This document shows positions 1 through 64,000 of a stretch of 64,000 bases of DNA, in pieces. The DNA lies in NCBI GenBank assembly GCA_009773205.1, contig WPAE01000002.1, positions 3,241 to 67,240 of the forward strand, given 5' to 3'. Numbering within the stretch: position 1 is the first letter of the stretch; each line of letters begins with the position of its first letter. The notes beneath the pieces were generated by a model. That model was not told where the DNA came from and searched no databases. It saw only the letters and a list, made by a program, of their open reading frames with translations. Origin of the DNA: Ignavibacteria bacterium (GTDB taxonomy: Bacteria; Bacteroidota; Ignavibacteria; Ignavibacteriales; Melioribacteraceae). The position numbers and the translations under genes were made by a program.

Positions 1-969
1 ACAGAAAAGAAAACAACTTTGTACGTTGCTTCGTTCAATGTAGAAAATCTCTTTGATGCCGTAGATGACCCGGAAAAAGATGATGCGGAATTTCTGCCCG
101 AATCTGAAAAGTTTTGGACTGACGGGAAAATTAATGTTAAGCTGAACAATCTTGCTAAGGTTATTAATTACATGAATAATGGTGTTGGACCAGATGTCTT
201 AGCAATACAAGAAGTTGAAAATTTTAATATGATGAAACTGTTGTGTTATGCGCTTAAAGACCGAGAGTATATTCCTGCACATAGAGAATCTAAAGATCCA
301 CGCGGAATTGATGTTGGTTTGCTTTACGATAGAAAGCTTTTTGAGATAGAAGATTTGAAAGCGATTGAAATTGTGCTGCCAAACGGATTTCCAACACGCG
401 ATATTTTGCATGTTACGCTAAAACATAAAACGAGCGGCGAGGTTTTTCACTTCTTTGTTAATCATTGGCCATCAAGAAGAGGCGGAAAAGAAAAATCTGA
501 TATTAACCGCCAAGCTGCTGCAAAAATCTTAAAGTCCTTGCTTAATGAATTATCAGATAAAACTCCAGAAGCTAATGTTATTATACTTGGTGATTTTAAC
601 GACAGCCCTTTCGATCCCTCGATATCAAAAGTTTTGAGTGCGTTGGATTTTGAGTGTCAGCCGAATCTAGTTAAAAAGGAATTACTAAATCTTGCATACA
701 AAAAAGCTGATCAAAAAGATGGTTCTTACCTGTTCGCCCGTAATTGGGAGATGATTGATCAAATTATTGCAAGTCCAAATTTTATAGATGCCAAAAGATG
801 GGAATATGAATGTAACTCTTACGAAATAATAAAGCCGGAGTTTATGATAATTCCTTCAGGCGATAGAAAAGGCGGCGCTTTACCTACTTATATGGGAACA
901 AAATACATAGGCGGTTTTAGCGATCACTTTCCTGTAGGTGCAAGATTTTATTACAAAGATGAAAACTAA
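1..969 (+). CDS. Endonuclease/exonuclease/phosphatase (EEP) family protein, 5'-truncated by window edge
   Basis: Frame is open from base 1; motifs ASFNVENLFD, LAIQEVEN, NHWPSRRGG, IILGDFND, DQII, SDHFPV. Confidence 0.85.
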   Translation, partial: TEKKTTLYVASFNVENLFDAVDDPEKDDAEFLPESEKFWTDGKINVKLNNLAKVINYMNNGVGPDVLAIQEVENFNMMKLLCYALKDREYIPAHRESKDPRGIDVGLLYDRKLFEIEDLKAIEIVLPNGFPTRDILHVTLKHKTSGEVFHFFVNHWPSRRGGKEKSDINRQAAAKILKSLLNELSDKTPEANVIILGDFNDSPFDPSISKVLSALDFECQPNLVKKELLNLAYKKADQKDGSYLFARNWEMIDQIIASPNFIDAKRWEYECNSYEIIKPEFMIIPSGDRKGGALPTYMGTKYIGGFSDHFPVGARFYYKDEN

Positions 970-984
970 TTTAGAGAGGATACT

Positions 985-1437
985 TTGAATCTTAAAGAAA
1001 AAATTAATAATGATCTAAAAGAAGCAATGAAGAGCGGTGAGAAACTTCGTCTCGAAACAATTCGTTCTATACGTGCTTTAATTTTGGAATTTGAAAAAAG
1101 CGGAAGTGGAAAAGAATTTTCTGAAGAAGAGGGTTTGAGAATTTTAACTGTTGCTGCTAAAAAAAGAAAAGAGGCAATAGAGCAATTCAAAAATGCAAAC
1201 CGTAATGATTTAGCAGAAAAGGAAGAAGCCGAGCTAAAAATAATTGAATTATATCTTCCTAAACAGTTAACCCCGGAAGAAATACTTATTGAAGTAAAAA
1301 ATATTGCCGAAGAAGCTGGAGCTAAAGGAAAAGAAGATTTTGCAAAAGTAATGCCACTTGCTGCTAAAAGTTTAAAAGGCAAAGCTGATGGTAAAGTGAT
1401 TCGCGAAATTCTTGAAAAACTTTTGAGCGGCAATTGA
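985..1437 (+). CDS. GatB/YqeY domain protein
   Basis: LKEAMKS, KKRKEAIEQF..ANRNDLAEKEEAE..YLPKQL, KGKADGK typical of YqeY. Confidence 0.9.
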   Translation: MNLKEKINNDLKEAMKSGEKLRLETIRSIRALILEFEKSGSGKEFSEEEGLRILTVAAKKRKEAIEQFKNANRNDLAEKEEAELKIIELYLPKQLTPEEILIEVKNIAEEAGAKGKEDFAKVMPLAAKSLKGKADGKVIREILEKLLSGN

Positions 1438-1985
1438 ATTATCTAGATTACATAATTCTCGTTATAGCGCTTATTGGGTTCATACTTGGTTTTAAGGATG
1501 GGCTTGTTCGAAAAATAATTGGGTTACTTGGGTTGATCTTAGCTGTTGTTCTTGCATTTCAACTTGGTGGTAAAGCCGGAGAAGTACTTACCTCTTTTTT
1601 TATTGAAGATGATTATTTGGCAGCTTTGATTTCTGGAGTGATAATATTTTTGGGCGTTATGCTTATCTCTTCAATCCTTAAAAGAATTATTCATCCAGCA
1701 GATAAAGTAAATAATTTAATTAACCAAACTCTTGGCGGACTTATAGGCGTAATTCAAATACTTTTTTTTGCAAGCACAGTTTGTCTTATCTTAAACATAT
1801 TTGGCTTTCCTAAGAGCGATGATAGAAATAATTCTACTTTCTATAATTCTGTTCTTAACTTAATTCCAAAAACAACTGAGTTTCTAATTGGCAACCGTTC
1901 AAAAGCAACAGATGTCTTTAATGATTTTATAGAAATGAACGATATTGATTCTTCTGGACAAACAGATTCAAATACAATAAAATGA
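1434..1985 (+). CDS. cvpA: CvpA (colicin V production) family membrane protein
   Basis: MNYLDYIIL..GFKDGLVR N-terminus, four hydrophobic segments, LGGLIG; sits upstream of mutS2. Confidence 0.85.
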   Translation: MNYLDYIILVIALIGFILGFKDGLVRKIIGLLGLILAVVLAFQLGGKAGEVLTSFFIEDDYLAALISGVIIFLGVMLISSILKRIIHPADKVNNLINQTLGGLIGVIQILFFASTVCLILNIFGFPKSDDRNNSTFYNSVLNLIPKTTEFLIGNRSKATDVFNDFIEMNDIDSSGQTDSNTIK

Positions 1986-4333
1986 TTACAAAAGATATTT
2001 TAGAAAAATTAGAATACCCAAAAGTCGTTGCACAGATAGAAAAATACTGCTTTACAGATAGCGGGAAAAAGATTACTTCTGAATTGCTGCCTATGTACGA
2101 AACAGAGGCTATTCAGTTAGAATACAAACGAGTAAATGAAGCAAAAGAAATTTTAATAAGAAACGAAGAACCGCCTTTCGAATACTTACCTGACATAACG
2201 GAAACCTTATCAAGAAGCAGAATTCAAGGTGTTATTCTTGTATCGAAGCAAATTATAGAAGTTTATAATTTGGCTCAACTATCAAGAAAGCTATATCAAT
2301 TTTTAAAATTAAAAAATGATGCTGTTGAAACTAACCTAAATGATTTACTTACTCTGTTATTTGTAGATAAAGTATTTGAACACCACTTTACAAAAGTATT
2401 TGATGACAATGGCGAGATAAAAGATACTGCAAGCGTAAAACTTAGAGACATTCGTGTTGATATTAGAGAAAAAGAATCTGCTCTTCAAAAACTTGTACAG
2501 AGATTGTTAAAGCAGCTAAGCGATTCTTATTTAGTTCAAGAGGAATTTGTAACTCAACGCGATGGAAGAATTGTTTTGCCAATTAAAGCCGAACATAAAA
2601 GGCATGTTCGAGGATTCATTCATTCGGAATCTGCAACTGGACAAACCGTTTACATTGAGCCAGAAGAAACTCTTGAGATGAACAATGAAATTCTTTCTCT
2701 TCATTTTGCAGAAAAAAGGGAAATAGAAAAAATACTTCGTGGGCTAACAGAAAAAATTGCCGAACAGAATATTGCGCTAAAACAGTCTTTGTTTGCTATT
2801 GCACAACTCGATTCCATTTTTGCGCGTGCAAAGTATTCTATTGCTGTAATTGGATCGCATCCAAGTTATTTTCTCAACAAACCGTTTGAAATGATTGATG
2901 CAAGACATCCTCTTCTCTTAAAGCGTCTTGGCCATCAAAAAACTGTGCCGATGAACCTGAAGTTAAAAAATGAGAAAGTTGTTCTTATTACAGGACCAAA
3001 TGCTGGCGGTAAAACAGTAACGCTTAAAACTTGCGGCTTATTAGTATGTTTGGCTCAAGCGGGCATTCCGGTTCCAGTATTCCCCGATTCCAACTTCCAC
3101 ATTTTTGAAAGTGTTTTGGTAGATATTGGCGATGCGCAATCTATTGAAGATGACTTGAGCACGTTTAGCTCTCATTTAACAAACATTAAAAATATTATAG
3201 AATCTGCAGATGATAAATCTTTGGCTTTGCTCGATGAAATTGGAACTGGAACTGATCCGGCAGAAGGTTCGGCAATTGCTGTCGGAGTTTTAATTTCATT
3301 ACGCGATAAAGGAGCAATAGTATTAGCTACAACTCATCACGGAAGCTTGAAATTAGTTGCAAACCAGCTTGAAGAATTTCAAAATGCTTCTATGGAGTTT
3401 GATACCGATTTACTAAAACCGACTTACAGATTTAAGCAAGGAATGCCCGGCTCGAGTTATGCTTTTGAAGTTGCTCAACGAATTGGTTTTGATGATGAGT
3501 TTATAAATCTCTCTAAGCAGTATCTTGATACCGATAAAACTAAAATTGAAGAATTCTTAGTAAGCTTGGAAAAGAAATCTCAAGATTTGCGAGATCAGTT
3601 GAACAAAAGTGAGATTGAAAATCTTCGTTTGAAAGGATTAGCAAATCTGTATCAAAACAAAATTGAGAAGTTAGAACAGCAGAAGAAAGAAATTCTTTCC
3701 GATACTCAAGAGAAAGCACAAATGTATTTGAAAGATGTAAATAGACAGATTGAAGATACAATTAAGAACATTCGTGAATCTCAGGCAAAGAAAGAAGTTA
3801 TCAAACAAGAAAAAGAGAAAATCGAGCAGTTAAAGAGAGAAACAAAAAAGATAATTCCACAAAAGCAAAAAGTAGTGCTTGAGAAAAAAGAATTTAAAGT
3901 TGGAGATTATGCTTCAATTGTAAACACTTCTACAGCCGGCGTTATTCAAGAACTTGATAATGATAAAAATAAAGCTCTTCTTCTTGTTGGTTCGTTGAAA
4001 ATTAAAACTAAGATTAGCGAGCTGCAGACGGCAAAGAAAACCGAAGCTGAGTTAGTTTACAAAAAGAAGTATGAAAATGATTATCAGAATCTTAACTTTA
4101 GATTAGATTTACGCGGTATGAGATATGAAGATGCAGAGTTTGCTCTTATTAAATTTTTAGATGAAGCAAATATGAATGGAGTTGACCGAGTAGAAGTGCT
4201 TCATGGAAAAGGAACCGGTGTCTTAAAACAGCTTACTCTCGGAATTCTTAGAACAAATCATTCAGTTAAAAATTTCTACTTTTCTGGAATAGAAAGCGGC
4301 GGAGAAGGAATAACAATTGTAGAGTTTAAATAA
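1982..4333 (+). CDS. mutS2: MutS2 (ATPase with coiled coil, KOW and Smr domains)
   Basis: Walker A TGPNAGGKT, DIGDAQSIEDDLSTFSSH, DEIGTGTDP, ATTHHG; C-terminal LDLRG..HGKGTGVL Smr domain. Confidence 0.95.
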   Translation: MITKDILEKLEYPKVVAQIEKYCFTDSGKKITSELLPMYETEAIQLEYKRVNEAKEILIRNEEPPFEYLPDITETLSRSRIQGVILVSKQIIEVYNLAQLSRKLYQFLKLKNDAVETNLNDLLTLLFVDKVFEHHFTKVFDDNGEIKDTASVKLRDIRVDIREKESALQKLVQRLLKQLSDSYLVQEEFVTQRDGRIVLPIKAEHKRHVRGFIHSESATGQTVYIEPEETLEMNNEILSLHFAEKREIEKILRGLTEKIAEQNIALKQSLFAIAQLDSIFARAKYSIAVIGSHPSYFLNKPFEMIDARHPLLLKRLGHQKTVPMNLKLKNEKVVLITGPNAGGKTVTLKTCGLLVCLAQAGIPVPVFPDSNFHIFESVLVDIGDAQSIEDDLSTFSSHLTNIKNIIESADDKSLALLDEIGTGTDPAEGSAIAVGVLISLRDKGAIVLATTHHGSLKLVANQLEEFQNASMEFDTDLLKPTYRFKQGMPGSSYAFEVAQRIGFDDEFINLSKQYLDTDKTKIEEFLVSLEKKSQDLRDQLNKSEIENLRLKGLANLYQNKIEKLEQQKKEILSDTQEKAQMYLKDVNRQIEDTIKNIRESQAKKEVIKQEKEKIEQLKRETKKIIPQKQKVVLEKKEFKVGDYASIVNTSTAGVIQELDNDKNKALLLVGSLKIKTKISELQTAKKTEAELVYKKKYENDYQNLNFRLDLRGMRYEDAEFALIKFLDEANMNGVDRVEVLHGKGTGVLKQLTLGILRTNHSVKNFYFSGIESGGEGITIVEFK

Positions 4334-5830
4334 GTGTTTAAAAAAATATTAATTGCAAATAGAGGCGAGATAGCTCACCGCATAATAAAAGCATGCAGAG
4401 AGATGTCAATTACATCTGCAGTAATTTATTCTGAAGCTGATGTAAACGCTTTACATGTGCGGAGAGCTGATGAAGCTTATTTAATTGGCGCCGCACCGGC
4501 AAGTGATTCATATCTCAACAAAGAAAAAATTATTGCACTCGCAAAGCAAATAGGCGCAGATGCAATTCATCCCGGTTACGGCTTTCTTTCTGAGCGAGCA
4601 GAATTTATTAAAATGGTTGAAGACGCCGGAATTACTTTCATTGGACCATCATATAAATCTGTTGAAATGATGGGTGGAAAAACAGATGCTCGCACTTTAA
4701 TGAAAAATCATAATGTTCCTATTGTGCCTGGAACAACCGAGCCGATTACAGATATTGAAGAAGGGAAAAAGACTGCAAAAGAAATAGGATTTCCAGTAAT
4801 GCTAAAAGCAGCCGCAGGAGGAGGCGGCAAAGGAATGCGCAAGGTTTTTTCCGAAGTGGAATTTGAGCCGTCATTTCTCCGGGCTAAAAACGAAGCGTTA
4901 AAATTTTTTGGGAATGATGCTGTTTATATTGAAAAGTTTATAGAGCATCCCAAACATATTGAGGTCCAAATAATTGCTGATAAGTATGGGAATTATGTTC
5001 ATCTTTTTGAAAGAGAATGTTCTGTTCAAAGAAGACATCAAAAAGTAATTGAGGAAGCGCCTTCAATATCTGTTGATAATGAAACACGAATAAAATTAAC
5101 CGAAGCCGCAGTTAATGCTGCAAAGGCTTGCGGTTACTACAATGCAGGCACAATAGAAATGTTGATGGATAAAGACAAAAGTTTCTATTTCTTAGAAATG
5201 AATACTCGTTTGCAGGTAGAACATCCGGTTACAGAAATGATAACAGGTTTTGATATTGTAAAAGAGCAGATAAGAATTGCTTATGGGGAAAAGTTAAGTA
5301 TCACTCAAGACGAAATTAAAATTAATGGGCATGCTATTGAGTGTAGAGTTTACGCCGAAGATGTAGATAACAATTATGCTCCTTCGATTGGAAAAATTAC
5401 GCATCATAGACTTACTTCCGGTCCAGGCGTTCGCATTGATAGAGGAATTGATGTTATGAGTGAAGTGCCGATTTACTATGACCCGATGCTCGCAAAAGTA
5501 ATCTGCTGGGGAAAAGATAGAGATGAGGCAATTGAAAGAATGAAACGCGCTTTATGTGAATATCAAATTTGCGGTGTAACTACAAATATGCCAGCTTTTA
5601 ATTGGATGCTTAAGCAAAAGACTTTCGTAGATGGAACATTCGATATTAATTTTTTGGATAACGAGTTCTTACCATTAATACCAGATAAATGGAAAGGACA
5701 ATCAGCAGAACATTTAGAAGATGTTGCTGCTGTTTTAGCGGCGTTAATTAAAAATGTTGAGTCTGATGCAACTCTTACAGAAAATCATAGTAACAGAACG
5801 AATAACTGGCGGATTCAACTTTATGAATGA
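4334..5830 (+). CDS. accC: Biotin carboxylase subunit of acetyl/propionyl-CoA carboxylase
   Basis: KKILIANRGEIA, IHPGYGFLSE, GGGGKGMR, RECSVQRRHQKVIEE, EMNTRLQVEHPVTE. Confidence 0.93.
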   Translation: MFKKILIANRGEIAHRIIKACREMSITSAVIYSEADVNALHVRRADEAYLIGAAPASDSYLNKEKIIALAKQIGADAIHPGYGFLSERAEFIKMVEDAGITFIGPSYKSVEMMGGKTDARTLMKNHNVPIVPGTTEPITDIEEGKKTAKEIGFPVMLKAAAGGGGKGMRKVFSEVEFEPSFLRAKNEALKFFGNDAVYIEKFIEHPKHIEVQIIADKYGNYVHLFERECSVQRRHQKVIEEAPSISVDNETRIKLTEAAVNAAKACGYYNAGTIEMLMDKDKSFYFLEMNTRLQVEHPVTEMITGFDIVKEQIRIAYGEKLSITQDEIKINGHAIECRVYAEDVDNNYAPSIGKITHHRLTSGPGVRIDRGIDVMSEVPIYYDPMLAKVICWGKDRDEAIERMKRALCEYQICGVTTNMPAFNWMLKQKTFVDGTFDINFLDNEFLPLIPDKWKGQSAEHLEDVAAVLAALIKNVESDATLTENHSNRTNNWRIQLYE

Positions 5831-6323
5831 ATTTGTGATTACTGTTAATAATAAAAAGAAAACCGTGCGAGTGAATGATGACGGCACTGTAAATTTAGAT
5901 GGTAAGTTACAGAGTGCTTCTGTTACTAAAATTAGTAATCACTCATACTTACTTAGGTTTGGGAATAAGATTTATGAAGCTGCGGTAAACAAATCTAGTA
6001 ATGGCGAATTTAGATTTTTGATTGACGGATGGTATTTTGATACTAATGTAAGAACACGCCTGCAAGAAACCGCTTACGAGTTACTGAGAAACAAACAAAA
6101 AACTTATCACCATACGGAAGTAAAAGCGCCAATGCCTGGCTTGCTTATAAAAATAAAAAAGACTGTTGGAGATTTTGTTGAATTAGGCGAGCCAATTTTA
6201 GTACTTGAAGCGATGAAGATGGAAAATGATCTTCACTCTCCATCAAGCGGAATTATTAAAGAAATCCATTTCCAAGAAGGACAGACGGTTGAAAAAGGCT
6301 CTGTTATTTTAATAATAGAATAA
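5823..6323 (+). CDS. Biotin carboxyl carrier protein with N-terminal extension (split PCC-alpha-like C-terminal half)
   Basis: APMPG and EAMKMEN biotinylation motif; ATG at 5823 overlaps the accC stop. Confidence 0.88.
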   Translation: MNEFVITVNNKKKTVRVNDDGTVNLDGKLQSASVTKISNHSYLLRFGNKIYEAAVNKSSNGEFRFLIDGWYFDTNVRTRLQETAYELLRNKQKTYHHTEVKAPMPGLLIKIKKTVGDFVELGEPILVLEAMKMENDLHSPSSGIIKEIHFQEGQTVEKGSVILIIE

Positions 6324-6396
6324 TAATTCTTTTTTGCTTTTTATCTTCAATTATTTATTTTGTCCACGAAATTTCATTAACCCAAAAGGAGGATGT

Positions 6397-7671
6397 GTGA
6401 AGAAGTTAATTACTTCGTTTTTAGCTTGTTTTCTTTTAGCAAGCGTTTTATATGCGGGCGGTTTTCAAACAGGTACACAAAATGCAAGAGCAATGGGAAT
6501 GGGAAGTGCTTTTGTTGGTATGGCATCAGATGCATCGGCAATTTATTTTAATCCCGGCGGATTAACAAACGTAAAAGGATTGAGTATTCTTGCTGGTACA
6601 ACTCTTATTATGCCTACTTTAGATTTTACCGGACCAACTCCATTAACTGGAAAAACTTCTTCAATAGAAAGAACATTTACTCCAATTAATTTTTATGCAG
6701 CCTATGGTATGGGAAATGGCTTTGCATTTGGTGTTGGTGTTAATAATCCGTACGGTCTTGGAACAGAATGGCCGGCTACCTGGATAGGAAAAAGATTGGG
6801 TGTAAAAACAGAATTGAGGACATTCTACATTACTCCTACTGTTTCTTATCAATTAAGTGATAATTTTTCAATCGGCGCTGGTTTTTCATACATAATTTCT
6901 GATGTATTATTTAATCAAGCTGCAGATTTTCCTGCAATACCTTTAGCGCCAGGTGTTAGTTTACCAGCAGCTAAAAATGTTGGAATAAATTTAGAAGGTA
7001 ATGGCGATCCAGCTTATACATTTGTTGTTGGCTTATTATTCAAAGCCTCAAAAGATTTATCTTTTGGTGTTTCATACAGGCACTCAGCAGAAATAAATTT
7101 TAATGGCGATTTAACATTTCAGAATTTACCAGCAAAACCAACTGGCTTTCCTATTGGTCATTCTAACTTATTCCCAGAAGGAAAAGGAAAAGCGAGCTTA
7201 ACTATGCCTTCCGACCTGCGTGCAGGTGTTTCTTTTAACGCAACTAAGGATCTAACCTTCAATGCAGATTTAATGTACGTTGGCTGGGATAGTTACAAAG
7301 AACTAGCAGTAGATTTTGAAAAAAATTCTGCTGCTTGGACAGATATTAAGACAGCTAAAAATTGGGAAAACGCATTTGGCTTAAAAGCTGGCGGTGAATA
7401 TAGAATGGATCAACTGGCTTTCCGTGCTGGTTATGTATTTGACGGCTCTCCAATTCCAACAAAATATATGGACCCAACTTTACCTGGTTCAGACAGGCAC
7501 GAGTTTACACTTGGTCTTGGATATGAAATTATGCCATGCCTTCGTGTTGATGCTGCTTTCCAATATATTTCTTTTGAAACAGAAGTTAAAGATTCCGCTA
7601 TTCCATTTAATGGTGTTTACAAAAATTCAACAACACTATTTGGATTTAACATAGCTTACAATCTAAAGTAA
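6397..7671 (+). CDS. OMPP1/FadL/TodX family outer-membrane transporter
   Basis: GTG start after AAGGAGG; signal peptide; ARAMGMG..DASAIYFNPGGL hatch motif; beta-strand pattern ending in YNLK. Confidence 0.88.
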   Translation: MKKLITSFLACFLLASVLYAGGFQTGTQNARAMGMGSAFVGMASDASAIYFNPGGLTNVKGLSILAGTTLIMPTLDFTGPTPLTGKTSSIERTFTPINFYAAYGMGNGFAFGVGVNNPYGLGTEWPATWIGKRLGVKTELRTFYITPTVSYQLSDNFSIGAGFSYIISDVLFNQAADFPAIPLAPGVSLPAAKNVGINLEGNGDPAYTFVVGLLFKASKDLSFGVSYRHSAEINFNGDLTFQNLPAKPTGFPIGHSNLFPEGKGKASLTMPSDLRAGVSFNATKDLTFNADLMYVGWDSYKELAVDFEKNSAAWTDIKTAKNWENAFGLKAGGEYRMDQLAFRAGYVFDGSPIPTKYMDPTLPGSDRHEFTLGLGYEIMPCLRVDAAFQYISFETEVKDSAIPFNGVYKNSTTLFGFNIAYNLK

Positions 7672-7678
7672 GATTCTT

Positions 7679-7709
7679 CGGGATGGCTACTGAGCCATCC
7701 CGTTTTTTT
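7679..7709 (+). terminator. Rho-independent terminator
   Basis: Perfect 10-bp stem cgggatggct/agccatcccg, 4-nt loop, T7 tract. Confidence 0.9.
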
Positions 7710-7809
7710 ATTCCTCTTCTTTCCCCATCATCTAATTAAACTGAACTAATATTATTTAGTTTTATTAAATTAGCATTGTAGCCAAATTAATATTATTCTT
7801 GAGTATAAA

Positions 7810-8277
7810 ATGACTAAAAGAAACTTGGTTTTATTTGTTCCTTTAATAATCCTATCTGCATGTATTTCAGCAGAACATACAACTGAGCAGACAGAGAATA
7901 AAGAACCAGAAGTTTATGTTTTCGATGATATTAAAAAAGTTGACGAACCAAAATTGGATACTGTAATGGCAAAAACAGCAGTTAAGCATGTTGAACCAGA
8001 TAAATTAGATTCTGTTGTTGCAAAAGAAAATACTGCGATTAAAAAATACACAGTACAGTTTGGAGCTTTTACCTCAAAAGAGAGAGCGGATTCTTTCATA
8101 AATGAAAACCAAAGCAAAACTTCGCTGCCGATGCTAGTTTCGTTTAATGCAGCAACTAAATTGTTCGCTGTACAAGTTCCACCTTATAAAACTAAAGGTG
8201 AAGCAGATATAATAAGAGACAATCTCAGAAAGTTTCCCGCTTTTTCAGATTCGTTTACAGTTTTAGTTGAGAACTAA
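7810..8277 (+). CDS. SPOR-domain lipoprotein
   Basis: Lipobox ILSAC; C-terminal YTVQFGAF..A..F..VQVPPY..A SPOR pattern. Confidence 0.8.
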   Translation: MTKRNLVLFVPLIILSACISAEHTTEQTENKEPEVYVFDDIKKVDEPKLDTVMAKTAVKHVEPDKLDSVVAKENTAIKKYTVQFGAFTSKERADSFINENQSKTSLPMLVSFNAATKLFAVQVPPYKTKGEADIIRDNLRKFPAFSDSFTVLVEN

Positions 8278-8450
8278 TGAACCTTGCTTTATATAAGAGC
8301 GCTTCAAAAAGCTACAATTTACTTGGCGTTCTTTGCATTAAATTTTTTAAACAACGGTTTTTAGTAGTGCCAATATGTTTTAGCGGTTTGTATTTTACTT
8401 AAATAATGATAAATTGATAATCATAATCAAATAAAAATAGAGAGAATTAA

Positions 8451-8879
8451 ATGGCTTTTTCACTAAACAGAATTATGTTGATCGGTAATCTTGGTCAAGA
8501 TGCAGAAAATAGGTTCACAACAAATAATGTGTCTGTTACCACATTTTCTCTTGCAACAACAAGAAGCTATAAAGGCAAAGATGGAAATTGGGTTAACGAA
8601 GCTACTTGGCACAATATAGTATCTTATAATCTCCCCGATTTTTACAAAGAGCAGCTTAAAAAAGGTAAAAAGTTTTATGTAGAAGGAAGACTTTCAAAAA
8701 GAGATTATACTGATAAAGACGGTATAAAGCGCTATATAACCGAAGTAATTTCTGAGCAGTTAATTCCTCTTGAAGGCAGAGAAGGCGGCTCTACAGGAAG
8801 TAGTAATTATTCTGAAAAAGCCACAACTTATAACGATCCAGAACCAGCGGCTAGTACAGATGATGATCTTCCTTTTTAA
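8451..8879 (+). CDS. ssb: Single-stranded DNA-binding protein
   Basis: LNRIMLIGNLGQD, FSLAT, VEGRL; acidic tail DDDLPF. Confidence 0.97.
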   Translation: MAFSLNRIMLIGNLGQDAENRFTTNNVSVTTFSLATTRSYKGKDGNWVNEATWHNIVSYNLPDFYKEQLKKGKKFYVEGRLSKRDYTDKDGIKRYITEVISEQLIPLEGREGGSTGSSNYSEKATTYNDPEPAASTDDDLPF

Positions 8880-8913
8880 ATGTTATGTTGAACAATGTAG
8901 GAATTTTTAATAA

Positions 8914-10194
8914 TTGGAAGTTGACTGGTCGTTAAATTTACTCTTAATTCTTATTTCCCTTTTTACACTTGCATTTTTTTCTAGTGCCGAAGCAGCTTTA
9001 TTCTTACTAGATAAGAAAAAAATAAAAGAGCTTTACAAGCATAATAGGTTAATTGCCGGTTATATCGAATCAATGCTAGGTAACCAGCGAAGATTGCTTG
9101 TAACAATTATGCTTGGTGCAACTTTAGTTAGTGTTGGCGCTTCGATTGTTGGTGTTATATTAGCTTTAGAAGCCGCAAATACTATTGGAATCTCTGTAAC
9201 ATTAGCCATTTCTGTACAAATAGTTATCCTTTCTATTCTAATTCTTTTTATTGGTAAAGTAGCTCCTAAATTGTGGGCAACCAAATATCCGGAAAAGGCT
9301 GCTAAGTTAATTGCTGTTCCAATGTATTGGATAAACTTTGTCTTCTATCCAGCTTCAAAATTATTAACCGATGTGTTAGGAATGCTGACAAAGAACCTTG
9401 AAAACACAAACTCTAGTACGGCTTTGCAAGAAAGTGAAATTACAGAACTTGCTAATCTAAGTGTAGAGCAAGGCACTATTGAAGAAGATGAACACGAACT
9501 TATACATGGAATCGTAAGTTTTAAGACTGTGATGGCTCGCGAAATTATGACCCCACGAGTAGATATTGCTGCTGTATCTGTGGAGGAAACGTTTGATGAC
9601 TTAATGAAAGTTATCAATGAATCAGGACACAGCAGAATTCCTTTGTACGAAGATAGCCTCGATAGTGTAATTGGTATTATTTACGCTAAAGATTTGCTGC
9701 CATATCTGAAATCTCCAGAACTTAGAAAAAACTTACTTTTAAGAAGCATAGCAAGAGATGTTATCTATGTTCCTGCTACAAAACTCATAAATGATTTACT
9801 ACATGAGTTCCAAGAAAAGAAAATTCATATTGGTGTTGTAGTTGATGAATATGGCGGTACTTCCGGACTAATTTCTTTGGAAGACGTTCTCGAAGAAATT
9901 GTTGGCGAGATTAGAGATGAGCATGATAAAGATGAAACTGAAATTACCAAACTTAGCGGAACGAGCTATTTAGTTTTGGGAAAAGTTTCTATTGATGAAA
10001 TTAACGAAACGCTTGGAAAGAATTTTTCTTCGGAGAATGATGACTATGATACACTCGGTGGTTTTATTTTGAACCAAGCGGGTAACATTCCTAAGCAAGG
10101 ATATAAAACAGAGCACTTCGGCTTTGCATTTACTGTAAAGGAAGTTATTAACAACAGAATAAATAAAATCTTAGTAGAGAAAATACCGACTTGA
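8914..10194 (+). CDS. HlyC/CorC family CNNM-CBS-CorC protein (GldE-like)
   Basis: FFSSAEAALF, MTPRVDI, GHSRIPLY, VVDEYGGTSGLISLEDVLEEIVGEIRDEHD; follows ssb like Bacteroidota gldE. Confidence 0.88.
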   Translation: MEVDWSLNLLLILISLFTLAFFSSAEAALFLLDKKKIKELYKHNRLIAGYIESMLGNQRRLLVTIMLGATLVSVGASIVGVILALEAANTIGISVTLAISVQIVILSILILFIGKVAPKLWATKYPEKAAKLIAVPMYWINFVFYPASKLLTDVLGMLTKNLENTNSSTALQESEITELANLSVEQGTIEEDEHELIHGIVSFKTVMAREIMTPRVDIAAVSVEETFDDLMKVINESGHSRIPLYEDSLDSVIGIIYAKDLLPYLKSPELRKNLLLRSIARDVIYVPATKLINDLLHEFQEKKIHIGVVVDEYGGTSGLISLEDVLEEIVGEIRDEHDKDETEITKLSGTSYLVLGKVSIDEINETLGKNFSSENDDYDTLGGFILNQAGNIPKQGYKTEHFGFAFTVKEVINNRINKILVEKIPT

Positions 10195-10571
10195 TGAAAA
10201 AGGGCTGTTTCCTTACTACTATAACTATTGTTACTATTTTAGTAATGATTGGAATCTACGTTTACAAAACTGAATCTGAATTAATTAAAAATTTTGGTAA
10301 AGATAAACTTATCGCAATAGCATCAAAAGAAATTAGTGAGCAAATAAAAAATCTCGAATACACTCCTTACAAAGATTCGTTACTTTTTGTTCTTAGCGAA
10401 AGAGCCAAGCAAATTAAAGGTCAAGATTTTGATAGCACATTGAAAAAGTTCGGAGTAATTGTAGAGAATGTAAAATTAGTTATCAACGATGGCGTTCTCG
10501 ATTCTACTGAGTTCGCGGAAATAAAAAAACTGGTGAAATCACATGAAAGATCAGAGAAAAACAGAAATTAA
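10191..10571 (+). CDS. Hypothetical membrane-anchored protein
   Basis: 126-aa ORF overlapping both neighbours; single N-terminal TM (KGCFLTTITIVTILVMIGIY). Confidence 0.6.
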   Translation: MMKKGCFLTTITIVTILVMIGIYVYKTESELIKNFGKDKLIAIASKEISEQIKNLEYTPYKDSLLFVLSERAKQIKGQDFDSTLKKFGVIVENVKLVINDGVLDSTEFAEIKKLVKSHERSEKNRN

Positions 10572-11451
10572 AGTTGGTGTAACAGTTATTGTAGGAATTC
10601 TGATTTTGCTTTGGGTTTTTGGCTGGGCAAAGAATTTAACTATTGGCGCCGAAAAAAAAGAACTTTCTGTTATATTTAGTTCTGTCGCCGGTTTAGAAAT
10701 TGGAGATCCTGTTACTATAAACGGAGTTCGGAAAGGTTACGTTAAGGACATTGCAATCGAAAATGATGTTGTTGTTACCAAGCTGAATTTAGATAAAGAA
10801 GTTTCACTAAGAAAAGATTCTAAGTTTTCTGTAATGATGCTCGATCTTATGGGCGGCAAAAAAATTGAAGTTCATCCCGGAACTGCTCCTGAAGATATTG
10901 ATTATTCTAAAATGCAGAATGGCGAGTTTGTTGGAGATATTGCTTCTGCTATGGCTATGCTTAGCTCTGTGCAATATGATTTAGTTGATGTTATTAAAGA
11001 AGTCAAAATTTCTCTCGCTTCTGTTAACAAAACTTTAACAGATCAACAATTTAACAACGATTTGAAGAGCAGTGTAACAAATCTTGTTCAGCTAACAGAA
11101 AACTTGAATTCTTTGATACAAGCAAACAGCGGCGAAATTAACAAACTTCTTAAAACTGGAAACGAGTTAGCAGTTAATGTAAATAGTTTTATTGTATCTA
11201 ATAAAGATACAATTACAAATACGCTTTCAGCAGTTCAAGATGTTCTTAAAGAATCCAAATTGATGCTTTCTAAAGCGAATACACTAATTGATCAAACTAA
11301 CAATAGTGAAAATAATCTCGGTAAAATTTTATACGATCCGAAACTACTTACTGATATAAAAGAATCTATCAGCCATGTCAAAGAATTGACTCGCATTCTT
11401 GTAGAGCAGCTAAAAGGAAAGGGAATTGAAGTTAATGCGCACATTTTCTAA
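10543..11451 (+). CDS. MlaD/MCE family protein
   Basis: EIKVGV TM anchor; GLEIGDPVTINGV..G.V MCE domain; helical C-terminus. Confidence 0.9.
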   Translation: MKDQRKTEIKVGVTVIVGILILLWVFGWAKNLTIGAEKKELSVIFSSVAGLEIGDPVTINGVRKGYVKDIAIENDVVVTKLNLDKEVSLRKDSKFSVMMLDLMGGKKIEVHPGTAPEDIDYSKMQNGEFVGDIASAMAMLSSVQYDLVDVIKEVKISLASVNKTLTDQQFNNDLKSSVTNLVQLTENLNSLIQANSGEINKLLKTGNELAVNVNSFIVSNKDTITNTLSAVQDVLKESKLMLSKANTLIDQTNNSENNLGKILYDPKLLTDIKESISHVKELTRILVEQLKGKGIEVNAHIF

Positions 11452-13123
11452 AATTATTTTTATTCCGATTATATTCACTTCTTTGTGCTTTGCTCAAGAA
11501 GGAAATCCAGTATATGCTAAGAATGGAATGGTAGTTTCTGCAAGCACTTTGGCAAGCCAAGTTGGTGCAGATATTCTTAAAAATGGAGGAAATGCAATTG
11601 ATGCCGCAGTTGCAACCGGATTTGCATTAGCTGTTACTTATCCCGCAGCGGGAAATATTGGCGGTGGCGGCTTTATGGTAATTCATTTAGCCGATGGTAA
11701 AAATACTTCTCTCGACTTCCGCGAAATGGCACCACTAAAAGCACACAAGAATATGTTTTTGGATAGTCTCGGAAATTTTCTGCCAGAGTTAAGTCAGAAA
11801 AGTTGGCTTGCCTCTGGAATTCCTGGGACTGTTGCTGGTTTAATCTATGCTCTTGAGAAATATGGAACTATGAGATTAAAGGATGTAATTCAGCCGGCTA
11901 TTGATTTGGCAATAAATGGTTTTCATTTAGATTACAGATTAGTCAATAGTATTAATTATGAGAATGAAACATTTAAAAGCATCGAGGCTTCAAGAAGGGT
12001 TTTTACAAATGATGGTGATAAGCTACAGATTGGACAATCATTCAAACAAAGTGATTTAGCCAGAACTTTAGAATTGATTCGTGATGGTGGTGCTGAGCTT
12101 TTTTATAAAGGAGAAATTGCTCAAAAAATTGTTAAGGAAAGTAAGAAGTATGGCGGGATTTTCACTTTAGAAGATTTTGAAAACTATCAAGTTATCGAAC
12201 GTGCTCCACTAATTGGCAATTACAAAGGTTACGAAATTGTTTCTATGCCTCCGCCTTCTTCAGGTGGAATATGCTTGCTTCTTGCGCTAAACACTCTTGA
12301 GCATTTTTCATTTTCGAAAGAAGAATGGGGCAGTAGCAGCTATATTCATACACTTGTAGAAATTTTAAAACAAGTATATGCCGATCGTAAAGAACACATG
12401 GGCGATGCTGATTTTTATCCAGTACCAACTAACTACTTAATTTCTAAAGAGTATGCAGAAATAGTTAAGAGTAAAATTAACGATAAAACTAAATCAGCAA
12501 ACGAATTTTTACCAGCAGAAATTCCAAGATATAAGGAGAGCGAAGAGACAACGCACTATTCCGTAGTTGATAAATTTGGTAACGCAGTTAGCACAACTTA
12601 TACGTTAAATGGGTCTTTTGGAAACAAAATTGTAATTGATGGATTAGGATTTTTATTAAACAACGAAATGGATGATTTTAGCGCAAAGCCTAATGCTCCG
12701 AACATGTTTGGCTTGCTTGGCAGTGAAGCTAATTCTATCCAGCCTAAAAAGAGAATGCTTAGCTCTATGACTCCAACTATTGTTCTTAAAGATTCTAAGA
12801 CATTATTAGTAGTTGGTTCGCCTGGCGGCTCAACAATCATTACTTCTGTTCTTCAGGTAATTTTGAATGTTTTAGAGCATAAAATGAATGTTTACGAGGC
12901 AATTAATGCTCCTCGCATTCATCATCAACTTTTTCCGGATCAAATTGATTACGAACCTTTTGGTCTAAGCCAAGATGTAAAGCAAAATTTAATTTCAAAA
13001 GGGCACAAAATAGGAATTGAACGTTTTCTTGGTAGAGTAGAAGCAATCTATATAGATTATGAAATGAATTTTTTATTTGGCACAAGTGACCCGCGTGGTT
13101 ACGGAAAAGCTATAGGTTACTAA
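11435..13123 (+). CDS. ggt: Gamma-glutamyltransferase
   Basis: GGNAIDAAVA, AGNIGGGGF, ETTHYS autocatalytic Thr, NNEMDDFS, LSSMTP, GSPGG. Confidence 0.95.
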   Translation: MRTFSKIIFIPIIFTSLCFAQEGNPVYAKNGMVVSASTLASQVGADILKNGGNAIDAAVATGFALAVTYPAAGNIGGGGFMVIHLADGKNTSLDFREMAPLKAHKNMFLDSLGNFLPELSQKSWLASGIPGTVAGLIYALEKYGTMRLKDVIQPAIDLAINGFHLDYRLVNSINYENETFKSIEASRRVFTNDGDKLQIGQSFKQSDLARTLELIRDGGAELFYKGEIAQKIVKESKKYGGIFTLEDFENYQVIERAPLIGNYKGYEIVSMPPPSSGGICLLLALNTLEHFSFSKEEWGSSSYIHTLVEILKQVYADRKEHMGDADFYPVPTNYLISKEYAEIVKSKINDKTKSANEFLPAEIPRYKESEETTHYSVVDKFGNAVSTTYTLNGSFGNKIVIDGLGFLLNNEMDDFSAKPNAPNMFGLLGSEANSIQPKKRMLSSMTPTIVLKDSKTLLVVGSPGGSTIITSVLQVILNVLEHKMNVYEAINAPRIHHQLFPDQIDYEPFGLSQDVKQNLISKGHKIGIERFLGRVEAIYIDYEMNFLFGTSDPRGYGKAIGY

Positions 13124-13124
13124 A

Positions 13125-13499
13125 ATGATATTAGGAATCGGTATAGATATTATAGAGATTGATAGAATTAAAAGAAGTATTGATCAATACGGCGATAACT
13201 TTCTAAAAAAAATTTATACAAGAACCGAAATTGAATACGCTAAGAGTAAAAGTAACAAGTATCAACATTTTGCGGCAAGATTTGCTGCTAAAGAAGCAAT
13301 TTATAAGGCATTATCATCTGATACTGTGAAAATTTATAGCTGGCATGATGTAGAAATTTACAATGAAGTTAATGGCTTGCCAAAGGTTAATTTCTACGGC
13401 GAATTAAAAGATTATTTGAACGAAGATAAACAACTTAAAATCTCGATGAGCCATTCTGAAAACTACGTTACATGTGTAGCTATTCTTTACAACAAATAG
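13125..13499 (+). CDS. acpS: Holo-[acyl-carrier-protein] synthase
   Basis: GIGIDIIEI, FAARFAAKEAIYKA, ISMSHS. Confidence 0.95.
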   Translation: MILGIGIDIIEIDRIKRSIDQYGDNFLKKIYTRTEIEYAKSKSNKYQHFAARFAAKEAIYKALSSDTVKIYSWHDVEIYNEVNGLPKVNFYGELKDYLNEDKQLKISMSHSENYVTCVAILYNK

Positions 13500-13522
13500 A
13501 AGCATACAATTTTATTACTGAA

Positions 13523-13618
13523 TGGTACCTCTAATAACCACTTATTTTAATATTAACATACTGTAAACGAAGATTTAACAGGGTTACGCAGACTATTATT
13601 GAGTTTTTAGTGGTACCA
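13523..13618. mobile_element. Short non-autonomous TIR element (MITE-like), 96 bp
   Basis: Ends tggtacctctaataac / gtttttagtggtacca (14/16 inverted match) flanked by direct TGAA at 13519-22 and 13619-22. Confidence 0.65.
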
Positions 13619-13683
13619 TGAATGAATAGATTGAGTTAAAAGATTAAAATCACTATTTTCATGCAGGAAAAAGTATAGAGAAA

Positions 13684-13884
13684 ATGGAAACGATTAAAAA
13701 GAAATATGTAATTGACGAAAACAACAATCAGGTAGCAGTTCAGATTGATATAAAAGCATATCAAAAATTGGAAGAATTGTTAGAGAACTATGCTTTGGTT
13801 GAACTAATGAAAGAAGACAATAGCGAAAGACTCGAAGTACGGGAAGCAAAAGAATTTTATAAAAAACTCCCGAAAGAAAAGTGA
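13684..13884 (+). CDS. Small putative type II antitoxin
   Basis: 66 aa, acidic; KKYVIDENN..VAVQIDI beta-rich N-terminus; GTGA overlap with a RelE-like fragment. Confidence 0.6.
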   Translation: METIKKKYVIDENNNQVAVQIDIKAYQKLEELLENYALVELMKEDNSERLEVREAKEFYKKLPKEK

Positions 13885-13961
13885 AAATTGAGTATAGCAA
13901 GAAATTTTTAAGTGAACTATCTCTTGTTCCACTACCAATAATTGATTTGCCTCATTTATAA
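13881..13961 (+). pseudogene. Truncated RelE/ParE-like toxin (26 codons)
   Basis: GTG-start VKIEYSKKFLSELSLVP resembles RelE N-termini, then an early TAA. Confidence 0.55.
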
Positions 13962-13981
13962 TCTCAAATAAACTTATTCCT

Positions 13982-13989
13982 TATATTTG
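13982..13989 (+). promoter_or_regulatory. Possible Bacteroidota-type -7 promoter element for hicBA
   Basis: TATATTTG matches TAnnTTTG about 47 bp upstream of hicB. Confidence 0.35.
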
Positions 13990-14036
13990 TTGTTAGAAAA
14001 GTAATATGTAATAACTTTATCATAAAGGAATAAAGA

Positions 14037-14261
14037 ATGCGTACAATTCAGTTTACAGCTTTAATTGAACGTGAGGGAAACCAATACGTAGCTTTGTGTC
14101 CCGAATTAGATATTGCAAGTCAAGGCGGTACAGTAGAACAAGCACGCAAGAATTTGCACGAAGCTTTAGAACTGTTTTTTGAAACAGCTTCAAAAAAAGA
14201 AATTAAACAACGTCTTCATAACGAAGTTTTTATAACCCGGTTGGAAGTAGCAGTTGGGTAA
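14037..14261 (+). CDS. hicB: HicB-family antitoxin (short)
   Basis: FTALIEREG..YVALCPELDIASQGGTVEQARKNLHEALELF. Confidence 0.9.
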   Translation: MRTIQFTALIEREGNQYVALCPELDIASQGGTVEQARKNLHEALELFFETASKKEIKQRLHNEVFITRLEVAVG

Positions 14262-14475
14262 GTTAAAGTTACTTTCCGCAGAGCAAGTCTGTAAGATTCT
14301 GTCTAATCATGGTTTTGAGAAAGTTCGTCAGAAAGGAAGTCATATAATAATGCAGAAGAAAACTGGTGATTCAACAACCACAGTACCTGTCCCAAACCAT
14401 AAAGAAATTTTAATTGGAACGCTTAAATCAATTATCAGACAATCACAAATACCTGCTGCTGAGTTTAAGAACTAA
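14254..14475 (+). CDS. hicA: HicA-family toxin (mRNA interferase)
   Basis: KILSNHGFEKVRQKGSH, TVPVPNH..IGTLKSIIRQ. Confidence 0.92.
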   Translation: MGKLKLLSAEQVCKILSNHGFEKVRQKGSHIIMQKKTGDSTTTVPVPNHKEILIGTLKSIIRQSQIPAAEFKN

Positions 14476-14513
14476 CCTATAATCTTCGTTGTTAATCAAA
14501 TAAGAAAACAGAA

Positions 14514-15626
14514 ATGGATAACTTGAACGAGAAACGTGTTATAGTTGCTATGAGCGGTGGTGTTGATTCTTCCGTAGCTGCGGCATTACTGCATAAGCAA
14601 GGCTATGAAGTAATTGGTATAACTATGAAAACTTGGGGCTTTATGGAAGTAGGCGGCGCGCCGAAACATGAATCCGGCTGCTGCTCTTTAGATGCAATTT
14701 TTGATGCGAAGAATGTTGCAAATTCTTTTGACATACCACATTACACAGTTGATTTCACAAAAGCTTTTGAGGAAACTGTAATTGATAATTTTGTTGATGA
14801 ATATTTGAATGGCAGAACACCAAATCCTTGTGTTGTTTGCAACAGAAAAATTAAGTGGGAAGAACTTCTTAAGAAAGCCGATTCTCTTGATGCTAAATAT
14901 GTTGCAACTGGGCATTATGCAATTGTGGAGTACAATGAAAAATCAAATCGCTATACTCTGAAATTTTCTCGCGATGCAAAGAAGGATCAAACTTATGCGC
15001 TTTGGGGATTGACACAGGAGTCTTTATCTAGAACACTTTTTCCGCTTGGCGAGCTAACCAAAGAAGAAGTAAGAAACCTAGCAGTAGAATTTAATTTGAA
15101 GACCGCTAAGAAACCTGATAGTATGGAAATCTGCTTTGTTGCTGATGATAATTATGAACGCTTTTTACGTGAAAGAGTACCTGATTTAATTGATAAAGTG
15201 GAAGAGGGAGATTTTGTATATCATGGAAAAATAATTGGCAGGCACAAGGGAATACCATTTTATACAGTTGGGCAAAGGCGCGGTGTTGGAATTGCTTTTG
15301 GAAAGCCAATCTACGTAAAAAAGATTGACGAGTTAAATAATGTAGTGGAGTTAGGTGATAAAGAAGAATTAATGGAAACTATGGTACTTGTGCACGATGT
15401 AAATTATGTCAGTGTAAATCAGTTAAATGAGAATGAATTTGTTCACGCCAAGATTCGATATGCGGATAAAGCGGCAAAGGCAAAAATAATTTCCTTTGAT
15501 GAGAACTATATCAAACTGAGTTTTTTAGAACCGAAAAACGCGATAACTCCAGGACAATCTTTAGTTATTTACAATGAACAAGGTTACGTTTTGGCGGGCG
15601 GGATTATTTCTAAAGGACATCTCTAA
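14514..15626 (+). CDS. mnmA: tRNA 2-thiouridylase
   Basis: VAMSGGVDSSV, GRTPNPCVVCN, ATGHY, KDQTY, DSMEIC, TVGQRRG, ITPGQ. Confidence 0.97.
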   Translation: MDNLNEKRVIVAMSGGVDSSVAAALLHKQGYEVIGITMKTWGFMEVGGAPKHESGCCSLDAIFDAKNVANSFDIPHYTVDFTKAFEETVIDNFVDEYLNGRTPNPCVVCNRKIKWEELLKKADSLDAKYVATGHYAIVEYNEKSNRYTLKFSRDAKKDQTYALWGLTQESLSRTLFPLGELTKEEVRNLAVEFNLKTAKKPDSMEICFVADDNYERFLRERVPDLIDKVEEGDFVYHGKIIGRHKGIPFYTVGQRRGVGIAFGKPIYVKKIDELNNVVELGDKEELMETMVLVHDVNYVSVNQLNENEFVHAKIRYADKAAKAKIISFDENYIKLSFLEPKNAITPGQSLVIYNEQGYVLAGGIISKGHL

Positions 15627-15750
15627 AAACCCAGAGATGATTGTCATTACAAGCTGTTCTTTGGCGAAGTAATCTCGTTTTTCTTTTTATTAATTGGAAG
15701 ATTGCTTTCCCGCAACAAAACTGCGGGACAATCTTTCGCTTCTCGCATTC

Positions 15751-16111
15751 GAGCGTGTTGCACAATTAAAGATTTTATAAAATAGCTCCGTGCTTCAGCA
15801 CAGAGAATATTAGGAAAAATACAATGCGTGGCTTAGCCACATTTCTAAGTTTTATATGCAGCTATCCGAAGGATTTCTATGGAAAAGCCGGAAGATTCCT
15901 TTCCTAATTTTCTCCGGCATAAAGAGGCTGTGTGAAAAAGGCAAAAATATTGGTAGGCGCAACTTTTAAGTTGCGGTTTTATAATAGAAACCCAAGCTGA
16001 CCAGCTTCGCCAAGCGGCTTAGCGCGGCGAGAGCTTGCGGCTACCATAAAGATTTAATATTAACACAGTCTCTAAATGCAAGAGCTATATTAACGGTTGT
16101 GCAACACGCTC
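15751..16111. mobile_element. Middle TIR element (361 bp)
   Basis: Perfect 15-bp inverted repeat gagcgtgttgcacaa / ttgtgcaacacgctc; no clean target duplication. Confidence 0.65.
15924..16072. mobile_element. Inner TIR element (149 bp)
   Basis: gaggctgtgtgaaaa / tattaacacagtctc (12/15); direct TAAA at 15920-23 and 16073-76. Confidence 0.65.
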
Positions 16112-16388
16112 ATCGAAGCGGGCGCTCCCTTGCAATGACAGCAATGATTTTCGAGATGCCCTAAAGACTATTCTTAAGGAGGTATCCAAAATCAAAAATT
16201 AAGTATTACTCTTTCATTGTTGCAATCTAATTACGATATTTGCACAAATTAGTTTGATAGACGCTTAAAGGAGGTCAGTCTTCGAATATAGGAACAGCAC
16301 AAACGGCGCTCTTAATGCAAGAGTTCTACTACTCAACCAGAGTTACGAACCACTTTCCATATGTAATGTTAAGAAAGCTTTTATACTG

Positions 16389-16814
16389 ATGATTTTGGGG
16401 AAGGCAGAATTAATTGCTCCAAATGAGAAAAAATTTTTGCGCACGGTTTCTAATTCTTATCCTTGGCCAAGTGTAATCCGTTTAAGCGATTATATACGAG
16501 TCCCTTACAAAAAAATTATCCTCACACGCAAAAACATTTTGAGGCGCGATAGCCACAAATGTAAGTATTGTGGTAGAGGTGATTTACCACTTACTATTGA
16601 CCACATTATTCCCAAATCTAAAGGTGGAGATGACAGCTGGGAAAATCTTGTTGCAGCTTGTATGCCTTGTAACAACAAGAAAGGAGATAGAACTCCTGAT
16701 GATGCTGACATGAAACTGCGAGCTAAACCATTTGCACCAAATCATATTCACTTCATCACAAATAACAATGGTAGGATTGACGATACTTGGAAACCGTATT
16801 TATTTCAATCTTAG
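16389..16814 (+). CDS. HNH endonuclease (McrA-like, Zn-finger); true N-terminus probably upstream of this ATG
   Basis: RKNILRRD..CKYCG, TIDHIIPKSKGG, WENLVAACMPCNNKKG; in-frame VLLLNQSYEPL upstream. Confidence 0.88.
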   Translation: MILGKAELIAPNEKKFLRTVSNSYPWPSVIRLSDYIRVPYKKIILTRKNILRRDSHKCKYCGRGDLPLTIDHIIPKSKGGDDSWENLVAACMPCNNKKGDRTPDDADMKLRAKPFAPNHIHFITNNNGRIDDTWKPYLFQS

Positions 16815-16854
16815 GAACGTACTAATTTTTGACAGGTTGTGTTAATTAGATTTA

Positions 16855-16955
16855 TGAGCCTACTCTAAAAAGCCTCAAATTGAGTTTTTGCACTATGAAT
16901 TTGAGCAATAATCAAAGCATTTTTTCATCCGAAATACCTTTTTATAGTAGGCTCA
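16855..16955. mobile_element. Short TIR element (101 bp)
   Basis: tgagcctactctaaaaag / ctttttatagtaggctca (17/18); direct TTTA at 16851-54 and 16956-59. Confidence 0.7.
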
Positions 16956-16977
16956 TTTATGAAATTGCCAAAAGAAA

Positions 16978-17070
16978 GTAAAAAGCAATTATTTAAAAAT
17001 TTATCAGTGAAAATCATAATATATCCGTTCAATCTGCGTTCCGTTTTATGATTAAATAATTGCTTTTTAC
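16978..17070. repeat. Perfect 18-bp inverted repeat upstream of trpS
   Basis: gtaaaaagcaattattta (16978-95) / taaataattgctttttac (17053-70), inner aatcataa/ttatgatt pair. Confidence 0.75.
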
Positions 17071-17138
17071 CTCATTGAGATTAATTCACACAACGGGTTA
17101 ATTTTTATTATTTTTACAGCCCATTAAATAAATTGGTT

Positions 17139-18143
17139 ATGCCGAAAAAAAGAATACTTAGCGGAATGCGCCCAACCGGTAAATTGCACATTGGTCATTA
17201 CGTTGGCGCTTTGGAAAATTGGATTCTGCTTCAATCAGATTCGCAGAACCCTGGCGGGAATGAATACGAAAGCTTTCATTTAATTGCAGATTACCATGTT
17301 TTAACAACCGGACTTGAAACGGAAGAAATTTACCAGAATTCGATTGATATGGTGATTGATTGGCTTGCTGCCGGACTAGACCCGCAGAAAAGTCCATTTT
17401 TTAGACAATCGCAGATTAAAGAACATACCGAACTTTTTCTAATTTTTTCGATGCTGATAACTACTGCAAGGTTAGAGCGAAATCCAACTCTAAAAGAACA
17501 GGTGCGCGATTTGAATATTGAAAACGTTATCTATGGGCATCTTGGCTATCCGGTTCTTCAATCGGCGGATATTCTCCTTTACAAAGGCGATGCTGTTCCT
17601 GTTGGAGAAGACCAAGTTCCTCATATCGAAATTACAAGAGAGATTGCAAGAAGGTTTAATAATCTATATGGCAATGTTTTTCCGGAACCGGATGCATTGC
17701 TTACAAAATTTGCCCGGCTTCCAGGTTTAGACGGCGATGCAAAGATGAGTAAGTCGCTCGGGAATACGATTTTGCTTTCTGATGATGCAGAAACTGTAAA
17801 ACAGAAACTACGTAAAGCTGTAACAGATCCTCAGAAAGTAAGAAGGAATGATCCGGGAAGACCAGAGGTATGTTTAGTTTTCACTTACCATAGAAAGTTT
17901 AATTCTGAAGAAATTCCAGAGATAGAAGAAAACTGCAAAGCAGGAATTTTAGGATGTGTAGATTGCAAACTAAAATGTGCCGCAAAGATGAATGAATGGC
18001 TTGCGCCAATTATTGATAAGAGAAATCATTACGAAGATAATTTGAATGAAGTAAAAGATATTCTTGCTTATGGCGAATCTAAAGGAAGACTTGTTGCACA
18101 GGCAACCATGAACGAAGTTAGAGAAAAAATGAAGTTAGGATAA
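17139..18143 (+). CDS. trpS: Tryptophan--tRNA ligase
   Basis: SGMRPTGKLHIGHY (HIGH), VPVGEDQ.PH, KMSKS. Confidence 0.97.
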   Translation: MPKKRILSGMRPTGKLHIGHYVGALENWILLQSDSQNPGGNEYESFHLIADYHVLTTGLETEEIYQNSIDMVIDWLAAGLDPQKSPFFRQSQIKEHTELFLIFSMLITTARLERNPTLKEQVRDLNIENVIYGHLGYPVLQSADILLYKGDAVPVGEDQVPHIEITREIARRFNNLYGNVFPEPDALLTKFARLPGLDGDAKMSKSLGNTILLSDDAETVKQKLRKAVTDPQKVRRNDPGRPEVCLVFTYHRKFNSEEIPEIEENCKAGILGCVDCKLKCAAKMNEWLAPIIDKRNHYEDNLNEVKDILAYGESKGRLVAQATMNEVREKMKLG

Positions 18144-18863
18144 ATGTATAAAATTCATTTAAATACTTTTGAAGGCCCGCTGGATCTTCTTCTTTTCTTT
18201 ATCAAACGTGATGAGTTGGATATTTACGATATTCCAATTTCCCGTATAACTAAAGAATTTATTGAATATCTTCATCTGTTAGAGAAGCTTGATTTGGAAG
18301 CAGCAGGCGAATTTATTTTGATGGCTTCAACTTTGATGCAGATAAAAGTAAGAATGCTTCTGCCGCGCGAAGTAGATGCAAAAGGTGAAGAGATTGATCC
18401 TCGTGCAGACCTTGTAAAGGCTTTACTCGAGTACAAAAGATATAAAGAAATGTCTGATGAACTTTCCTATATGGAATCTAACCAGCGAAATTATATGTAC
18501 CGCGGCAATTACGATTCCGACCCAAAAGAAACTCCGCCAGATTACGAAGTTCTGCTGAAAAATATTTCGGTTTATGATCTGATTAAAGCATTCAAAAAAG
18601 TTTTGTTAGATAAACCTGCCGAGCCTGTGCATCAAATAAAGAAGTGGAATGTTACAATTGATGAACAGATGGAATATGTTAATGCTAAGCTGCTCGAAAA
18701 ACCGGAAATGAGTTTTCTTGAGCTGCTAATTGACTTAAATGACAGAATCAAAATTGTTGTTACGTTTATAGCAATGTTAGAAATGGTTAAAGCCGGCACT
18801 ATTGGTTTGCGAGAATCCGGCGTTCTAAATGATTTTACAATTTACGCGGTTAATAATGGATAA
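18144..18863 (+). CDS. scpA: Segregation/condensation protein A
   Basis: FEGPLDLLLFFI, EFILMASTL..IKVRMLLP, VTFIAMLEM. Confidence 0.95.
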   Translation: MYKIHLNTFEGPLDLLLFFIKRDELDIYDIPISRITKEFIEYLHLLEKLDLEAAGEFILMASTLMQIKVRMLLPREVDAKGEEIDPRADLVKALLEYKRYKEMSDELSYMESNQRNYMYRGNYDSDPKETPPDYEVLLKNISVYDLIKAFKKVLLDKPAEPVHQIKKWNVTIDEQMEYVNAKLLEKPEMSFLELLIDLNDRIKIVVTFIAMLEMVKAGTIGLRESGVLNDFTIYAVNNG

Positions 18864-19626
18864 TATCTATTACTCGGTTATAGAATCTTTGGTTTTTGCT
18901 AGCGATGAACCAATCACTCCGCAAGAAATTATGAATGCTATTAAAGGAATTGATGGACATGACTCGGATGTTGATTCTAATGAGATAGATTCTGCCGTTG
19001 ATGAGCTGAATAAAAAATATGAAGAAAGCGGAAGTGCTTTTACAATTCTTAAAATTGCACACGGTTATTCATTTGCAACAAGACCAAGCCACGCAAAGTA
19101 TGTAGGATTTCTTTCCACAGAAAAAAGTAAAAGAAGATTAAGCAACGCTGCGCTCGAAACGCTTGCAATTATAGCTTACAAGCAGCCTCTTACAAAACCG
19201 GAATTGGAAATGATTCGCGGCGTAAACTCTGATTATACTTTAAACACTTTATTAGAGAAAAACCTTGTTACAATTTCTGGTAGAGCTGAAAGCGTTGGAA
19301 GACCTTTGCTGTATGTAACAACAGATGAATTTCTCAAATACTTTGGGTTGCATTCGATAAATGATTTACCCAAGCCGCGAGAAATAGAGGAAATTATGAA
19401 AGATGAAGATTTCTTAGAGCAGAAAAGAAAAATTATGATGGGTAATTTGGAAGAAGAAGCCGAAGCTGCGTTGGAAAGAGAAATTACTCGCGGTACTGAT
19501 GAAGACTCTGATGAGATCATTGATGAATCTGAAACTGAATTAAAAAAAGAAGAGCAAGAGGGAGAAGTAACCTCGTTTGATGAAAATGAATTAGGAGCAG
19601 ATGAAGATGAAGGTAAGACTAAATAG
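18856..19626 (+). CDS. scpB: SMC-Scp complex subunit ScpB with acidic tail
   Basis: IESLVFAS, LSNAALETLAIIAYKQP, IRGVNSD, GRPLLY.TT..FL. Confidence 0.95.
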   Translation: MDNIYYSVIESLVFASDEPITPQEIMNAIKGIDGHDSDVDSNEIDSAVDELNKKYEESGSAFTILKIAHGYSFATRPSHAKYVGFLSTEKSKRRLSNAALETLAIIAYKQPLTKPELEMIRGVNSDYTLNTLLEKNLVTISGRAESVGRPLLYVTTDEFLKYFGLHSINDLPKPREIEEIMKDEDFLEQKRKIMMGNLEEEAEAALEREITRGTDEDSDEIIDESETELKKEEQEGEVTSFDENELGADEDEGKTK

Positions 19627-20320
19627 ATTTCTTTCAGAAGCGGGTATCGCTTCGCGGAGAAAATCTGAAGAGTATATTAAAGATGGACGCGTTACTGTTA
19701 ATGGTAAACTTATCTATGATCTTGCAACTACGATTGATGAAGAAAATGATATAGTAAAAGTTGACGGTGAAAGAATACGCCCGGAAACAAAAGTTTACTT
19801 TTTGCTGAACAAGCCGAAAGGATTTATTACTACGACTGAAGATGAAAAAGGAAGAAAGACAGTTGTAGATTTAATTAAGACCAATGCAAAAATATTTCCA
19901 GTTGGCAGATTAGATTACGATACAACCGGTGTTCTGCTTCTTACAAACGATGGAGACTTTGCTAATTTTTTGATGCATCCAAGTAACAAAATTCCGAGAG
20001 AGTATAAAGTTGCGCTGGATAAGCCGATTGAAGACGAGCATAGATTCAAACTCACAAAAGGAATAACATTAGAAGGGAAAAAAGGCAGGTTTGAGAAAAT
20101 ATTCTATGCTCATAAAGATCATAAAGACAAGCTAGTTGCAACAACTGTAGAAGGAAGAAATCATTTTGTTAAAAGAATGTTTGGCGCTCTTGGGTATAAT
20201 GTTAAGAAGCTGGAAAGATTAAGCTATGCCGGTTTTACAACTAAAGGAATTCCAACCGGTTCTTACAGAATAATTTCTGATGTTGAAATAAGAAGCATAT
20301 ATGAACAATACAGCCGCTAA
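19607..20320 (+). CDS. rluB: rRNA pseudouridine synthase (RluB/RsuA family)
   Basis: S4 domain RLNRFLSEAGIASRR; LNKPKG; GRLDYDTTG catalytic Asp. Confidence 0.88.
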   Translation: MKVRLNRFLSEAGIASRRKSEEYIKDGRVTVNGKLIYDLATTIDEENDIVKVDGERIRPETKVYFLLNKPKGFITTTEDEKGRKTVVDLIKTNAKIFPVGRLDYDTTGVLLLTNDGDFANFLMHPSNKIPREYKVALDKPIEDEHRFKLTKGITLEGKKGRFEKIFYAHKDHKDKLVATTVEGRNHFVKRMFGALGYNVKKLERLSYAGFTTKGIPTGSYRIISDVEIRSIYEQYSR

Positions 20321-21812
20321 AATTATTCTTCTGCTTTTATTTACTGCTAATTTTGCTTTTGCGCAAGTAACACATAAAGATACATTGAGCGAGAGGAGAA
20401 CTTCGCCTGCAGTAAATCCATTAACTGAGTTGAAAGAACAACTTGATGATTTCTTTGGCGATAAAAGCTTTAACAATGCGGTTTGGGGCGTTATGGTAAA
20501 ATCTTTGAAAACTGGTGAAGTTATTTACAGACGCAATGCCGATAAGCTTTTCACTCCGGCTTCTAACATGAAACTCTTTACAAGCGCTGCTGCATTTTTG
20601 AGTTTAGGTTCAAACTACAAATATCAAACATCATTTATGGGAAATGGTGAATTTCTTCGAGGAACTCTTAAGGGCGATTTAATTATACAAGGTTCTGGCG
20701 ATCCAACTTTTTCTAACCGGTTTTATAGCAGCAGCAAAAAGATTTTTGAAGACTGGGCTGACACACTTAAAGCAAAAGGCATTTACGAAATAACCGGAGA
20801 TATTTACGGCGATGACTCCGCATTTGATAATATCGGTTTTGGAAAAGGCTGGCATTTAGATTACGAATCAAGCTGGTTTGCTTCTCCTTCATCCGCTCTT
20901 AGTTTTAACGATAACATAATTGAAATTAGAATTGAACCCAGCGAAATTAACTTTCCGGCTAAAGTAAGTATTGACCCCGATACCAGATTTGTAACTATTC
21001 TTCCTAAAGTTCTTACTGCAGATGAAAGTGCCGAATCTAATATTAAAGCTGCTCGGGTTAGAGGCACTAACCTTATTACTGTTAGCGGGCAAATTGCAAA
21101 AGGAACGAAAACTATAACAGAGCATGTATCAATTTCGAATCCTTCGCTATACTTTCTTACCGTACTTCGAGAAGTTCTAGAGAAAAGCGGTATTGTAATT
21201 CGCGGAAAAATTGTTCGTTTAGATGAAGCTGATAAAAATATTGATCAAAATAACCTTGTTCCAATTTTTAACCATACTTCGGTTCCTTTAAGACTTATAA
21301 TAAGAGAAATGAATAAGAACAGTAATAATTTTTACGCAGAGCAGATTTTGAAAACTATTGGTTTAGAGGAAAATGATTTAGGTACTGTTGATAATGGTGT
21401 CAAAACTAGCAAAATTCTTTTCAACGATATGGGAATTAACTCGGAGAGTATGGTTCTCGCTGATGGTTCCGGTTTATCGAGATTAAATTTAGTTACGCCA
21501 AGACAAATTATAAACTTGCTTACATACATGTACAAGCATGAAGACTTTATTAAATATTACGAATCACTACCGATTGCCGGAATTGATGGAACAATGGCAG
21601 ATAGAATGAAACGCACTGTTGCTCAAAATAATGTTCACGCCAAACCAGGTTACAACGAATTTGTTTCCTCACTTTCTGGTTATTTGAAAACAATTTCCGG
21701 CGAGCCGCTTGTATTTTCTATGATTGTAAATAATTACTTAACACCACCGGCTTTAGCAAACTACATTCACGATAATGTATGCCAAAGGTTAATAAATTTT
21801 AATAGAAACTAA
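20301..21812 (+). CDS. dacB: D-alanyl-D-alanine carboxypeptidase/endopeptidase (PBP4)
   Basis: PASNMK (SxxK), SNNFYAE (SxN), DGSGLSR, AKPG in place of KTG. Confidence 0.92.
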   Translation: MNNTAAKIILLLLFTANFAFAQVTHKDTLSERRTSPAVNPLTELKEQLDDFFGDKSFNNAVWGVMVKSLKTGEVIYRRNADKLFTPASNMKLFTSAAAFLSLGSNYKYQTSFMGNGEFLRGTLKGDLIIQGSGDPTFSNRFYSSSKKIFEDWADTLKAKGIYEITGDIYGDDSAFDNIGFGKGWHLDYESSWFASPSSALSFNDNIIEIRIEPSEINFPAKVSIDPDTRFVTILPKVLTADESAESNIKAARVRGTNLITVSGQIAKGTKTITEHVSISNPSLYFLTVLREVLEKSGIVIRGKIVRLDEADKNIDQNNLVPIFNHTSVPLRLIIREMNKNSNNFYAEQILKTIGLEENDLGTVDNGVKTSKILFNDMGINSESMVLADGSGLSRLNLVTPRQIINLLTYMYKHEDFIKYYESLPIAGIDGTMADRMKRTVAQNNVHAKPGYNEFVSSLSGYLKTISGEPLVFSMIVNNYLTPPALANYIHDNVCQRLINFNRN

Positions 21813-21839
21813 AACGATTGATTCAAATAGGAGGATAGA

Positions 21840-23348
21840 TTGGAAAATGTAAATATGGAACAAGATATTAATTCTTTGATGCAAAGAAGACTTGATGAAT
21901 TGCATGAGTTGAATCAAAAAGGAATTCCCGCTTTTGCATACAGCTTCGATGTTGATTCTTATTCAAACGAAATAAAAGACAATTACGAAAAATTTGAAAA
22001 CAAAGATGTTAAGATTGCCGGAAGAATTATGGCTATTCGCAGAATGGGCAAAGCTTCTTTTGCGCATATTCAAGATCATCGCGGAAGAATACAAATCTAT
22101 ATTAAGAAAGATGATATTGGTGAGTATTACGATGTTTTCAAACTTCTTGATATTGGAGATATAATTGGCGTAAACGGATTTGTATTCAAAACAAAAACCG
22201 GCGAAACTTCTGTTCACGCTAAATCGTTCCATCTTCTTACAAAATCTATTCGTCCTATACCAATTGCAAAAGAGCAGATTGATGAAAACGGTAACAAAGT
22301 TATTCACGATCAGTTCACCGATAAAGAAATGCGTTACCGCCAGCGTTATGTAGATTTGGTTGTGAATCCAGAAGTGAAAGAAGTGTTTGTTCTCCGCTCA
22401 AAAATTGTTACAGAAATTAGAAGATATCTCGATGCAAACGGATTACTAGAAGTTGAAACTCCGATATTGCAGCCGTTGTATGGCGGCGCATCTGCAAGAC
22501 CTTTTGTAACTCATCATAATGCATTAGATGTTGATTTGTATTTAAGAATTGCTGATGAGCTTTATCTTAAAAGATTAATTGTTGGCGGGTTCGACGGCGT
22601 TTACGAAATCTCTAAAGATTTTAGAAACGAAGGAATGGATAGAACCCATAATCCAGAGTTTACTATGCTTGAACTTTATGTTGCTTATAAAGATTATTTC
22701 TGGATGATGAAATTTGTTGAAAACATGATTGCTGATCTTGCTCAAAATGTTTTCGGAAAAACAGAATTTGAAATTGAAGGAAACATCATCAACTTCAAAC
22801 CGCCTTGGCAAAGAATTTCTATGGTGGATGAGTTGAAAAACAAAGTTGGTGTAGATGTTCTTGCAGCTACAAGTGATGAATTAATAAAAATTCTAAAGAG
22901 CAGACATGTTGATTTAGAAGGAGGCGAAAGCAAAGGCAAGTTAATTGACATGCTTTTTGAAGTAACTATACAAGGAAGTTTAATTCAACCAACATTTGTT
23001 ACAGATTATCCGGTCGAACTTTCTCCGCTGGCAAAGAAACACAGAACAAGAGAAGGTTTAGTTGAACGTTTTGAAGGTTTCGTTCTTGGAAGGGAAATAT
23101 GCAATGCTTTCAGTGAATTGAACGACCCGATTGAACAGAAAAATAGATTTGAAGATCAAAACAAAATGCGTGAAGAAGGTGATGATGAAGCTCATCAGAT
23201 TGATGAAGATTTTGTACGAGCACTTGAGTATGGAATGCCGCCAACTGCCGGTCTTGGAATTGGTATTGACAGATTAGTTATGCTGCTTACTAATCAATCA
23301 TCTATCAGAGATGTTTTGTTATTCCCTCAAATGAGACCACAGAAATAA
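21840..23348 (+). CDS. lysS: Lysine--tRNA ligase (class II)
   Basis: [45 protein letters not shown]; TTG after AGGAGG. Confidence 0.98.
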
Positions 23349-23349
23349 C

Positions 23350-24957
23350 ATGAAAAAATTCTTAAACATTTTTCCTTATATATTTTTAGCTCTCGTAGTT
23401 GGCGTTTACTTCGGAATTAAGCTAAGCAGCTATGTTGCTTTTTCTGAGAGCCGAAAGCAAGCCAATAAATTTAGCGAAGTGCTTGAGTTTACAGAAAAAT
23501 ACTATGTTGATTCTGTAAGCTCTGAAAAGTTAGTAGAAGATGCAATAAACGGAATGTTTGAAAGCTTAGATCCACACACAGCTTATGTTGATGTAAAAGA
23601 GCAGAAATCTTCGGAAGAAGAGTTCCGCGGTAACTTTGAAGGAATCGGCGTTGAGTTCCAAATTGTTAACGATACTATAACAGTTGTGTCTCCAATTACC
23701 GGCGGCCCAAGCGAAGCTGTTGGAATTATTTCCGGAGATAGAATTGTAAAGATTGATGGAAAAGACTGCGTAAAATGGAAAAGTGATCAGGTGATAAAAA
23801 AACTTCGCGGCAAAAAGGGAAGTGAAGTTGTACTATCTATCTATCGTCCTTCTGCAAAATTTGTTTCCGAGTACAAAGTGATCCGTGATAGAATCAATCT
23901 CTATTCTGTTGATACTGCAATAATGACAGATAAAGAAACAGGCTACATTAACGTTACTCGTTTTGCAGAAACAACTACACAAGAAACAATTGATGCATTA
24001 GAAAAACTTACTGCTCAAGGAATGAAGCAGCTTGTACTTGATTTGAGAAATAATCCCGGCGGTTACCTAAACCAAGCTTATATGATTGCTGATCTTTTCT
24101 TGAACGATAATAAAATGATAGTTTACACAAAATCACGGAACGAAAGATTTAACGAAGAATTCCGCGCTAACAAAACCTATCCTTACGAAAAAGTGCCTTT
24201 AGTAATTTTGGTCAATGCAGGAAGTGCGTCTGCTTCAGAAATTGTTAGCGGCGCAGTGCAGGATTGGGATCGTGGTTTAATTGTTGGCGAAACAACTTTT
24301 GGCAAAGGACTTGTTCAGCGGCCTGTTGAACTATCTGATGGTTCTGCTGTAAGAATTACTATTGCAAAATATTACACTCCAAGCGGAAGAGAAATTCAAA
24401 GAAATTACAAAGACAAAAGAAAGTATTACGAAGAAATAATGGAAAGGGAAGAAGCCGATAGCAATAATATTAATCACACTGCTGAAAAAGATTCTGTAAA
24501 ACCAAAATATAAAACTAACAGCGGAAGATTTGTTTATGGCGGTGGCGGAATAACTCCAGATTATATTATTGATGCTGGAAAAATTTCAAACTATTCTTTC
24601 GAATTGAGAAAGAATAATATCTATTATCAATTTGTAAGAGAATTCTTAGATAAGAACAACGCTTTAATTAAAAAGAAATATGGAAAAGACTTGCTCACTT
24701 TTAATAACGAGTTCTCATTTTCAGAGCAGCAAATGAATGAGTTTGTGCAATTTGCAGAAAGAATGAAAGTTAAATTTGACGCTAAAGGTTATGCATCAGA
24801 TAAAGAAGCAATTAGATTTCGTTTAAAAGCATTTGTTGCAAGAGACTTATTTAAGAATGATGGCTGGTATTTAAGTTTATTAAGCACTGACCGTCAATTT
24901 AAGAAGGCTGTAAGCATGTTTAATGAAGCAAAGAAAATGAAAGGTTTGCCAAAGTAA
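23350..24957 (+). CDS. S41 C-terminal processing peptidase
   Basis: LDPHT, PDZ GIGV, LDLRNNPGG, SASASEI, TFGKG. Confidence 0.93.
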   Translation: MKKFLNIFPYIFLALVVGVYFGIKLSSYVAFSESRKQANKFSEVLEFTEKYYVDSVSSEKLVEDAINGMFESLDPHTAYVDVKEQKSSEEEFRGNFEGIGVEFQIVNDTITVVSPITGGPSEAVGIISGDRIVKIDGKDCVKWKSDQVIKKLRGKKGSEVVLSIYRPSAKFVSEYKVIRDRINLYSVDTAIMTDKETGYINVTRFAETTTQETIDALEKLTAQGMKQLVLDLRNNPGGYLNQAYMIADLFLNDNKMIVYTKSRNERFNEEFRANKTYPYEKVPLVILVNAGSASASEIVSGAVQDWDRGLIVGETTFGKGLVQRPVELSDGSAVRITIAKYYTPSGREIQRNYKDKRKYYEEIMEREEADSNNINHTAEKDSVKPKYKTNSGRFVYGGGGITPDYIIDAGKISNYSFELRKNNIYYQFVREFLDKNNALIKKKYGKDLLTFNNEFSFSEQQMNEFVQFAERMKVKFDAKGYASDKEAIRFRLKAFVARDLFKNDGWYLSLLSTDRQFKKAVSMFNEAKKMKGLPK

Positions 24958-25551
24958 ATGACTAAGTCAGAAAAATTTAAATTTGCCAATCAATACGGTA
25001 ATGAAGTAAAACTTTTGCCATACGAAAAATCTTTTCCTAAACTTGATGAGAATGTTTTTCTTGCTTCCGGAAGCAAAGTAATTGGCGAGGTAGAAATTGG
25101 AAAAGATTCTTCTGTTTGGTATAACACAGTTGTAAGAGGAGATGTTAATTTCATACGCATTGGAGAGAGAACAAATGTGCAGGATTGCTCAATGCTTCAC
25201 GTAACAAACCAAAAGTTTCCTCTTGTTATTGGAAGTGATGTTACAATAGGTCATAGTGTAACACTTCATGGCTGTATTCTTAAAGATTTATGCTTAATTG
25301 GAATGAACGCTGTTGTTTTAGATGGCGCTGTAATCGAAGAAAAATCTATGGTTGCAGCAGGTGCGGTTGTAAGACCAGGTTTCGTAGTTCCAGCCGGCAT
25401 GCTTGCAGCTGGAGTTCCTGCTAAAATTATACGCAATTTAACCGAAGATGAAATGCAAGAGTTTGAAAGATCATCTAAGCGTTATGTTAAGTACACTGAG
25501 ACTACTATTGATTCATTAGTTGAGTTTCTGCATAAAACGGATTGTAAATGA
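24958..25551 (+). CDS. Gamma carbonic anhydrase family protein
   Basis: VRGDVN.IRIG..TNVQD..LH, TIGHSVTLHGC hexapeptide repeats. Confidence 0.9.
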   Translation: MTKSEKFKFANQYGNEVKLLPYEKSFPKLDENVFLASGSKVIGEVEIGKDSSVWYNTVVRGDVNFIRIGERTNVQDCSMLHVTNQKFPLVIGSDVTIGHSVTLHGCILKDLCLIGMNAVVLDGAVIEEKSMVAAGAVVRPGFVVPAGMLAAGVPAKIIRNLTEDEMQEFERSSKRYVKYTETTIDSLVEFLHKTDCK

Positions 25552-25991
25552 AAAAAGTAAAATTGTTCTCTGAAAAGGGAATAAGGCTCGAAAAGAAATG
25601 TGTTGATAATCTTGTTGCTAAACTACAAGATGAACTTGAATTTGAAATCGAGTCACTCGAGTTTAACTTTGTAGGAACGAACACAATTGTAGAGATTAAC
25701 AAACAACATTTGGAACACAATAATGCTACCGACATAATTACCTTTAATTATTCAGATGAAAGCCATACATTTGATGCCGAAATATTTATCTCTGTGCCGG
25801 TAGCAATGGATAATTCTAAAAAGTATAGGGTAACGCCCGATAATGAACTTGGGAGATTGATTATTCACGGTATCTTGCATTTGATTGGTTACGATGATAA
25901 AACTGCATCTAAGAAAAGAAAAATGAAAAAAACAGAAAACGAATTAACAGAAAAGTACAAAAGATATACTAAAGGACTTCTTAAGAAATGA
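25548..25991 (+). CDS. ybeY: rRNA maturation RNase YbeY
   Basis: TDIITF; HGILHLIGYDD (last His of H3xH5xH replaced by D). Confidence 0.88.
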   Translation: MKKVKLFSEKGIRLEKKCVDNLVAKLQDELEFEIESLEFNFVGTNTIVEINKQHLEHNNATDIITFNYSDESHTFDAEIFISVPVAMDNSKKYRVTPDNELGRLIIHGILHLIGYDDKTASKKRKMKKTENELTEKYKRYTKGLLKK

Positions 25992-26446
25992 CTTCCAAAT
26001 TAGTTGATGTATTAGCAAAAATATTAGAAGGACTTAGCCGTAATGTTTCACTCGAAGAAGTTAGCAAAGGTTTAATAAAGAGCAAGCAGTTCGATGAAAA
26101 CCTTTTAAGCGCAGCATTTTCTTTGGTTTATGATAAAATTTTGCTCAAAACTAGCATAAAAAAAATTGAAGATAACTCAGTAAAGAGAAGCATTAGAATG
26201 CTATCCGAAGATGAAATTAGTTTATTAGGATTAACCAATTATAATTATTTGCTGCATCTAATGAATCTTGGTCTAATAGACATAAATAATTTTGAAACAA
26301 TTCTAAACCAAATTTCATTGTTTCCTGAGCTAATAGTAACACGTAAAGAAATCAATTGGATAATCTTGTTATCTTTGGTTGAGTTTGAAAGTGAACTTTT
26401 GCCAGGCAGCAGATTTCTTTTATATTCTTCCGATACAGTTAATTAA
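25988..26446 (+). CDS. DUF494/Smg-like protein
   Basis: SAAFSL, RMLSEDE..LG..YLLHL..LGLI..FETIL; directly upstream of topA. Confidence 0.7.
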   Translation: MTSKLVDVLAKILEGLSRNVSLEEVSKGLIKSKQFDENLLSAAFSLVYDKILLKTSIKKIEDNSVKRSIRMLSEDEISLLGLTNYNYLLHLMNLGLIDINNFETILNQISLFPELIVTRKEINWIILLSLVEFESELLPGSRFLLYSSDTVN

Positions 26447-26455
26447 GGGCAATTA

Positions 26456-28690
26456 ATGGGCAAAGATTTAATCCTTGTAGAATCACCTTCTAAAGCTAAG
26501 ACGATAAATAAGTATGTTGGAAAAAAATACACCGTAGAAGCTACCGTTGGGCACATTCGTAATCTTCCTAAAACAAAACTTGGTATTGATGTAGATAATG
26601 GTTTTGTTCCTACTTTGCTAAACATTAGAGGCAAAGGAGATTTAATAAAAAAGATTCGAACGCTTGCCGTCAAGTCAGAGAAAATTTATATAGCAACAGA
26701 CCCCGACCGCGAAGGCGAAGCTATTGCACAAGATGTTGTTGATATTTTAGATTCTAAGCTGCACGAGAAAATTGAGCGTGTTTTATTCAATGAAATAACT
26801 AAAAAAGCTGTTACAGAAGCCCTAAATAACACAATTAAAATTGATGAGCATTTAGTTGTATCTCAGCGCGCACGCCGTGTGATGGATAGAATTATTGGTT
26901 ACAAAGTAAGCCCATTTTTATGGCGAGCCGTTATTGATTCTTCCGGGAATACTCTTTCTGCAGGCAGAGTGCAATCCGTTGCGCTTCGCCTGGTCTGCGA
27001 AAGAGAAGAGGAAATTGAAAAATTTATTACCACCGAATATTGGTCGTTGGTTGCTGTCTTTACTACAAAAAATGGAGAAGAACTTACTGCAAAACTTTAC
27101 GAAGTTAATGGCAAACAGATAAAAATTCCTCCTAAGCCTAAAATGACCGAAGAAGAGTGGAGCGAGTTTTTCAAAACAAATTTTGCTATCCCCGGCAAAG
27201 ATATAGCAAATAAGATTTTAGAAATCTTGAAATCAAAAAACAATTATGCAATCAGCGATATTTCTAAGAAAGAAAGCAGAAGAAATCCTTATCCGCCATT
27301 TATTACTAGCGCTCTGCAAGTTGAATCTTCTCGCAAACTTAGATTAAGACCAAGAAGAACTATGATGCTCGCTCAACAATTATACGAAGGAATTGATTTA
27401 GGTTCCGAAGGCACAACCGGTTTGATTACTTACATGAGAACCGACTCAACACGATTAAGCGATGAAATTGTTAATGATGCACGCAGGTTTATTAGTGAAC
27501 GTTATGGCAGCAATTACTTGCCAGAAAAACCTAAGAGCTACGAAAAACAGAATAAGAAAAATGTTCAAGATGCACACGAGGCAATTCGACCTACTTCGTT
27601 AAAATACACTCCGGAGTTTGTTAAAGAATTTTTGGATGATACTCAGTTCAAATTATATGAGCTTATCTGGAAAAGATTTATAGCTTGCCAAATGGAATCT
27701 GCAAGACTTGAAACTACTTCTGTTAACATATCAGCAGATGAATACACTTTTCGTTCTTCCGGCACTACTATTCTTTTCGATGGTTTTCAAATACTATATG
27801 ATGAAACCTCAGAAGAAACCGGAGATAAAGGTGAAAATGGTAGCAGCTTAATTCCTGCAGGTTTACAAGTTAATCACAAAATGGAATTAAAGGATATTAA
27901 TGCAAATCAGCATTTTACAAAACCGCCAGCAAGATTTACAGAAAGTACTCTAATTAAAGAATTAGAGAATAACGGAATTGGAAGACCAAGTACTTATGCA
28001 ATGATTATGGGTACTATTGTTGATAGAGGTTACGTGCAACAACTAGATAGAAAACTTATTCCAACTTCACTTGGAAGAAAAGTAAATACAGTTTTAGTTA
28101 AAAACTTTCCAGACATTATAAATGTTAATTTTACTGCACAGATGGAAGAAGAATTGGATTTAATTGCAAACGGTGAGACAAATTATCTTAGTGTACTGAA
28201 TGATTTTTATGGTCCGTTTATAAAAGACTTAAAAGAAGTTGAAGCAAATTTAGAAAAAATTATTTGTGATAAGTGCGGCGGTGAGCTAGAACTTAAGATT
28301 GGCAGATTTGGCAAATACTTCGCTTGCAATAATTATCCAGAGTGTAAAAACATAAAATCTCTTAAAGAAATTGCCGGCGGTAGTAACGAGCCAGATTACA
28401 CAGGCGAAGATTGCCCCAAGTGCAGCAGCAGAACCGTTTACCGCGAAGGCAAATTTGGCAAGTTTATTGGCTGTGAAAAATATCCGGATTGCGATTTTAC
28501 AAAAGTGATAACACTTGGGTTATCTTGCCCAAAGTGCAATGAAGGTGAAATTGTTACTCGAAGAACTAAACGCGGTAAAATATTCTATGGCTGCAATAAA
28601 TATCCAGATTGCGATTATGCGAGTTGGACTTTGCCAAAGCCAAAAGAAGAGCAAGAAGAACCAGTTGATTCATCCGAAGATGAATATTAA
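26456..28690 (+). CDS. topA: DNA topoisomerase I
   Basis: LVESPSKA, ATDPDREGE, SAGRVQ, GLITYMRTDS, QDAHEAIRP; three C4 zinc ribbons. Confidence 0.98.
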   Translation: MGKDLILVESPSKAKTINKYVGKKYTVEATVGHIRNLPKTKLGIDVDNGFVPTLLNIRGKGDLIKKIRTLAVKSEKIYIATDPDREGEAIAQDVVDILDSKLHEKIERVLFNEITKKAVTEALNNTIKIDEHLVVSQRARRVMDRIIGYKVSPFLWRAVIDSSGNTLSAGRVQSVALRLVCEREEEIEKFITTEYWSLVAVFTTKNGEELTAKLYEVNGKQIKIPPKPKMTEEEWSEFFKTNFAIPGKDIANKILEILKSKNNYAISDISKKESRRNPYPPFITSALQVESSRKLRLRPRRTMMLAQQLYEGIDLGSEGTTGLITYMRTDSTRLSDEIVNDARRFISERYGSNYLPEKPKSYEKQNKKNVQDAHEAIRPTSLKYTPEFVKEFLDDTQFKLYELIWKRFIACQMESARLETTSVNISADEYTFRSSGTTILFDGFQILYDETSEETGDKGENGSSLIPAGLQVNHKMELKDINANQHFTKPPARFTESTLIKELENNGIGRPSTYAMIMGTIVDRGYVQQLDRKLIPTSLGRKVNTVLVKNFPDIINVNFTAQMEEELDLIANGETNYLSVLNDFYGPFIKDLKEVEANLEKIICDKCGGELELKIGRFGKYFACNNYPECKNIKSLKEIAGGSNEPDYTGEDCPKCSSRTVYREGKFGKFIGCEKYPDCDFTKVITLGLSCPKCNEGEIVTRRTKRGKIFYGCNKYPDCDYASWTLPKPKEEQEEPVDSSEDEY

Positions 28691-28705
28691 TTAACTAGGA
28701 TAATT

Positions 28706-29602
28706 ATGAAGCAGCTTGACCTAAAAATTGTTGCTGCTCAAATGCTTACTGAGCTTTCGGGTGTAAACCGTGCATCTGAAAACACAGTCTTTGCTTACAC
28801 GCGCGATATTAACGAGTTTATCAAGTTTTGCCAAGAATTTGACCTTAATGAAATAGATAAAATTTCTGAAAGAACAATTCGGCTTTATGTAATGAATTTA
28901 AGTTCTTGGGAAATTGAAAAATCAACTATATCAAGAAAACTTTCTTCAATTCGCAAATTGTTTGAATATGCTGTAAAAAATGAAATAATTGAAACCAACC
29001 CTATCAATAAGATTCCAAATCCAAAATCAAAAAGAAAATTACCGGAAACAATTAGTCTTGATTCTTTTCTGGAAATTTATAAATTGATTAGTGAAGAAAA
29101 TGATGATATTGCTGCAAAGAGAATTAAAGCTATTTTTGAATTACTGTACGGTTGCGCTTTACGAGTTTCGGAGTTGTGTTCATTAAATATTGGAGACATT
29201 GACTTTAGTAATGCTAGCATTAGAGTATTAGGCAAAGGCTCAAAAACTAGGATTGTTCCATTAGGTGCAAAATCATCAGGAATAATTATGGATTATTTAA
29301 GCGATTCAGAAAGCAAAAATCTAAACTATCCGCTCTTAGTCTCAGAAAGTGGAGCTAGAATAAATAGATTTGAAGTTTATAATTTAGTTAAAAAATACAT
29401 CGGAAAAATTTTAGACATTCACAAAAAAAGTCCTCATACACTTAGGCATAGTGCGGCAACACATATGTTGGATAATGAAGCTGACATAATGGCTGTAAAA
29501 GAAATACTTGGTCACGAAAATTTATCAACAACTCAAATTTATACGCACGTGAGCATCGAACGGCTAAAAAAAACGTACAAAAAAGCCCATCCAAAATCCT
29601 AA
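28706..29602 (+). CDS. xerC: Tyrosine recombinase XerC
   Basis: LYGCALRVSEL, VLGKGSKTR, SPHTLRHSAATHML, LGHENLSTTQIYTHV; topA-xerC-hpf context. Confidence 0.88.
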   Translation: MKQLDLKIVAAQMLTELSGVNRASENTVFAYTRDINEFIKFCQEFDLNEIDKISERTIRLYVMNLSSWEIEKSTISRKLSSIRKLFEYAVKNEIIETNPINKIPNPKSKRKLPETISLDSFLEIYKLISEENDDIAAKRIKAIFELLYGCALRVSELCSLNIGDIDFSNASIRVLGKGSKTRIVPLGAKSSGIIMDYLSDSESKNLNYPLLVSESGARINRFEVYNLVKKYIGKILDIHKKSPHTLRHSAATHMLDNEADIMAVKEILGHENLSTTQIYTHVSIERLKKTYKKAHPKS

Positions 29603-29612
29603 AGGAGTAACT

Positions 29613-29945
29613 ATGAATATCAGAATAACTTCCCGCAAGTTCAAAGCAAAAGAATCTTTAAAAGATTTCCTTAGAAGTGAAATTAAATCTTTAGAAAGAT
29701 TTAATGATCAGATTATGGATTGCAATGTTGTACTTAGTTTTACTCATCTAAAGGATAGTATTAAAACTGCAGAGTTTATCATAAAACTGCCTAAACATAC
29801 TATTACTGTTTCTGTTTCAAGCGATGAGTTTGAAAAATCTGTAACGCTTGCAATTGATAAAATTGTTAAGCAGCTTGTAAAAGTTAAAACTAAAAAACAT
29901 AATAGAAAAAAGGTTGAGCCAAAAGGCGATGTAGATGAAGATTGA
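29613..29945 (+). CDS. hpf: Ribosome hibernation promoting factor (short HPF/RaiA)
   Basis: MNIRITSR, sigma54-modulation/S30EA pattern; upstream of hprK. Confidence 0.85.
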   Translation: MNIRITSRKFKAKESLKDFLRSEIKSLERFNDQIMDCNVVLSFTHLKDSIKTAEFIIKLPKHTITVSVSSDEFEKSVTLAIDKIVKQLVKVKTKKHNRKKVEPKGDVDED

Positions 29946-30945
29946 TGAAAAAAATATTTCTAGAAAAGAAAGTATTTCGGTTGAATTCTTTTTTAACAAT
30001 ATAAAAGAGAAGTTTAAACTTACTCATATTAATGAGCAAGTTGATCTTACTAGAAAAATATTTGATCAGAATTTACATAGACCAGGTTTGCCTCTTGCCG
30101 GCTTTCTAGATTTGTTCTCTTACAAAAGAGTGCAAGTATTTGGCAATACTGAAATGAAATATTTAGAAGACTTAACTCTTGCAGAAAGAGTTAAGTCTTT
30201 AGACAGAATTTTCAAATACGAAATTCCATGCATTATTATTACAAACAATAATCAAGTTTCTAACGAAATGTTAGATTTAGCTAACCAGCATAAAGTGCCA
30301 ATGTTTGTTACACCTTATGAAACTACAAAGCTCGCTTATTTATTATCAGATTTTCTTGATGACCAGTTTTCGCCGCGGCTTTCTATACACGGCTCTTTTG
30401 TAGATGTTTACGGTGCCGGAATGCTCTTCGTTGGTAAATCCGGAATTGGAAAAAGCGAAGTAGCCTTAGACTTAGTAGAACGTGGACATCGTTTAGTTGC
30501 AGATGACGTGGTTATCCTAACTAAAAAAGGGGAAGGAATTCTTATGGGCTCCGGAACCGAATTAGTAAAACATTTTATGGAAATACGTGGAATTGGAATT
30601 ATTGATATTAGAAGCATGTTTGGAGTCCGAGCAATTAGATACCAAAAACGTTTAGAAGTGGTTATAGAACTCGAAATCTGGAATAACCAATCTGATTATA
30701 CACGCACTGGCTTAGATACTGGTACAATTAACGTAATGGGCATAGAAATGCCTTACGTTAAACTACCTATTCTTCCAGGAAAGAACATAACCGTAATATC
30801 TGAGATTATTGCACTAAATTACTTACTTAAACTCTACGGTTACGATGCAGCTAAAGTTTTGCAGCAACGAATTAGTAGTAAAATTCAACAAAAATCGAAC
30901 AGTTATAACAGATCTGTTAACTATTTTGAACATGATTTTGAATAA
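29935..30945 (+). CDS. hprK: HPr kinase/phosphorylase
   Basis: GKSGIGKSE, RGHRLVADD, MEIRGIGII, GKNIT. Confidence 0.96.
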   Translation: MKIDEKNISRKESISVEFFFNNIKEKFKLTHINEQVDLTRKIFDQNLHRPGLPLAGFLDLFSYKRVQVFGNTEMKYLEDLTLAERVKSLDRIFKYEIPCIIITNNNQVSNEMLDLANQHKVPMFVTPYETTKLAYLLSDFLDDQFSPRLSIHGSFVDVYGAGMLFVGKSGIGKSEVALDLVERGHRLVADDVVILTKKGEGILMGSGTELVKHFMEIRGIGIIDIRSMFGVRAIRYQKRLEVVIELEIWNNQSDYTRTGLDTGTINVMGIEMPYVKLPILPGKNITVISEIIALNYLLKLYGYDAAKVLQQRISSKIQQKSNSYNRSVNYFEHDFE

Positions 30946-31081
30946 GGAGTACTTGTAGAATTTTACTAAGTGTTTTTGCTGGCATTGAAAGTAAAAATTT
31001 AAAACTCGGTTACTCCCGTTGAACTTGCTTATACACTTAGAAAATTCATTTTTAACAAAAAGGTGATTAGTTAATAAATCC

Positions 31082-31110
31082 TTGACACAATTTTGTTGAT
31101 TTGTTATCTT
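31082..31110 (+). promoter_or_regulatory. Sigma70-type promoter for the M23 peptidase gene
   Basis: TTGACA - 17 bp - TATCTT, 16 bp before the ATG. Confidence 0.55.
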
Positions 31111-31126
31111 CGCACCTCTAAAAGCT

Positions 31127-32050
31127 ATGAAAAAATTCTATTACTTTTCTAAATCGAAATTGAAGTTTGTTGAGATACGAAATTTCTACAAGAAATTTGT
31201 ATTCTTATTGGTATTTTTTGCAATACTTGTTTCTTTTTTTGTTTTTGGTACTTTTTTAGTCTTCCACGAATTTATAAACCCCGATTCTGAAGTAAAAGCC
31301 CTCAAAAAAAGCAATAAACTACTTAGAGAAAAATTTGAATTACTTGTTGATAAATATGAGAATTTAGATCAGACTGTTAATCAACTTAACGAAAAAAGTA
31401 GAGAACTACGCCTAAAAGCAAATCTTGATCCAAAAAATACTGAGATTGCTTATGGAATTGGCGGTAGTATTTTTGAACCAATAGAATCTTATAATTCTGG
31501 TGAAATAACTACCTTCTTAAACGAAATTGATACTTACATTGACAAGGTTTCGCTAAAAGTTAAAATTGAAAAGAATAACTACAGTGAAATAACTTCCACA
31601 TTAAAGCAGAATGAGCTTCTGTATGACGCAATTCCCGCGATTAGACCTTGTGAAGGAAGGATTGCTGATGATTTTGGTATGCGCTTCCATCCTATCTTAA
31701 AATTTGTACGCATGCATAACGGTATTGATATTATTACTGATGTTGGTACAAAAGTTTATGCACCTGGGAATGGCACAGTTGAAAGTGTTGGCTGGAAAGG
31801 TGGTTATGGCTTAACTATGGAAATTGCTCATGGATTTGGATACAAAACCTTATATGCTCATTTGGAAAGTGTTAAAGTTAAAGTAGGGCAAAAAGTTAAC
31901 CGCGGTGATTTTGTTGCGTACTCTGGTAACACTGGGAGATTATCTTCTGGACCACATTTACACTACGAAGTACATCACAATGGTGTTACTTTAGACCCTA
32001 TGAATTTTATCTATGATGATGTTAGTCTTTTTGAAATTGTTAAAAAATAA
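31127..32050 (+). CDS. M23 family metallopeptidase
   Basis: N-terminal TM, coiled coil, HNGID (HxxxD), YAHL, GPHLHYE. Confidence 0.93.
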   Translation: MKKFYYFSKSKLKFVEIRNFYKKFVFLLVFFAILVSFFVFGTFLVFHEFINPDSEVKALKKSNKLLREKFELLVDKYENLDQTVNQLNEKSRELRLKANLDPKNTEIAYGIGGSIFEPIESYNSGEITTFLNEIDTYIDKVSLKVKIEKNNYSEITSTLKQNELLYDAIPAIRPCEGRIADDFGMRFHPILKFVRMHNGIDIITDVGTKVYAPGNGTVESVGWKGGYGLTMEIAHGFGYKTLYAHLESVKVKVGQKVNRGDFVAYSGNTGRLSSGPHLHYEVHHNGVTLDPMNFIYDDVSLFEIVKK

Positions 32051-32077
32051 TATTTATAACTAAAAGGAGTTTTTTTT

Positions 32078-32308
32078 ATGATTTGGACCGTCGAATTAGC
32101 ATCTTATCTTGATGACGCTCCTTGGCCAGCTACAAAAGAAGAATTATTGGATTACGCTGAAAGAATAGGCGCTCCTTTAGAAGTAGTTGAAAATTTACAA
32201 GAACTAGAAGACTCTGACGAGCCTTATGAATCAATAGAAGATATTTGGCCAGACTATCCTAGTGATGAAGATTTCTTTTACAATGACGATGATGAATTTA
32301 AATCGTAA
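32078..32308 (+). CDS. DUF2795 family small acidic protein
   Basis: WTVELASYLDDAPWPATKEEL..GAPLEVVENLQE, recognised conserved FCB-group protein. Confidence 0.85.
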   Translation: MIWTVELASYLDDAPWPATKEELLDYAERIGAPLEVVENLQELEDSDEPYESIEDIWPDYPSDEDFFYNDDDEFKS

Positions 32309-32313
32309 TTACT

Positions 32314-33429
32314 ATGATTGATTTTTTGGAATTAGTTATAGAGCAAAAAAAAGCAAAAAAACAGTTACAGAAAATTTTAGATTCAAGGCGTGTACCACAC
32401 GCCTTTATTTTTTCTGGACAACAAGGAGTTGGCAAATTTAACACAGCTATTCAATTTACAAAGAACATATACCAAACTTTCTCTAAAGAAGAAAATAGCA
32501 AAAACCTTAATAGAATTGATGAACTGCAAGAGCCTTTAATTAAGCTTATTATGCCGCTTCCAAGAGGTAAAGGGGAACAACTCGATGACTCTGGATTTGA
32601 TAAATTGTCTAAAGATACGCTTGAAGAAATCAAAAGTGAGCTTCAGAAAAAATCAAAAAATGCATTTTATCAAATTAGTATTGAAGGTGCAAACACAATA
32701 AAAATAAGCAGCATTAGAGATATTAAGAAGTTCGTTTCGTTTGCTGAAGATGATAATATAATGCGATTTATTATTATTATCGACTCGGAGTTAATGAACG
32801 ATCAAGCACAAAACGCATTATTAAAAAATCTTGAAGAACCCCCTAACGGCGTTTTTTTTATTTTGCTCACTTCACAAAAAGAAAAATTGCTTCCTACAAT
32901 AGTTTCACGATGTAGAGAGATTTCATTTGAACCACTTTCTTATAAAGCTGTATCTCAAATCCTAAGAGATCAGTTTGGTACTGACAATATTACTGCAAAT
33001 AAAGTTGCAAGATTCTCTAGCGGTTCTGTAACTCAAGCTAACATGCTTATTGGTTATGATTTTCAAGCTATCCAACAAAAGACAATTTCTGTTCTGAGAT
33101 TTTCTTTTGGCAATAAATACCAAGCCGCTCTAAATGAGTTAATTGATTTCTCGAAAAACAACCCTATTGGTTCAGTGAAATTATTGCTTAGAATGATTAA
33201 AATTTGGTTGAATGACGTTATTCGTTACAGAGAATCTTTTGATGATTTCTGTTTTGTTGACGATAAAGAAACCATTGAGAAATTTAACTCTAAACATAGT
33301 AAAGTTAAACTGGACTTTCTTTTTGCTAATCTTGATTATCTAGAGTCTCTCATCAACAGAAATATCAACTTGAATGTCTTATTTTTGAACCTTATATTTG
33401 AATTGTCATCTGTTGTAAAGAGGAATTAA
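32314..33429 (+). CDS. holB: DNA polymerase III delta' subunit
   Basis: HAFIFSGQQGVGK, AQNALLKNLEEPP, LLPTIVSRC. Confidence 0.92.
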   Translation: MIDFLELVIEQKKAKKQLQKILDSRRVPHAFIFSGQQGVGKFNTAIQFTKNIYQTFSKEENSKNLNRIDELQEPLIKLIMPLPRGKGEQLDDSGFDKLSKDTLEEIKSELQKKSKNAFYQISIEGANTIKISSIRDIKKFVSFAEDDNIMRFIIIIDSELMNDQAQNALLKNLEEPPNGVFFILLTSQKEKLLPTIVSRCREISFEPLSYKAVSQILRDQFGTDNITANKVARFSSGSVTQANMLIGYDFQAIQQKTISVLRFSFGNKYQAALNELIDFSKNNPIGSVKLLLRMIKIWLNDVIRYRESFDDFCFVDDKETIEKFNSKHSKVKLDFLFANLDYLESLINRNINLNVLFLNLIFELSSVVKRN

Positions 33430-33430
33430 A

Positions 33431-34267
33431 TTGACACATATAGATATACCTTTCCAGAAAGAAGAACTTCAACTCCAAGAAGTTGATTTTCCATATCAGT
33501 GTAAGTCTATTTATGAAAGCATAATCCTAAAACGAATTAATGATAAATGTAACAATGTTAGTTGTTGCATGCATTCTAATTTCAGTCAGCTAGAAAAAAT
33601 ACCAATTGATACTAGAAGTATTATTGAGATAAATTGCTGCGGACTTTTGCCTTCTAATTTTGTGTGCATTCCAGATCATCTTGCTAACACAATTTTTCCA
33701 GAAGATTTTGTTGTAGTTACTAATTATGATTCTATTGAAATTGCACAAGTTAAAGCAATAGGGGAATTGGTTAAAAAGAAGAGGCAATATATTGGATTGT
33801 ATAAAGAAGATTTACTTAATGTAACTAGAAAAGCAACAATAGAAGATTTGGATCGTACGCGTAAGAACATCTCCGATGAGCAAAATGCAGCTCCAAAATT
33901 TAGAAGCTCTGCATTGAAATTTAACTTAGACATGAAATTAGTTAGTATTCATTATCAGTTCGATCGTAAGAAACTCTTTTTCTTTTATACTGCAGATGGA
34001 CGTATTGATTTTCGGGAGTTAGCTAAAGAATTAGCCTCCGAGTTTAAAACTAGAATTGAACTGAGACAAATTGGAGTTAGAGACGAAGCCAAAAAAATTG
34101 GTGGTGTTGGTTCTTGTGGTAGGCAGTTTTGTTGTTTCTCTTTTTTAAATAATTTCAAACGTATTACTACACAATTAGCAAGCGATCAAAATATAGCTTC
34201 AAATATGGGCAAACTAAGCGGACCTTGTAACAAACTTAAGTGTTGCCTTTCATTCGAAACCGAATAG
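33431..34267 (+). CDS. ricT: PSP1/RicT (YaaT) family Fe-S protein
   Basis: FFYTADGRIDFRELAKELA..RIELRQIGVRDEAK..GSCGRQFCC..LSGPCNKLKCCL; follows holB. Confidence 0.9.
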   Translation: MTHIDIPFQKEELQLQEVDFPYQCKSIYESIILKRINDKCNNVSCCMHSNFSQLEKIPIDTRSIIEINCCGLLPSNFVCIPDHLANTIFPEDFVVVTNYDSIEIAQVKAIGELVKKKRQYIGLYKEDLLNVTRKATIEDLDRTRKNISDEQNAAPKFRSSALKFNLDMKLVSIHYQFDRKKLFFFYTADGRIDFRELAKELASEFKTRIELRQIGVRDEAKKIGGVGSCGRQFCCFSFLNNFKRITTQLASDQNIASNMGKLSGPCNKLKCCLSFETE

Positions 34268-34295
34268 TTATTAACTTAAACTTATAGAGTAAGAA

Positions 34296-35474
34296 ATGAG
34301 AAAAACAGTTATTGTCGCAGCTAAAAGAACTCCAATTGGTTCTTTTCAAGGTTCACTTTCTAGTTTATCTGCTGTAGAATTAGGCGCACGTGTTATTCAA
34401 GATATTGTAGAGACAACAAATCTTGATGCTTCAATTGTTGATGAAGCGATTTTTGGTAATGTTATTTCTTCTGGGTTGGGTCAGGCGCCTGCACGGCAAG
34501 CAGCAATTTTTGCAGGACTTCCAGATAAAACCGAATGTTTAACAATTAATAAGATGTGTGGAAGTGGATTAAAATCAGTGATGTTAGCACATCAAGCAAT
34601 TTTTTGTGGCGATGCTGATGTTATTATTGCAGGTGGTATGGAAAGCATGTCTAATGCTCCGTACATTCTTCAAAATGCTAGAAACGGTTATAGATTGGGC
34701 AATGCTACTATTTACGATACTTTAATAAAAGATGGCTTATGGGATGTTTATAATAATATTCACATGGGAAGCTGCGCCGAAGTTTGCGCAAAAGATTTTA
34801 CTATTACCAGAAACGATGTGGATACTTTTGCGATTAATTCTTACAAAAACGCTTTATCTGCAATTGATGCAGGTAAATTCATTAATGAAATTACTCCGGT
34901 TTCTATTTCACAGAAAAAAGGAACTATAAAAGTTGATACAGATGAAGAGCCATCTAAAGTAAATTTCGACAAAATTCCCGAGCTTCGTCCAGCTTTTGAA
35001 AAAGATGGAGTTATAACCGCAGCAAATGCCTCTAAACTAAACGATGGAGCCTCGGCTCTATTACTTATGAGCGAAGAAAAGGCAATTCAATTAGGATTGA
35101 CACCTTTGTTTGAAGTTATTGCACAGGCATCTGCTGCTAAAGCGCCTCTTTATTTCTCGACTGCTCCCGCAGACGCAATTATTAAAGTTCTCGCAAAGGC
35201 AAAATTAGGTTTAGCCGATATAGATTTGTTCGAGATTAACGAGGCTTTTGCTGTTGTTTCTATTGCTGTAAGTAAAATTTTAAGACTCGATAATTCTAAA
35301 ATAAATGTAAACGGAGGCGCTATTGCTCTTGGACATCCAATTGGAGCAAGTGGAGCAAGAATCCTTACTACCTTAGTTCACGAAATGCTGAAAAAGAATG
35401 CAAATCTTGGTTTAGCATCTTTGTGTATTGGTGGTGGAGAAGCCAGCGCTGTTATTATAAAAAAATACTTATAA
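34296..35474 (+). CDS. Acetyl-CoA C-acetyltransferase (thiolase)
   Basis: NKMCGSG, FEINEAF, GGAIALGHPIGASG, LCIGGG. Confidence 0.96.
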   Translation: MRKTVIVAAKRTPIGSFQGSLSSLSAVELGARVIQDIVETTNLDASIVDEAIFGNVISSGLGQAPARQAAIFAGLPDKTECLTINKMCGSGLKSVMLAHQAIFCGDADVIIAGGMESMSNAPYILQNARNGYRLGNATIYDTLIKDGLWDVYNNIHMGSCAEVCAKDFTITRNDVDTFAINSYKNALSAIDAGKFINEITPVSISQKKGTIKVDTDEEPSKVNFDKIPELRPAFEKDGVITAANASKLNDGASALLLMSEEKAIQLGLTPLFEVIAQASAAKAPLYFSTAPADAIIKVLAKAKLGLADIDLFEINEAFAVVSIAVSKILRLDNSKINVNGGAIALGHPIGASGARILTTLVHEMLKKNANLGLASLCIGGGEASAVIIKKYL

Positions 35475-35483
35475 GGTGAATTT

Positions 35484-36329
35484 ATGAAGAATATTGCAGT
35501 TATTGGTTCTGGGACTATGGGAAATGGAATAGCTCATATTTTCGCGCTAAAGGGGTTTAAAGTTCAACTTTTTGATACGCACCAACCTGCATTAGAGCGC
35601 GCTGTTTCAGTAATCAGCAATAATTTAGACCGCCAAGTGAAGAAACAATTCATTACTGCTGACGAAAAAGCAACAGCGTTGAACAATATTAAGACTGAAA
35701 CTCTAATTTCTAATTTGCTTCCTGAAACTGACCTTGTTATTGAGGCAATTATTGAAAACAAGGCTGCTAAACTTCAGCTTTATAACGAGTTAACTAATCT
35801 GATTAATGATACTTGTATTCTTGCAACAAATACTTCATCAATTTCTATTACAGAATTAGCACCTAAGCAAATTTCTAATAGGTTCATTGGAATGCATTTT
35901 ATGAATCCAGTTCCAATAATGGAACTTGTGGAAATTATTAAAGGGTATTCAACTTCCGAAGCTACTTTAAAACTTATAGTAGAGACTGTTAAAAACTTAA
36001 GTAAGAAACCTGTTGTAGTTAATGACTATCCAGGTTTTATAGCTAACAGAATTTTAATGCCTATGATAAACGAAGCAATATTTGCATTATATGAAAATGT
36101 AGCAGCCGCAGAGGATATTGATCAGGTAATGAAGCTCGGTATGAATCATCCGATGGGACCTTTAGCATTAGCCGATTTTATTGGACTAGACGTTTGCTTA
36201 AATATTCTTGAAGTATTATACAATGGATTCAACGACTCAAAATACCGTCCGTGTCCGTTGTTAAAGAATATGGTAAATGCAGGAAATTTAGGTAGAAAGA
36301 CTGGTAAAGGTTTTTACAATTACACATAA
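35484..36329 (+). CDS. hbd: 3-hydroxybutyryl-CoA dehydrogenase
   Basis: GSGTMGNG, ATNTSS, GMHFMNP, GFIANR, NHPMGP. Confidence 0.93.
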   Translation: MKNIAVIGSGTMGNGIAHIFALKGFKVQLFDTHQPALERAVSVISNNLDRQVKKQFITADEKATALNNIKTETLISNLLPETDLVIEAIIENKAAKLQLYNELTNLINDTCILATNTSSISITELAPKQISNRFIGMHFMNPVPIMELVEIIKGYSTSEATLKLIVETVKNLSKKPVVVNDYPGFIANRILMPMINEAIFALYENVAAAEDIDQVMKLGMNHPMGPLALADFIGLDVCLNILEVLYNGFNDSKYRPCPLLKNMVNAGNLGRKTGKGFYNYT

Positions 36330-36346
36330 TGTATATTATGTTAACT
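36319..36346 (+). other. dif: dif site (XerC/XerD chromosome dimer resolution)
   Basis: ATTACACATAA-TGTATA-TTATGTTAACT versus E. coli GGTGCGCATAA-TGTATA-TTATGTTAAAT; lies at the gene-orientation switch. Confidence 0.9.
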
Positions 36347-36353
36347 AATTGAT

Positions 36354-37274
36354 TCATTCAAAAATTGATTTTATATAGTCTTTAGGATCGAATTCTACAA
36401 AGTCATTTACTTGCTCTCCTATTCCTAAAAACTTTATTGGTACTTTGTTTGCTAAACACAACTGAAGTACCGAGCCACCCTTTGCTGTGCCATCGAGTTT
36501 GGTAATTATTAGCCCAGTTACGTTAACCACTTTTGAAAACTCATTTAATTGATTTTTTGCGTTTTGCCCAGAATTACCATCCACAACTAAAAAAATTTCA
36601 ATTGATTTTTCTTTTGCAACTTTTTTTACCGCATTCAGAATTTTCTTAAGCTCATCCAATAAGTTTTTATTTGTATGTAATCTTCCGGCTGTATCAAGTA
36701 GTACCACATCAATTGAGTTGTTAAGTGCTACGTTACAAGTTTCATAAGCAACAGCAGCAGGGTCTTTAGAAAAATCCTCAATTATTTGGACATTTGTACG
36801 CTTAGCCCAAATGTTTAATTGCTCATTTGCTGCTGCTCTAAAAGTATCGCAAGACCCGATAACTACACTCTTATTCAAATTTGAATAATAATTTGCCAAC
36901 TTTGCAATAGTTGTAGTTTTGCCGGAGCCGTTAATACCCAATAAAATAATGAAATGCGGAGAAGAGTGAGTAAGTTGACTATCTTTAATCAATGAGTTGT
37001 ACTCGCTGATAAATATTTGTTGCGTAATTTCCTTCAGATTTTGAAGAGTAATCTCTTCCCCGTTTCTAATTTTTTTCTTTAAAATTTCTAATAGTTTTTC
37101 GGTAAACTCAATGCCAAAATCGCTTTGGAGCAGTATATTTTCGATTTGCTCCAAGTCTCCTGGTTCAATGGTTTTCTTCGAAAAGACTTCTGAAAGCTTA
37201 TCTGTAATTTGATCTTTAGTTTTAGTAAAAGCTTGTTTTACTGATTGAAATATTGTGGTCTTAAAGATTCCCAT
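36354..37274 (-). CDS. ftsY: Signal recognition particle receptor FtsY
   Basis: GINGSGKTTT, DTFRAAA, DTAGR, TKLDGTAKGG. Confidence 0.96.
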   Translation of the reverse strand: MGIFKTTIFQSVKQAFTKTKDQITDKLSEVFSKKTIEPGDLEQIENILLQSDFGIEFTEKLLEILKKKIRNGEEITLQNLKEITQQIFISEYNSLIKDSQLTHSSPHFIILLGINGSGKTTTIAKLANYYSNLNKSVVIGSCDTFRAAANEQLNIWAKRTNVQIIEDFSKDPAAVAYETCNVALNNSIDVVLLDTAGRLHTNKNLLDELKKILNAVKKVAKEKSIEIFLVVDGNSGQNAKNQLNEFSKVVNVTGLIITKLDGTAKGGSVLQLCLANKVPIKFLGIGEQVNDFVEFDPKDYIKSIFE

Positions 37275-37827
37275 ATAGTTTTATTAACTTTAATCCTCTA
37301 ATTAAATAAACAAAAATTGATAATATGCTTAAAGCCCCACTAATTATTAACATCAAATTACTTAACCAGTACTCTGCTCCCACAAATAATATAGTCAAAA
37401 AGTATAACCCAATAGTAAATACTGTAAACTTACCAAAGAAATTTGATGGTGTAATTGTACCAATTTTCTTAGCTAATAAAATGCCTCCGATAAAAATGAC
37501 AACGTCTCTGGAAAGTAATATGATAAGGTAAATTAGAGGCACAAACTCTAGCATCCAAAATAATATAATTAAGATTGCTGTTAAGAGTTTGTCTGCTAAT
37601 GGATCTAGCAGCTTACCCATTTCTGTAACAGTATTAGTTTTTCTTGCTACATAGCCATCAGCCAAATCTGATATAAAAGCAATAATAATACATAAAATTA
37701 AATAGTAGTTAGGAAAACTTAATTTATTGTAATTAAAGGCAATATATGCAATTGGTAAAGCTAAAAAAAGTCTGAATAGTGTTATGAGATTAGGGAGTAA
37801 AAATATTTCTTTGAAATTTAATTTCAT
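37261..37827 (-). CDS. pgsA: CDP-alcohol phosphatidyltransferase (PgsA-like)
   Basis: PNLITLFR; SDLADGYVARK..MGKLLDPLADK signature. Confidence 0.85.
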   Translation of the reverse strand: MKLNFKEIFLLPNLITLFRLFLALPIAYIAFNYNKLSFPNYYLILCIIIAFISDLADGYVARKTNTVTEMGKLLDPLADKLLTAILIILFWMLEFVPLIYLIILLSRDVVIFIGGILLAKKIGTITPSNFFGKFTVFTIGLYFLTILFVGAEYWLSNLMLIISGALSILSIFVYLIRGLKLIKLYGNL

Positions 37828-37840
37828 TATTTGCTTTAAA

Positions 37841-39292
37841 CTATTCGTTTATAGGTATAGGATAGCTGCCTGAAAAGCAAGCAGTACAAAAATCGTTTTT
37901 ATCGTGATCCGTCATTGCAGAAAGCATATCTTCAATGCTTAAATATTCCAAAGAGTCTACTTCTAAATACTTCTTTACTTCTACAATGTCTGAATTAAAT
38001 TTATTGGCAATTAATTCTTCCTTTGATGGGAAATTCATCCCGTAAAAGCAAGGGTGAGTAATCATTGGTGAGGAAATTCGTAAATGTATTTCTTTGGGTT
38101 TTGCTTCTTTTAGAAGTTTAATAAGCTGCTTAGATGTTGTCCCTCGTACAATTGAATCATCTACTACAACCACAGTTTTATTTTCCAAAACACCTTTAAC
38201 AATATTGAATTTTATTTTTACACCAATTTCTCTGTTGTGCTGAGTAGGAGCAATAAAAGTTCTTCCTATATAGTGACTTCTAATTAGCCCGATTTCGAGT
38301 TTTGAATTAATATTCAATTTATGCAAGCCAGAATTATATCCAATTGCAGTTGTGTTCGAACTATCGGGCACACTTATTACAATAACCTTCTCATCATCTT
38401 TATCATTAACTGGGTGCCTTAGAGCTAATATTTTGCCGAGCTTACGCCTCATCTTATCTACATTAGAGCCAAAAACTTGACTATCTGGGCGAGAAAAATA
38501 AATATACTCAAAGACGCAATGTTTTTTAGGAAAGACTGAATTAGGCTCATCAAACAAGCTATAACTTGAAATTTTTTGATTATTTAAGTCTTCATTACTA
38601 AGCACTAGAATTTCACCGGGGGCAATATCGCGTATAAAAGTAGCGGAATTAATATCCAAAGCACAAGTTTCTGATGAAACTATATATGCTCCGCCAAGTT
38701 TTCCTATGCTTAATGGTCGAATGCCAAATTTATCTCTTGCTGCAATTAACTTACTATCGGTTAAAATTACTAACGAAAATGCTCCTTGAATTTGAGAAAG
38801 AGCATCTTTAACTTGTTCGATTTGATCAGTTTTTCGGCTTCGTGCAATTAAGTGTAAGATAACTTCAGTATCACTTGTAGTTTGAAAGATTGCTCCTTCA
38901 TCAACTAGCTTAGTTCTGAGAGATTTAGCATTTGTTAGGTTGCCATTATGAGCTATAGCAAGCATTCCTAATCTATAATTCACAAAAAATGGTTGAATAT
39001 TTTTTCTGGAATCAGATGCTCCTGTAGTTGAATATCTATTGTGCCCAATAGCTGAGTTCCCTACCAAATCATCAGTAAGTACTTTAGGGTCTGAAAAAAC
39101 TTCTGAAACTAACCCCATTCCTTTGTGTATATTAAAATTAGAATTTTGATCTGATGTTAAAATGCCGGCGGCTTCTTGACCGCGATGCTGCAGTGCATGG
39201 AGTCCATAATAAGATATTAAACTAGCGTCTGGATGACCAAAAACTCCAATTATTCCGCAATTACATGTAGGTTTATCAATTAGATTGTTCAT
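37841..39292 (-). CDS. purF: Amidophosphoribosyltransferase
   Basis: Propeptide then CGIIG, LQHRGQE, GHNRYST, VDDSIVRGTT, FCTACFSG. Confidence 0.97.
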   Translation of the reverse strand: MNNLIDKPTCNCGIIGVFGHPDASLISYYGLHALQHRGQEAAGILTSDQNSNFNIHKGMGLVSEVFSDPKVLTDDLVGNSAIGHNRYSTTGASDSRKNIQPFFVNYRLGMLAIAHNGNLTNAKSLRTKLVDEGAIFQTTSDTEVILHLIARSRKTDQIEQVKDALSQIQGAFSLVILTDSKLIAARDKFGIRPLSIGKLGGAYIVSSETCALDINSATFIRDIAPGEILVLSNEDLNNQKISSYSLFDEPNSVFPKKHCVFEYIYFSRPDSQVFGSNVDKMRRKLGKILALRHPVNDKDDEKVIVISVPDSSNTTAIGYNSGLHKLNINSKLEIGLIRSHYIGRTFIAPTQHNREIGVKIKFNIVKGVLENKTVVVVDDSIVRGTTSKQLIKLLKEAKPKEIHLRISSPMITHPCFYGMNFPSKEELIANKFNSDIVEVKKYLEVDSLEYLSIEDMLSAMTDHDKNDFCTACFSGSYPIPINE

Positions 39293-39308
39293 ATAGGGTT
39301 ATTTTTAG

Positions 39309-39382
39309 TCGGAACGGCGGGATTTGAACCCGCGACCACTTGAACCCCATTCAAGTACGCTACCGGGCTGCGCTACGTTCCG
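39309..39382 (-). tRNA. tRNA-Pro (GGG), CCA not encoded
   Basis: Reverse complement CGGAACGTAGCGCAGCCCGGTAGCGTACTTGAATGGGGTTCAAGTGGTCGCGGGTTCAAATCCCGCCGTTCCGA folds as a cloverleaf. Confidence 0.96.
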
Positions 39383-39389
39383 AGTTATG

Positions 39390-39767
39390 TTACATAGATG
39401 AATGGATAAATAAGAGAAAATTCTTAATATCTTCTAAATCTTTTTTCATAGTTTTTTGCGGCGGAACAATTTTTTTCTTTTCTTCTCCAGTTTCCTCCGC
39501 TGCATTAACTATATTCTCGAAATTCAACTCAACTAAAATTTTTTTAGCACCTTCAATAGTATATTTTTCTTCACGGAGTAGCTGCTTTATTTGAATAATT
39601 AGCTTGATGTCTTTGTTAGTATAAATTCTGTTTCCAGCTCTATTTTTTCCAGGCTTTAACTGTTCAAACTCTGTTTCCCAATAACGAAGAATGTATTGTT
39701 CTAAGCCGGTTAATCTACTTACCTCACTAATTGAGTAGTATAATTTTTTTAAGCCGAAGTCCTTCAT
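39390..39767 (-). CDS. MerR-family HTH regulator
   Basis: YYSISEVSRLTGLEQYILRYWETEF..GNRIY..YTIEGAK. Confidence 0.9.
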   Translation of the reverse strand: MKDFGLKKLYYSISEVSRLTGLEQYILRYWETEFEQLKPGKNRAGNRIYTNKDIKLIIQIKQLLREEKYTIEGAKKILVELNFENIVNAAEETGEEKKKIVPPQKTMKKDLEDIKNFLLFIHSSM

Positions 39768-40210
39768 TTTGCACCTTCGAGTTGCTTAGCTTCAAACATT
39801 TTTTTTAATATAAATACACCTGCAAGATAACTATTTTCTTTGAATCCCGATACATAACCTGAAGTTTTTGATGAAGTTAATTGAGTTTTTCGGAAATTTT
39901 CTCTACTAGAAATATTTGATAAATGTACTTCAATAATTGGTCTTCCTGAAGCCTCAATTGCATCGCGGATAGCTACGGAGGTATGCGAAAATCCACCTGG
40001 ATTTAAGATAATTCCGTCAAATTGATTAGAATCTTGAATGCTATCGCAAATGTCATGTTCAGAATTAGATTGAAAAAAAGTAAAATCATCTTTAGGAAAT
40101 TCGTTTTGAATTTTTGCTTCAATCATTTTTAAAGTAAGAATACCATATTGAGATTTATCCCTCATGCCAAGTAAACTAAGATTAGGTCCATTTATAACTA
40201 AAATTTTCAT
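39764..40210 (-). CDS. aroQ: Type II 3-dehydroquinate dehydratase
   Basis: INGPNLSLLG.R..QYG, FQSNSE, NPGGFSHTS, IEVHLSN. Confidence 0.95.
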   Translation of the reverse strand: MKILVINGPNLSLLGMRDKSQYGILTLKMIEAKIQNEFPKDDFTFFQSNSEHDICDSIQDSNQFDGIILNPGGFSHTSVAIRDAIEASGRPIIEVHLSNISSRENFRKTQLTSSKTSGYVSGFKENSYLAGVFILKKMFEAKQLEGAK

Positions 40211-40479
40211 GTAGTTTCGCTGATTTCTTCAATCACTTCTCTCAATTTAGGAGGAAGGTAAATTTCATTAACGCCTAATTCTTTGAGAGCGCTAGTTAAT
40301 ATAATAATCTTTCGCTGAAGTGATGAAAGTTTATTTATAACAATTGTTTTATCGGTTTTAACTATACAATATCCACCATTAAAATCACCTCTTTCAAAAC
40401 GAACCTTTGCGCCCAACTCCGAGGCAAGTTGCTTTAGCTCCAAAAGAATGCTTTCAAGTTCCTTTTCTTTTAATTTCAT
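40207..40479 (-). CDS. Conserved hypothetical protein
   Basis: 90 aa, translationally coupled; VRFERGDFNGGYC..IVINK, YLPPKLRE. Confidence 0.65.
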   Translation of the reverse strand: MKLKEKELESILLELKQLASELGAKVRFERGDFNGGYCIVKTDKTIVINKLSSLQRKIIILTSALKELGVNEIYLPPKLREVIEEISETT

Positions 40480-40991
40480 CAGTTCTTAGAGAGAGGTTTA
40501 AAAATTGTTAAAAATACTATTGCAAGATAGGAGAAAATTTCGATTAGTGGAAAACTACTAAGAATTGTAATCCGCTCTCTTACGAGGTATAGTATATTCA
40601 TCGGATCCGCTGCATTTGATAGTATAAGAGTTACTATATGGTAGTCTTTCACCATTAAAAAAAATTCAAACGGAGCAGTTACAGTTATAATGAGAAAAGA
40701 AATAAAAAGCCATCCCTCATTCCTTAAATTTCGCTTGGAAATAAATAAATAAACTATGAAGAGTAAGATAAACAGTGGAAACGATATCAAAGTTGTTACA
40801 AAGAGTGGCAATATGGTTATCCAAACTGTGCTTAGATTTTCTTGATTAAAAACAGAACGTAAAACTAATCCATCTGGTTCGAATAGTTGATATATTGCTA
40901 AATGCCGAGCGATGTAAGTACCTAACCATATTATGAAGGAAGAGACAACTAAAAATAGATTAAACTTGTGGAAAAGGTTATTATTTTTCAT
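40479..40991 (-). CDS. Hypothetical four-TM membrane protein
   Basis: Four hydrophobic segments; ends FKPL. Confidence 0.6.
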   Translation of the reverse strand: MKNNNLFHKFNLFLVVSSFIIWLGTYIARHLAIYQLFEPDGLVLRSVFNQENLSTVWITILPLFVTTLISFPLFILLFIVYLFISKRNLRNEGWLFISFLIITVTAPFEFFLMVKDYHIVTLILSNAADPMNILYLVRERITILSSFPLIEIFSYLAIVFLTIFKPLSKN

Positions 40992-41027
40992 AGGTAATTA
41001 TTTTTTTACAAAAAATATAAAAAAGTT

Positions 41028-41969
41028 ATGAATGTTGCTTCCATAGATTTAGGTTCTAACTCGGTTATTTTGCTTATAGTAAAGTACGATAAAGACATAC
41101 AAAGCATAATTAGTTTTCGAGATTATTACACAACACCCAGAATTAGTGAGAACGTATCTCAAACAGGTATTATTTCAAGCGAAGCGATATTTAGATTAAC
41201 TAAAGTACTATCAGATTTCTATAAAATAATAAATGAGAATGAATGCGAGAGCGTTCTTGTTAATGCTACAAACACATTTAGAATTGCAGAAAATTCAAGC
41301 GCAGTAAAAAAGAACTTAGAAGATAAGTTCAATTGGAATATTTCTATTATTACTGGCGAAGAAGAAGCGCGGCTATCTTACTTAGGTACAGTAATACCGC
41401 TATATAAGAATTGCACTTCCCTATTAATTGATATTGGAGGCGGTAGTACAGAATTTATTGTTGGAGCCGGACTTAAAATACATTTTAGTAAAAGCATTCA
41501 ACTTGGGGTTGTTACTTTGCATGAGCAATTTCCAATGAGTCTAACTTCAGAAGAGAGTTCTATACAAAAAGCTGAAAAATTTATAATTAGTAAACTACAC
41601 GAGTTAGATTTTAAAATTGGAAACAATTTAACTGCTTTAGCTGTTGCTGGCACACCTACAACTTTATCGGCAATTGCTCACAATGTAAAAAGTTATTCCA
41701 ATGAACTGGTAGATAATACTATTCTTGAATTAGAGAAGATCACAGCAATTCGGGATAGATTATTGCAACTCTCTTATGCTGAAATGAGAAATGAATTCGG
41801 TGATGTAGTTGCGGGACGCGAAGAATTAATTGCAGGTGGAAGTTTAATCTTAGAAACTATTATGAAGTATTTTCAGATTAAAAAGATAATTGTAAGTACA
41901 AAAGGTTTACGTTACGGTGCGGTTTACGATTATCTGATAAAACACAATCTTTACGAAATTAATAGCTGA
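41028..41969 (+). CDS. Ppx/GppA phosphatase family protein
   Basis: ASIDLGSNS, ITGEEEARLSYLG, DIGGGSTE, GLRYG. Confidence 0.9.
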   Translation: MNVASIDLGSNSVILLIVKYDKDIQSIISFRDYYTTPRISENVSQTGIISSEAIFRLTKVLSDFYKIINENECESVLVNATNTFRIAENSSAVKKNLEDKFNWNISIITGEEEARLSYLGTVIPLYKNCTSLLIDIGGGSTEFIVGAGLKIHFSKSIQLGVVTLHEQFPMSLTSEESSIQKAEKFIISKLHELDFKIGNNLTALAVAGTPTTLSAIAHNVKSYSNELVDNTILELEKITAIRDRLLQLSYAEMRNEFGDVVAGREELIAGGSLILETIMKYFQIKKIIVSTKGLRYGAVYDYLIKHNLYEINS

Positions 41970-42634
41970 TAACCGAAGATTATAAGAAAAATTATTACTC
42001 CAATAATTAATGATGTAATTTTTCTGCCGCCTATTTGTACATAAGTTGTTAAAACGAGTAGTAACAGAACCCATAAGTAAAACAAAAACTCAATTCCGTA
42101 TAATACATAGCTAACAAGAGGCTTAATTATTAATGGCGGCGGATTAATTGTGTACCAATAAAAACCGTAAAGTGCTATATGGAAAGGTGTAAGAAATACA
42201 AAAGCGAGAATTATAGGTGTAAGTGAATAAGTATAGATTGCCAGTATATCTTTGTGTCTGACTTGTATTTTTGACATTTTAAAAATTTCGGTGAGTAAAA
42301 AAGAAGCGCCTGTTAAAACTCCAATAGATAGCAACCCGCCTTTAAGAAAAGCATCAGATAATGATACATCATGGTTCAGATAATTGCTAAGAATATAGTA
42401 ATTGATACTAGATTTAATGAACCAAAGCGATAATAAAAAAAAAACAAAGTTCTTTTTTTCGGCTTGAATAATTTTTACAGCAGTTTCTGTAGGTGAAACA
42501 AATAAATTCCAAACAGTATCCCAAAGATCAATATTAGGAACGCGTGCTCGTAGAAACGAATTACAATTGCTACAATAAAGAGCAAAAATTGGATTGCACA
42601 CGCCGCAGTTATTACAAGTTAATTTATTTATCAC
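41951..42634 (-). CDS. Zinc-ribbon plus Yip1-like multi-pass membrane protein
   Basis: CNNCG..CSNC N-terminus followed by about five TM segments. Confidence 0.6.
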   Translation of the reverse strand: MINKLTCNNCGVCNPIFALYCSNCNSFLRARVPNIDLWDTVWNLFVSPTETAVKIIQAEKKNFVFFLLSLWFIKSSINYYILSNYLNHDVSLSDAFLKGGLLSIGVLTGASFLLTEIFKMSKIQVRHKDILAIYTYSLTPIILAFVFLTPFHIALYGFYWYTINPPPLIIKPLVSYVLYGIEFLFYLWVLLLLVLTTYVQIGGRKITSLIIGVIIFLIIFGYQLLIS

Positions 42635-42636
42635 AA

Positions 42637-43194
42637 TTAAAACCTAATTTTTAGTGAAAGCAGATAATTACCGCTCACTTGATCGGTTTCAACATCAAAA
42701 TCGAAAAGGTGTGCATCTACGTATGCATCTACAAGATTTAAGAAATATGTCAATCCAATAAACACGGCAAACATATCTCTCTGGTCTCTGTAAAATTCTC
42801 TTTCTTTATAGAAAGATTCTGCAACGCTATTATTAATTAAATTGTTGTAATATAAATCTCTGTATGTTTTGTAAGTATTATTGTTCGCATTCCATTGGTA
42901 TCCTAAATACCCTAATACTCCCAAAAACAATGGAATTTTCCAATATGATTCATTATAGTATTGACCAAAACCCGGTAAGATAGCACTTCTTAATACTGAA
43001 CCCCAAGCTGATTTTTGCATAATGAATTTTGATGTATCTGCAAGTGAAGAAATTTTAACGGAAATTGAATCGGTCTGAGAAATAGATTGTGCTCTAATAC
43101 TTGTAAGAAAAAATAAGCTGCAAAAAGCAAAACAAACAAATATCAAAGTTGGCTTTTTAATTATATCCTCTGCCAATTGTTTCAATAAGTTCAT
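42637..43194 (-). CDS. DUF5683-like protein (start uncertain)
   Basis: SAILPGFGQYYN..YWKIP, NLVDAYVDAHL.DFDV; downstream of parB. Confidence 0.75.
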   Translation of the reverse strand: MNLLKQLAEDIIKKPTLIFVCFAFCSLFFLTSIRAQSISQTDSISVKISSLADTSKFIMQKSAWGSVLRSAILPGFGQYYNESYWKIPLFLGVLGYLGYQWNANNNTYKTYRDLYYNNLINNSVAESFYKEREFYRDQRDMFAVFIGLTYFLNLVDAYVDAHLFDFDVETDQVSGNYLLSLKIRF

Positions 43195-44104
43195 ATAAGC
43201 GTTCTAGTTCTTCAGTTGAGTAGAACTCAATAATTATTTCTCCGGCGCCGCTTTTATCTTGCTTAAACATAACTTTAGTGCCGAGTAACCTCTGCATCTT
43301 TTCTTCAATTTCTTTTTTTGAAACGTCGTTAATTCTACCGTTTGTGGAACTTGTTGAAAGTTTTTGCTTTTTGCTTGGAGCAAAGGTCTTACGAACTGCT
43401 TCCTCTACTTTACGAACAGATAGACTATGTTTTATAATCTTTTCAAGGAGGTTTATTTGCAATATTTCGTTGTTTAAATTAATTAATGCACGAGCATGAC
43501 CTGTTGTAATTTCATCTTTAGCCAAGCTTTGCTGAATCTTTTGCGGAAGCTTTAGCAGCCTAATAAAATTTGTAACTGTTGTTCTGTCTTTACCTACTTT
43601 GTCTGCAATTTCTTCTTGAGTAAGATTGCACTCTTCCATCAATCTTTTGTATGCGTTCGCAATTTCAATAGCGTTTAGCTTTTCTCTTTGAATATTTTCA
43701 ATGAGAGCAAGAGCTATCATTGCCTCTTTTGTATCAACCTTTATAATGTAGGCAGGTATTTCTCTAATCCCAATTTCTTTGCAAGAACGGAGTCTTCGTT
43801 CGCCCGAAATCAATTCATAAGAATTGCTTTGAGTTCTGCGAACGGTAATTGGCTGAATAAGTCCATTTTCGAGTATTGATTTTTTTAATTCTTCGAGTGG
43901 AGTAGAATCAAATTCCATTCTAGGTTGATACGGATTAGGAGCTATTTTATCTACATCAATTTTGGCTAAAACATCTAACGAAGCTCCGTCATCTTTAGGT
44001 AATTCGTTGGAAGAGACTGCTATAGGAGCATCAATCTTATCTTTAATTTTGGGATTTATAAGAGCTTCTAAACCACGACCTAAACCTGGCTTTATCAAAT
44101 TCAC
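43157..44104 (-). CDS. parB: Chromosome partitioning protein ParB
   Basis: [60 protein letters not shown]. Confidence 0.96.
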
Positions 44105-44892
44105 GTAGACACTTCCCTTTTCTGAAAATTATTTCTTTGAATTAATTCTGAAGCAAGCGAAATATAATTTTGTGCACCAATAGAACTTGCATCGTATAAA
44201 ATAACAGGTTTAGAGTGACTTGGCGCTTCGGATAATCTAACATTTCTATGAATTATTGTTTCATAAACTTTATTACCAAAATATTTTTTTACTTCATCAA
44301 CAACCTGATGGGAAAGACGAAGCCGTGTATCGAACATTGTTAAAACAACTCCTTCAACTGCAAGTTCTGGGTTTAGATTTTTCTTAACAATGTTAATTGT
44401 ATTTAAGAGCTGTCCAAGACCTTCAAGTGCAAAATACTCGCATTGAACAGGAATTAAAACAGAATTTGCAGAGCTTAGCGCATTTAATGTTAATAGCCCA
44501 AGCGATGGAGGACAATCAATAAAAATAAAATCGTAATTGTTTAGTAGAGGCTCAAGAGATTTTTTGAGTATATATTCGCGGGCTTCTAAGGATACCATTT
44601 CAACCTCTGCGCCAACTAAATTTATGTTGGAAGGAAGAATATCTAAAAACGGCATATAAGTGTTTTGAATGCAGTATTTTGCTGGCTCTTCACCAATTAA
44701 AACTTGATAAACAGATAAATCGTTGTTCTCAACACCTAAACCGGAAGTTGAATTAGCTTGTGGATCAATATCAATTAATAAAGTTCTAAACTCGGCAGCG
44801 GCTACCGAAGCGGAAAGATTAATTGCAGTTGTAGTTTTTCCAACGCCGCCTTTCTGATTTGCAATTACAATTGTTTTTGCCATATTTCTCAT
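44101..44892 (-). CDS. parA: Chromosome partitioning ATPase ParA/Soj
   Basis: [42 protein letters not shown]. Confidence 0.96.
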
Positions 44893-44898
44893 AATAAA

Positions 44899-45576
44899 TT
44901 AAAGTTCTATTTCTTCGCCAAATTGCATAACTATACTTTGTTTACCTAACTCTTCAACTCTCTTTTTGAAATCAAACGGATCGGCTGCGATAAGAGGAAA
45001 TGTATTATAATGCATCGGGATAGCAATTTTTGGGTTTGCTAACTCTACGGCTTTTACTGCATCTGTAATTCCCATTGTAAAATTATCACCAATTGGCAGC
45101 AGCATATAATCAATGTGAGTTATTTCGCCAATCAATTTCATATCGTAAAAAAGTCCAGTATCTCCTGTATGATATACACTCTTCCCATCAATAGTTAAAA
45201 TAACTCCTGAAGGTTCTGCAGCATAGTAGTTATCTGGCGTCATTGAACCATGATGTGCAATTGTAAGTTTAACTCTGCCAAATTCAAAATTGTAACTGCC
45301 GCCTATATGCATATTATGTGCGTTGAAGCCTTTTTCAGAAACATAATTTGCAAGTTCATTCAAGCAAATAAAGAGTGAATTACAACGTTTAGCAATTTTA
45401 AAGGCATCGCCCAAATGATCGCCGTGACCGTGAGTTAGAATTATGTAATCTGCATTCACTTCTTCGGATTTAACCGGAGAAGTTGGGTTATCGTCTAAAA
45501 AAGGATCAATCAGAATTACTTTTCCATCAGAAGCCGTTAGCTGAAATGCCGAATGCGAAAAATATCTCAGCTTCAT
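44899..45576 (-). CDS. Metallo-beta-lactamase-fold hydrolase (UPF0173-like)
   Basis: THGHGDHLGD, YHTGDT, LLPIGD, IPMHYNTF. Confidence 0.88.
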   Translation of the reverse strand: MKLRYFSHSAFQLTASDGKVILIDPFLDDNPTSPVKSEEVNADYIILTHGHGDHLGDAFKIAKRCNSLFICLNELANYVSEKGFNAHNMHIGGSYNFEFGRVKLTIAHHGSMTPDNYYAAEPSGVILTIDGKSVYHTGDTGLFYDMKLIGEITHIDYMLLPIGDNFTMGITDAVKAVELANPKIAIPMHYNTFPLIAADPFDFKKRVEELGKQSIVMQFGEEIEL

Positions 45577-45652
45577 AGCGTTCTCCTTTTATTTGTTGTA
45601 GTAATATTTGATTGCAAATTTAGTTATTTCTTTGTTACAATTTTTATAAATA

Positions 45653-46465
45653 CTAACTCTTAGCACCTTGAAATATACCACGTATTCCCCTTTCAGAAGA
45701 TTTTTTAAGCGACTCGTTAAGTATGCGTTTTAATGAATCTTTTGATAAGCCGGTTTTAAGATTGCCGTTTTCTGCAACAGAAATGCTTCCAGTTTCTTCT
45801 GATACTATAACAGAAATAACATCTGCCATTTCCGAAATTCCAAGCCCGGCTCTATGGCGCATACCAAGAACTCTTCCATCTTTCTTTGTCTCGGTAGAAA
45901 GAGGCAAAGTGCATCTGGCGGCTTCAATAATTTCGTTGTTAATAATTACAGCGCCATCGTGTAATGGCGATCTAGGGAAAAAGATTGAGCGTAGTAAATT
46001 CTTTGTAACTTTCGAATCAACCGGTTCACCAGTTTCTGCAACGCCGCGTATTCCACCAGTTTTTACAATTACCATAAGCGCGCCATGCTGGTTTTGTGCA
46101 AGTTCATAAGCTGATTCAGCAATTACATCTGTTATTGTTGTATGATCATTTTTTATGAAATAACTAATTAATGGGCTTCTGCCGATGAGAACTAAAATTC
46201 TTCTTATCTCTGGTTGAAAAAGAATGATGAAAGCAATTACCCAAATATCTGAAAGAAGTTTTAGCAGCCAGCCTAAAGCTTTTAAATTAGCTGCTTGTAC
46301 CAATAGAGAAAGAAGCAACACAAGAATTAAACCGAAGAAAATCTGTGAAGCAATAGTTCTGCGAATAATAGTATAAATTTTGTAAAAGATTGCAGTAACT
46401 AACACGATGTCAATTACATCGAGCATTGTAACCGAAAGAAAACCTATGCGAAATAATTCAAACAT
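45653..46465 (-). CDS. cdaA: Diadenylate cyclase CdaA/DacA
   Basis: Three N-terminal TMs, FQPEIRR, SPLHDGAV (DGA), GMRHRA (RHR), VSEETG. Confidence 0.93.
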   Translation of the reverse strand: MFELFRIGFLSVTMLDVIDIVLVTAIFYKIYTIIRRTIASQIFFGLILVLLLSLLVQAANLKALGWLLKLLSDIWVIAFIILFQPEIRRILVLIGRSPLISYFIKNDHTTITDVIAESAYELAQNQHGALMVIVKTGGIRGVAETGEPVDSKVTKNLLRSIFFPRSPLHDGAVIINNEIIEAARCTLPLSTETKKDGRVLGMRHRAGLGISEMADVISVIVSEETGSISVAENGNLKTGLSKDSLKRILNESLKKSSERGIRGIFQGAKS

Positions 46466-47639
46466 TTTCTAATAGTTCCGGGGATTCAAAAAATTTGTTT
46501 AGTTCTACAGCATATTTTGTTTTTTTTACGTTGTGTGTACGTATAAAACGTGCACAATTCTTTATTGCAATTGTTTCTGCAATTAAAGTTGGGTCTTCCC
46601 TTTCATCTATTTGTAAATTTAATGCTTTACCCAAAAATGATTTCTTTGATAAACCAACAAGTATTGGATACCCAATACCTCTAAACTCTTGCAGTCTTTT
46701 TATTATTTCATAATTATCAATAACTCTTTTGCCAAACCCAATCCCGGGGTCAATAATTATATTCTTTACACCAACTTTTTTTGCTTGGTCTGCTTTATTT
46801 ATCAGATAGTCATAAATCTCACTAACAACTTCATTATAAGTTGGATTAATCTGCATAGACTTTGGCTCGCCTTTAATGTGCATCAAAACATAAGAAGCAT
46901 TGTATTTTTTAACTACTTCTAATATCTGTAGATCATTATTAAATCCGTTTATATCATTAATAATTTTAGCACCGGCTTTAAGCGCTTCTTCAGCAACTTT
47001 AGATTTGCTTGTGTCCACAGAAATTAATGCTTCCGGTTTTAGTTTAAGTATTTCATTAATAACAGGAATAACTCTGTTTAATTCTTCCTCATCACTAATA
47101 GATTCTGCACCGGGACGGGAAGATTCTCCTCCAATATCTAAAATATCAGCGCCATCGTTAAGTAACTCAATTCCTTTAGTGGCAGCTCTTTCTACAGAAA
47201 AATATTTACCTCCGTCAGAAAAAGAATCCGGCGTTACATTTAATATTCCAAAGATGTAAGAATTATTTAACGAGAACTTCTTACCGCCTATTTGAATTTC
47301 TAACTCGTTATAACCAATTATATTGTTAATTGTGTGAGTGATTTTTCGGCCGAGATCTTCGTTTCCAATTGCTATTATTTCTTTAGCAAGCTCTTTAAAT
47401 ACAGAATAAGAACCTAAAACCAATAATTCACATTTATCGGTTTGATTTACTGCGGTAGTGTAACAAATCTCTTTGTTGTTCAAGATAATTTTCTTAATAG
47501 ATTTTGAAAAACGATAATTAAGCCCTCTTATTTCTAAGCCAAGAATGTCTTTCTCGTAAAGGTTTCTGAAAATATTGTACTTAACAGAAAATCTTTTAAA
47601 TACATCAGCAAAAAAGAGCTCGATAATGTGAACTGTCAA
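46458..47639 (-). CDS. folP: Dihydropteroate synthase with N-terminal extension
   Basis: GILNVTPDSFSDGG, IGGESSRPG, SVDTS, DPGIGFGK, SKKSF, RTHNV. Confidence 0.93.
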   Translation of the reverse strand: MTVHIIELFFADVFKRFSVKYNIFRNLYEKDILGLEIRGLNYRFSKSIKKIILNNKEICYTTAVNQTDKCELLVLGSYSVFKELAKEIIAIGNEDLGRKITHTINNIIGYNELEIQIGGKKFSLNNSYIFGILNVTPDSFSDGGKYFSVERAATKGIELLNDGADILDIGGESSRPGAESISDEEELNRVIPVINEILKLKPEALISVDTSKSKVAEEALKAGAKIINDINGFNNDLQILEVVKKYNASYVLMHIKGEPKSMQINPTYNEVVSEIYDYLINKADQAKKVGVKNIIIDPGIGFGKRVIDNYEIIKRLQEFRGIGYPILVGLSKKSFLGKALNLQIDEREDPTLIAETIAIKNCARFIRTHNVKKTKYAVELNKFFESPELLENV

Positions 47640-47724
47640 ATCGTCCTCAAAAAAAGATTATTAGTTAATTTCTAACTGAAATTAAGAAAAAATGATTTGG
47701 AAGTTGTTTCTGCAAAAAAACTTA

Positions 47725-48384
47725 TTAAGAAAGCAGGTTCTTAAACTCAACTGTTGAGGCAGTAATATTATCGTTCTTAAATATCGAGTTACCGATTACA
47801 AAAGAGTTGCAGCCAGCTTCCAAAACAGTTTTTACGTTATTAAGGTCAATACCGCCATCTACTTGAATTAGATATTTGTAGTTGCTATCAGTTCTAAGTT
47901 TATCTAATTCTATAATTTTATTTAAAGAGCCTTCTATAAACTTCTGCCCGCCGAATCCTGGATTAACAGACATTACCAAAATCATATCAACAATTGGAAG
48001 CACTTCTTTTAGTGAAGATACAGGTGTTGCAGGGTTAACAGCTACTCCAGCTTTTGCTCCCAACTCTTTTATTCTGGTTAAAGTTCTATGTAAGTGAACA
48101 ACCTCTTCTTGATGAATAGTGATATAATCTGCGCCGGCGTTAATAAATTCTTCAAGTAAATTATCGGGAGTTTTAATCATCAAATGAGCATCTAATGGCA
48201 GCTTAGTAGATTTACGAATAGCTTTTAAAACAATTGGACCAAAAGTAATATTAGGAACAAACTGCCCATCCATAATATCGCAATGAATCCAATCTGCTCC
48301 GCCAAGTTCTACGCAACGAATTTGTTGTGCAAGGTTAGAAAAATCTGCAGTTAAAATTGAAGGCGCTAAAATTTTGTTTTTCAT
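47725..48384 (-). CDS. rpe: Ribulose-phosphate 3-epimerase
   Basis: APSIL, HCDIMDGQFVPN, DAHLM, MSVNPGFGGQ, QVDGG. Confidence 0.97.
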   Translation of the reverse strand: MKNKILAPSILTADFSNLAQQIRCVELGGADWIHCDIMDGQFVPNITFGPIVLKAIRKSTKLPLDAHLMIKTPDNLLEEFINAGADYITIHQEEVVHLHRTLTRIKELGAKAGVAVNPATPVSSLKEVLPIVDMILVMSVNPGFGGQKFIEGSLNKIIELDKLRTDSNYKYLIQVDGGIDLNNVKTVLEAGCNSFVIGNSIFKNDNITASTVEFKNLLS

Positions 48385-49121
48385 CTTACACCTGTTTTAC
48401 TGCCAACTAAATCAACATTAACGCTATCGCCAATATTTATCAAAGTGCCTTCGGGTGGGAAATGATTAATAACTGTGTTTGGCAGATAAGTACTTGAGCG
48501 GAAAAAAGTTTGAGTTCCAATTCTTATTTGCAATTGCTTTAATATGTTTTCTGCTTCAGAAAAAGATCTGCCAATTAAATCCGGAACGCGAACCATTCCT
48601 TGTTGAGGTCCAATACTTATTTTTACATTTACATTAGAACCTTTTGCTAATTCTCTGCCTTGGAAATATTGCTGTTCAACTATAATGTTTGGGTCTGTTT
48701 CAGATTCAACAGAATCAATTTCACCCAAAAATAAACCTGCACGTTCGAGTGTAACTTGAGCATCACGAATAGTTTTATTTACAATGAAAGGAACACGAAC
48801 GAGCTGTTCTCCTCCGCTAACTGTAATGTAAACTCTCCTGCCACCTTTAACTAACTTATTCGCCTCCGGCTTCTGAAATATTATTTTATCTTTACCATAC
48901 TTTTCATCATAGCGAGTTGTTTGAATAATTGGAGTTAAACCTGCATCGTTAATTAGCTCAAATGCTTTTTCCTTATCAATGCCAATTACATTAGGAATCT
49001 TAATTTCACTTCCGCTAACGTAAATTGGCATAATTATCAGATCGAAAATAAATAACACACCAGAAGCAAGAATTAGAGCAGAAACTACCGGCTTCCAAAT
49101 ATTTTTTGATTGCTTTTTCAT
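48381..49121 (-). CDS. PASTA-domain protein (three PASTA repeats, no kinase domain)
   Basis: N-terminal TM; repeats IPNVIG / VPFIVN / VPDLIG. Confidence 0.88.
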   Translation of the reverse strand: MKKQSKNIWKPVVSALILASGVLFIFDLIIMPIYVSGSEIKIPNVIGIDKEKAFELINDAGLTPIIQTTRYDEKYGKDKIIFQKPEANKLVKGGRRVYITVSGGEQLVRVPFIVNKTIRDAQVTLERAGLFLGEIDSVESETDPNIIVEQQYFQGRELAKGSNVNVKISIGPQQGMVRVPDLIGRSFSEAENILKQLQIRIGTQTFFRSSTYLPNTVINHFPPEGTLINIGDSVNVDLVGSKTGVR

Positions 49122-49233
49122 ACATCAAATATATTAAAGAAGGGCTTTCTTGCAAAATAGAAGATTTGAATGAATTTTTGTTTATTCGGTAAGTGTCTTT
49201 TTTTTATTTTAGCTTCAACAAACTGAACTAATT

Positions 49234-50475
49234 ATGAAAAAGAATATCTGTTTATTTGAAGACGAAAAATATGAGAATTTGTTACCGCTTGCCTTTACTC
49301 GACCAGTTTATGATTTACGCTGCGGGATTTTAACTTTGCGGGAAAAACTTAGTTACCACCTCCCAAATATCAAATTTTGCTTGCATACAAGAAAAATTTT
49401 ACACAATTCTGTCCAAGAAAGAAATCCAAAATTCAGTGTTAATTATTATGGCAGCGAAGATATTCTCTTCATAAATGGACGGCTGCTTATAGACAAACAG
49501 ACTGCTAAAGAAATTAAAAAACTTGAGCTAAACTATGCTTTAACTTGCAGCGGAGAAATTATAGCCGCTAATGTTACTTCTAATCTTGTAGAACAATTAT
49601 TTTCTGATGACTCGGAATTTATTCGCTTTGAAAGGATTAAATTGAACAGCAAAGAAATTTCAGCAAAGCTAATTTGTTATCCTTGGAACTTAGTAAATGA
49701 GAATGGTAATCAAATCAAAAGCGATTATTCGCTTCTTGTAAAAGAGTCTGCAACTAGTAAAAAGCACTCGTCTGTTGAGTATTCGAATAAGAAAGAAATT
49801 TATGTTGCAAGAGGTGCGAAGATTAACCCTTTTGTTCATCTCGATGCAAGTGATGGTCCAATCTATATTTCTAAAGGTGTGCATATAATGTCGCACAGTT
49901 TAATTCAAGGTCCTGTATTTATTGGAGAAGACACAGTAGTAAAAGCTCATGCGTCAATTTATCACGATACCAGTATAGGTGAAGTCTGTAAAGTTGGCGG
50001 TGAAATAGAAGCATCAATAATTCATTCACATTCCAACAAACAGCATGAAGGTTTTTTAGGACACGCTTACTTAGGCAGCTGGATTAATCTTGGAGCTAGC
50101 ACAAACAACAGCGATTTAAAGAACAATTACAGCTCTGTATCAGTTTTGATTAAAGGAAAGAATGTTGATACAAAATCACAATTTGTTGGGTTAATAATGG
50201 GAGACCACTCAAAGACCGCAATAAATACAATGTTTAATACAGGTACGATTGTTGGCGTGTCATGTAATATTTTTGGCGCCGGTTTTCCAGCCAGATATAT
50301 TCCTTCGTTTTCTTGGGGCGGTTCAGATTTTCTACGCAATTACGATATAGAAAAATGTATTGAAGTTGCACGTGTAGTCTTCGGAAGAAGAAAAATTTTA
50401 CTTACTTATGCTGAAGAGGAGTTGCTGCGTAATGTTTACGAGCTGACAAAACATGAAAAAGTAAAGAAATCTTAA
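49234..50475 (+). CDS. GlmU-family putative sugar nucleotidyl/acyltransferase
   Basis: LLPLAFTRPVYDLRCGILTLREK, INGR; hexapeptide region; SNKQHEGFLGH, LGASTNNSDLKN. Confidence 0.8.
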   Translation: MKKNICLFEDEKYENLLPLAFTRPVYDLRCGILTLREKLSYHLPNIKFCLHTRKILHNSVQERNPKFSVNYYGSEDILFINGRLLIDKQTAKEIKKLELNYALTCSGEIIAANVTSNLVEQLFSDDSEFIRFERIKLNSKEISAKLICYPWNLVNENGNQIKSDYSLLVKESATSKKHSSVEYSNKKEIYVARGAKINPFVHLDASDGPIYISKGVHIMSHSLIQGPVFIGEDTVVKAHASIYHDTSIGEVCKVGGEIEASIIHSHSNKQHEGFLGHAYLGSWINLGASTNNSDLKNNYSSVSVLIKGKNVDTKSQFVGLIMGDHSKTAINTMFNTGTIVGVSCNIFGAGFPARYIPSFSWGGSDFLRNYDIEKCIEVARVVFGRRKILLTYAEEELLRNVYELTKHEKVKKS

Positions 50476-50477
50476 CA

Positions 50478-52085
50478 ATGTATAAGAGCTATTTCTACTT
50501 ACTAAGAGCAGCGCAAGAGTTGAGCTCAATATTGCAAAACAAGAAACTATTGGAATGCTATACTCAAGAAAGAGATAAATTATTTCTTCATATTCCAATT
50601 ATGGATTTTCCTCATTTTCATTTACTAATTTCTACTAATGCTCAAGAGTTCCATTTCTATTTTAAGATTGAGCAGCGCAAAGCGAAAAAAAATACAGCAA
50701 ATTTCTTTACTGATTTTCTGCCGCAGAAAATTGAAGCTGTTAAGATTGCTCTTGGTGAAAGGATTATTGTATTAGAAATGGAAACAGGAAGGTTTTATAT
50801 TCTTTTCCGTGGCAATAAATCCAACTGCTTTTTTAGCGATACAAAAAATCAATTACATACTTTTAAAAAAGTTTCTGGTGAACAACTTACTAAACTCAAA
50901 CATGAATTCTCGCAGCTATCATTAATATCTACGAGCGAAACAGTTATTGAAAGAATTTCTAAGGTAGAGCGATTCGATGAGCTAAAAGCGCTTCCCTATT
51001 TATCTAAAGATATTTTAAAGATTGCAGAAGCAAAAGAACATCCGGCTAATGCAGCAGTTAAGATCATAGAAGAAATAGTGTTTGATAAAATTGCAGTTGG
51101 AATTGATAAAAAAACTGGTGAAGCAATTTTTTCTCCTATTTCTATGCTCGATTCCAACAAGGAAATGAATCTGGAACTATTTGAAAACTACTTTGATGCA
51201 GTTACAAACTATTTTTCTTTGAAAAGAACTACAGTAAAAACACATGATTCAAAACTAGAAATCGAAAAATTTCTTGGCAATGAACTTGAGAAGATTACAT
51301 CAAAGCTTAATAAACTTAAAACAAGAATTGAAAACGGTTCTAAAGAAGCTGAGTACAAAAGAAACGGTGAGGCTTTACTTTCGGCTATAAGCGCAATTAA
51401 AAAGGGTTCTGCTGAAATTACTGTAAGCGATTGGAAAAGTAATTCTGAATTAAAGATTAAGATTGACCCCAAATTATCAGCGCAGCAGAACATCAATTAC
51501 CATTTTGATAAAGCTCGCTCAGAAAAACTAGAATATGAAAAATCTACATTGTTGTATAAGAATACTAAAGATAGATTTGAAAGGTTAATTACGTTTAGAG
51601 AAAAATTATCTATCGAACTGACTACTGAACAACTGCAAGAAATCAAAAAAGAATTAAAGATGAACATGCAGCAAAACTCAACTGAAGAGAAAAAAGAGAA
51701 ATTACCATTTAGACATTTTATTATTGAAGGCAAATATCATTTTTATATTGGGAAAGATGGCAAGAACAATGATGTTCTGACAACAAAATTTGCCAAACAA
51801 AATGATTTTTGGTTTCATGCAAGATCAGTTGCTGGCTCTCACGGCGTGTTAAGAGTTGAAAACACTAAAGAAGCAATTCCAAAACGTGTTTTGGAAAAAG
51901 CGGCTTCAATTACTGCGTTTTACAGTAAATCCAAAACTTCTAAATTGGCTCCTGTTACTTATACTCTTAAGAAATATGTAACAAAAAATTCGCGACACGA
52001 AGTTGGACAAGTGTCGGTAATGAAAGAAAATGTTTTACTCGTTCGCCCAGAAATTCCGGCTGACTGCGAGTACATCGAAGATTAG
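50478..52085 (+). CDS. rqcH: NFACT/RqcH family ribosome quality control protein
   Basis: ERIIVL, N.NYHFDKA coiled coil, IGKDGKNND.LT, WFHARSVAGSH NFACT-R domain. Confidence 0.8.
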   Translation: MYKSYFYLLRAAQELSSILQNKKLLECYTQERDKLFLHIPIMDFPHFHLLISTNAQEFHFYFKIEQRKAKKNTANFFTDFLPQKIEAVKIALGERIIVLEMETGRFYILFRGNKSNCFFSDTKNQLHTFKKVSGEQLTKLKHEFSQLSLISTSETVIERISKVERFDELKALPYLSKDILKIAEAKEHPANAAVKIIEEIVFDKIAVGIDKKTGEAIFSPISMLDSNKEMNLELFENYFDAVTNYFSLKRTTVKTHDSKLEIEKFLGNELEKITSKLNKLKTRIENGSKEAEYKRNGEALLSAISAIKKGSAEITVSDWKSNSELKIKIDPKLSAQQNINYHFDKARSEKLEYEKSTLLYKNTKDRFERLITFREKLSIELTTEQLQEIKKELKMNMQQNSTEEKKEKLPFRHFIIEGKYHFYIGKDGKNNDVLTTKFAKQNDFWFHARSVAGSHGVLRVENTKEAIPKRVLEKAASITAFYSKSKTSKLAPVTYTLKKYVTKNSRHEVGQVSVMKENVLLVRPEIPADCEYIED

Positions 52086-52300
52086 TTTATTTATCTTCTC
52101 TACCTCTAAACTTGTGCACACTTTTATGAACACCCATAAGAATAATCATCTTTTGGAAAAGAAAACCATGCAGAATTCCTCCTCATTCTGAAATTAGGAA
52201 GAATTTTGTCAGAGTAATTCATTCTTTGTAAATTGTAATAGAAGAATCAAGTATAACTAATTGATTCTGTTTTGCATTTCAATAATAACATGAGCCGAGA

Positions 52301-53356
52301 TTGGAAAGATTTGTACTTCAAAAAAATAAAGTAAAAAAAATTTTAATAATAAAACTTCGCGGAATTGGCGATGTTGTTTGCTCTACTATTGTACTAGACA
52401 ACTTACGTGAAGAATTTCCAAATGCTCAAATTGATTTTCTCACCGAGAAACCTTCATCGTTAGGTTTACGCGGCTTGAGCCAGATTAATAACGTACTCAT
52501 ATTCGATAAAAAAAGTTTAGCAGAAAGACTTAAACTTGCTTGGAAAATTAGAAAAACTAATTACGATCTTGTCTTCGACTTTTTCTGCAATCCAAGCTCT
52601 GCTCAAATTACATTTTTCAGCAGAGCTAAGTACAGAATCGGCTTTCCGTTACGTGGAAGAAAATATGCTTACAATCTATACGGTCCAGAAGAACGAAGCA
52701 CTTGGCACAACGCTGTATTACATCTGAAAGTACTAGAAAGATTTGGCTTAGAGACAAAACACCAGAATCTTCTTTATTCACTTGATTCAAAAAGCAAATC
52801 GTTCGCTGATAAATACTTCGACGATACATTTGAAAAGAACGATTTTGTTGTTGGAATTTGTCCTACCGGCAGTTGGGCATCTAAAAAATGTGATGCTGAA
52901 AAATTGGCTGAAATTGCAGAGTTGGTAATAAAAAGGTTTAATGCAAAGATTCTAATTCTTTGGGGAAAAGGTGACGAAGCCGACGGGGAAAAATTATTAG
53001 GCTTGCTTAAAAATAAGACCACATATGCTCCGCCAACAAGCATTTTGGAAATGTCTGCTCTTATATCTAAATGCAAATTCTTAATTGCAAATGATAGCGG
53101 ACCGATGCATATTTCTACTGCTTTATGTACACCTGTTTTAAGTATTCACGGACCTACATCACCACAATTGCAAGGTCCTTTTGGAGCGAAACACGAATGG
53201 ATCAATTTGCCAGAACTTGATTGCATAGTCTGCAACTTGCTTGAGTGTAAAAGAAACCACGAATGTTTTCTCAACTTACCAATTGAAAACATTATGAAAA
53301 AAATTGATTCGCTTGTATTAAAGAATAATCTAATAAGTAGTAAAAGATTTAGATAG
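52301..53356 (+). CDS. GT9 family glycosyltransferase (LPS heptosyltransferase-like)
   Basis: IIKLRGIGDVV, ANDSGPMH, HGPT. Confidence 0.9.
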   Translation: MERFVLQKNKVKKILIIKLRGIGDVVCSTIVLDNLREEFPNAQIDFLTEKPSSLGLRGLSQINNVLIFDKKSLAERLKLAWKIRKTNYDLVFDFFCNPSSAQITFFSRAKYRIGFPLRGRKYAYNLYGPEERSTWHNAVLHLKVLERFGLETKHQNLLYSLDSKSKSFADKYFDDTFEKNDFVVGICPTGSWASKKCDAEKLAEIAELVIKRFNAKILILWGKGDEADGEKLLGLLKNKTTYAPPTSILEMSALISKCKFLIANDSGPMHISTALCTPVLSIHGPTSPQLQGPFGAKHEWINLPELDCIVCNLLECKRNHECFLNLPIENIMKKIDSLVLKNNLISSKRFR

Positions 53357-53379
53357 TTTGCTTAACTTATTTTTTTGAA

Positions 53380-54270
53380 ATGAGAAATCAATATCAATTA
53401 ATTCAAAATAGAATAAAAAATAAAAAGCCGCTTTTGTTAAATGGCGCAATAGGAACTTATCTTTCTGAACTTGGCTTTGAACCAGATAAGCACTTATGGT
53501 TCTCTCACTTGAATATCTTAAATCCGGAAGCTATAGTTGAACTGCATAACGAGTACATTGAAGCCGGAGCAGATATTATAACGACCAATACTTTTAGAAC
53601 AAATCCGGCAGCTAAAAAGAAAAGTAACTTAGCAATTACAAACGCAGAACTCGTAAAAAAAAGTGTAAAATTAGCCCTACAAGCTAAAGGAGATTCGGAA
53701 ATAATTATTGCTGGTTCTAATGCTCCCGCCGAAGATTGCTACCAACGAGAAAGAACTATCTCAGCATTCGCTCTTGAGTACAATCATAAAAAACATATTG
53801 AATTACTGTATGAATCTGGCTGCGATATAATATTGAATGAAACGCAATCGCATTTAGATGAGTTAGATGTTATTTGTAAATTCTGCACAAACAATTCAAT
53901 TCCCTACTCAATCAGCCTTTACTTCGATGATTCGCTGCATATTTTAAGTGGACACACTCTAGAAGAAACTATTGAGCTTGTTAGCAGCTATTCCCCGCAA
54001 TCCATTGGTTTTAATTGCATTAAGATTGATTATCTAAAATGTTTTTTGTACAAATATTATTTCCCTCATAATTTCGGATTTTATTTGAACTGCGCTGAAA
54101 GTAGTGTCACATATCCAGAAATGAACTGCAAGATTACGCCTCAAAACTACTTGGATTTGGTGAAAGAATATATTACAGATGACCTTTTGTTCATTGGCTC
54201 ATGCTGTGGCTCAAGCCCAAGGCACACAAAGTTACTAAGGGAGCATGTTGATGAAATTTATAGAAATTAA
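53380..54270 (+). CDS. Homocysteine S-methyltransferase family protein
   Basis: LNGAIGT, HNEYIEAGADIITTNTF, GFNC, GSCCG Zn ligands. Confidence 0.85.
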   Translation: MRNQYQLIQNRIKNKKPLLLNGAIGTYLSELGFEPDKHLWFSHLNILNPEAIVELHNEYIEAGADIITTNTFRTNPAAKKKSNLAITNAELVKKSVKLALQAKGDSEIIIAGSNAPAEDCYQRERTISAFALEYNHKKHIELLYESGCDIILNETQSHLDELDVICKFCTNNSIPYSISLYFDDSLHILSGHTLEETIELVSSYSPQSIGFNCIKIDYLKCFLYKYYFPHNFGFYLNCAESSVTYPEMNCKITPQNYLDLVKEYITDDLLFIGSCCGSSPRHTKLLREHVDEIYRN

Positions 54271-55093
54271 AGCACACGCTAAGATCAATATTGGTTTAGA
54301 TGTCTTGTCTAAACGCGAAGACGGCTTTCATAACCTAAATACATTGTTTTACCCGATCCTCGATCTATTCGATACACTTTATTTTGAGCGTTCAGATAAA
54401 TTCGAGTTCAAATGTGATTCTAAATCTATCCCAACTGATAGCTCTAATCTTGTTGTAAAAGCTGTTAAGTTGTTAGAAGATATTAGTGGAAAAAAACTTA
54501 CTGCAAAGGTAGAATTGCACAAAAAAATACCTTCACAAGCTGGTTTAGGCGGCGGTAGTTCTGATGCAGCTGCTACTTTAATTTCATTGAATGAAATGTT
54601 TCAACTTGAAATTAAGTACGAACAAATGTTAGAACTTGCTCTCGAACTTGGCTCCGATGTTCCTTTTTTCATAAAAGCAAAACCAGCTATAGGAAAGTTA
54701 CGTGGTGAAATTCTTGAGTACGTAGAACTTTTCATTGAAGAGCCGATTCTAATTGTGAATCCGTGTATTAATGTTTCCACTAAAGAGGCATTTTCATACA
54801 TTCAGCCAAAGGATACTGCAACAGAATTTAAAAATCTAATAGTAAATGAAAAATTAGACTACTCTAAATGTAGATCTGTAGTCAAAAATGATTTCGAGAC
54901 ACCGGTTTTTAATTTGCATCCACAATTACAACAAATCAAAAAGGAATTTTACAATCAAGGAGCTTTATTTGCTTTGATGTCCGGAACCGGCTCTACTATG
55001 TATGGAATTTTCCCGGATTTGAGTTCTGCCGAATCTGCAAGATCGAGAATGGATTCATCTTATTTCTGTTTTATGAGTACTCCTCACTTGTAA
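54251..55093 (+). CDS. ispE: 4-diphosphocytidyl-2-C-methyl-D-erythritol kinase
   Basis: AHAKINIGL, KKIPSQAGLGGGSSDAA, LGSDVPFF, MSGTGS. Confidence 0.96.
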   Translation: MKFIEIKAHAKINIGLDVLSKREDGFHNLNTLFYPILDLFDTLYFERSDKFEFKCDSKSIPTDSSNLVVKAVKLLEDISGKKLTAKVELHKKIPSQAGLGGGSSDAAATLISLNEMFQLEIKYEQMLELALELGSDVPFFIKAKPAIGKLRGEILEYVELFIEEPILIVNPCINVSTKEAFSYIQPKDTATEFKNLIVNEKLDYSKCRSVVKNDFETPVFNLHPQLQQIKKEFYNQGALFALMSGTGSTMYGIFPDLSSAESARSRMDSSYFCFMSTPHL

Positions 55094-56492
55094 CTGTATC
55101 TATTTCCAGTCCAGCTTTTTTATAAGGCAGTTTGATAATTACAGTTGTCCCCGGTGAATCGGCATTTCCAATTTTTGAAGGACTTATGATAGAAATTTCT
55201 CCTTGATGTTTGACAATAATTTCGTGAGTAATTGAAAGCCCCATACCACTTCCTTCAATTTCCGATTTCTTAACATTAGTAGCTCTATAGAAATGCAGAA
55301 AAATATCCTTTTGCTCTGGTTCCGGAATCCCAATTCCATTATCGCTTATTTCAATAAATAGCAATTCCTTTTCATCGGTTAAGATGATAAATATTTCTCC
55401 GTTCTGTCTTGAGTATTTTATTGCATTAGATATAAGATTTGATAGAGCTAATTCCAATAGCATTGGGGCGCCATATAAATCACATTTTTCTTTCCTCTTA
55501 TCGCTAAAACTCAGCATTATATTTTTCTCTTCAATATCTTCTAAACGAACATCAAGTATGTTTTTTATTAACTCTTCAATTCTAACTAATTCATTATTCT
55601 TAATATCCAGCAGTTTGATTCTAGAAAATCTGAGAATATCGTTGATAAGAGATATAGCTTCATCGCTTCTCAGCCTTGCGCGCTGAAGTTTATTAGTAAT
55701 CTCTAAATTTACCGGGCCTACATAGTTTCCAAGAAGGAGATCAATAATTGATTTAACAGCAATGACCGGAGATTTAATTTCATGAACTACACCAAGTGTG
55801 TATCTCTGTTTAGTGTTTTCAGCTTCTTTCAGCTTTTCAAGAGAATCTCTTAGCTGCTGCTCTCTCTTAAACAACTGCCTTGAAATCTTGTTGGTTATGT
55901 AAACACTTACAAATAGTGTAAATGAAAATGTAAGAACATATATCAGATCGTATTCTGATGAGAGAAAAGTAGAACTTTGAATAGTGCCAATGATTTTATG
56001 GCTTGGAATAATAAATAAATATTCTAAGTACAGCAGAACAACTAAGCTGATAGAAATAATTGCTGCGGCAGTATAAACTAAAAAGCCGGGCAATATCATA
56101 CTGCCAATTATCATGTGAAAAACAAATAACATAATTAACGGCGAATCAATTGTACCTGTAAAGTAAACAAGTAAAAGCAATTCCATTAAATCTAAAACCA
56201 TCATTATAAGAGAAGTGTGTAAACAGTTGAATTTATTTGGGCTGCAGCCAATACGTAAACGAAAAACATGAATAATTATATTATAAAAAAGAATTGTTAC
56301 TGCTATAATTAGTATGGCAACAAACTGAATTTCACTTAATCTGAAACTAAACAGATAGTTTACTATTAACAGAAATGCTATTAAGATTACTACAGCTAAG
56401 TATCGTAATCTTATAAACCACAAATTTCTGACCCTTATTGCTCTCCAGAACTCACCGTAATGGTGCGCCCAATCCGGTACAAGCGAAAGCAT
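55071..56492 (-). CDS. Integral-membrane sensor histidine kinase
   Basis: About five N-terminal TMs; H-box HEIKSP, N-box NLISNAIKY, DNGIG, GSGMGL. Confidence 0.9.
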   Translation of the reverse strand: MLSLVPDWAHHYGEFWRAIRVRNLWFIRLRYLAVVILIAFLLIVNYLFSFRLSEIQFVAILIIAVTILFYNIIIHVFRLRIGCSPNKFNCLHTSLIMMVLDLMELLLLVYFTGTIDSPLIMLFVFHMIIGSMILPGFLVYTAAAIISISLVVLLYLEYLFIIPSHKIIGTIQSSTFLSSEYDLIYVLTFSFTLFVSVYITNKISRQLFKREQQLRDSLEKLKEAENTKQRYTLGVVHEIKSPVIAVKSIIDLLLGNYVGPVNLEITNKLQRARLRSDEAISLINDILRFSRIKLLDIKNNELVRIEELIKNILDVRLEDIEEKNIMLSFSDKRKEKCDLYGAPMLLELALSNLISNAIKYSRQNGEIFIILTDEKELLFIEISDNGIGIPEPEQKDIFLHFYRATNVKKSEIEGSGMGLSITHEIIVKHQGEISIISPSKIGNADSPGTTVIIKLPYKKAGLEIDTVTSEEYS

Positions 56493-56660
56493 ATCTATCT
56501 CAATTGAATGAATGTGCTATTCAAATTATGTTCAATATAACTTATGTACTCACTTTGCGCAAGAGAATCTTAGTGTAGACCCCAAATGAAACAATGGCTT
56601 TCTTTTGTAATGCGAGTAAGAAAGAAATTGTATTATAAACTAATTTTCTTTTTGCTACAT

Positions 56661-56693
56661 AAAAAACAGGCTCGGCAATACCGAGCCTGTTTT
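56661..56693 (-). terminator. Rho-independent terminator after hydA
   Basis: Stem aaaacaggctcgg / ccgagcctgtttt with 5-nt loop; T-tract on the minus strand. Confidence 0.88.
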
Positions 56694-56696
56694 GTT

Positions 56697-58613
56697 TTAG
56701 GCAATATATCTTCCACGTTTTACATAGTGAGTATGCAGTAATTTATGCGACTTATGACCGCAAGGTCCATCGGTAAAAAATTCTTCATACAATTTAACTA
56801 CGTTTGGATTATCGTGAGCTTTGCGTACTTGAAGCGATTCATCTTCCGAATAAATTGCTTGCGCACGTTTCTTACGAATTTCTGGTGTTGTTGGTATTGG
56901 CTGCCCGCCGCCGCCTAAACAGCCGCCTGGACAAGCCATAAATTCTATGAAATGACATTCGGAGAATTTACCGCCTGCTTTAATATCATCCATAATCTTT
57001 TTAGCATTTGCAGTACCGTGTGCCACAGCAACTTTAAGCGTTACACCTTTAAGCCAATCCCAGTTTGGAACTAAGTGTTTAATAACATCGGGAACCGGTC
57101 CAAATTTTTCTCCAAGAGGCAGCTCTACATATTTAATTCCTTCGAAACCTCTAACAGGAGTAACGTTGGCATTTGCAAAAGCATCTTCCGTTTTATTGCC
57201 GGTTATAAATTCATAGATAGAGCGGATTGCAGCTTCCATAACACCGCCTGTAGCACCAAAAATTAATCCGGCGCCAGAAGCTTCGCCAAACGGAGAGTCG
57301 AAATCACTCTTTGGCATTTCCGGTAAATTAATTCCCGCTTCTTTAATCATCCGAGCTAATTCGCGGGTTGTTAAACCATAATCAACATCTTTGTAACCGC
57401 TGTCATTCATTTCGGGTCTGTTGCACTCATATTTTTTTGCAGAACAAGGCATAACAGCTACAGAAACTATGTCTTCTGGTTTTACACCAGCTTTTTCTGC
57501 GTAAAAAGTTTTTATTAATGCGCCAAACATTTGCTGCGGAGATTTTGCAGTTGAAAGATTATCAATTTGTTCTGGATAATAATGCTCTAAGAATTTTACC
57601 CATCCTGGTGAACAAGAAGTGAATTGTGGAAGTGCAACGGGTTCTTTTTGAACTATTGCTTTGTAAAGACGGAGAACTAATTCCGTTCCCTCTTCAAAGA
57701 TTGTTAAATCAGCTGTAGTATTTGTATCGAATACTTTATCGAAACCAATTCTACGCAAAGCTGTGTTTAATTCTTTTGTTAGAGAATGCCCTGCTTCCAT
57801 TGCAAATTCTTCGCAGATAGCCGCACGTGGCGATGGTGCTGTTTGAATTACAACATGCTTAGCCGGGTCATCAATAGCAGCCCAAATTTCATCTGATGGA
57901 TCGTTTGCGCGGAGTGCAGCCGTTGGACAGCGGTTAATGCATTGCCCGCAGTTTATACAAATTACATCAAGCAGAGGCTTATCTAAAAAAGTGCTTATGC
58001 GTGTATTATGTCCACGCTCTACAGATTCTAGAACACCAACTTCTTGTAAATCAATACATGTTCTAACGCATCTCTTGCAAAGAACGCATTTACTCATATC
58101 TCTTATAACAGAATAAGAAGATTCATCAAGTTCGTATCGCGGCGCTTCTACATGTCCAAAAGTAAAATTATCAACTCCATACTCTTTAGCTAAATACTGA
58201 AGTTCGCATTTGCCGTTTCTTAAACATGAATAGCATTCGCCGTAATGCTCACTTAACATCAAATCAATTATATGGCGGCGTGCTTTGCGTACAGAAGGCG
58301 TGGATGTTTTAATTTTAATAGGCGAAGTAATTGGATAAGCACAAGAAGCCTGAAGCGTTCTCATTCCTTCTACTTCTACAACGCAAACGCGGCATACACC
58401 GGCAACGCACAAATCTTCATGATGACAAAGTGTTGGAACTGTAATTCCATTCATTTTGCATGCATCAAGAATTGTTGTGCCAAGTGGAACAGTAACTTTC
58501 TTTTCATTTATCTCTATTGAAATTGTTCCGCCTATGTAAGAAGGATCAACCGGTTTCTCAATAACGAGGGGCTTCTGGCTAACCGGAGCTCTAAGTTTAC
58601 CTTTATTTTCCAT
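56697..58613 (-). CDS. hydA: [FeFe]-hydrogenase catalytic subunit (group A, multimeric)
   Basis: [2Fe-2S] TLC..CRVC, His-ligated H..EC..C..C, 2x[4Fe-4S] CVLCKRC / CINCGQC; H-cluster motifs FTSCSPGW, MPCSAKK, EFMACPGGCLGGGG. Confidence 0.95.
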   Translation of the reverse strand: MENKGKLRAPVSQKPLVIEKPVDPSYIGGTISIEINEKKVTVPLGTTILDACKMNGITVPTLCHHEDLCVAGVCRVCVVEVEGMRTLQASCAYPITSPIKIKTSTPSVRKARRHIIDLMLSEHYGECYSCLRNGKCELQYLAKEYGVDNFTFGHVEAPRYELDESSYSVIRDMSKCVLCKRCVRTCIDLQEVGVLESVERGHNTRISTFLDKPLLDVICINCGQCINRCPTAALRANDPSDEIWAAIDDPAKHVVIQTAPSPRAAICEEFAMEAGHSLTKELNTALRRIGFDKVFDTNTTADLTIFEEGTELVLRLYKAIVQKEPVALPQFTSCSPGWVKFLEHYYPEQIDNLSTAKSPQQMFGALIKTFYAEKAGVKPEDIVSVAVMPCSAKKYECNRPEMNDSGYKDVDYGLTTRELARMIKEAGINLPEMPKSDFDSPFGEASGAGLIFGATGGVMEAAIRSIYEFITGNKTEDAFANANVTPVRGFEGIKYVELPLGEKFGPVPDVIKHLVPNWDWLKGVTLKVAVAHGTANAKKIMDDIKAGGKFSECHFIEFMACPGGCLGGGGQPIPTTPEIRKKRAQAIYSEDESLQVRKAHDNPNVVKLYEEFFTDGPCGHKSHKLLHTHYVKRGRYIA

Positions 58614-59799
58614 TGTTACCTCCGTTATTGAAAATTTCTTCTTTGAAGTTTTCTAAGATTGATAAAAATGCGTTTGGGCTTGATTGACCTAAGCCGCACT
58701 TGGATGAAAGCTGCATTGTTTTGCCAAGTTCTTTTAGTTTGTTGATGTAGCCGAAAGTGTATTCATGCCTCTCAAGCATTTCAACTCCTTCTAAAAGTTT
58801 TACATTTCCTATTCGGCAAGGTGTACATTGCCCGCAAGATTCTTCAACAAAAAATTCCATAAAGTTTTTTAACACATGAAGCATATTTCTACTTTCATTA
58901 AATATCATAATAGAACCGCCGGTTGCAGCATCTTCGTAGCCAAATATTCTTTCGAATTGAGATTTTGGAATGCAAATACCAGAGGCACCTCCAACTTGTA
59001 CGGCTTTTGTGTCTTTAGCTTCAACAAGTTTTAGCAGCTCAGATATTTTTGTTCCCCAAGGCAATTCGTAAACTCCAGGCTTATCGCAATCGCCGCTAAC
59101 AGAAAATAATTTTGAACCGGTTGATTTATCTGTACCATGTTTGCAGTACCAAGAACCGCCTTTAATAACAATATGAGCAACTGAGGCAAAAGTTTCTACA
59201 TTATTAACGGTTGTTGGCTTTCCCATAAAACCAGTGTTTACTGGATAAGGCGGGCGGTTGCGTGCTTCGCCGCGGTTCCCTTCAAGAGACTCAATCAATG
59301 CAGTTTCTTCGCCGCAAACATAAGCGCCGCTGCCAAGACGAATTTTAATGTCAAAATTAAAATCTACTTTGCCGCAAATATTTTTGCCGAGCAAGTTTTC
59401 TTTACGCATCGTCTCTAAATAATCTTCTAAAGATTTTAACATGTACTCGTATTCGCCGCGTAAATAAACTATGCCAAGCTTAGCGCCAATTACATAACCG
59501 GCTATTACCATTCCGTCAAAAACCAATTCGGGATATTCGAGCAGCAGAACTCTATCCTTAAATGTTCCCGGTTCACCTTCATCTGCATTACATACTACAT
59601 ATTTTTCTTCAGCAGAAGCTGCAGCTACTAAAGTCCATTTTGTTGCTGTTGGAAATCCTGCACCGCCTCTTCCCTTTAGTTTTGATTCGCGAAGTTCAAA
59701 TAAAATATCTTCACGTTTTAAAGAGACTGCTTTAATTATTGATTCACCTTTAATGTAAGGCGAGAATATTACAGATCCTTCTCTATTTTTCTTTTCCAT
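58603..59799 (-). CDS. hydB: NuoF-like diaphorase subunit, short form
   Basis: GRGGAGFP, NADEGEPGTFKDR, YVCGEETAL, ESCGQCTPCRIG..CGLG; ends right after the single [4Fe-4S] domain. Confidence 0.92.
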   Translation of the reverse strand: MEKKNREGSVIFSPYIKGESIIKAVSLKREDILFELRESKLKGRGGAGFPTATKWTLVAAASAEEKYVVCNADEGEPGTFKDRVLLLEYPELVFDGMVIAGYVIGAKLGIVYLRGEYEYMLKSLEDYLETMRKENLLGKNICGKVDFNFDIKIRLGSGAYVCGEETALIESLEGNRGEARNRPPYPVNTGFMGKPTTVNNVETFASVAHIVIKGGSWYCKHGTDKSTGSKLFSVSGDCDKPGVYELPWGTKISELLKLVEAKDTKAVQVGGASGICIPKSQFERIFGYEDAATGGSIMIFNESRNMLHVLKNFMEFFVEESCGQCTPCRIGNVKLLEGVEMLERHEYTFGYINKLKELGKTMQLSSKCGLGQSSPNAFLSILENFKEEIFNNGGNNGK

Positions 59800-59807
59800 T
59801 CTTCACC

Positions 59808-60281
59808 TCACTTAATCGCGTTTAATATTTGTACAGCTTTTTCGGTAGATACTTTTGGGAATACTCTTTCATTAACAAGTAATGCAGGACCTTGATCGCA
59901 CATTCCTAAACAGTTAACATATTCGAGAGTAATTTTGTTATCCTTTGTTGTTTCTCCGAACTTAATTCCGAGTTCTCTTTCGATTGCTTTAGCAACACTT
60001 GCTTTGCCTGCTATATCGCAAGTAATTGTCTGGCAGAGACGAACTATGTTTCTTCCTTTCGGGTTAGTGTTCAAAAAAGCATAGAAAGAAATTACGCTGT
60101 AAACTTCAACCGGATGAATATCTAGCAGGCGTGCAATTTCTTGTTGAGCGAAATCTGGAACGTGTTTATGCTTTCTTTGAATATCCTGAAGAATTGGTAA
60201 AAGTGCCGAACGTGAATTGCCATGTTCCTTAACAAGCAATTCTATCTCTTCAGTCATAGCATTTTTTTCTAGTACAAGCAT
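59808..60281 (-). CDS. hydC: NuoE-like [2Fe-2S] subunit
   Basis: VYSVISFY, CQTITC, NCLGMCDQGP. Confidence 0.92.
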   Translation of the reverse strand: MLVLEKNAMTEEIELLVKEHGNSRSALLPILQDIQRKHKHVPDFAQQEIARLLDIHPVEVYSVISFYAFLNTNPKGRNIVRLCQTITCDIAGKASVAKAIERELGIKFGETTKDNKITLEYVNCLGMCDQGPALLVNERVFPKVSTEKAVQILNAIK

Positions 60282-60664
60282 TATATTTTCTCCCCAACTT
60301 TGTTAAGTAATGTTTCTACTTTAGCAACCAATTGCTCTGGAGAAATTGGCTTTTCAACAAAGTCATCCACAGGCACCATTTCGCTCTTGTTAAAATCCAT
60401 TCCTATTGCTTTAGATACAGAAGTGTACATGAGAATTGGTGTGTGAATATTTTCTCTTCTTAACTTTTGAGCAAGAAAGAACCCATCATCAGGCTCATCC
60501 ATCATAACATCAAGAATAATTAAGTTTGGTTTTCTTTCCTCAATAATTTTGAAGCCATCCGTTGGGTTAGATGCTGTAACAACATCGTAGCCTTTCGATT
60601 TTAACACTAGCGAGCTGGCGTCCAGAATATCTGGATCGTCGTCGATAATAGCTATTAGCGCCAT
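60281..60664 (-). CDS. Single-domain response regulator
   Basis: IDDD, LDVMM phospho-Asp, TS, EKP; no output domain. Confidence 0.92.
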   Translation of the reverse strand: MALIAIIDDDPDILDASSLVLKSKGYDVVTASNPTDGFKIIEERKPNLIILDVMMDEPDDGFFLAQKLRRENIHTPILMYTSVSKAIGMDFNKSEMVPVDDFVEKPISPEQLVAKVETLLNKVGEKI

Positions 60665-60678
60665 AGCTTTCTCCTTTT

Positions 60679-62166
60679 TTAGTTCTGATTTATTGGTAAG
60701 TGAATTGTGAACGTAGTTCCGTAACCGAAAACAGATTCTACTTCGATTTTTCCGTAATACGACTCGACAATTTTTTTAACTATTGATAAACCTAATCCTG
60801 TACCACTAATGCCGCGGGTCTTTTCATTTTTTGCGCGATAAAACTCGTTGAACAATCTGTCTTTTTCTTCCGGCTTCATACCAATTCCGGTATCGCGAAT
60901 TTTTATAGAGACATAACTGTTTTCTTGATGCGCAATAATGTAAATAGAGCCGCTTTCTTTATTGTATTTTATAGCATTGCTAATCAGATTTGTGAACAGA
61001 CGGGTAATTTCACTTACATCAGCTTTAATAATCGGAAGGTTTTCTTGAATATTAGTATCAACAACAATTTCTTTTTTCTTCAGTTCAAATTCTAAGAATT
61101 GTAAAGTACTCTTTATAGTTTCTATAATATTTACATTTTCAATTTCACGATGCTTGGTTTTCAATTCCATTCTAGAAATATCGAGAAGATCATTAACAAG
61201 GTCTGTTAAACTTCTGAGCCGAACCGTAGATCTTGTTAAATATTCTTTCTCTTTTTCCTTATCAACACCAAGAGAATCGTCCAAAATGATATTTATAAAA
61301 CCCTGAACTGCTGCAAGCGGAGTTTTAAGCTCGTGAGCAACCATAGAAACAAATTGAGATTTTATCAGTTCAATCTTTTTGAACTGAGTTACGTTGCTGA
61401 GAATTATTACAACTCCAGCTAAACTACCATCCGGATTTGGAACCGGAGTGCAAGCTGCTTCAATTATTAATTCATTATTAGGAAGAATTTCTATTTGAGT
61501 AGTGTAAGTTTTTAGAAGAATTTTTTCTTTAGAGATTATTTTATCTATTATTTCAGAAATTTCTTTCGGGAGTTTCTCAACAACCTTCTCGCCAATTTTT
61601 ACATCTCTAATATTTAGAAAACGAAGAGCAGCATAATTAAAATAAACAAGCTCTTCGTTTCGGTTTATTACTATAACGCCGTCGCTTATTGCTTTAATTA
61701 TTGTGTTGAGCCGGGATTTTTCTGAAGCAAGTTCAAGCAGTTTTTCTTCACGTTCTTGCTTAAGCCGCAAAGCTTCAAGAATTAGTTGGCGCTGTTTTAG
61801 TCCTTGCTCAATTTGATAAATAAACTCTTCTGGTGTAAACGGTTTTGGAATATAGCTATATGCGCCAAGCCGTGTGGATTGAATGGCAGTATCGTAACTT
61901 GCATAAGCAGTTGCTATAAAGCAGATTGTATTAGGGAATGTTGTTTTAATTTCTTTAAGAACTTCCAGACCGTCAATATCCGGCATCTTTAAATCAATCA
62001 CCGCAACATCAAAATCTTTTGATGTTCCTAAACGAATACCTACTTCGCCGCAATCGGCAGTTTCTACTTCGTATCCTTCGTCCTCAAGTAATCTTTGCGT
62101 TCCAATGCGTAAGCCTTTTTCGTCATCAACAATAAGGATACTAGCTTTTTTAACTTGATCAGACAT
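60679..62166 (-). CDS. Hybrid REC-PAS-histidine kinase
   Basis: REC (VDDE, IDLKMPDIDG, PKPF), PAS-like ISDGVIVIN, H-box AHELKTP, NLISNAIKY, DTGIG, GTGLGL. Confidence 0.92.
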   Translation of the reverse strand: MSDQVKKASILIVDDEKGLRIGTQRLLEDEGYEVETADCGEVGIRLGTSKDFDVAVIDLKMPDIDGLEVLKEIKTTFPNTICFIATAYASYDTAIQSTRLGAYSYIPKPFTPEEFIYQIEQGLKQRQLILEALRLKQEREEKLLELASEKSRLNTIIKAISDGVIVINRNEELVYFNYAALRFLNIRDVKIGEKVVEKLPKEISEIIDKIISKEKILLKTYTTQIEILPNNELIIEAACTPVPNPDGSLAGVVIILSNVTQFKKIELIKSQFVSMVAHELKTPLAAVQGFINIILDDSLGVDKEKEKEYLTRSTVRLRSLTDLVNDLLDISRMELKTKHREIENVNIIETIKSTLQFLEFELKKKEIVVDTNIQENLPIIKADVSEITRLFTNLISNAIKYNKESGSIYIIAHQENSYVSIKIRDTGIGMKPEEKDRLFNEFYRAKNEKTRGISGTGLGLSIVKKIVESYYGKIEVESVFGYGTTFTIHLPINQN

Positions 62167-62179
62167 TTATCACATTTTG

Positions 62180-62596
62180 TTAATTGCTTTTTGGTACAAC
62201 CTCGTAAGATTCTAACTTCGATAGCAATTCTTCTACTACAACAGGCTTGTTCAAAATACCGTCACACTTAATCCATTCCCTTTCTTCACTTGTAGATACA
62301 CTAAATTTGTAACCGGTTTCGTAAGTAGCAGAAGTAAGAATAAACACCGGCATTTGCTTTCCGTGTGCAGTTTTTTTGATTTTATAAGCTAGAATAAAAC
62401 CGGAATCCATTTGTTCCATAATTAAATCTATAATAGCCGCATCTGGTTTCTCTTTCTGGAAAACGTTAAATCCTTCTTCTGCACTTTCTGCACTAACAAC
62501 TAGAAAACCTTTTGCTTCAAGCAGCATTTTATTTTGTTCTAATAAATCAATATCATCATCAACAAGCAAGATTTTTTTTACATCAGCTAAGTTCAT
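62180..62596 (-). CDS. Single-domain response regulator
   Basis: VDDD, IDLIM phospho-Asp, TS, NKP; no output domain. Confidence 0.92.
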   Translation of the reverse strand: MNLADVKKILLVDDDIDLLEQNKMLLEAKGFLVVSAESAEEGFNVFQKEKPDAAIIDLIMEQMDSGFILAYKIKKTAHGKQMPVFILTSATYETGYKFSVSTSEEREWIKCDGILNKPVVVEELLSKLESYEVVPKSN

Positions 62597-62609
62597 TTCT
62601 TATATCCTT

Positions 62610-64000
62610 TTAATTCAATAAAACGTTTGTATTTAATTTTACCGGAAATTTAATTGTAAATGTAGTTCCTTTTCCTTCAAGACTTTTAACTCTAATATCA
62701 CCTTTGTGCATTTTTACTATTCCGTAAGTAATAGCTAAACCAAGTCCTGTTCCTTTGCCCATTTTCTTTGTTGTAAAAAAAGGAGTAAATATTTTTGCAA
62801 CATTTTCAGCAGGTATTCCGCACCCGGAATCAGAAATTTCTGCAGTTAGAAATTCTTCGGTGCGCTTAATGTTAACAGATATTTCTTTCTGTTCGCATGA
62901 TTCAACTGCTTCTACAGCATTAACAAGTAAATTGATAAAAACTTGTTTTATCTGATCTCCATCGCCGCCTATAATTGCATCTTCGGTAAGTTCATTTATA
63001 TTAAAAGTTACTCCACTGTATTCTGGATTCAATCTCAAAGTTGATACAATTCCTTTAACTATATCTGCTGCATTAATTGTAGAAATACGGAGTTTACCTT
63101 GTCTTGCAAAATTTAGAAGATTAGAGACAATATTTCTGCATCTGTTAGCTTCTTCCATAATTAATGCTAAGTCTTCGCTATTCTGATTCTCGCCGCCCGA
63201 TTTTTCTAACTTGCGTTTCAGCATTGAAGCATAAAGCATAATTGAACCAAGTGGATTATTAATTTCGTGTGCCACTCCGGCAGCAAGCTGACCAATTGAA
63301 GCAAGTTTTTCAGCGCTGTTAAGCTGCTCATGCGTTTCTTTAATCTCTATGTTAGCGGCTTCAAGTTTATCAATCAAATACGGAAGGCACATATCATCTT
63401 CTGCTAAGCATTTTGCAATGGCTACTGCATAGTTTCTGCAGGTAGAGTATCCGCAAGAGCCGCAATTTAATTCATCGCTCTTGGTTAATTTGTTAGTACG
63501 TAAAAGAATTTCTTTAATCTCTTCTTCACTTGGCATTGGTCTTCTTTGAGGTTTTGATGTAAACTTCCTCTTAAGGTTAACATCTCTTGAGTTAAAGATG
63601 TTACTTTGCCACTCTCGCTTATCCAATGAGTTCAAGTTTTCATTTATGTAACAAACTACTTTTTCTCTTCTCGAATAATAGTTCAAATCGGAGTCTATTG
63701 CCGGTCCATTTATACAGCCTTCGCAGAAAAGTATATCAACAAATTTCGATTTAAGATTACCATTTGCAATTTCTTCTATAATCTCCGTTACTTTAGTTCT
63801 TCCTTCTACAACAATAATATCCTTATGAAGAATATCTTCATTAATATTTGCTGTTTTAAGCAAGCCGCCTACAAGCGGATACGATTTTCCTAAATATGCG
63901 TGTGGTTTGTCAAAATCGGTTTCTTCTAGTTCATCGAAATTTATGTTCTGTTCTCGAAAAATTTTTTTCAGCTCTTTAAATGTTAAAACTGCATCAACAG
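62610..64000 (-). CDS. [FeFe]-hydrogenase-like / Fe-S / histidine kinase fusion (group C1-type putative H2 sensor), 5'-truncated
   Basis: Frame stays open to the window edge (VDAVLTFKEL..); ILFCEGCINGP; CGSCGYSTC..C Fe-S domain; H-box AHEINNP, N-box, G1, F and G2 boxes. Confidence 0.85.
   Translation of the reverse strand, partial: VDAVLTFKELKKIFREQNINFDELEETDFDKPHAYLGKSYPLVGGLLKTANINEDILHKDIIVVEGRTKVTEIIEEIANGNLKSKFVDILFCEGCINGPAIDSDLNYYSRREKVVCYINENLNSLDKREWQSNIFNSRDVNLKRKFTSKPQRRPMPSEEEIKEILLRTNKLTKSDELNCGSCGYSTCRNYAVAIAKCLAEDDMCLPYLIDKLEAANIEIKETHEQLNSAEKLASIGQLAAGVAHEINNPLGSIMLYASMLKRKLEKSGGENQNSEDLALIMEEANRCRNIVSNLLNFARQGKLRISTINAADIVKGIVSTLRLNPEYSGVTFNINELTEDAIIGGDGDQIKQVFINLLVNAVEAVESCEQKEISVNIKRTEEFLTAEISDSGCGIPAENVAKIFTPFFTTKKMGKGTGLGLAITYGIVKMHKGDIRVKSLEGKGTTFTIKFPVKLNTNVLLN

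What the first reader, a model, noticed from the sequence alone, without database searches (positions are those of the whole stretch)
62610..64000. Kinase whose input domain is a degenerate H-cluster fold plus a CxxCGYxxC Fe-S domain
The ORF track starts at 63863, but the frame is open to the edge and reads VDAVLTFKEL, which matches the segment after the P2 motif in [FeFe]-hydrogenases. The P3 motif is altered to ILFCEGCINGP (canonical ExMACxxGCxxGGG: Met replaced, one residue shorter, ends in GP), like group C sensory enzymes. CGSCGYSTC...C follows, then a coiled coil and an NtrB-type HisKA/HATPase. No PAS domain is apparent between the Fe-S domain and the kinase, unlike HydS. Inference: the signal passes from the cluster redox state directly into the DHp helix.
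Basis: partly seen in the sequence, partly recalled or inferred. Interest (0 to 1): 0.75.

Follow-up and report, generated by a model that had tools for sequence, protein, structure and literature searches.

The report
Hydrogenase-like sensor fused to histidine kinase
The gene at the window's edge encodes a hydrogenase-like iron-sulfur sensor joined directly to a histidine kinase, sits between two hydrogenase operons, and belongs to a widespread family already noted in genome papers but never tested biochemically.

Summary
The minus-strand frame is open to the window edge. Pfam finds the last 98 positions of the [FeFe]-hydrogenase H-domain, a PF04060 Fe-S domain, HisKA and HATPase_c, and no PAS domain.

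I recovered the missing N-terminus from the window's own contig (L086; 10,000 nt overlap, 0 mismatches). The protein is 663 aa.
- It has two N-terminal [4Fe-4S] motifs.
- P1 is SSPCP and P2 is GPCIAKKSE.
- P3 is DILFCEGCINGP, with Cys-x2-Cys instead of Cys-x3-Cys.
- The C-terminal Fe-S motif is Cx2Cx4Cx16C.

All four H-cluster cysteines and K358/E361 are present, so the site is variant, not degenerate.

The Cx2Cx spacing marks a large group of proteins. Their sensor module is fused to kinases, sigma-54 activators, GGDEF or MCP domains. The Cx3C group carries PAS domains.

The last Fe-S cysteine sits 40 residues before the phospho-His on one predicted helix. Across 213 fusions this distance falls in steps of seven (33, 40, 47, 54, 68).

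The order hydCBA, sensor kinase, REC, REC-kinase recurs across many phyla.

Kinase-fused group C hydrogenases were already noted in Elusimicrobia, Hydrogenedentota and Caldithrix, so this is a new member of a known, uncharacterised kind. It is most likely an H2- or redox-responsive kinase controlling hydrogenases.

The parts
62610..64000 (-). 3' 1391 nt of the sensor-kinase gene (aa 202-663 of 663, plus stop). The first 201 codons lie beyond the window edge, on the same contig (L086:4546-5146).
   Evidence: The full gene was read from L086:4546-6537. L086 matches the window over 10,000 nt with 0 mismatches.
63702..63998 (-). C-terminal part of the H-domain (aa 202-300). It includes YPLVGG, the equivalent of the F417 region.
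   Evidence: PF02906, E 8.5e-16, profile positions 148-245. The N-terminal half of the AF2 model of P0001 matches [FeFe] hydrogenases in Foldseek (target-normalised TM up to 0.62).
63702..63737 (-). Variant P3 motif DILFCEGCINGP (D289-P300). The cysteines C293 and C296 are spaced Cx2C.
   Evidence: Read directly. HMMER places a one-residue gap against MACPGGC. The spacing is conserved across the Cx2C group.
63387..63464 (-). C-terminal Fe-S domain, Cx2Cx4Cx16C (C380, C383, C388, C405).
   Evidence: PF04060, E 6.8e-08. The four Cys are invariant or nearly so in 129 relatives. The same motif occurs in TmHydS and TamHydS (PMC8163306).
63270..63386 (-). Helical linker L406-A444 between the last cluster Cys and the phospho-acceptor His.
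   Evidence: AF2 predicts a continuous helix 406-467. The Cys-to-His distance is 40 here; 201 of 213 family sequences have 33, 40, 47, 54 or 68.
63099..63293 (-). HisKA (DHp) domain with H-box HEINNPL. H445 is encoded at 63267-63269.
   Evidence: PF00512, E 2.2e-15. The closest solved structure is ZraS, 9jfj.
62637..62966 (-). HATPase_c catalytic domain. N box NLLVNAVEA, G1 DSGCGI, F box FTPFFTTK and G2 GKGTGLGL are present.
   Evidence: PF02518, E 3.3e-28. The boxes were read in the translation.
62180..62596 (-). Stand-alone receiver protein (138 aa), 13 nt downstream. It is the likely first phospho-acceptor.
   Evidence: PF00072, E 6.6e-14. A similar REC gene follows the sensor in most of 80 loci from many phyla.
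60679..62166 (-). REC-PAS-HisKA-HATPase hybrid kinase (495 aa).
   Evidence: Pfam. A REC-HisKA-HATPase gene holds this position in distant phyla.
60281..60664 (-). Second stand-alone receiver protein (127 aa).
   Evidence: PF00072, E 4.8e-22.
56697..60281 (-). hydC (59808-60281), short hydB (58603-59799, 398 aa) and hydA (56697-58613). This is a trimeric [FeFe] hydrogenase of the NADH-dependent A6 type and the likely regulated target.
   Evidence: Pfam. NCBIfam NF040763 scores 796.1 bits against a cut-off of 765. Closest solved structure: A. woodii HydA1, 7q4v.
55071..56492 (-). Further histidine kinase (473 aa), 204 nt after hydA. Whether it belongs to the system is uncertain.
   Evidence: HisKA/HATPase_c hits and a weak PilS-like 6TM hit. 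It is present at this position in Ignavibacteria relatives.

Best explanation
The gene encodes a cytoplasmic sensor histidine kinase. Its input is a complete group-C-type (putatively sensory) [FeFe]-hydrogenase module: two N-terminal [4Fe-4S] clusters, an H-domain that keeps the four H-cluster cysteines but has no proton-relay Cys and a one-residue-shorter P3 loop, and a C-terminal Cx2Cx4Cx16C cluster domain.

Proposed mechanism (inferred, not shown):
1. Slow H2 binding or oxidation at the H-cluster changes the redox and conformational state of the sensor module. [quoted passage not shown]
2. The C-terminal cluster domain, whose last ligand (C405) caps the N-terminus of the signalling helix, passes this change on as a register-dependent motion of a dimeric coiled coil.
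3. That motion reaches the DHp His (H445), 40 residues away, and switches the kinase/phosphatase balance.
4. Phosphate flows to the adjacent stand-alone REC proteins and the REC-PAS kinase.
5. The system tunes expression or activity of the two flanking hydrogenases: a bifurcating-type hydCBA upstream and an NADH-dependent short-HydB hydCBA downstream.

Shown: domain content, ligand conservation, helix continuity in a model, heptad quantisation of the linker, and synteny.
Inferred: H-cluster occupancy, H2 responsiveness, the direction of regulation and the output.
For: Domains. Full-length sequence from the window's own contig with P1, P2, P3 and Fe-S motifs.

Conservation of the active-site pocket in 69 Cx2C-type sequences:
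- C300 68/69; C355, C499 and C503 69/69.
- K358 58/69, E361 66/69, P231 64/69, S323 67/69, P324 64/69.
- These values are comparable to the Cx3C, PAS-bearing group.

TmHydS shares G at M353 and Y at F417 and lacks Cys at C299; it incorporates [2Fe]H and reacts with H2 (PMC10055695). Pro at C299 occurs in about 10% of group C enzymes.

The sensor module is fused to kinase, sigma-54 AAA+, GGDEF and MCP outputs, which is the behaviour of a true input domain.

Coupling to the kinase: AF2 helix 406-467; 201 of 213 linkers equal 5 mod 7.

Context:
- The gene starts 2 nt after the upstream hydA stop.
- 68 of 80 loci from many phyla have a catalytic hydA nearby, mostly hydC-hydB-hydA immediately upstream.
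- The kinase boxes are intact.
Against: - No member of the Cx2C or kinase-fused group has been characterised.
- The shortened loop contains the cysteine that bridges [4Fe-4S]H to [2Fe]H, so cofactor geometry or occupancy could differ.
- The AF2 confidence is low exactly around P3 (residues 294-317) and around 236-260.
- Authors of PMC11406978 could hardly find P1-P3 with published signatures in some group C enzymes.
- M497L in CpI lost [2Fe]H, although TamHydS has Leu at this position and binds it.
- In TamHydS the C-terminal cluster does not respond to H2.
- The cluster contains no DNA-binding output, so the regulated process is not identified.
- hydEFG maturases were not seen in the window ORFs that I scanned.
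Confidence: 0.55

Rival explanations
1. It is a cluster-only redox or O2 sensor. The H-domain holds only a [4Fe-4S] cluster and no [2Fe] subsite, as in Nar1/NARF-type proteins. The kinase then reports the ferredoxin/NADH redox poise, or O2 damage to Fe-S clusters, rather than H2.
For: - The Cx2C spacing shortens the loop that carries the bridging cysteine.
- The proton-relay Cys is replaced by Pro.
- AF2 is unsure of the P3 region.
- Four Fe-S sites would suit a redox sensor.
- Relatives of this lineage are described as reacting fast with O2 (TamHydS).
Against: - Residues that serve only the [2Fe] subsite in known enzymes remain strongly conserved in the Cx2C group: K358, E361, P231/S232 and S323-P324. 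That is not expected if the subsite were lost.
- The gene is tightly linked to hydABC across phyla.
- No direct comparison with Nar1 sequences was made here.
Confidence: 0.25
2. It is an accessory, catalytically active subunit of the neighbouring HydABC complex (the 'BfuT' of PMC11406978). The kinase part would be secondary or would regulate the complex post-translationally through the single-domain REC proteins, not through transcription.
For: - The gene starts 2 nt after hydA and follows hydCBA in most loci.
- The cluster has no DNA-binding response regulator.
- PMC11406978 treats the gene as a subunit of sub-type IV and V clusters.
Against: - All canonical proton-pathway positions are replaced: C299 to P, S319 to A, and no Glu at the positions that E279 and E282 take in my hand alignment to CpI. 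This argues for slow turnover, as in TmHydS and TamHydS.
- The same sensor module is fused to sigma-54 activators, GGDEF and MCP domains elsewhere, which fits a signalling role and not a structural one.
Confidence: 0.12
3. It senses another small ligand of the diiron site, CO or O2, rather than H2.
For: TmHydS and TamHydS show unusual CO tolerance, and TamHydS forms a distinct O2-derived state. The altered P3 loop could retune ligand preference.
Against: There is no positive evidence. The conserved partner genes are hydrogenases, not CO dehydrogenases or oxidases.
Confidence: 0.08

Closest known systems
Kinase-fused group C [FeFe] hydrogenases already noted in genomes: the Elusimicrobia lineage V enzyme (bioRxiv 10.1101/765248) and 'BfuT' of sub-type V clusters in Hydrogenedentota and Caldithrix abyssi (PMC11406978; HydDB best hit WP_006928132.1)
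   Same: A group C H-domain fused to a histidine kinase instead of PAS, placed next to trimeric group A hydABC. My genome scan recovers full-length relatives from Hydrogenedentota, Calditrichota and Elusimicrobia with the same gene order. The Elusimicrobia paper names Ignavibacterium album as carrying a related enzyme.
   Different: Those papers give only domain annotation. They do not report the Cx2C spacing, the heptad-quantised linker, the conserved REC / REC-kinase partners, or, for Ignavibacteria, the second short-HydB hydrogenase operon downstream. I did not align those specific sequences directly.
TmHydS (Thermotoga maritima; group C, subclass M2f)
   Same: Two N-terminal [4Fe-4S] clusters, an H-domain lacking the C299 relay, Gly at M353, Tyr at F417, the GP-type P3 ending seen in both groups of relatives compared here (not read in TmHydS itself), and a C-terminal Cx2Cx4Cx16C cluster.
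   Different: TmHydS carries a PAS domain and no kinase. It has Ser at M497, where this protein has Leu. The PAS-bearing group compared here has Cx3C in P3, where this protein has Cx2C. I could not confirm TmHydS's own spacing from the texts held.
TamHydS (Thermoanaerobacter mathranii; group D, subclass M2e)
   Same: Same three-part sensor with no PAS domain, Leu at M497, and a gene next to a trimeric hydrogenase and a kinase-like ATPase gene. AF2 predicts a homodimer with the two protomers parallel along the C-terminal helix.
   Different: [quoted passage not shown] It has Ser at M353, where this protein has Gly. No sequence with Ser-Pro-Cys in P2 appears among the 150 closest representatives.
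[NiFe] regulatory hydrogenase systems (HoxBC-HoxJ/HoxA and HupUV-HupT/HupR; HydDB group 2b)
   Same: An H2-sensing hydrogenase coupled to a histidine kinase that controls hydrogenase genes (HydDB table). The logic is analogous.
   Different: The metal site and fold are unrelated. The sensor and the kinase are separate proteins, and the kinase has a PAS-like domain. The output is a known DNA-binding regulator, which is absent here.
RnfB and CFeSP-type PF04060 Fe-S domains
   Same: The same small Cx2Cx4Cx16C [4Fe-4S] domain. Besides the Pfam hit, NCBIfam rnfB models match residues 379-407 of P0001.
   Different: In those proteins the domain is an electron-transfer module. Here it is the last element before a signalling helix.

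Membership tests
[FeFe]-hydrogenase family (H-domain) | PF02906 H-domain fold | tested here: met
   E 8.5e-16 on the C-terminal 98 profile positions in the window fragment. The profile is matched from position 1-2 to 245 in full-length relatives. The Foldseek target-normalised TM-score to DdH is up to 0.62.
[FeFe]-hydrogenase family (H-domain) | Four cysteines ligating the H-cluster (P1 Cys, P2 Cys, two P3 Cys) | tested here: met
   C138, C186, C293 and C296 in the full-length protein from the window's contig. They are invariant or nearly so in the family.
[FeFe]-hydrogenase family (H-domain) | Canonical P3 spacing Cys-x3-Cys (ExMxCxxGCxxG) | tested here: not met
   The motif reads FCEGC, i.e. 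Cys-x2-Cys. HMMER needs a one-residue gap. This spacing is shared by 69 of 130 close representatives.
[FeFe]-hydrogenase family (H-domain) | Binds the [2Fe] subsite and reacts with H2 | not testable with these tools
   Indirect support only: K358, E361, P231/S232 and S323-P324 are conserved.
Group C putative sensory [FeFe] hydrogenases (HydS type) | Proton-relay Cys299 and the canonical proton pathway are absent; a small residue replaces M353 | tested here: met
   C299 is Pro, M353 is Gly and S319 is Ala. This matches the group C statistics in PMC10055695.
Group C putative sensory [FeFe] hydrogenases (HydS type) | Two N-terminal [4Fe-4S] motifs plus the C-terminal Cx2Cx4Cx16C motif | tested here: met
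   CKRCYSCIRECP, CISCGHCVKVCS and CGSCGYSTC-x16-C, as described in PMC8163306.
Group C putative sensory [FeFe] hydrogenases (HydS type) | PAS domain after the C-terminal cluster (subclass M2f) | tested here: not met
   No PAS family reaches E <= 0.01. Only 39 residues lie between the last Cys and the phospho-His.
Group C putative sensory [FeFe] hydrogenases (HydS type) | Encoded next to a group A hydrogenase and regulatory genes | tested here: met
   The gene lies between two hydCBA operons with REC and kinase genes. 68 of 80 related loci have a catalytic hydA nearby.
HydDB subgroup C1 (histidine kinase-linked) versus C3 | k-NN or phylogenetic placement in HydDB | not testable with these tools
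   HydDB is not available here. The literature is inconsistent: kinase-fused Caldithrix and Hydrogenedentota relatives are called C3, while other HATPase-bearing enzymes are called C1.
HisKA-type sensor histidine kinases | DHp domain with H-box His, and a catalytic domain with N, G1, F and G2 boxes | tested here: met
   PF00512 at 2.2e-15 and PF02518 at 3.3e-28. HEINNPL, NLLVNAVEA, DSGCGI, FTPFFTTK and GKGTGLGL were read. ZraS (9jfj) matches at E 7e-37.
HisKA-type sensor histidine kinases | Cognate receiver encoded nearby | tested here: met
   A REC gene lies 13 nt downstream, with acidic pocket DDD, Asp in AAIIDLIM, Thr in ILTS and Lys in LNKP. The pairing itself was not tested.
HisKA-type sensor histidine kinases | ATP-dependent autophosphorylation | not testable with these tools
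   Needs an assay.
Nar1/NARF-type H-cluster-less proteins | Retain the [4Fe-4S] cysteines but have lost the residues that hold the [2Fe] subsite | tested here: inconclusive
   The [2Fe]-contacting residues K358, E361, P231 and S232 are conserved here, which argues against membership. No Nar1 sequence was compared directly.

The most novel reading that the evidence does not exclude
The Cx2C-type H-domain defines a distinct and very widespread class of sensor input module with a re-shaped H-cluster site. It is wired to kinase, sigma-54, c-di-GMP and chemotaxis outputs. Through its C-terminal cluster domain it acts as a lever on a heptad-registered coiled coil. In Ignavibacteria it would work as an H2-pressure switch between a bifurcating and an NADH-dependent hydrogenase. 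The fused kinase would then give the first simple biochemical readout proving that [FeFe] 'sensory' hydrogenases actually sense H2.
Probability: 0.3. Interest if true: 0.65.

Novelty: new member of a known kind. Interest (0 to 1): 0.4.

Why it matters
Whether group C and D [FeFe] hydrogenases really sense H2, and how they signal, is still open. As of 2026 only the two model enzymes TmHydS and TamHydS have been characterised biochemically, and the favoured idea, redox change of the C-terminal cluster, has just been challenged (PMC13104023).

A version in which the sensor is covalently joined to a standard histidine kinase offers a direct assay: autophosphorylation with and without H2. The heptad-locked linker gives a defined element to mutate.

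In this organism the sensor lies between two different hydrogenase operons. That placement suggests a switch between a ferredoxin-plus-NADH (bifurcating) enzyme and an NADH-only enzyme for H2 production as H2 builds up, which bears on fermentation and syntrophy in sediments and digesters.

The specific gene is one ordinary member of a family with at least 545 loci in species-representative genomes. The value lies in the family, not in this instance.

Tried and rejected
- **NCBIfam naming of the sensor half.** The best model is TIGR04105 (group B1 monomeric hydrogenase) at 195.6 bits, far below its 450-bit cut-off. No curated model names this family.
- **Promoter and terminator scan over the 10-gene cluster.** Counts were at or below shuffle expectation, so it says nothing about operon structure.
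- **Anchoring the Cx3C group to TmHydS.** I took P0245, which shows the TmHydS substitution pattern (A, G, S), and searched genomes. It turned out to be a Bacillota protein with no Thermotoga hit. The link to TmHydS therefore rests on published residue identities only.
- **Odd P1 in the catalytic HydA.** TSCSPGW looked unusual. It is also found in A. woodii HydA1 (7q4v) and in 48 of 80 neighbouring HydAs, so I dropped it as an anomaly.
- **Maturases.** I looked for hydE, hydF and hydG among 19 window ORFs and found none. This is not informative about the genome as a whole.
- **Strict monophyly of the Cx2C group.** In an NJ tree built without the P3 columns, 53 of 70 Cx2C sequences form one pure clade and 57 of 60 Cx3C sequences form another. 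The rest are scattered. The split is strong but not clean, so I do not claim strict monophyly.
- **Rejected as the main reading: 'degenerate H-cluster'.** The full-length sequence keeps the ligands and the [2Fe]-contact residues.
Full report
**1. Observation**

The mechanical ORF list gives a minus-strand ORF at 62610-63863 that starts at a TTG. The same frame is open up to the window edge. Translating 62610-63998 gives 462 residues that begin VDAVLTFKEL and end at a stop.

Pfam on this fragment finds:
- PF02906 (Fe_hyd_lg_C): E 8.5e-16, residues 1-99 on profile positions 148-245 of 245.
- PF04060 (FeS): E 6.8e-08, residues 177-206.
- PF00512 (HisKA): E 2.2e-15, residues 236-300.
- PF02518 (HATPase_c): E 3.3e-28, residues 345-454.
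- No PAS family at E <= 0.01.

The best NCBIfam matches for the kinase half are AtoS and ZraS.

**2. The missing N-terminus**

The exact protein of the downstream hybrid kinase is on record on an ENA metagenome contig (ERZ27284381 k139_277263, 72.6 kb; locus L086). L086 overlaps the last 10,000 nt of the window with 0 mismatches, so it is the window's own contig. The complete gene (L086:4546-6537) encodes 663 aa. It contains:
- two ferredoxin-type motifs, CKRCYSCIRECP and CISCGHCVKVCS;
- APS at 81-83 (CpI A230-P231-S232);
- P1 IISSPCPAV (ligand C138; Pro at the C299 proton-relay position);
- P2 IGPCIAKKSE (Gly for M353; C186, K189 = K358, E192 = E361);
- P3 DILFCEGCINGP (Leu for M497; C293 and C296);
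- the C-terminal motif C380-x2-C383-x4-C388-x16-C405;
- the H-box with H445.

That test is not met. The site is a variant, not a wreck.

**3. What the P3 change means**

HMMER aligns 'dilfce.gcingpa' with 'evmacpggcmsggg' of a solved HydA, with a one-residue gap between the two cysteines.

A full HMMER scan of 1.84 billion representative proteins with the sensor part (residues 1-414 of the 92%-identical P0001) found 5184 relatives, 1001 of them at E <= 1e-30. I aligned the best 150. They fall into two groups.

| Feature | Cx2C group | Cx3C group |
|---|---|---|
| P3 pattern | D.LFC.GCI.GP | E..AC.GGCI.GP |
| Representatives | 68 | 60 |
| Length | 563-1035 aa | mostly 545-600 aa |
| Kinase fusion | 42 of 68 | 1 of 60 |

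Pfam scans of the groups:
- Cx2C with kinase (43 scanned): HisKA in 41, HATPase_c in 42, PAS in only 6-7.
- Cx2C without kinase (26 scanned): Sigma54_activat in 13 (HTH_8 in 10), GGDEF in 4, MCPsignal in 3.
- Cx3C (60 scanned): PAS in 35-38.

In an NJ tree built without the P3 columns, 53 of 70 Cx2C sequences form one pure clade and 57 of 60 Cx3C sequences form another. The short P3 is therefore an inherited signature of a large lineage whose sensor module is a promiscuous input domain.

In that lineage (69 sequences, including P0001) the residues that matter for the H-cluster are kept:
- C300 68/69; C355, C499 and C503 69/69.
- K358 58/69, E361 66/69, P231 64/69, S323 67/69, P324 64/69.

This is about as good as in the Cx3C group. 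The relay position C299 shows Pro 23, Ala 15, Thr 13, Ser 4 and Asn 3 as its five commonest residues, none of them Cys.

Published work on TmHydS is consistent with this. Group C enzymes carry Ala (~43%), Pro (~10%) or Ser (~10%) at this position and Gly (~51%) at M353, and TmHydS (A131, G177, Y223, S267) still takes up [2Fe] and reacts with H2 (PMC10055695). The window protein has Pro, Gly, Tyr and Leu at the four positions.

**4. Coupling to the kinase**

AlphaFold2 on P0001 with 56 homologs gives mean pLDDT 71.4. It predicts a single helix from residue 406, directly after the last cluster ligand C405, through H445 to residue 467. Foldseek matches the C-terminal half to ZraS and other DHp-CA kinases, and the N-terminal half to [FeFe] hydrogenases. 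Confidence is low at 236-260 and 294-317, the loops around the active site.

I measured the distance from the last Fe-S cysteine to the phospho-His in 213 distinct Cx2C-type kinase fusions:

| Distance (residues) | Sequences |
|---|---|
| 40 (this protein) | 130 |
| 47 | 63 |
| 54 | 4 |
| 33 | 2 |
| 68 | 2 |

So 201 of 213 are 5 mod 7, against 1 in 7 expected if length were free. The sequences are related, so this is not a probability, but the separate length classes are all in register. A further handful have about 141-160 residues, and a minority of the fused kinases carry PAS hits.

This is the pattern of a continuous coiled-coil signalling helix.

**5. Context**

All genes on the contig lie on one strand with gaps of 16 nt or less:
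1. hydC (162 aa)
2. hydB (662 aa, with extra Fer4 domains; the bifurcating type)
3. hydA (576 aa)
4. the sensor kinase, whose ATG lies 2 nt after the hydA stop
5. REC (138 aa)
6. REC-PAS-HisKA-HATPase (495 aa)
7. REC (127 aa)
8. hydC (157 aa)
9. hydB (398 aa, only the NuoF core)
10. hydA (638 aa; NCBIfam NF040763 'NADH-dependent [FeFe] hydrogenase, group A6', 796 bits against a 765-bit cut-off)

A further kinase follows after 204 nt. The same order is seen in related Ignavibacteria contigs.

A scan of one genome per species found at least 545 loci encoding relatives. The best 80 nearly all match the query over almost its full length. They come from Ignavibacteria, Bacteroidales, Planctomycetota, Hydrogenedentota, Myxococcota, Acidobacteriota, Calditrichota, Melainabacteria, Clostridia, Actinomycetota, Verrucomicrobiota, Spirochaetota, Elusimicrobia and Fibrobacteres.

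In 68 of these 80 loci a catalytic hydA is nearby, mostly as hydC-hydB-hydA immediately upstream on the same strand. In most loci a stand-alone REC and a REC-HisKA-HATPase protein follow the sensor. The second, short-HydB operon downstream is mainly an Ignavibacteria feature. No DNA-binding response regulator is encoded in the cluster.

**6. Mechanism**

Most likely (confidence 0.55), this is an H2-responsive sensor kinase.

Shown:
- a complete sensory-type hydrogenase module with conserved cofactor ligands;
- an intact kinase;
- a register-locked helical connection between them;
- conserved linkage to hydrogenase genes and to receiver proteins.

Inferred:
- the H-domain carries an H-cluster;
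- H2 changes its state and that of the N-terminal clusters;
- this moves the C-terminal cluster domain and the coiled coil, switching the kinase;
- the relay adjusts the two hydrogenases.

[quoted passage not shown] It is weakened by the 2026 finding that this cluster in TamHydS is not reduced under 1 atm H2, while an N-terminal cluster is. The authors of that study favour a structural role for the C-terminal domain (PMC13104023). The same paper reports an AF2 homodimer with the protomers parallel along the C-terminal helix, which fits a dimeric coiled coil that here continues into DHp.

Rivals:
- a cluster-only redox or O2 sensor (0.25);
- an accessory subunit of HydABC (0.12);
- a CO or O2 sensor (0.08).

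**7. Comparison with what is known**

- HydDB defined group C1 as 'histidine kinase-linked (putative)' (PMC5037454).
- A study of Hydrogenedentota described 'BfuT', a group C3 hydrogenase with a histidine-kinase domain encoded with bfuABC, also found in Caldithrix (PMC11406978).
- The biochemical literature still treats group C as PAS-linked. It has characterised only TmHydS and TamHydS.

The window gene is therefore a new member of a known, uncharacterised kind.

It fails two membership features of the textbook families: the Cx3C spacing of P3 and the PAS domain of M2f HydS. I could not assign a HydDB subgroup.

Three points I did not find in the papers I read:
- the Cx2C signature and its link to output-domain diversity;
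- the heptad-quantised linker;
- the conserved REC / REC-kinase partners.

**8. Verdict**

- Novelty is low for the gene and moderate for the family-level features.
- Interest is 0.4.

Noticed in passing
window 56697-60281 (-) versus L086:323-4543: Two different trimeric [FeFe] hydrogenase operons flank the sensor. Upstream, beyond the window, HydB is 662 aa with extra Fer4 domains (the bifurcating type). Downstream, in the window, HydB is 398 aa with only the NuoF core, and HydA passes the NCBIfam 'NADH-dependent, group A6' model (796 bits against 765). This suggests a regulated switch between two routes of H2 production.
   Followed up: partly
window 56697-58613 (-), HydA P1 motif: The catalytic HydA reads TSCSPGW instead of the textbook TSCCPxW. 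The same variant occurs in A. woodii HydA1 (PDB 7q4v) and in 48 of 80 HydAs next to sensor homologs, so it is ordinary. Which residue then ligates the cluster was not resolved.
   Followed up: partly
window 60281-62596 (-) and loci L006-L085: The 10-gene cluster encodes no DNA-binding response regulator. The trio of sensor kinase, stand-alone REC and REC-HisKA-HATPase is conserved across phyla. The final output of the relay is unknown.
   Followed up: partly
proteins P0125-P0264 (alignment A1): In other organisms the same Cx2C sensor module is fused to sigma-54 AAA+ plus HTH_8 (13 of 26), GGDEF (4) or MCP signalling domains (3). These would be one-component H2/redox-responsive transcription activators, cyclases and chemoreceptors.
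   Followed up: partly
window 63408-63410 (-), residue C398: The window protein has an extra cysteine (AIAKCLAEDD) inside the C-terminal Fe-S domain. The four homologs read in full have Asp or Glu there, and no residue reaches a majority at this position in the 56-sequence alignment. It is not one of the four conserved ligands.
   Followed up: no
window 55071-56492 (-): A further histidine kinase (473 aa) lies 204 nt after hydA, with a weak PilS-like six-helix membrane domain hit. It is also present at this position in related Ignavibacteria.
   Followed up: no
window 1-55000: The 18 housekeeping-side ORFs I scanned (purF, lysS, trpS, mnmA, accC, thiolase, gldE, HPr kinase, ispE, folP, rpe and others) include no hydE, hydF or hydG maturase. 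The DNA is 82% identical to a Stygiobacter sp. MAG (Ignavibacteria) over the hydrogenase cluster.
   Followed up: partly
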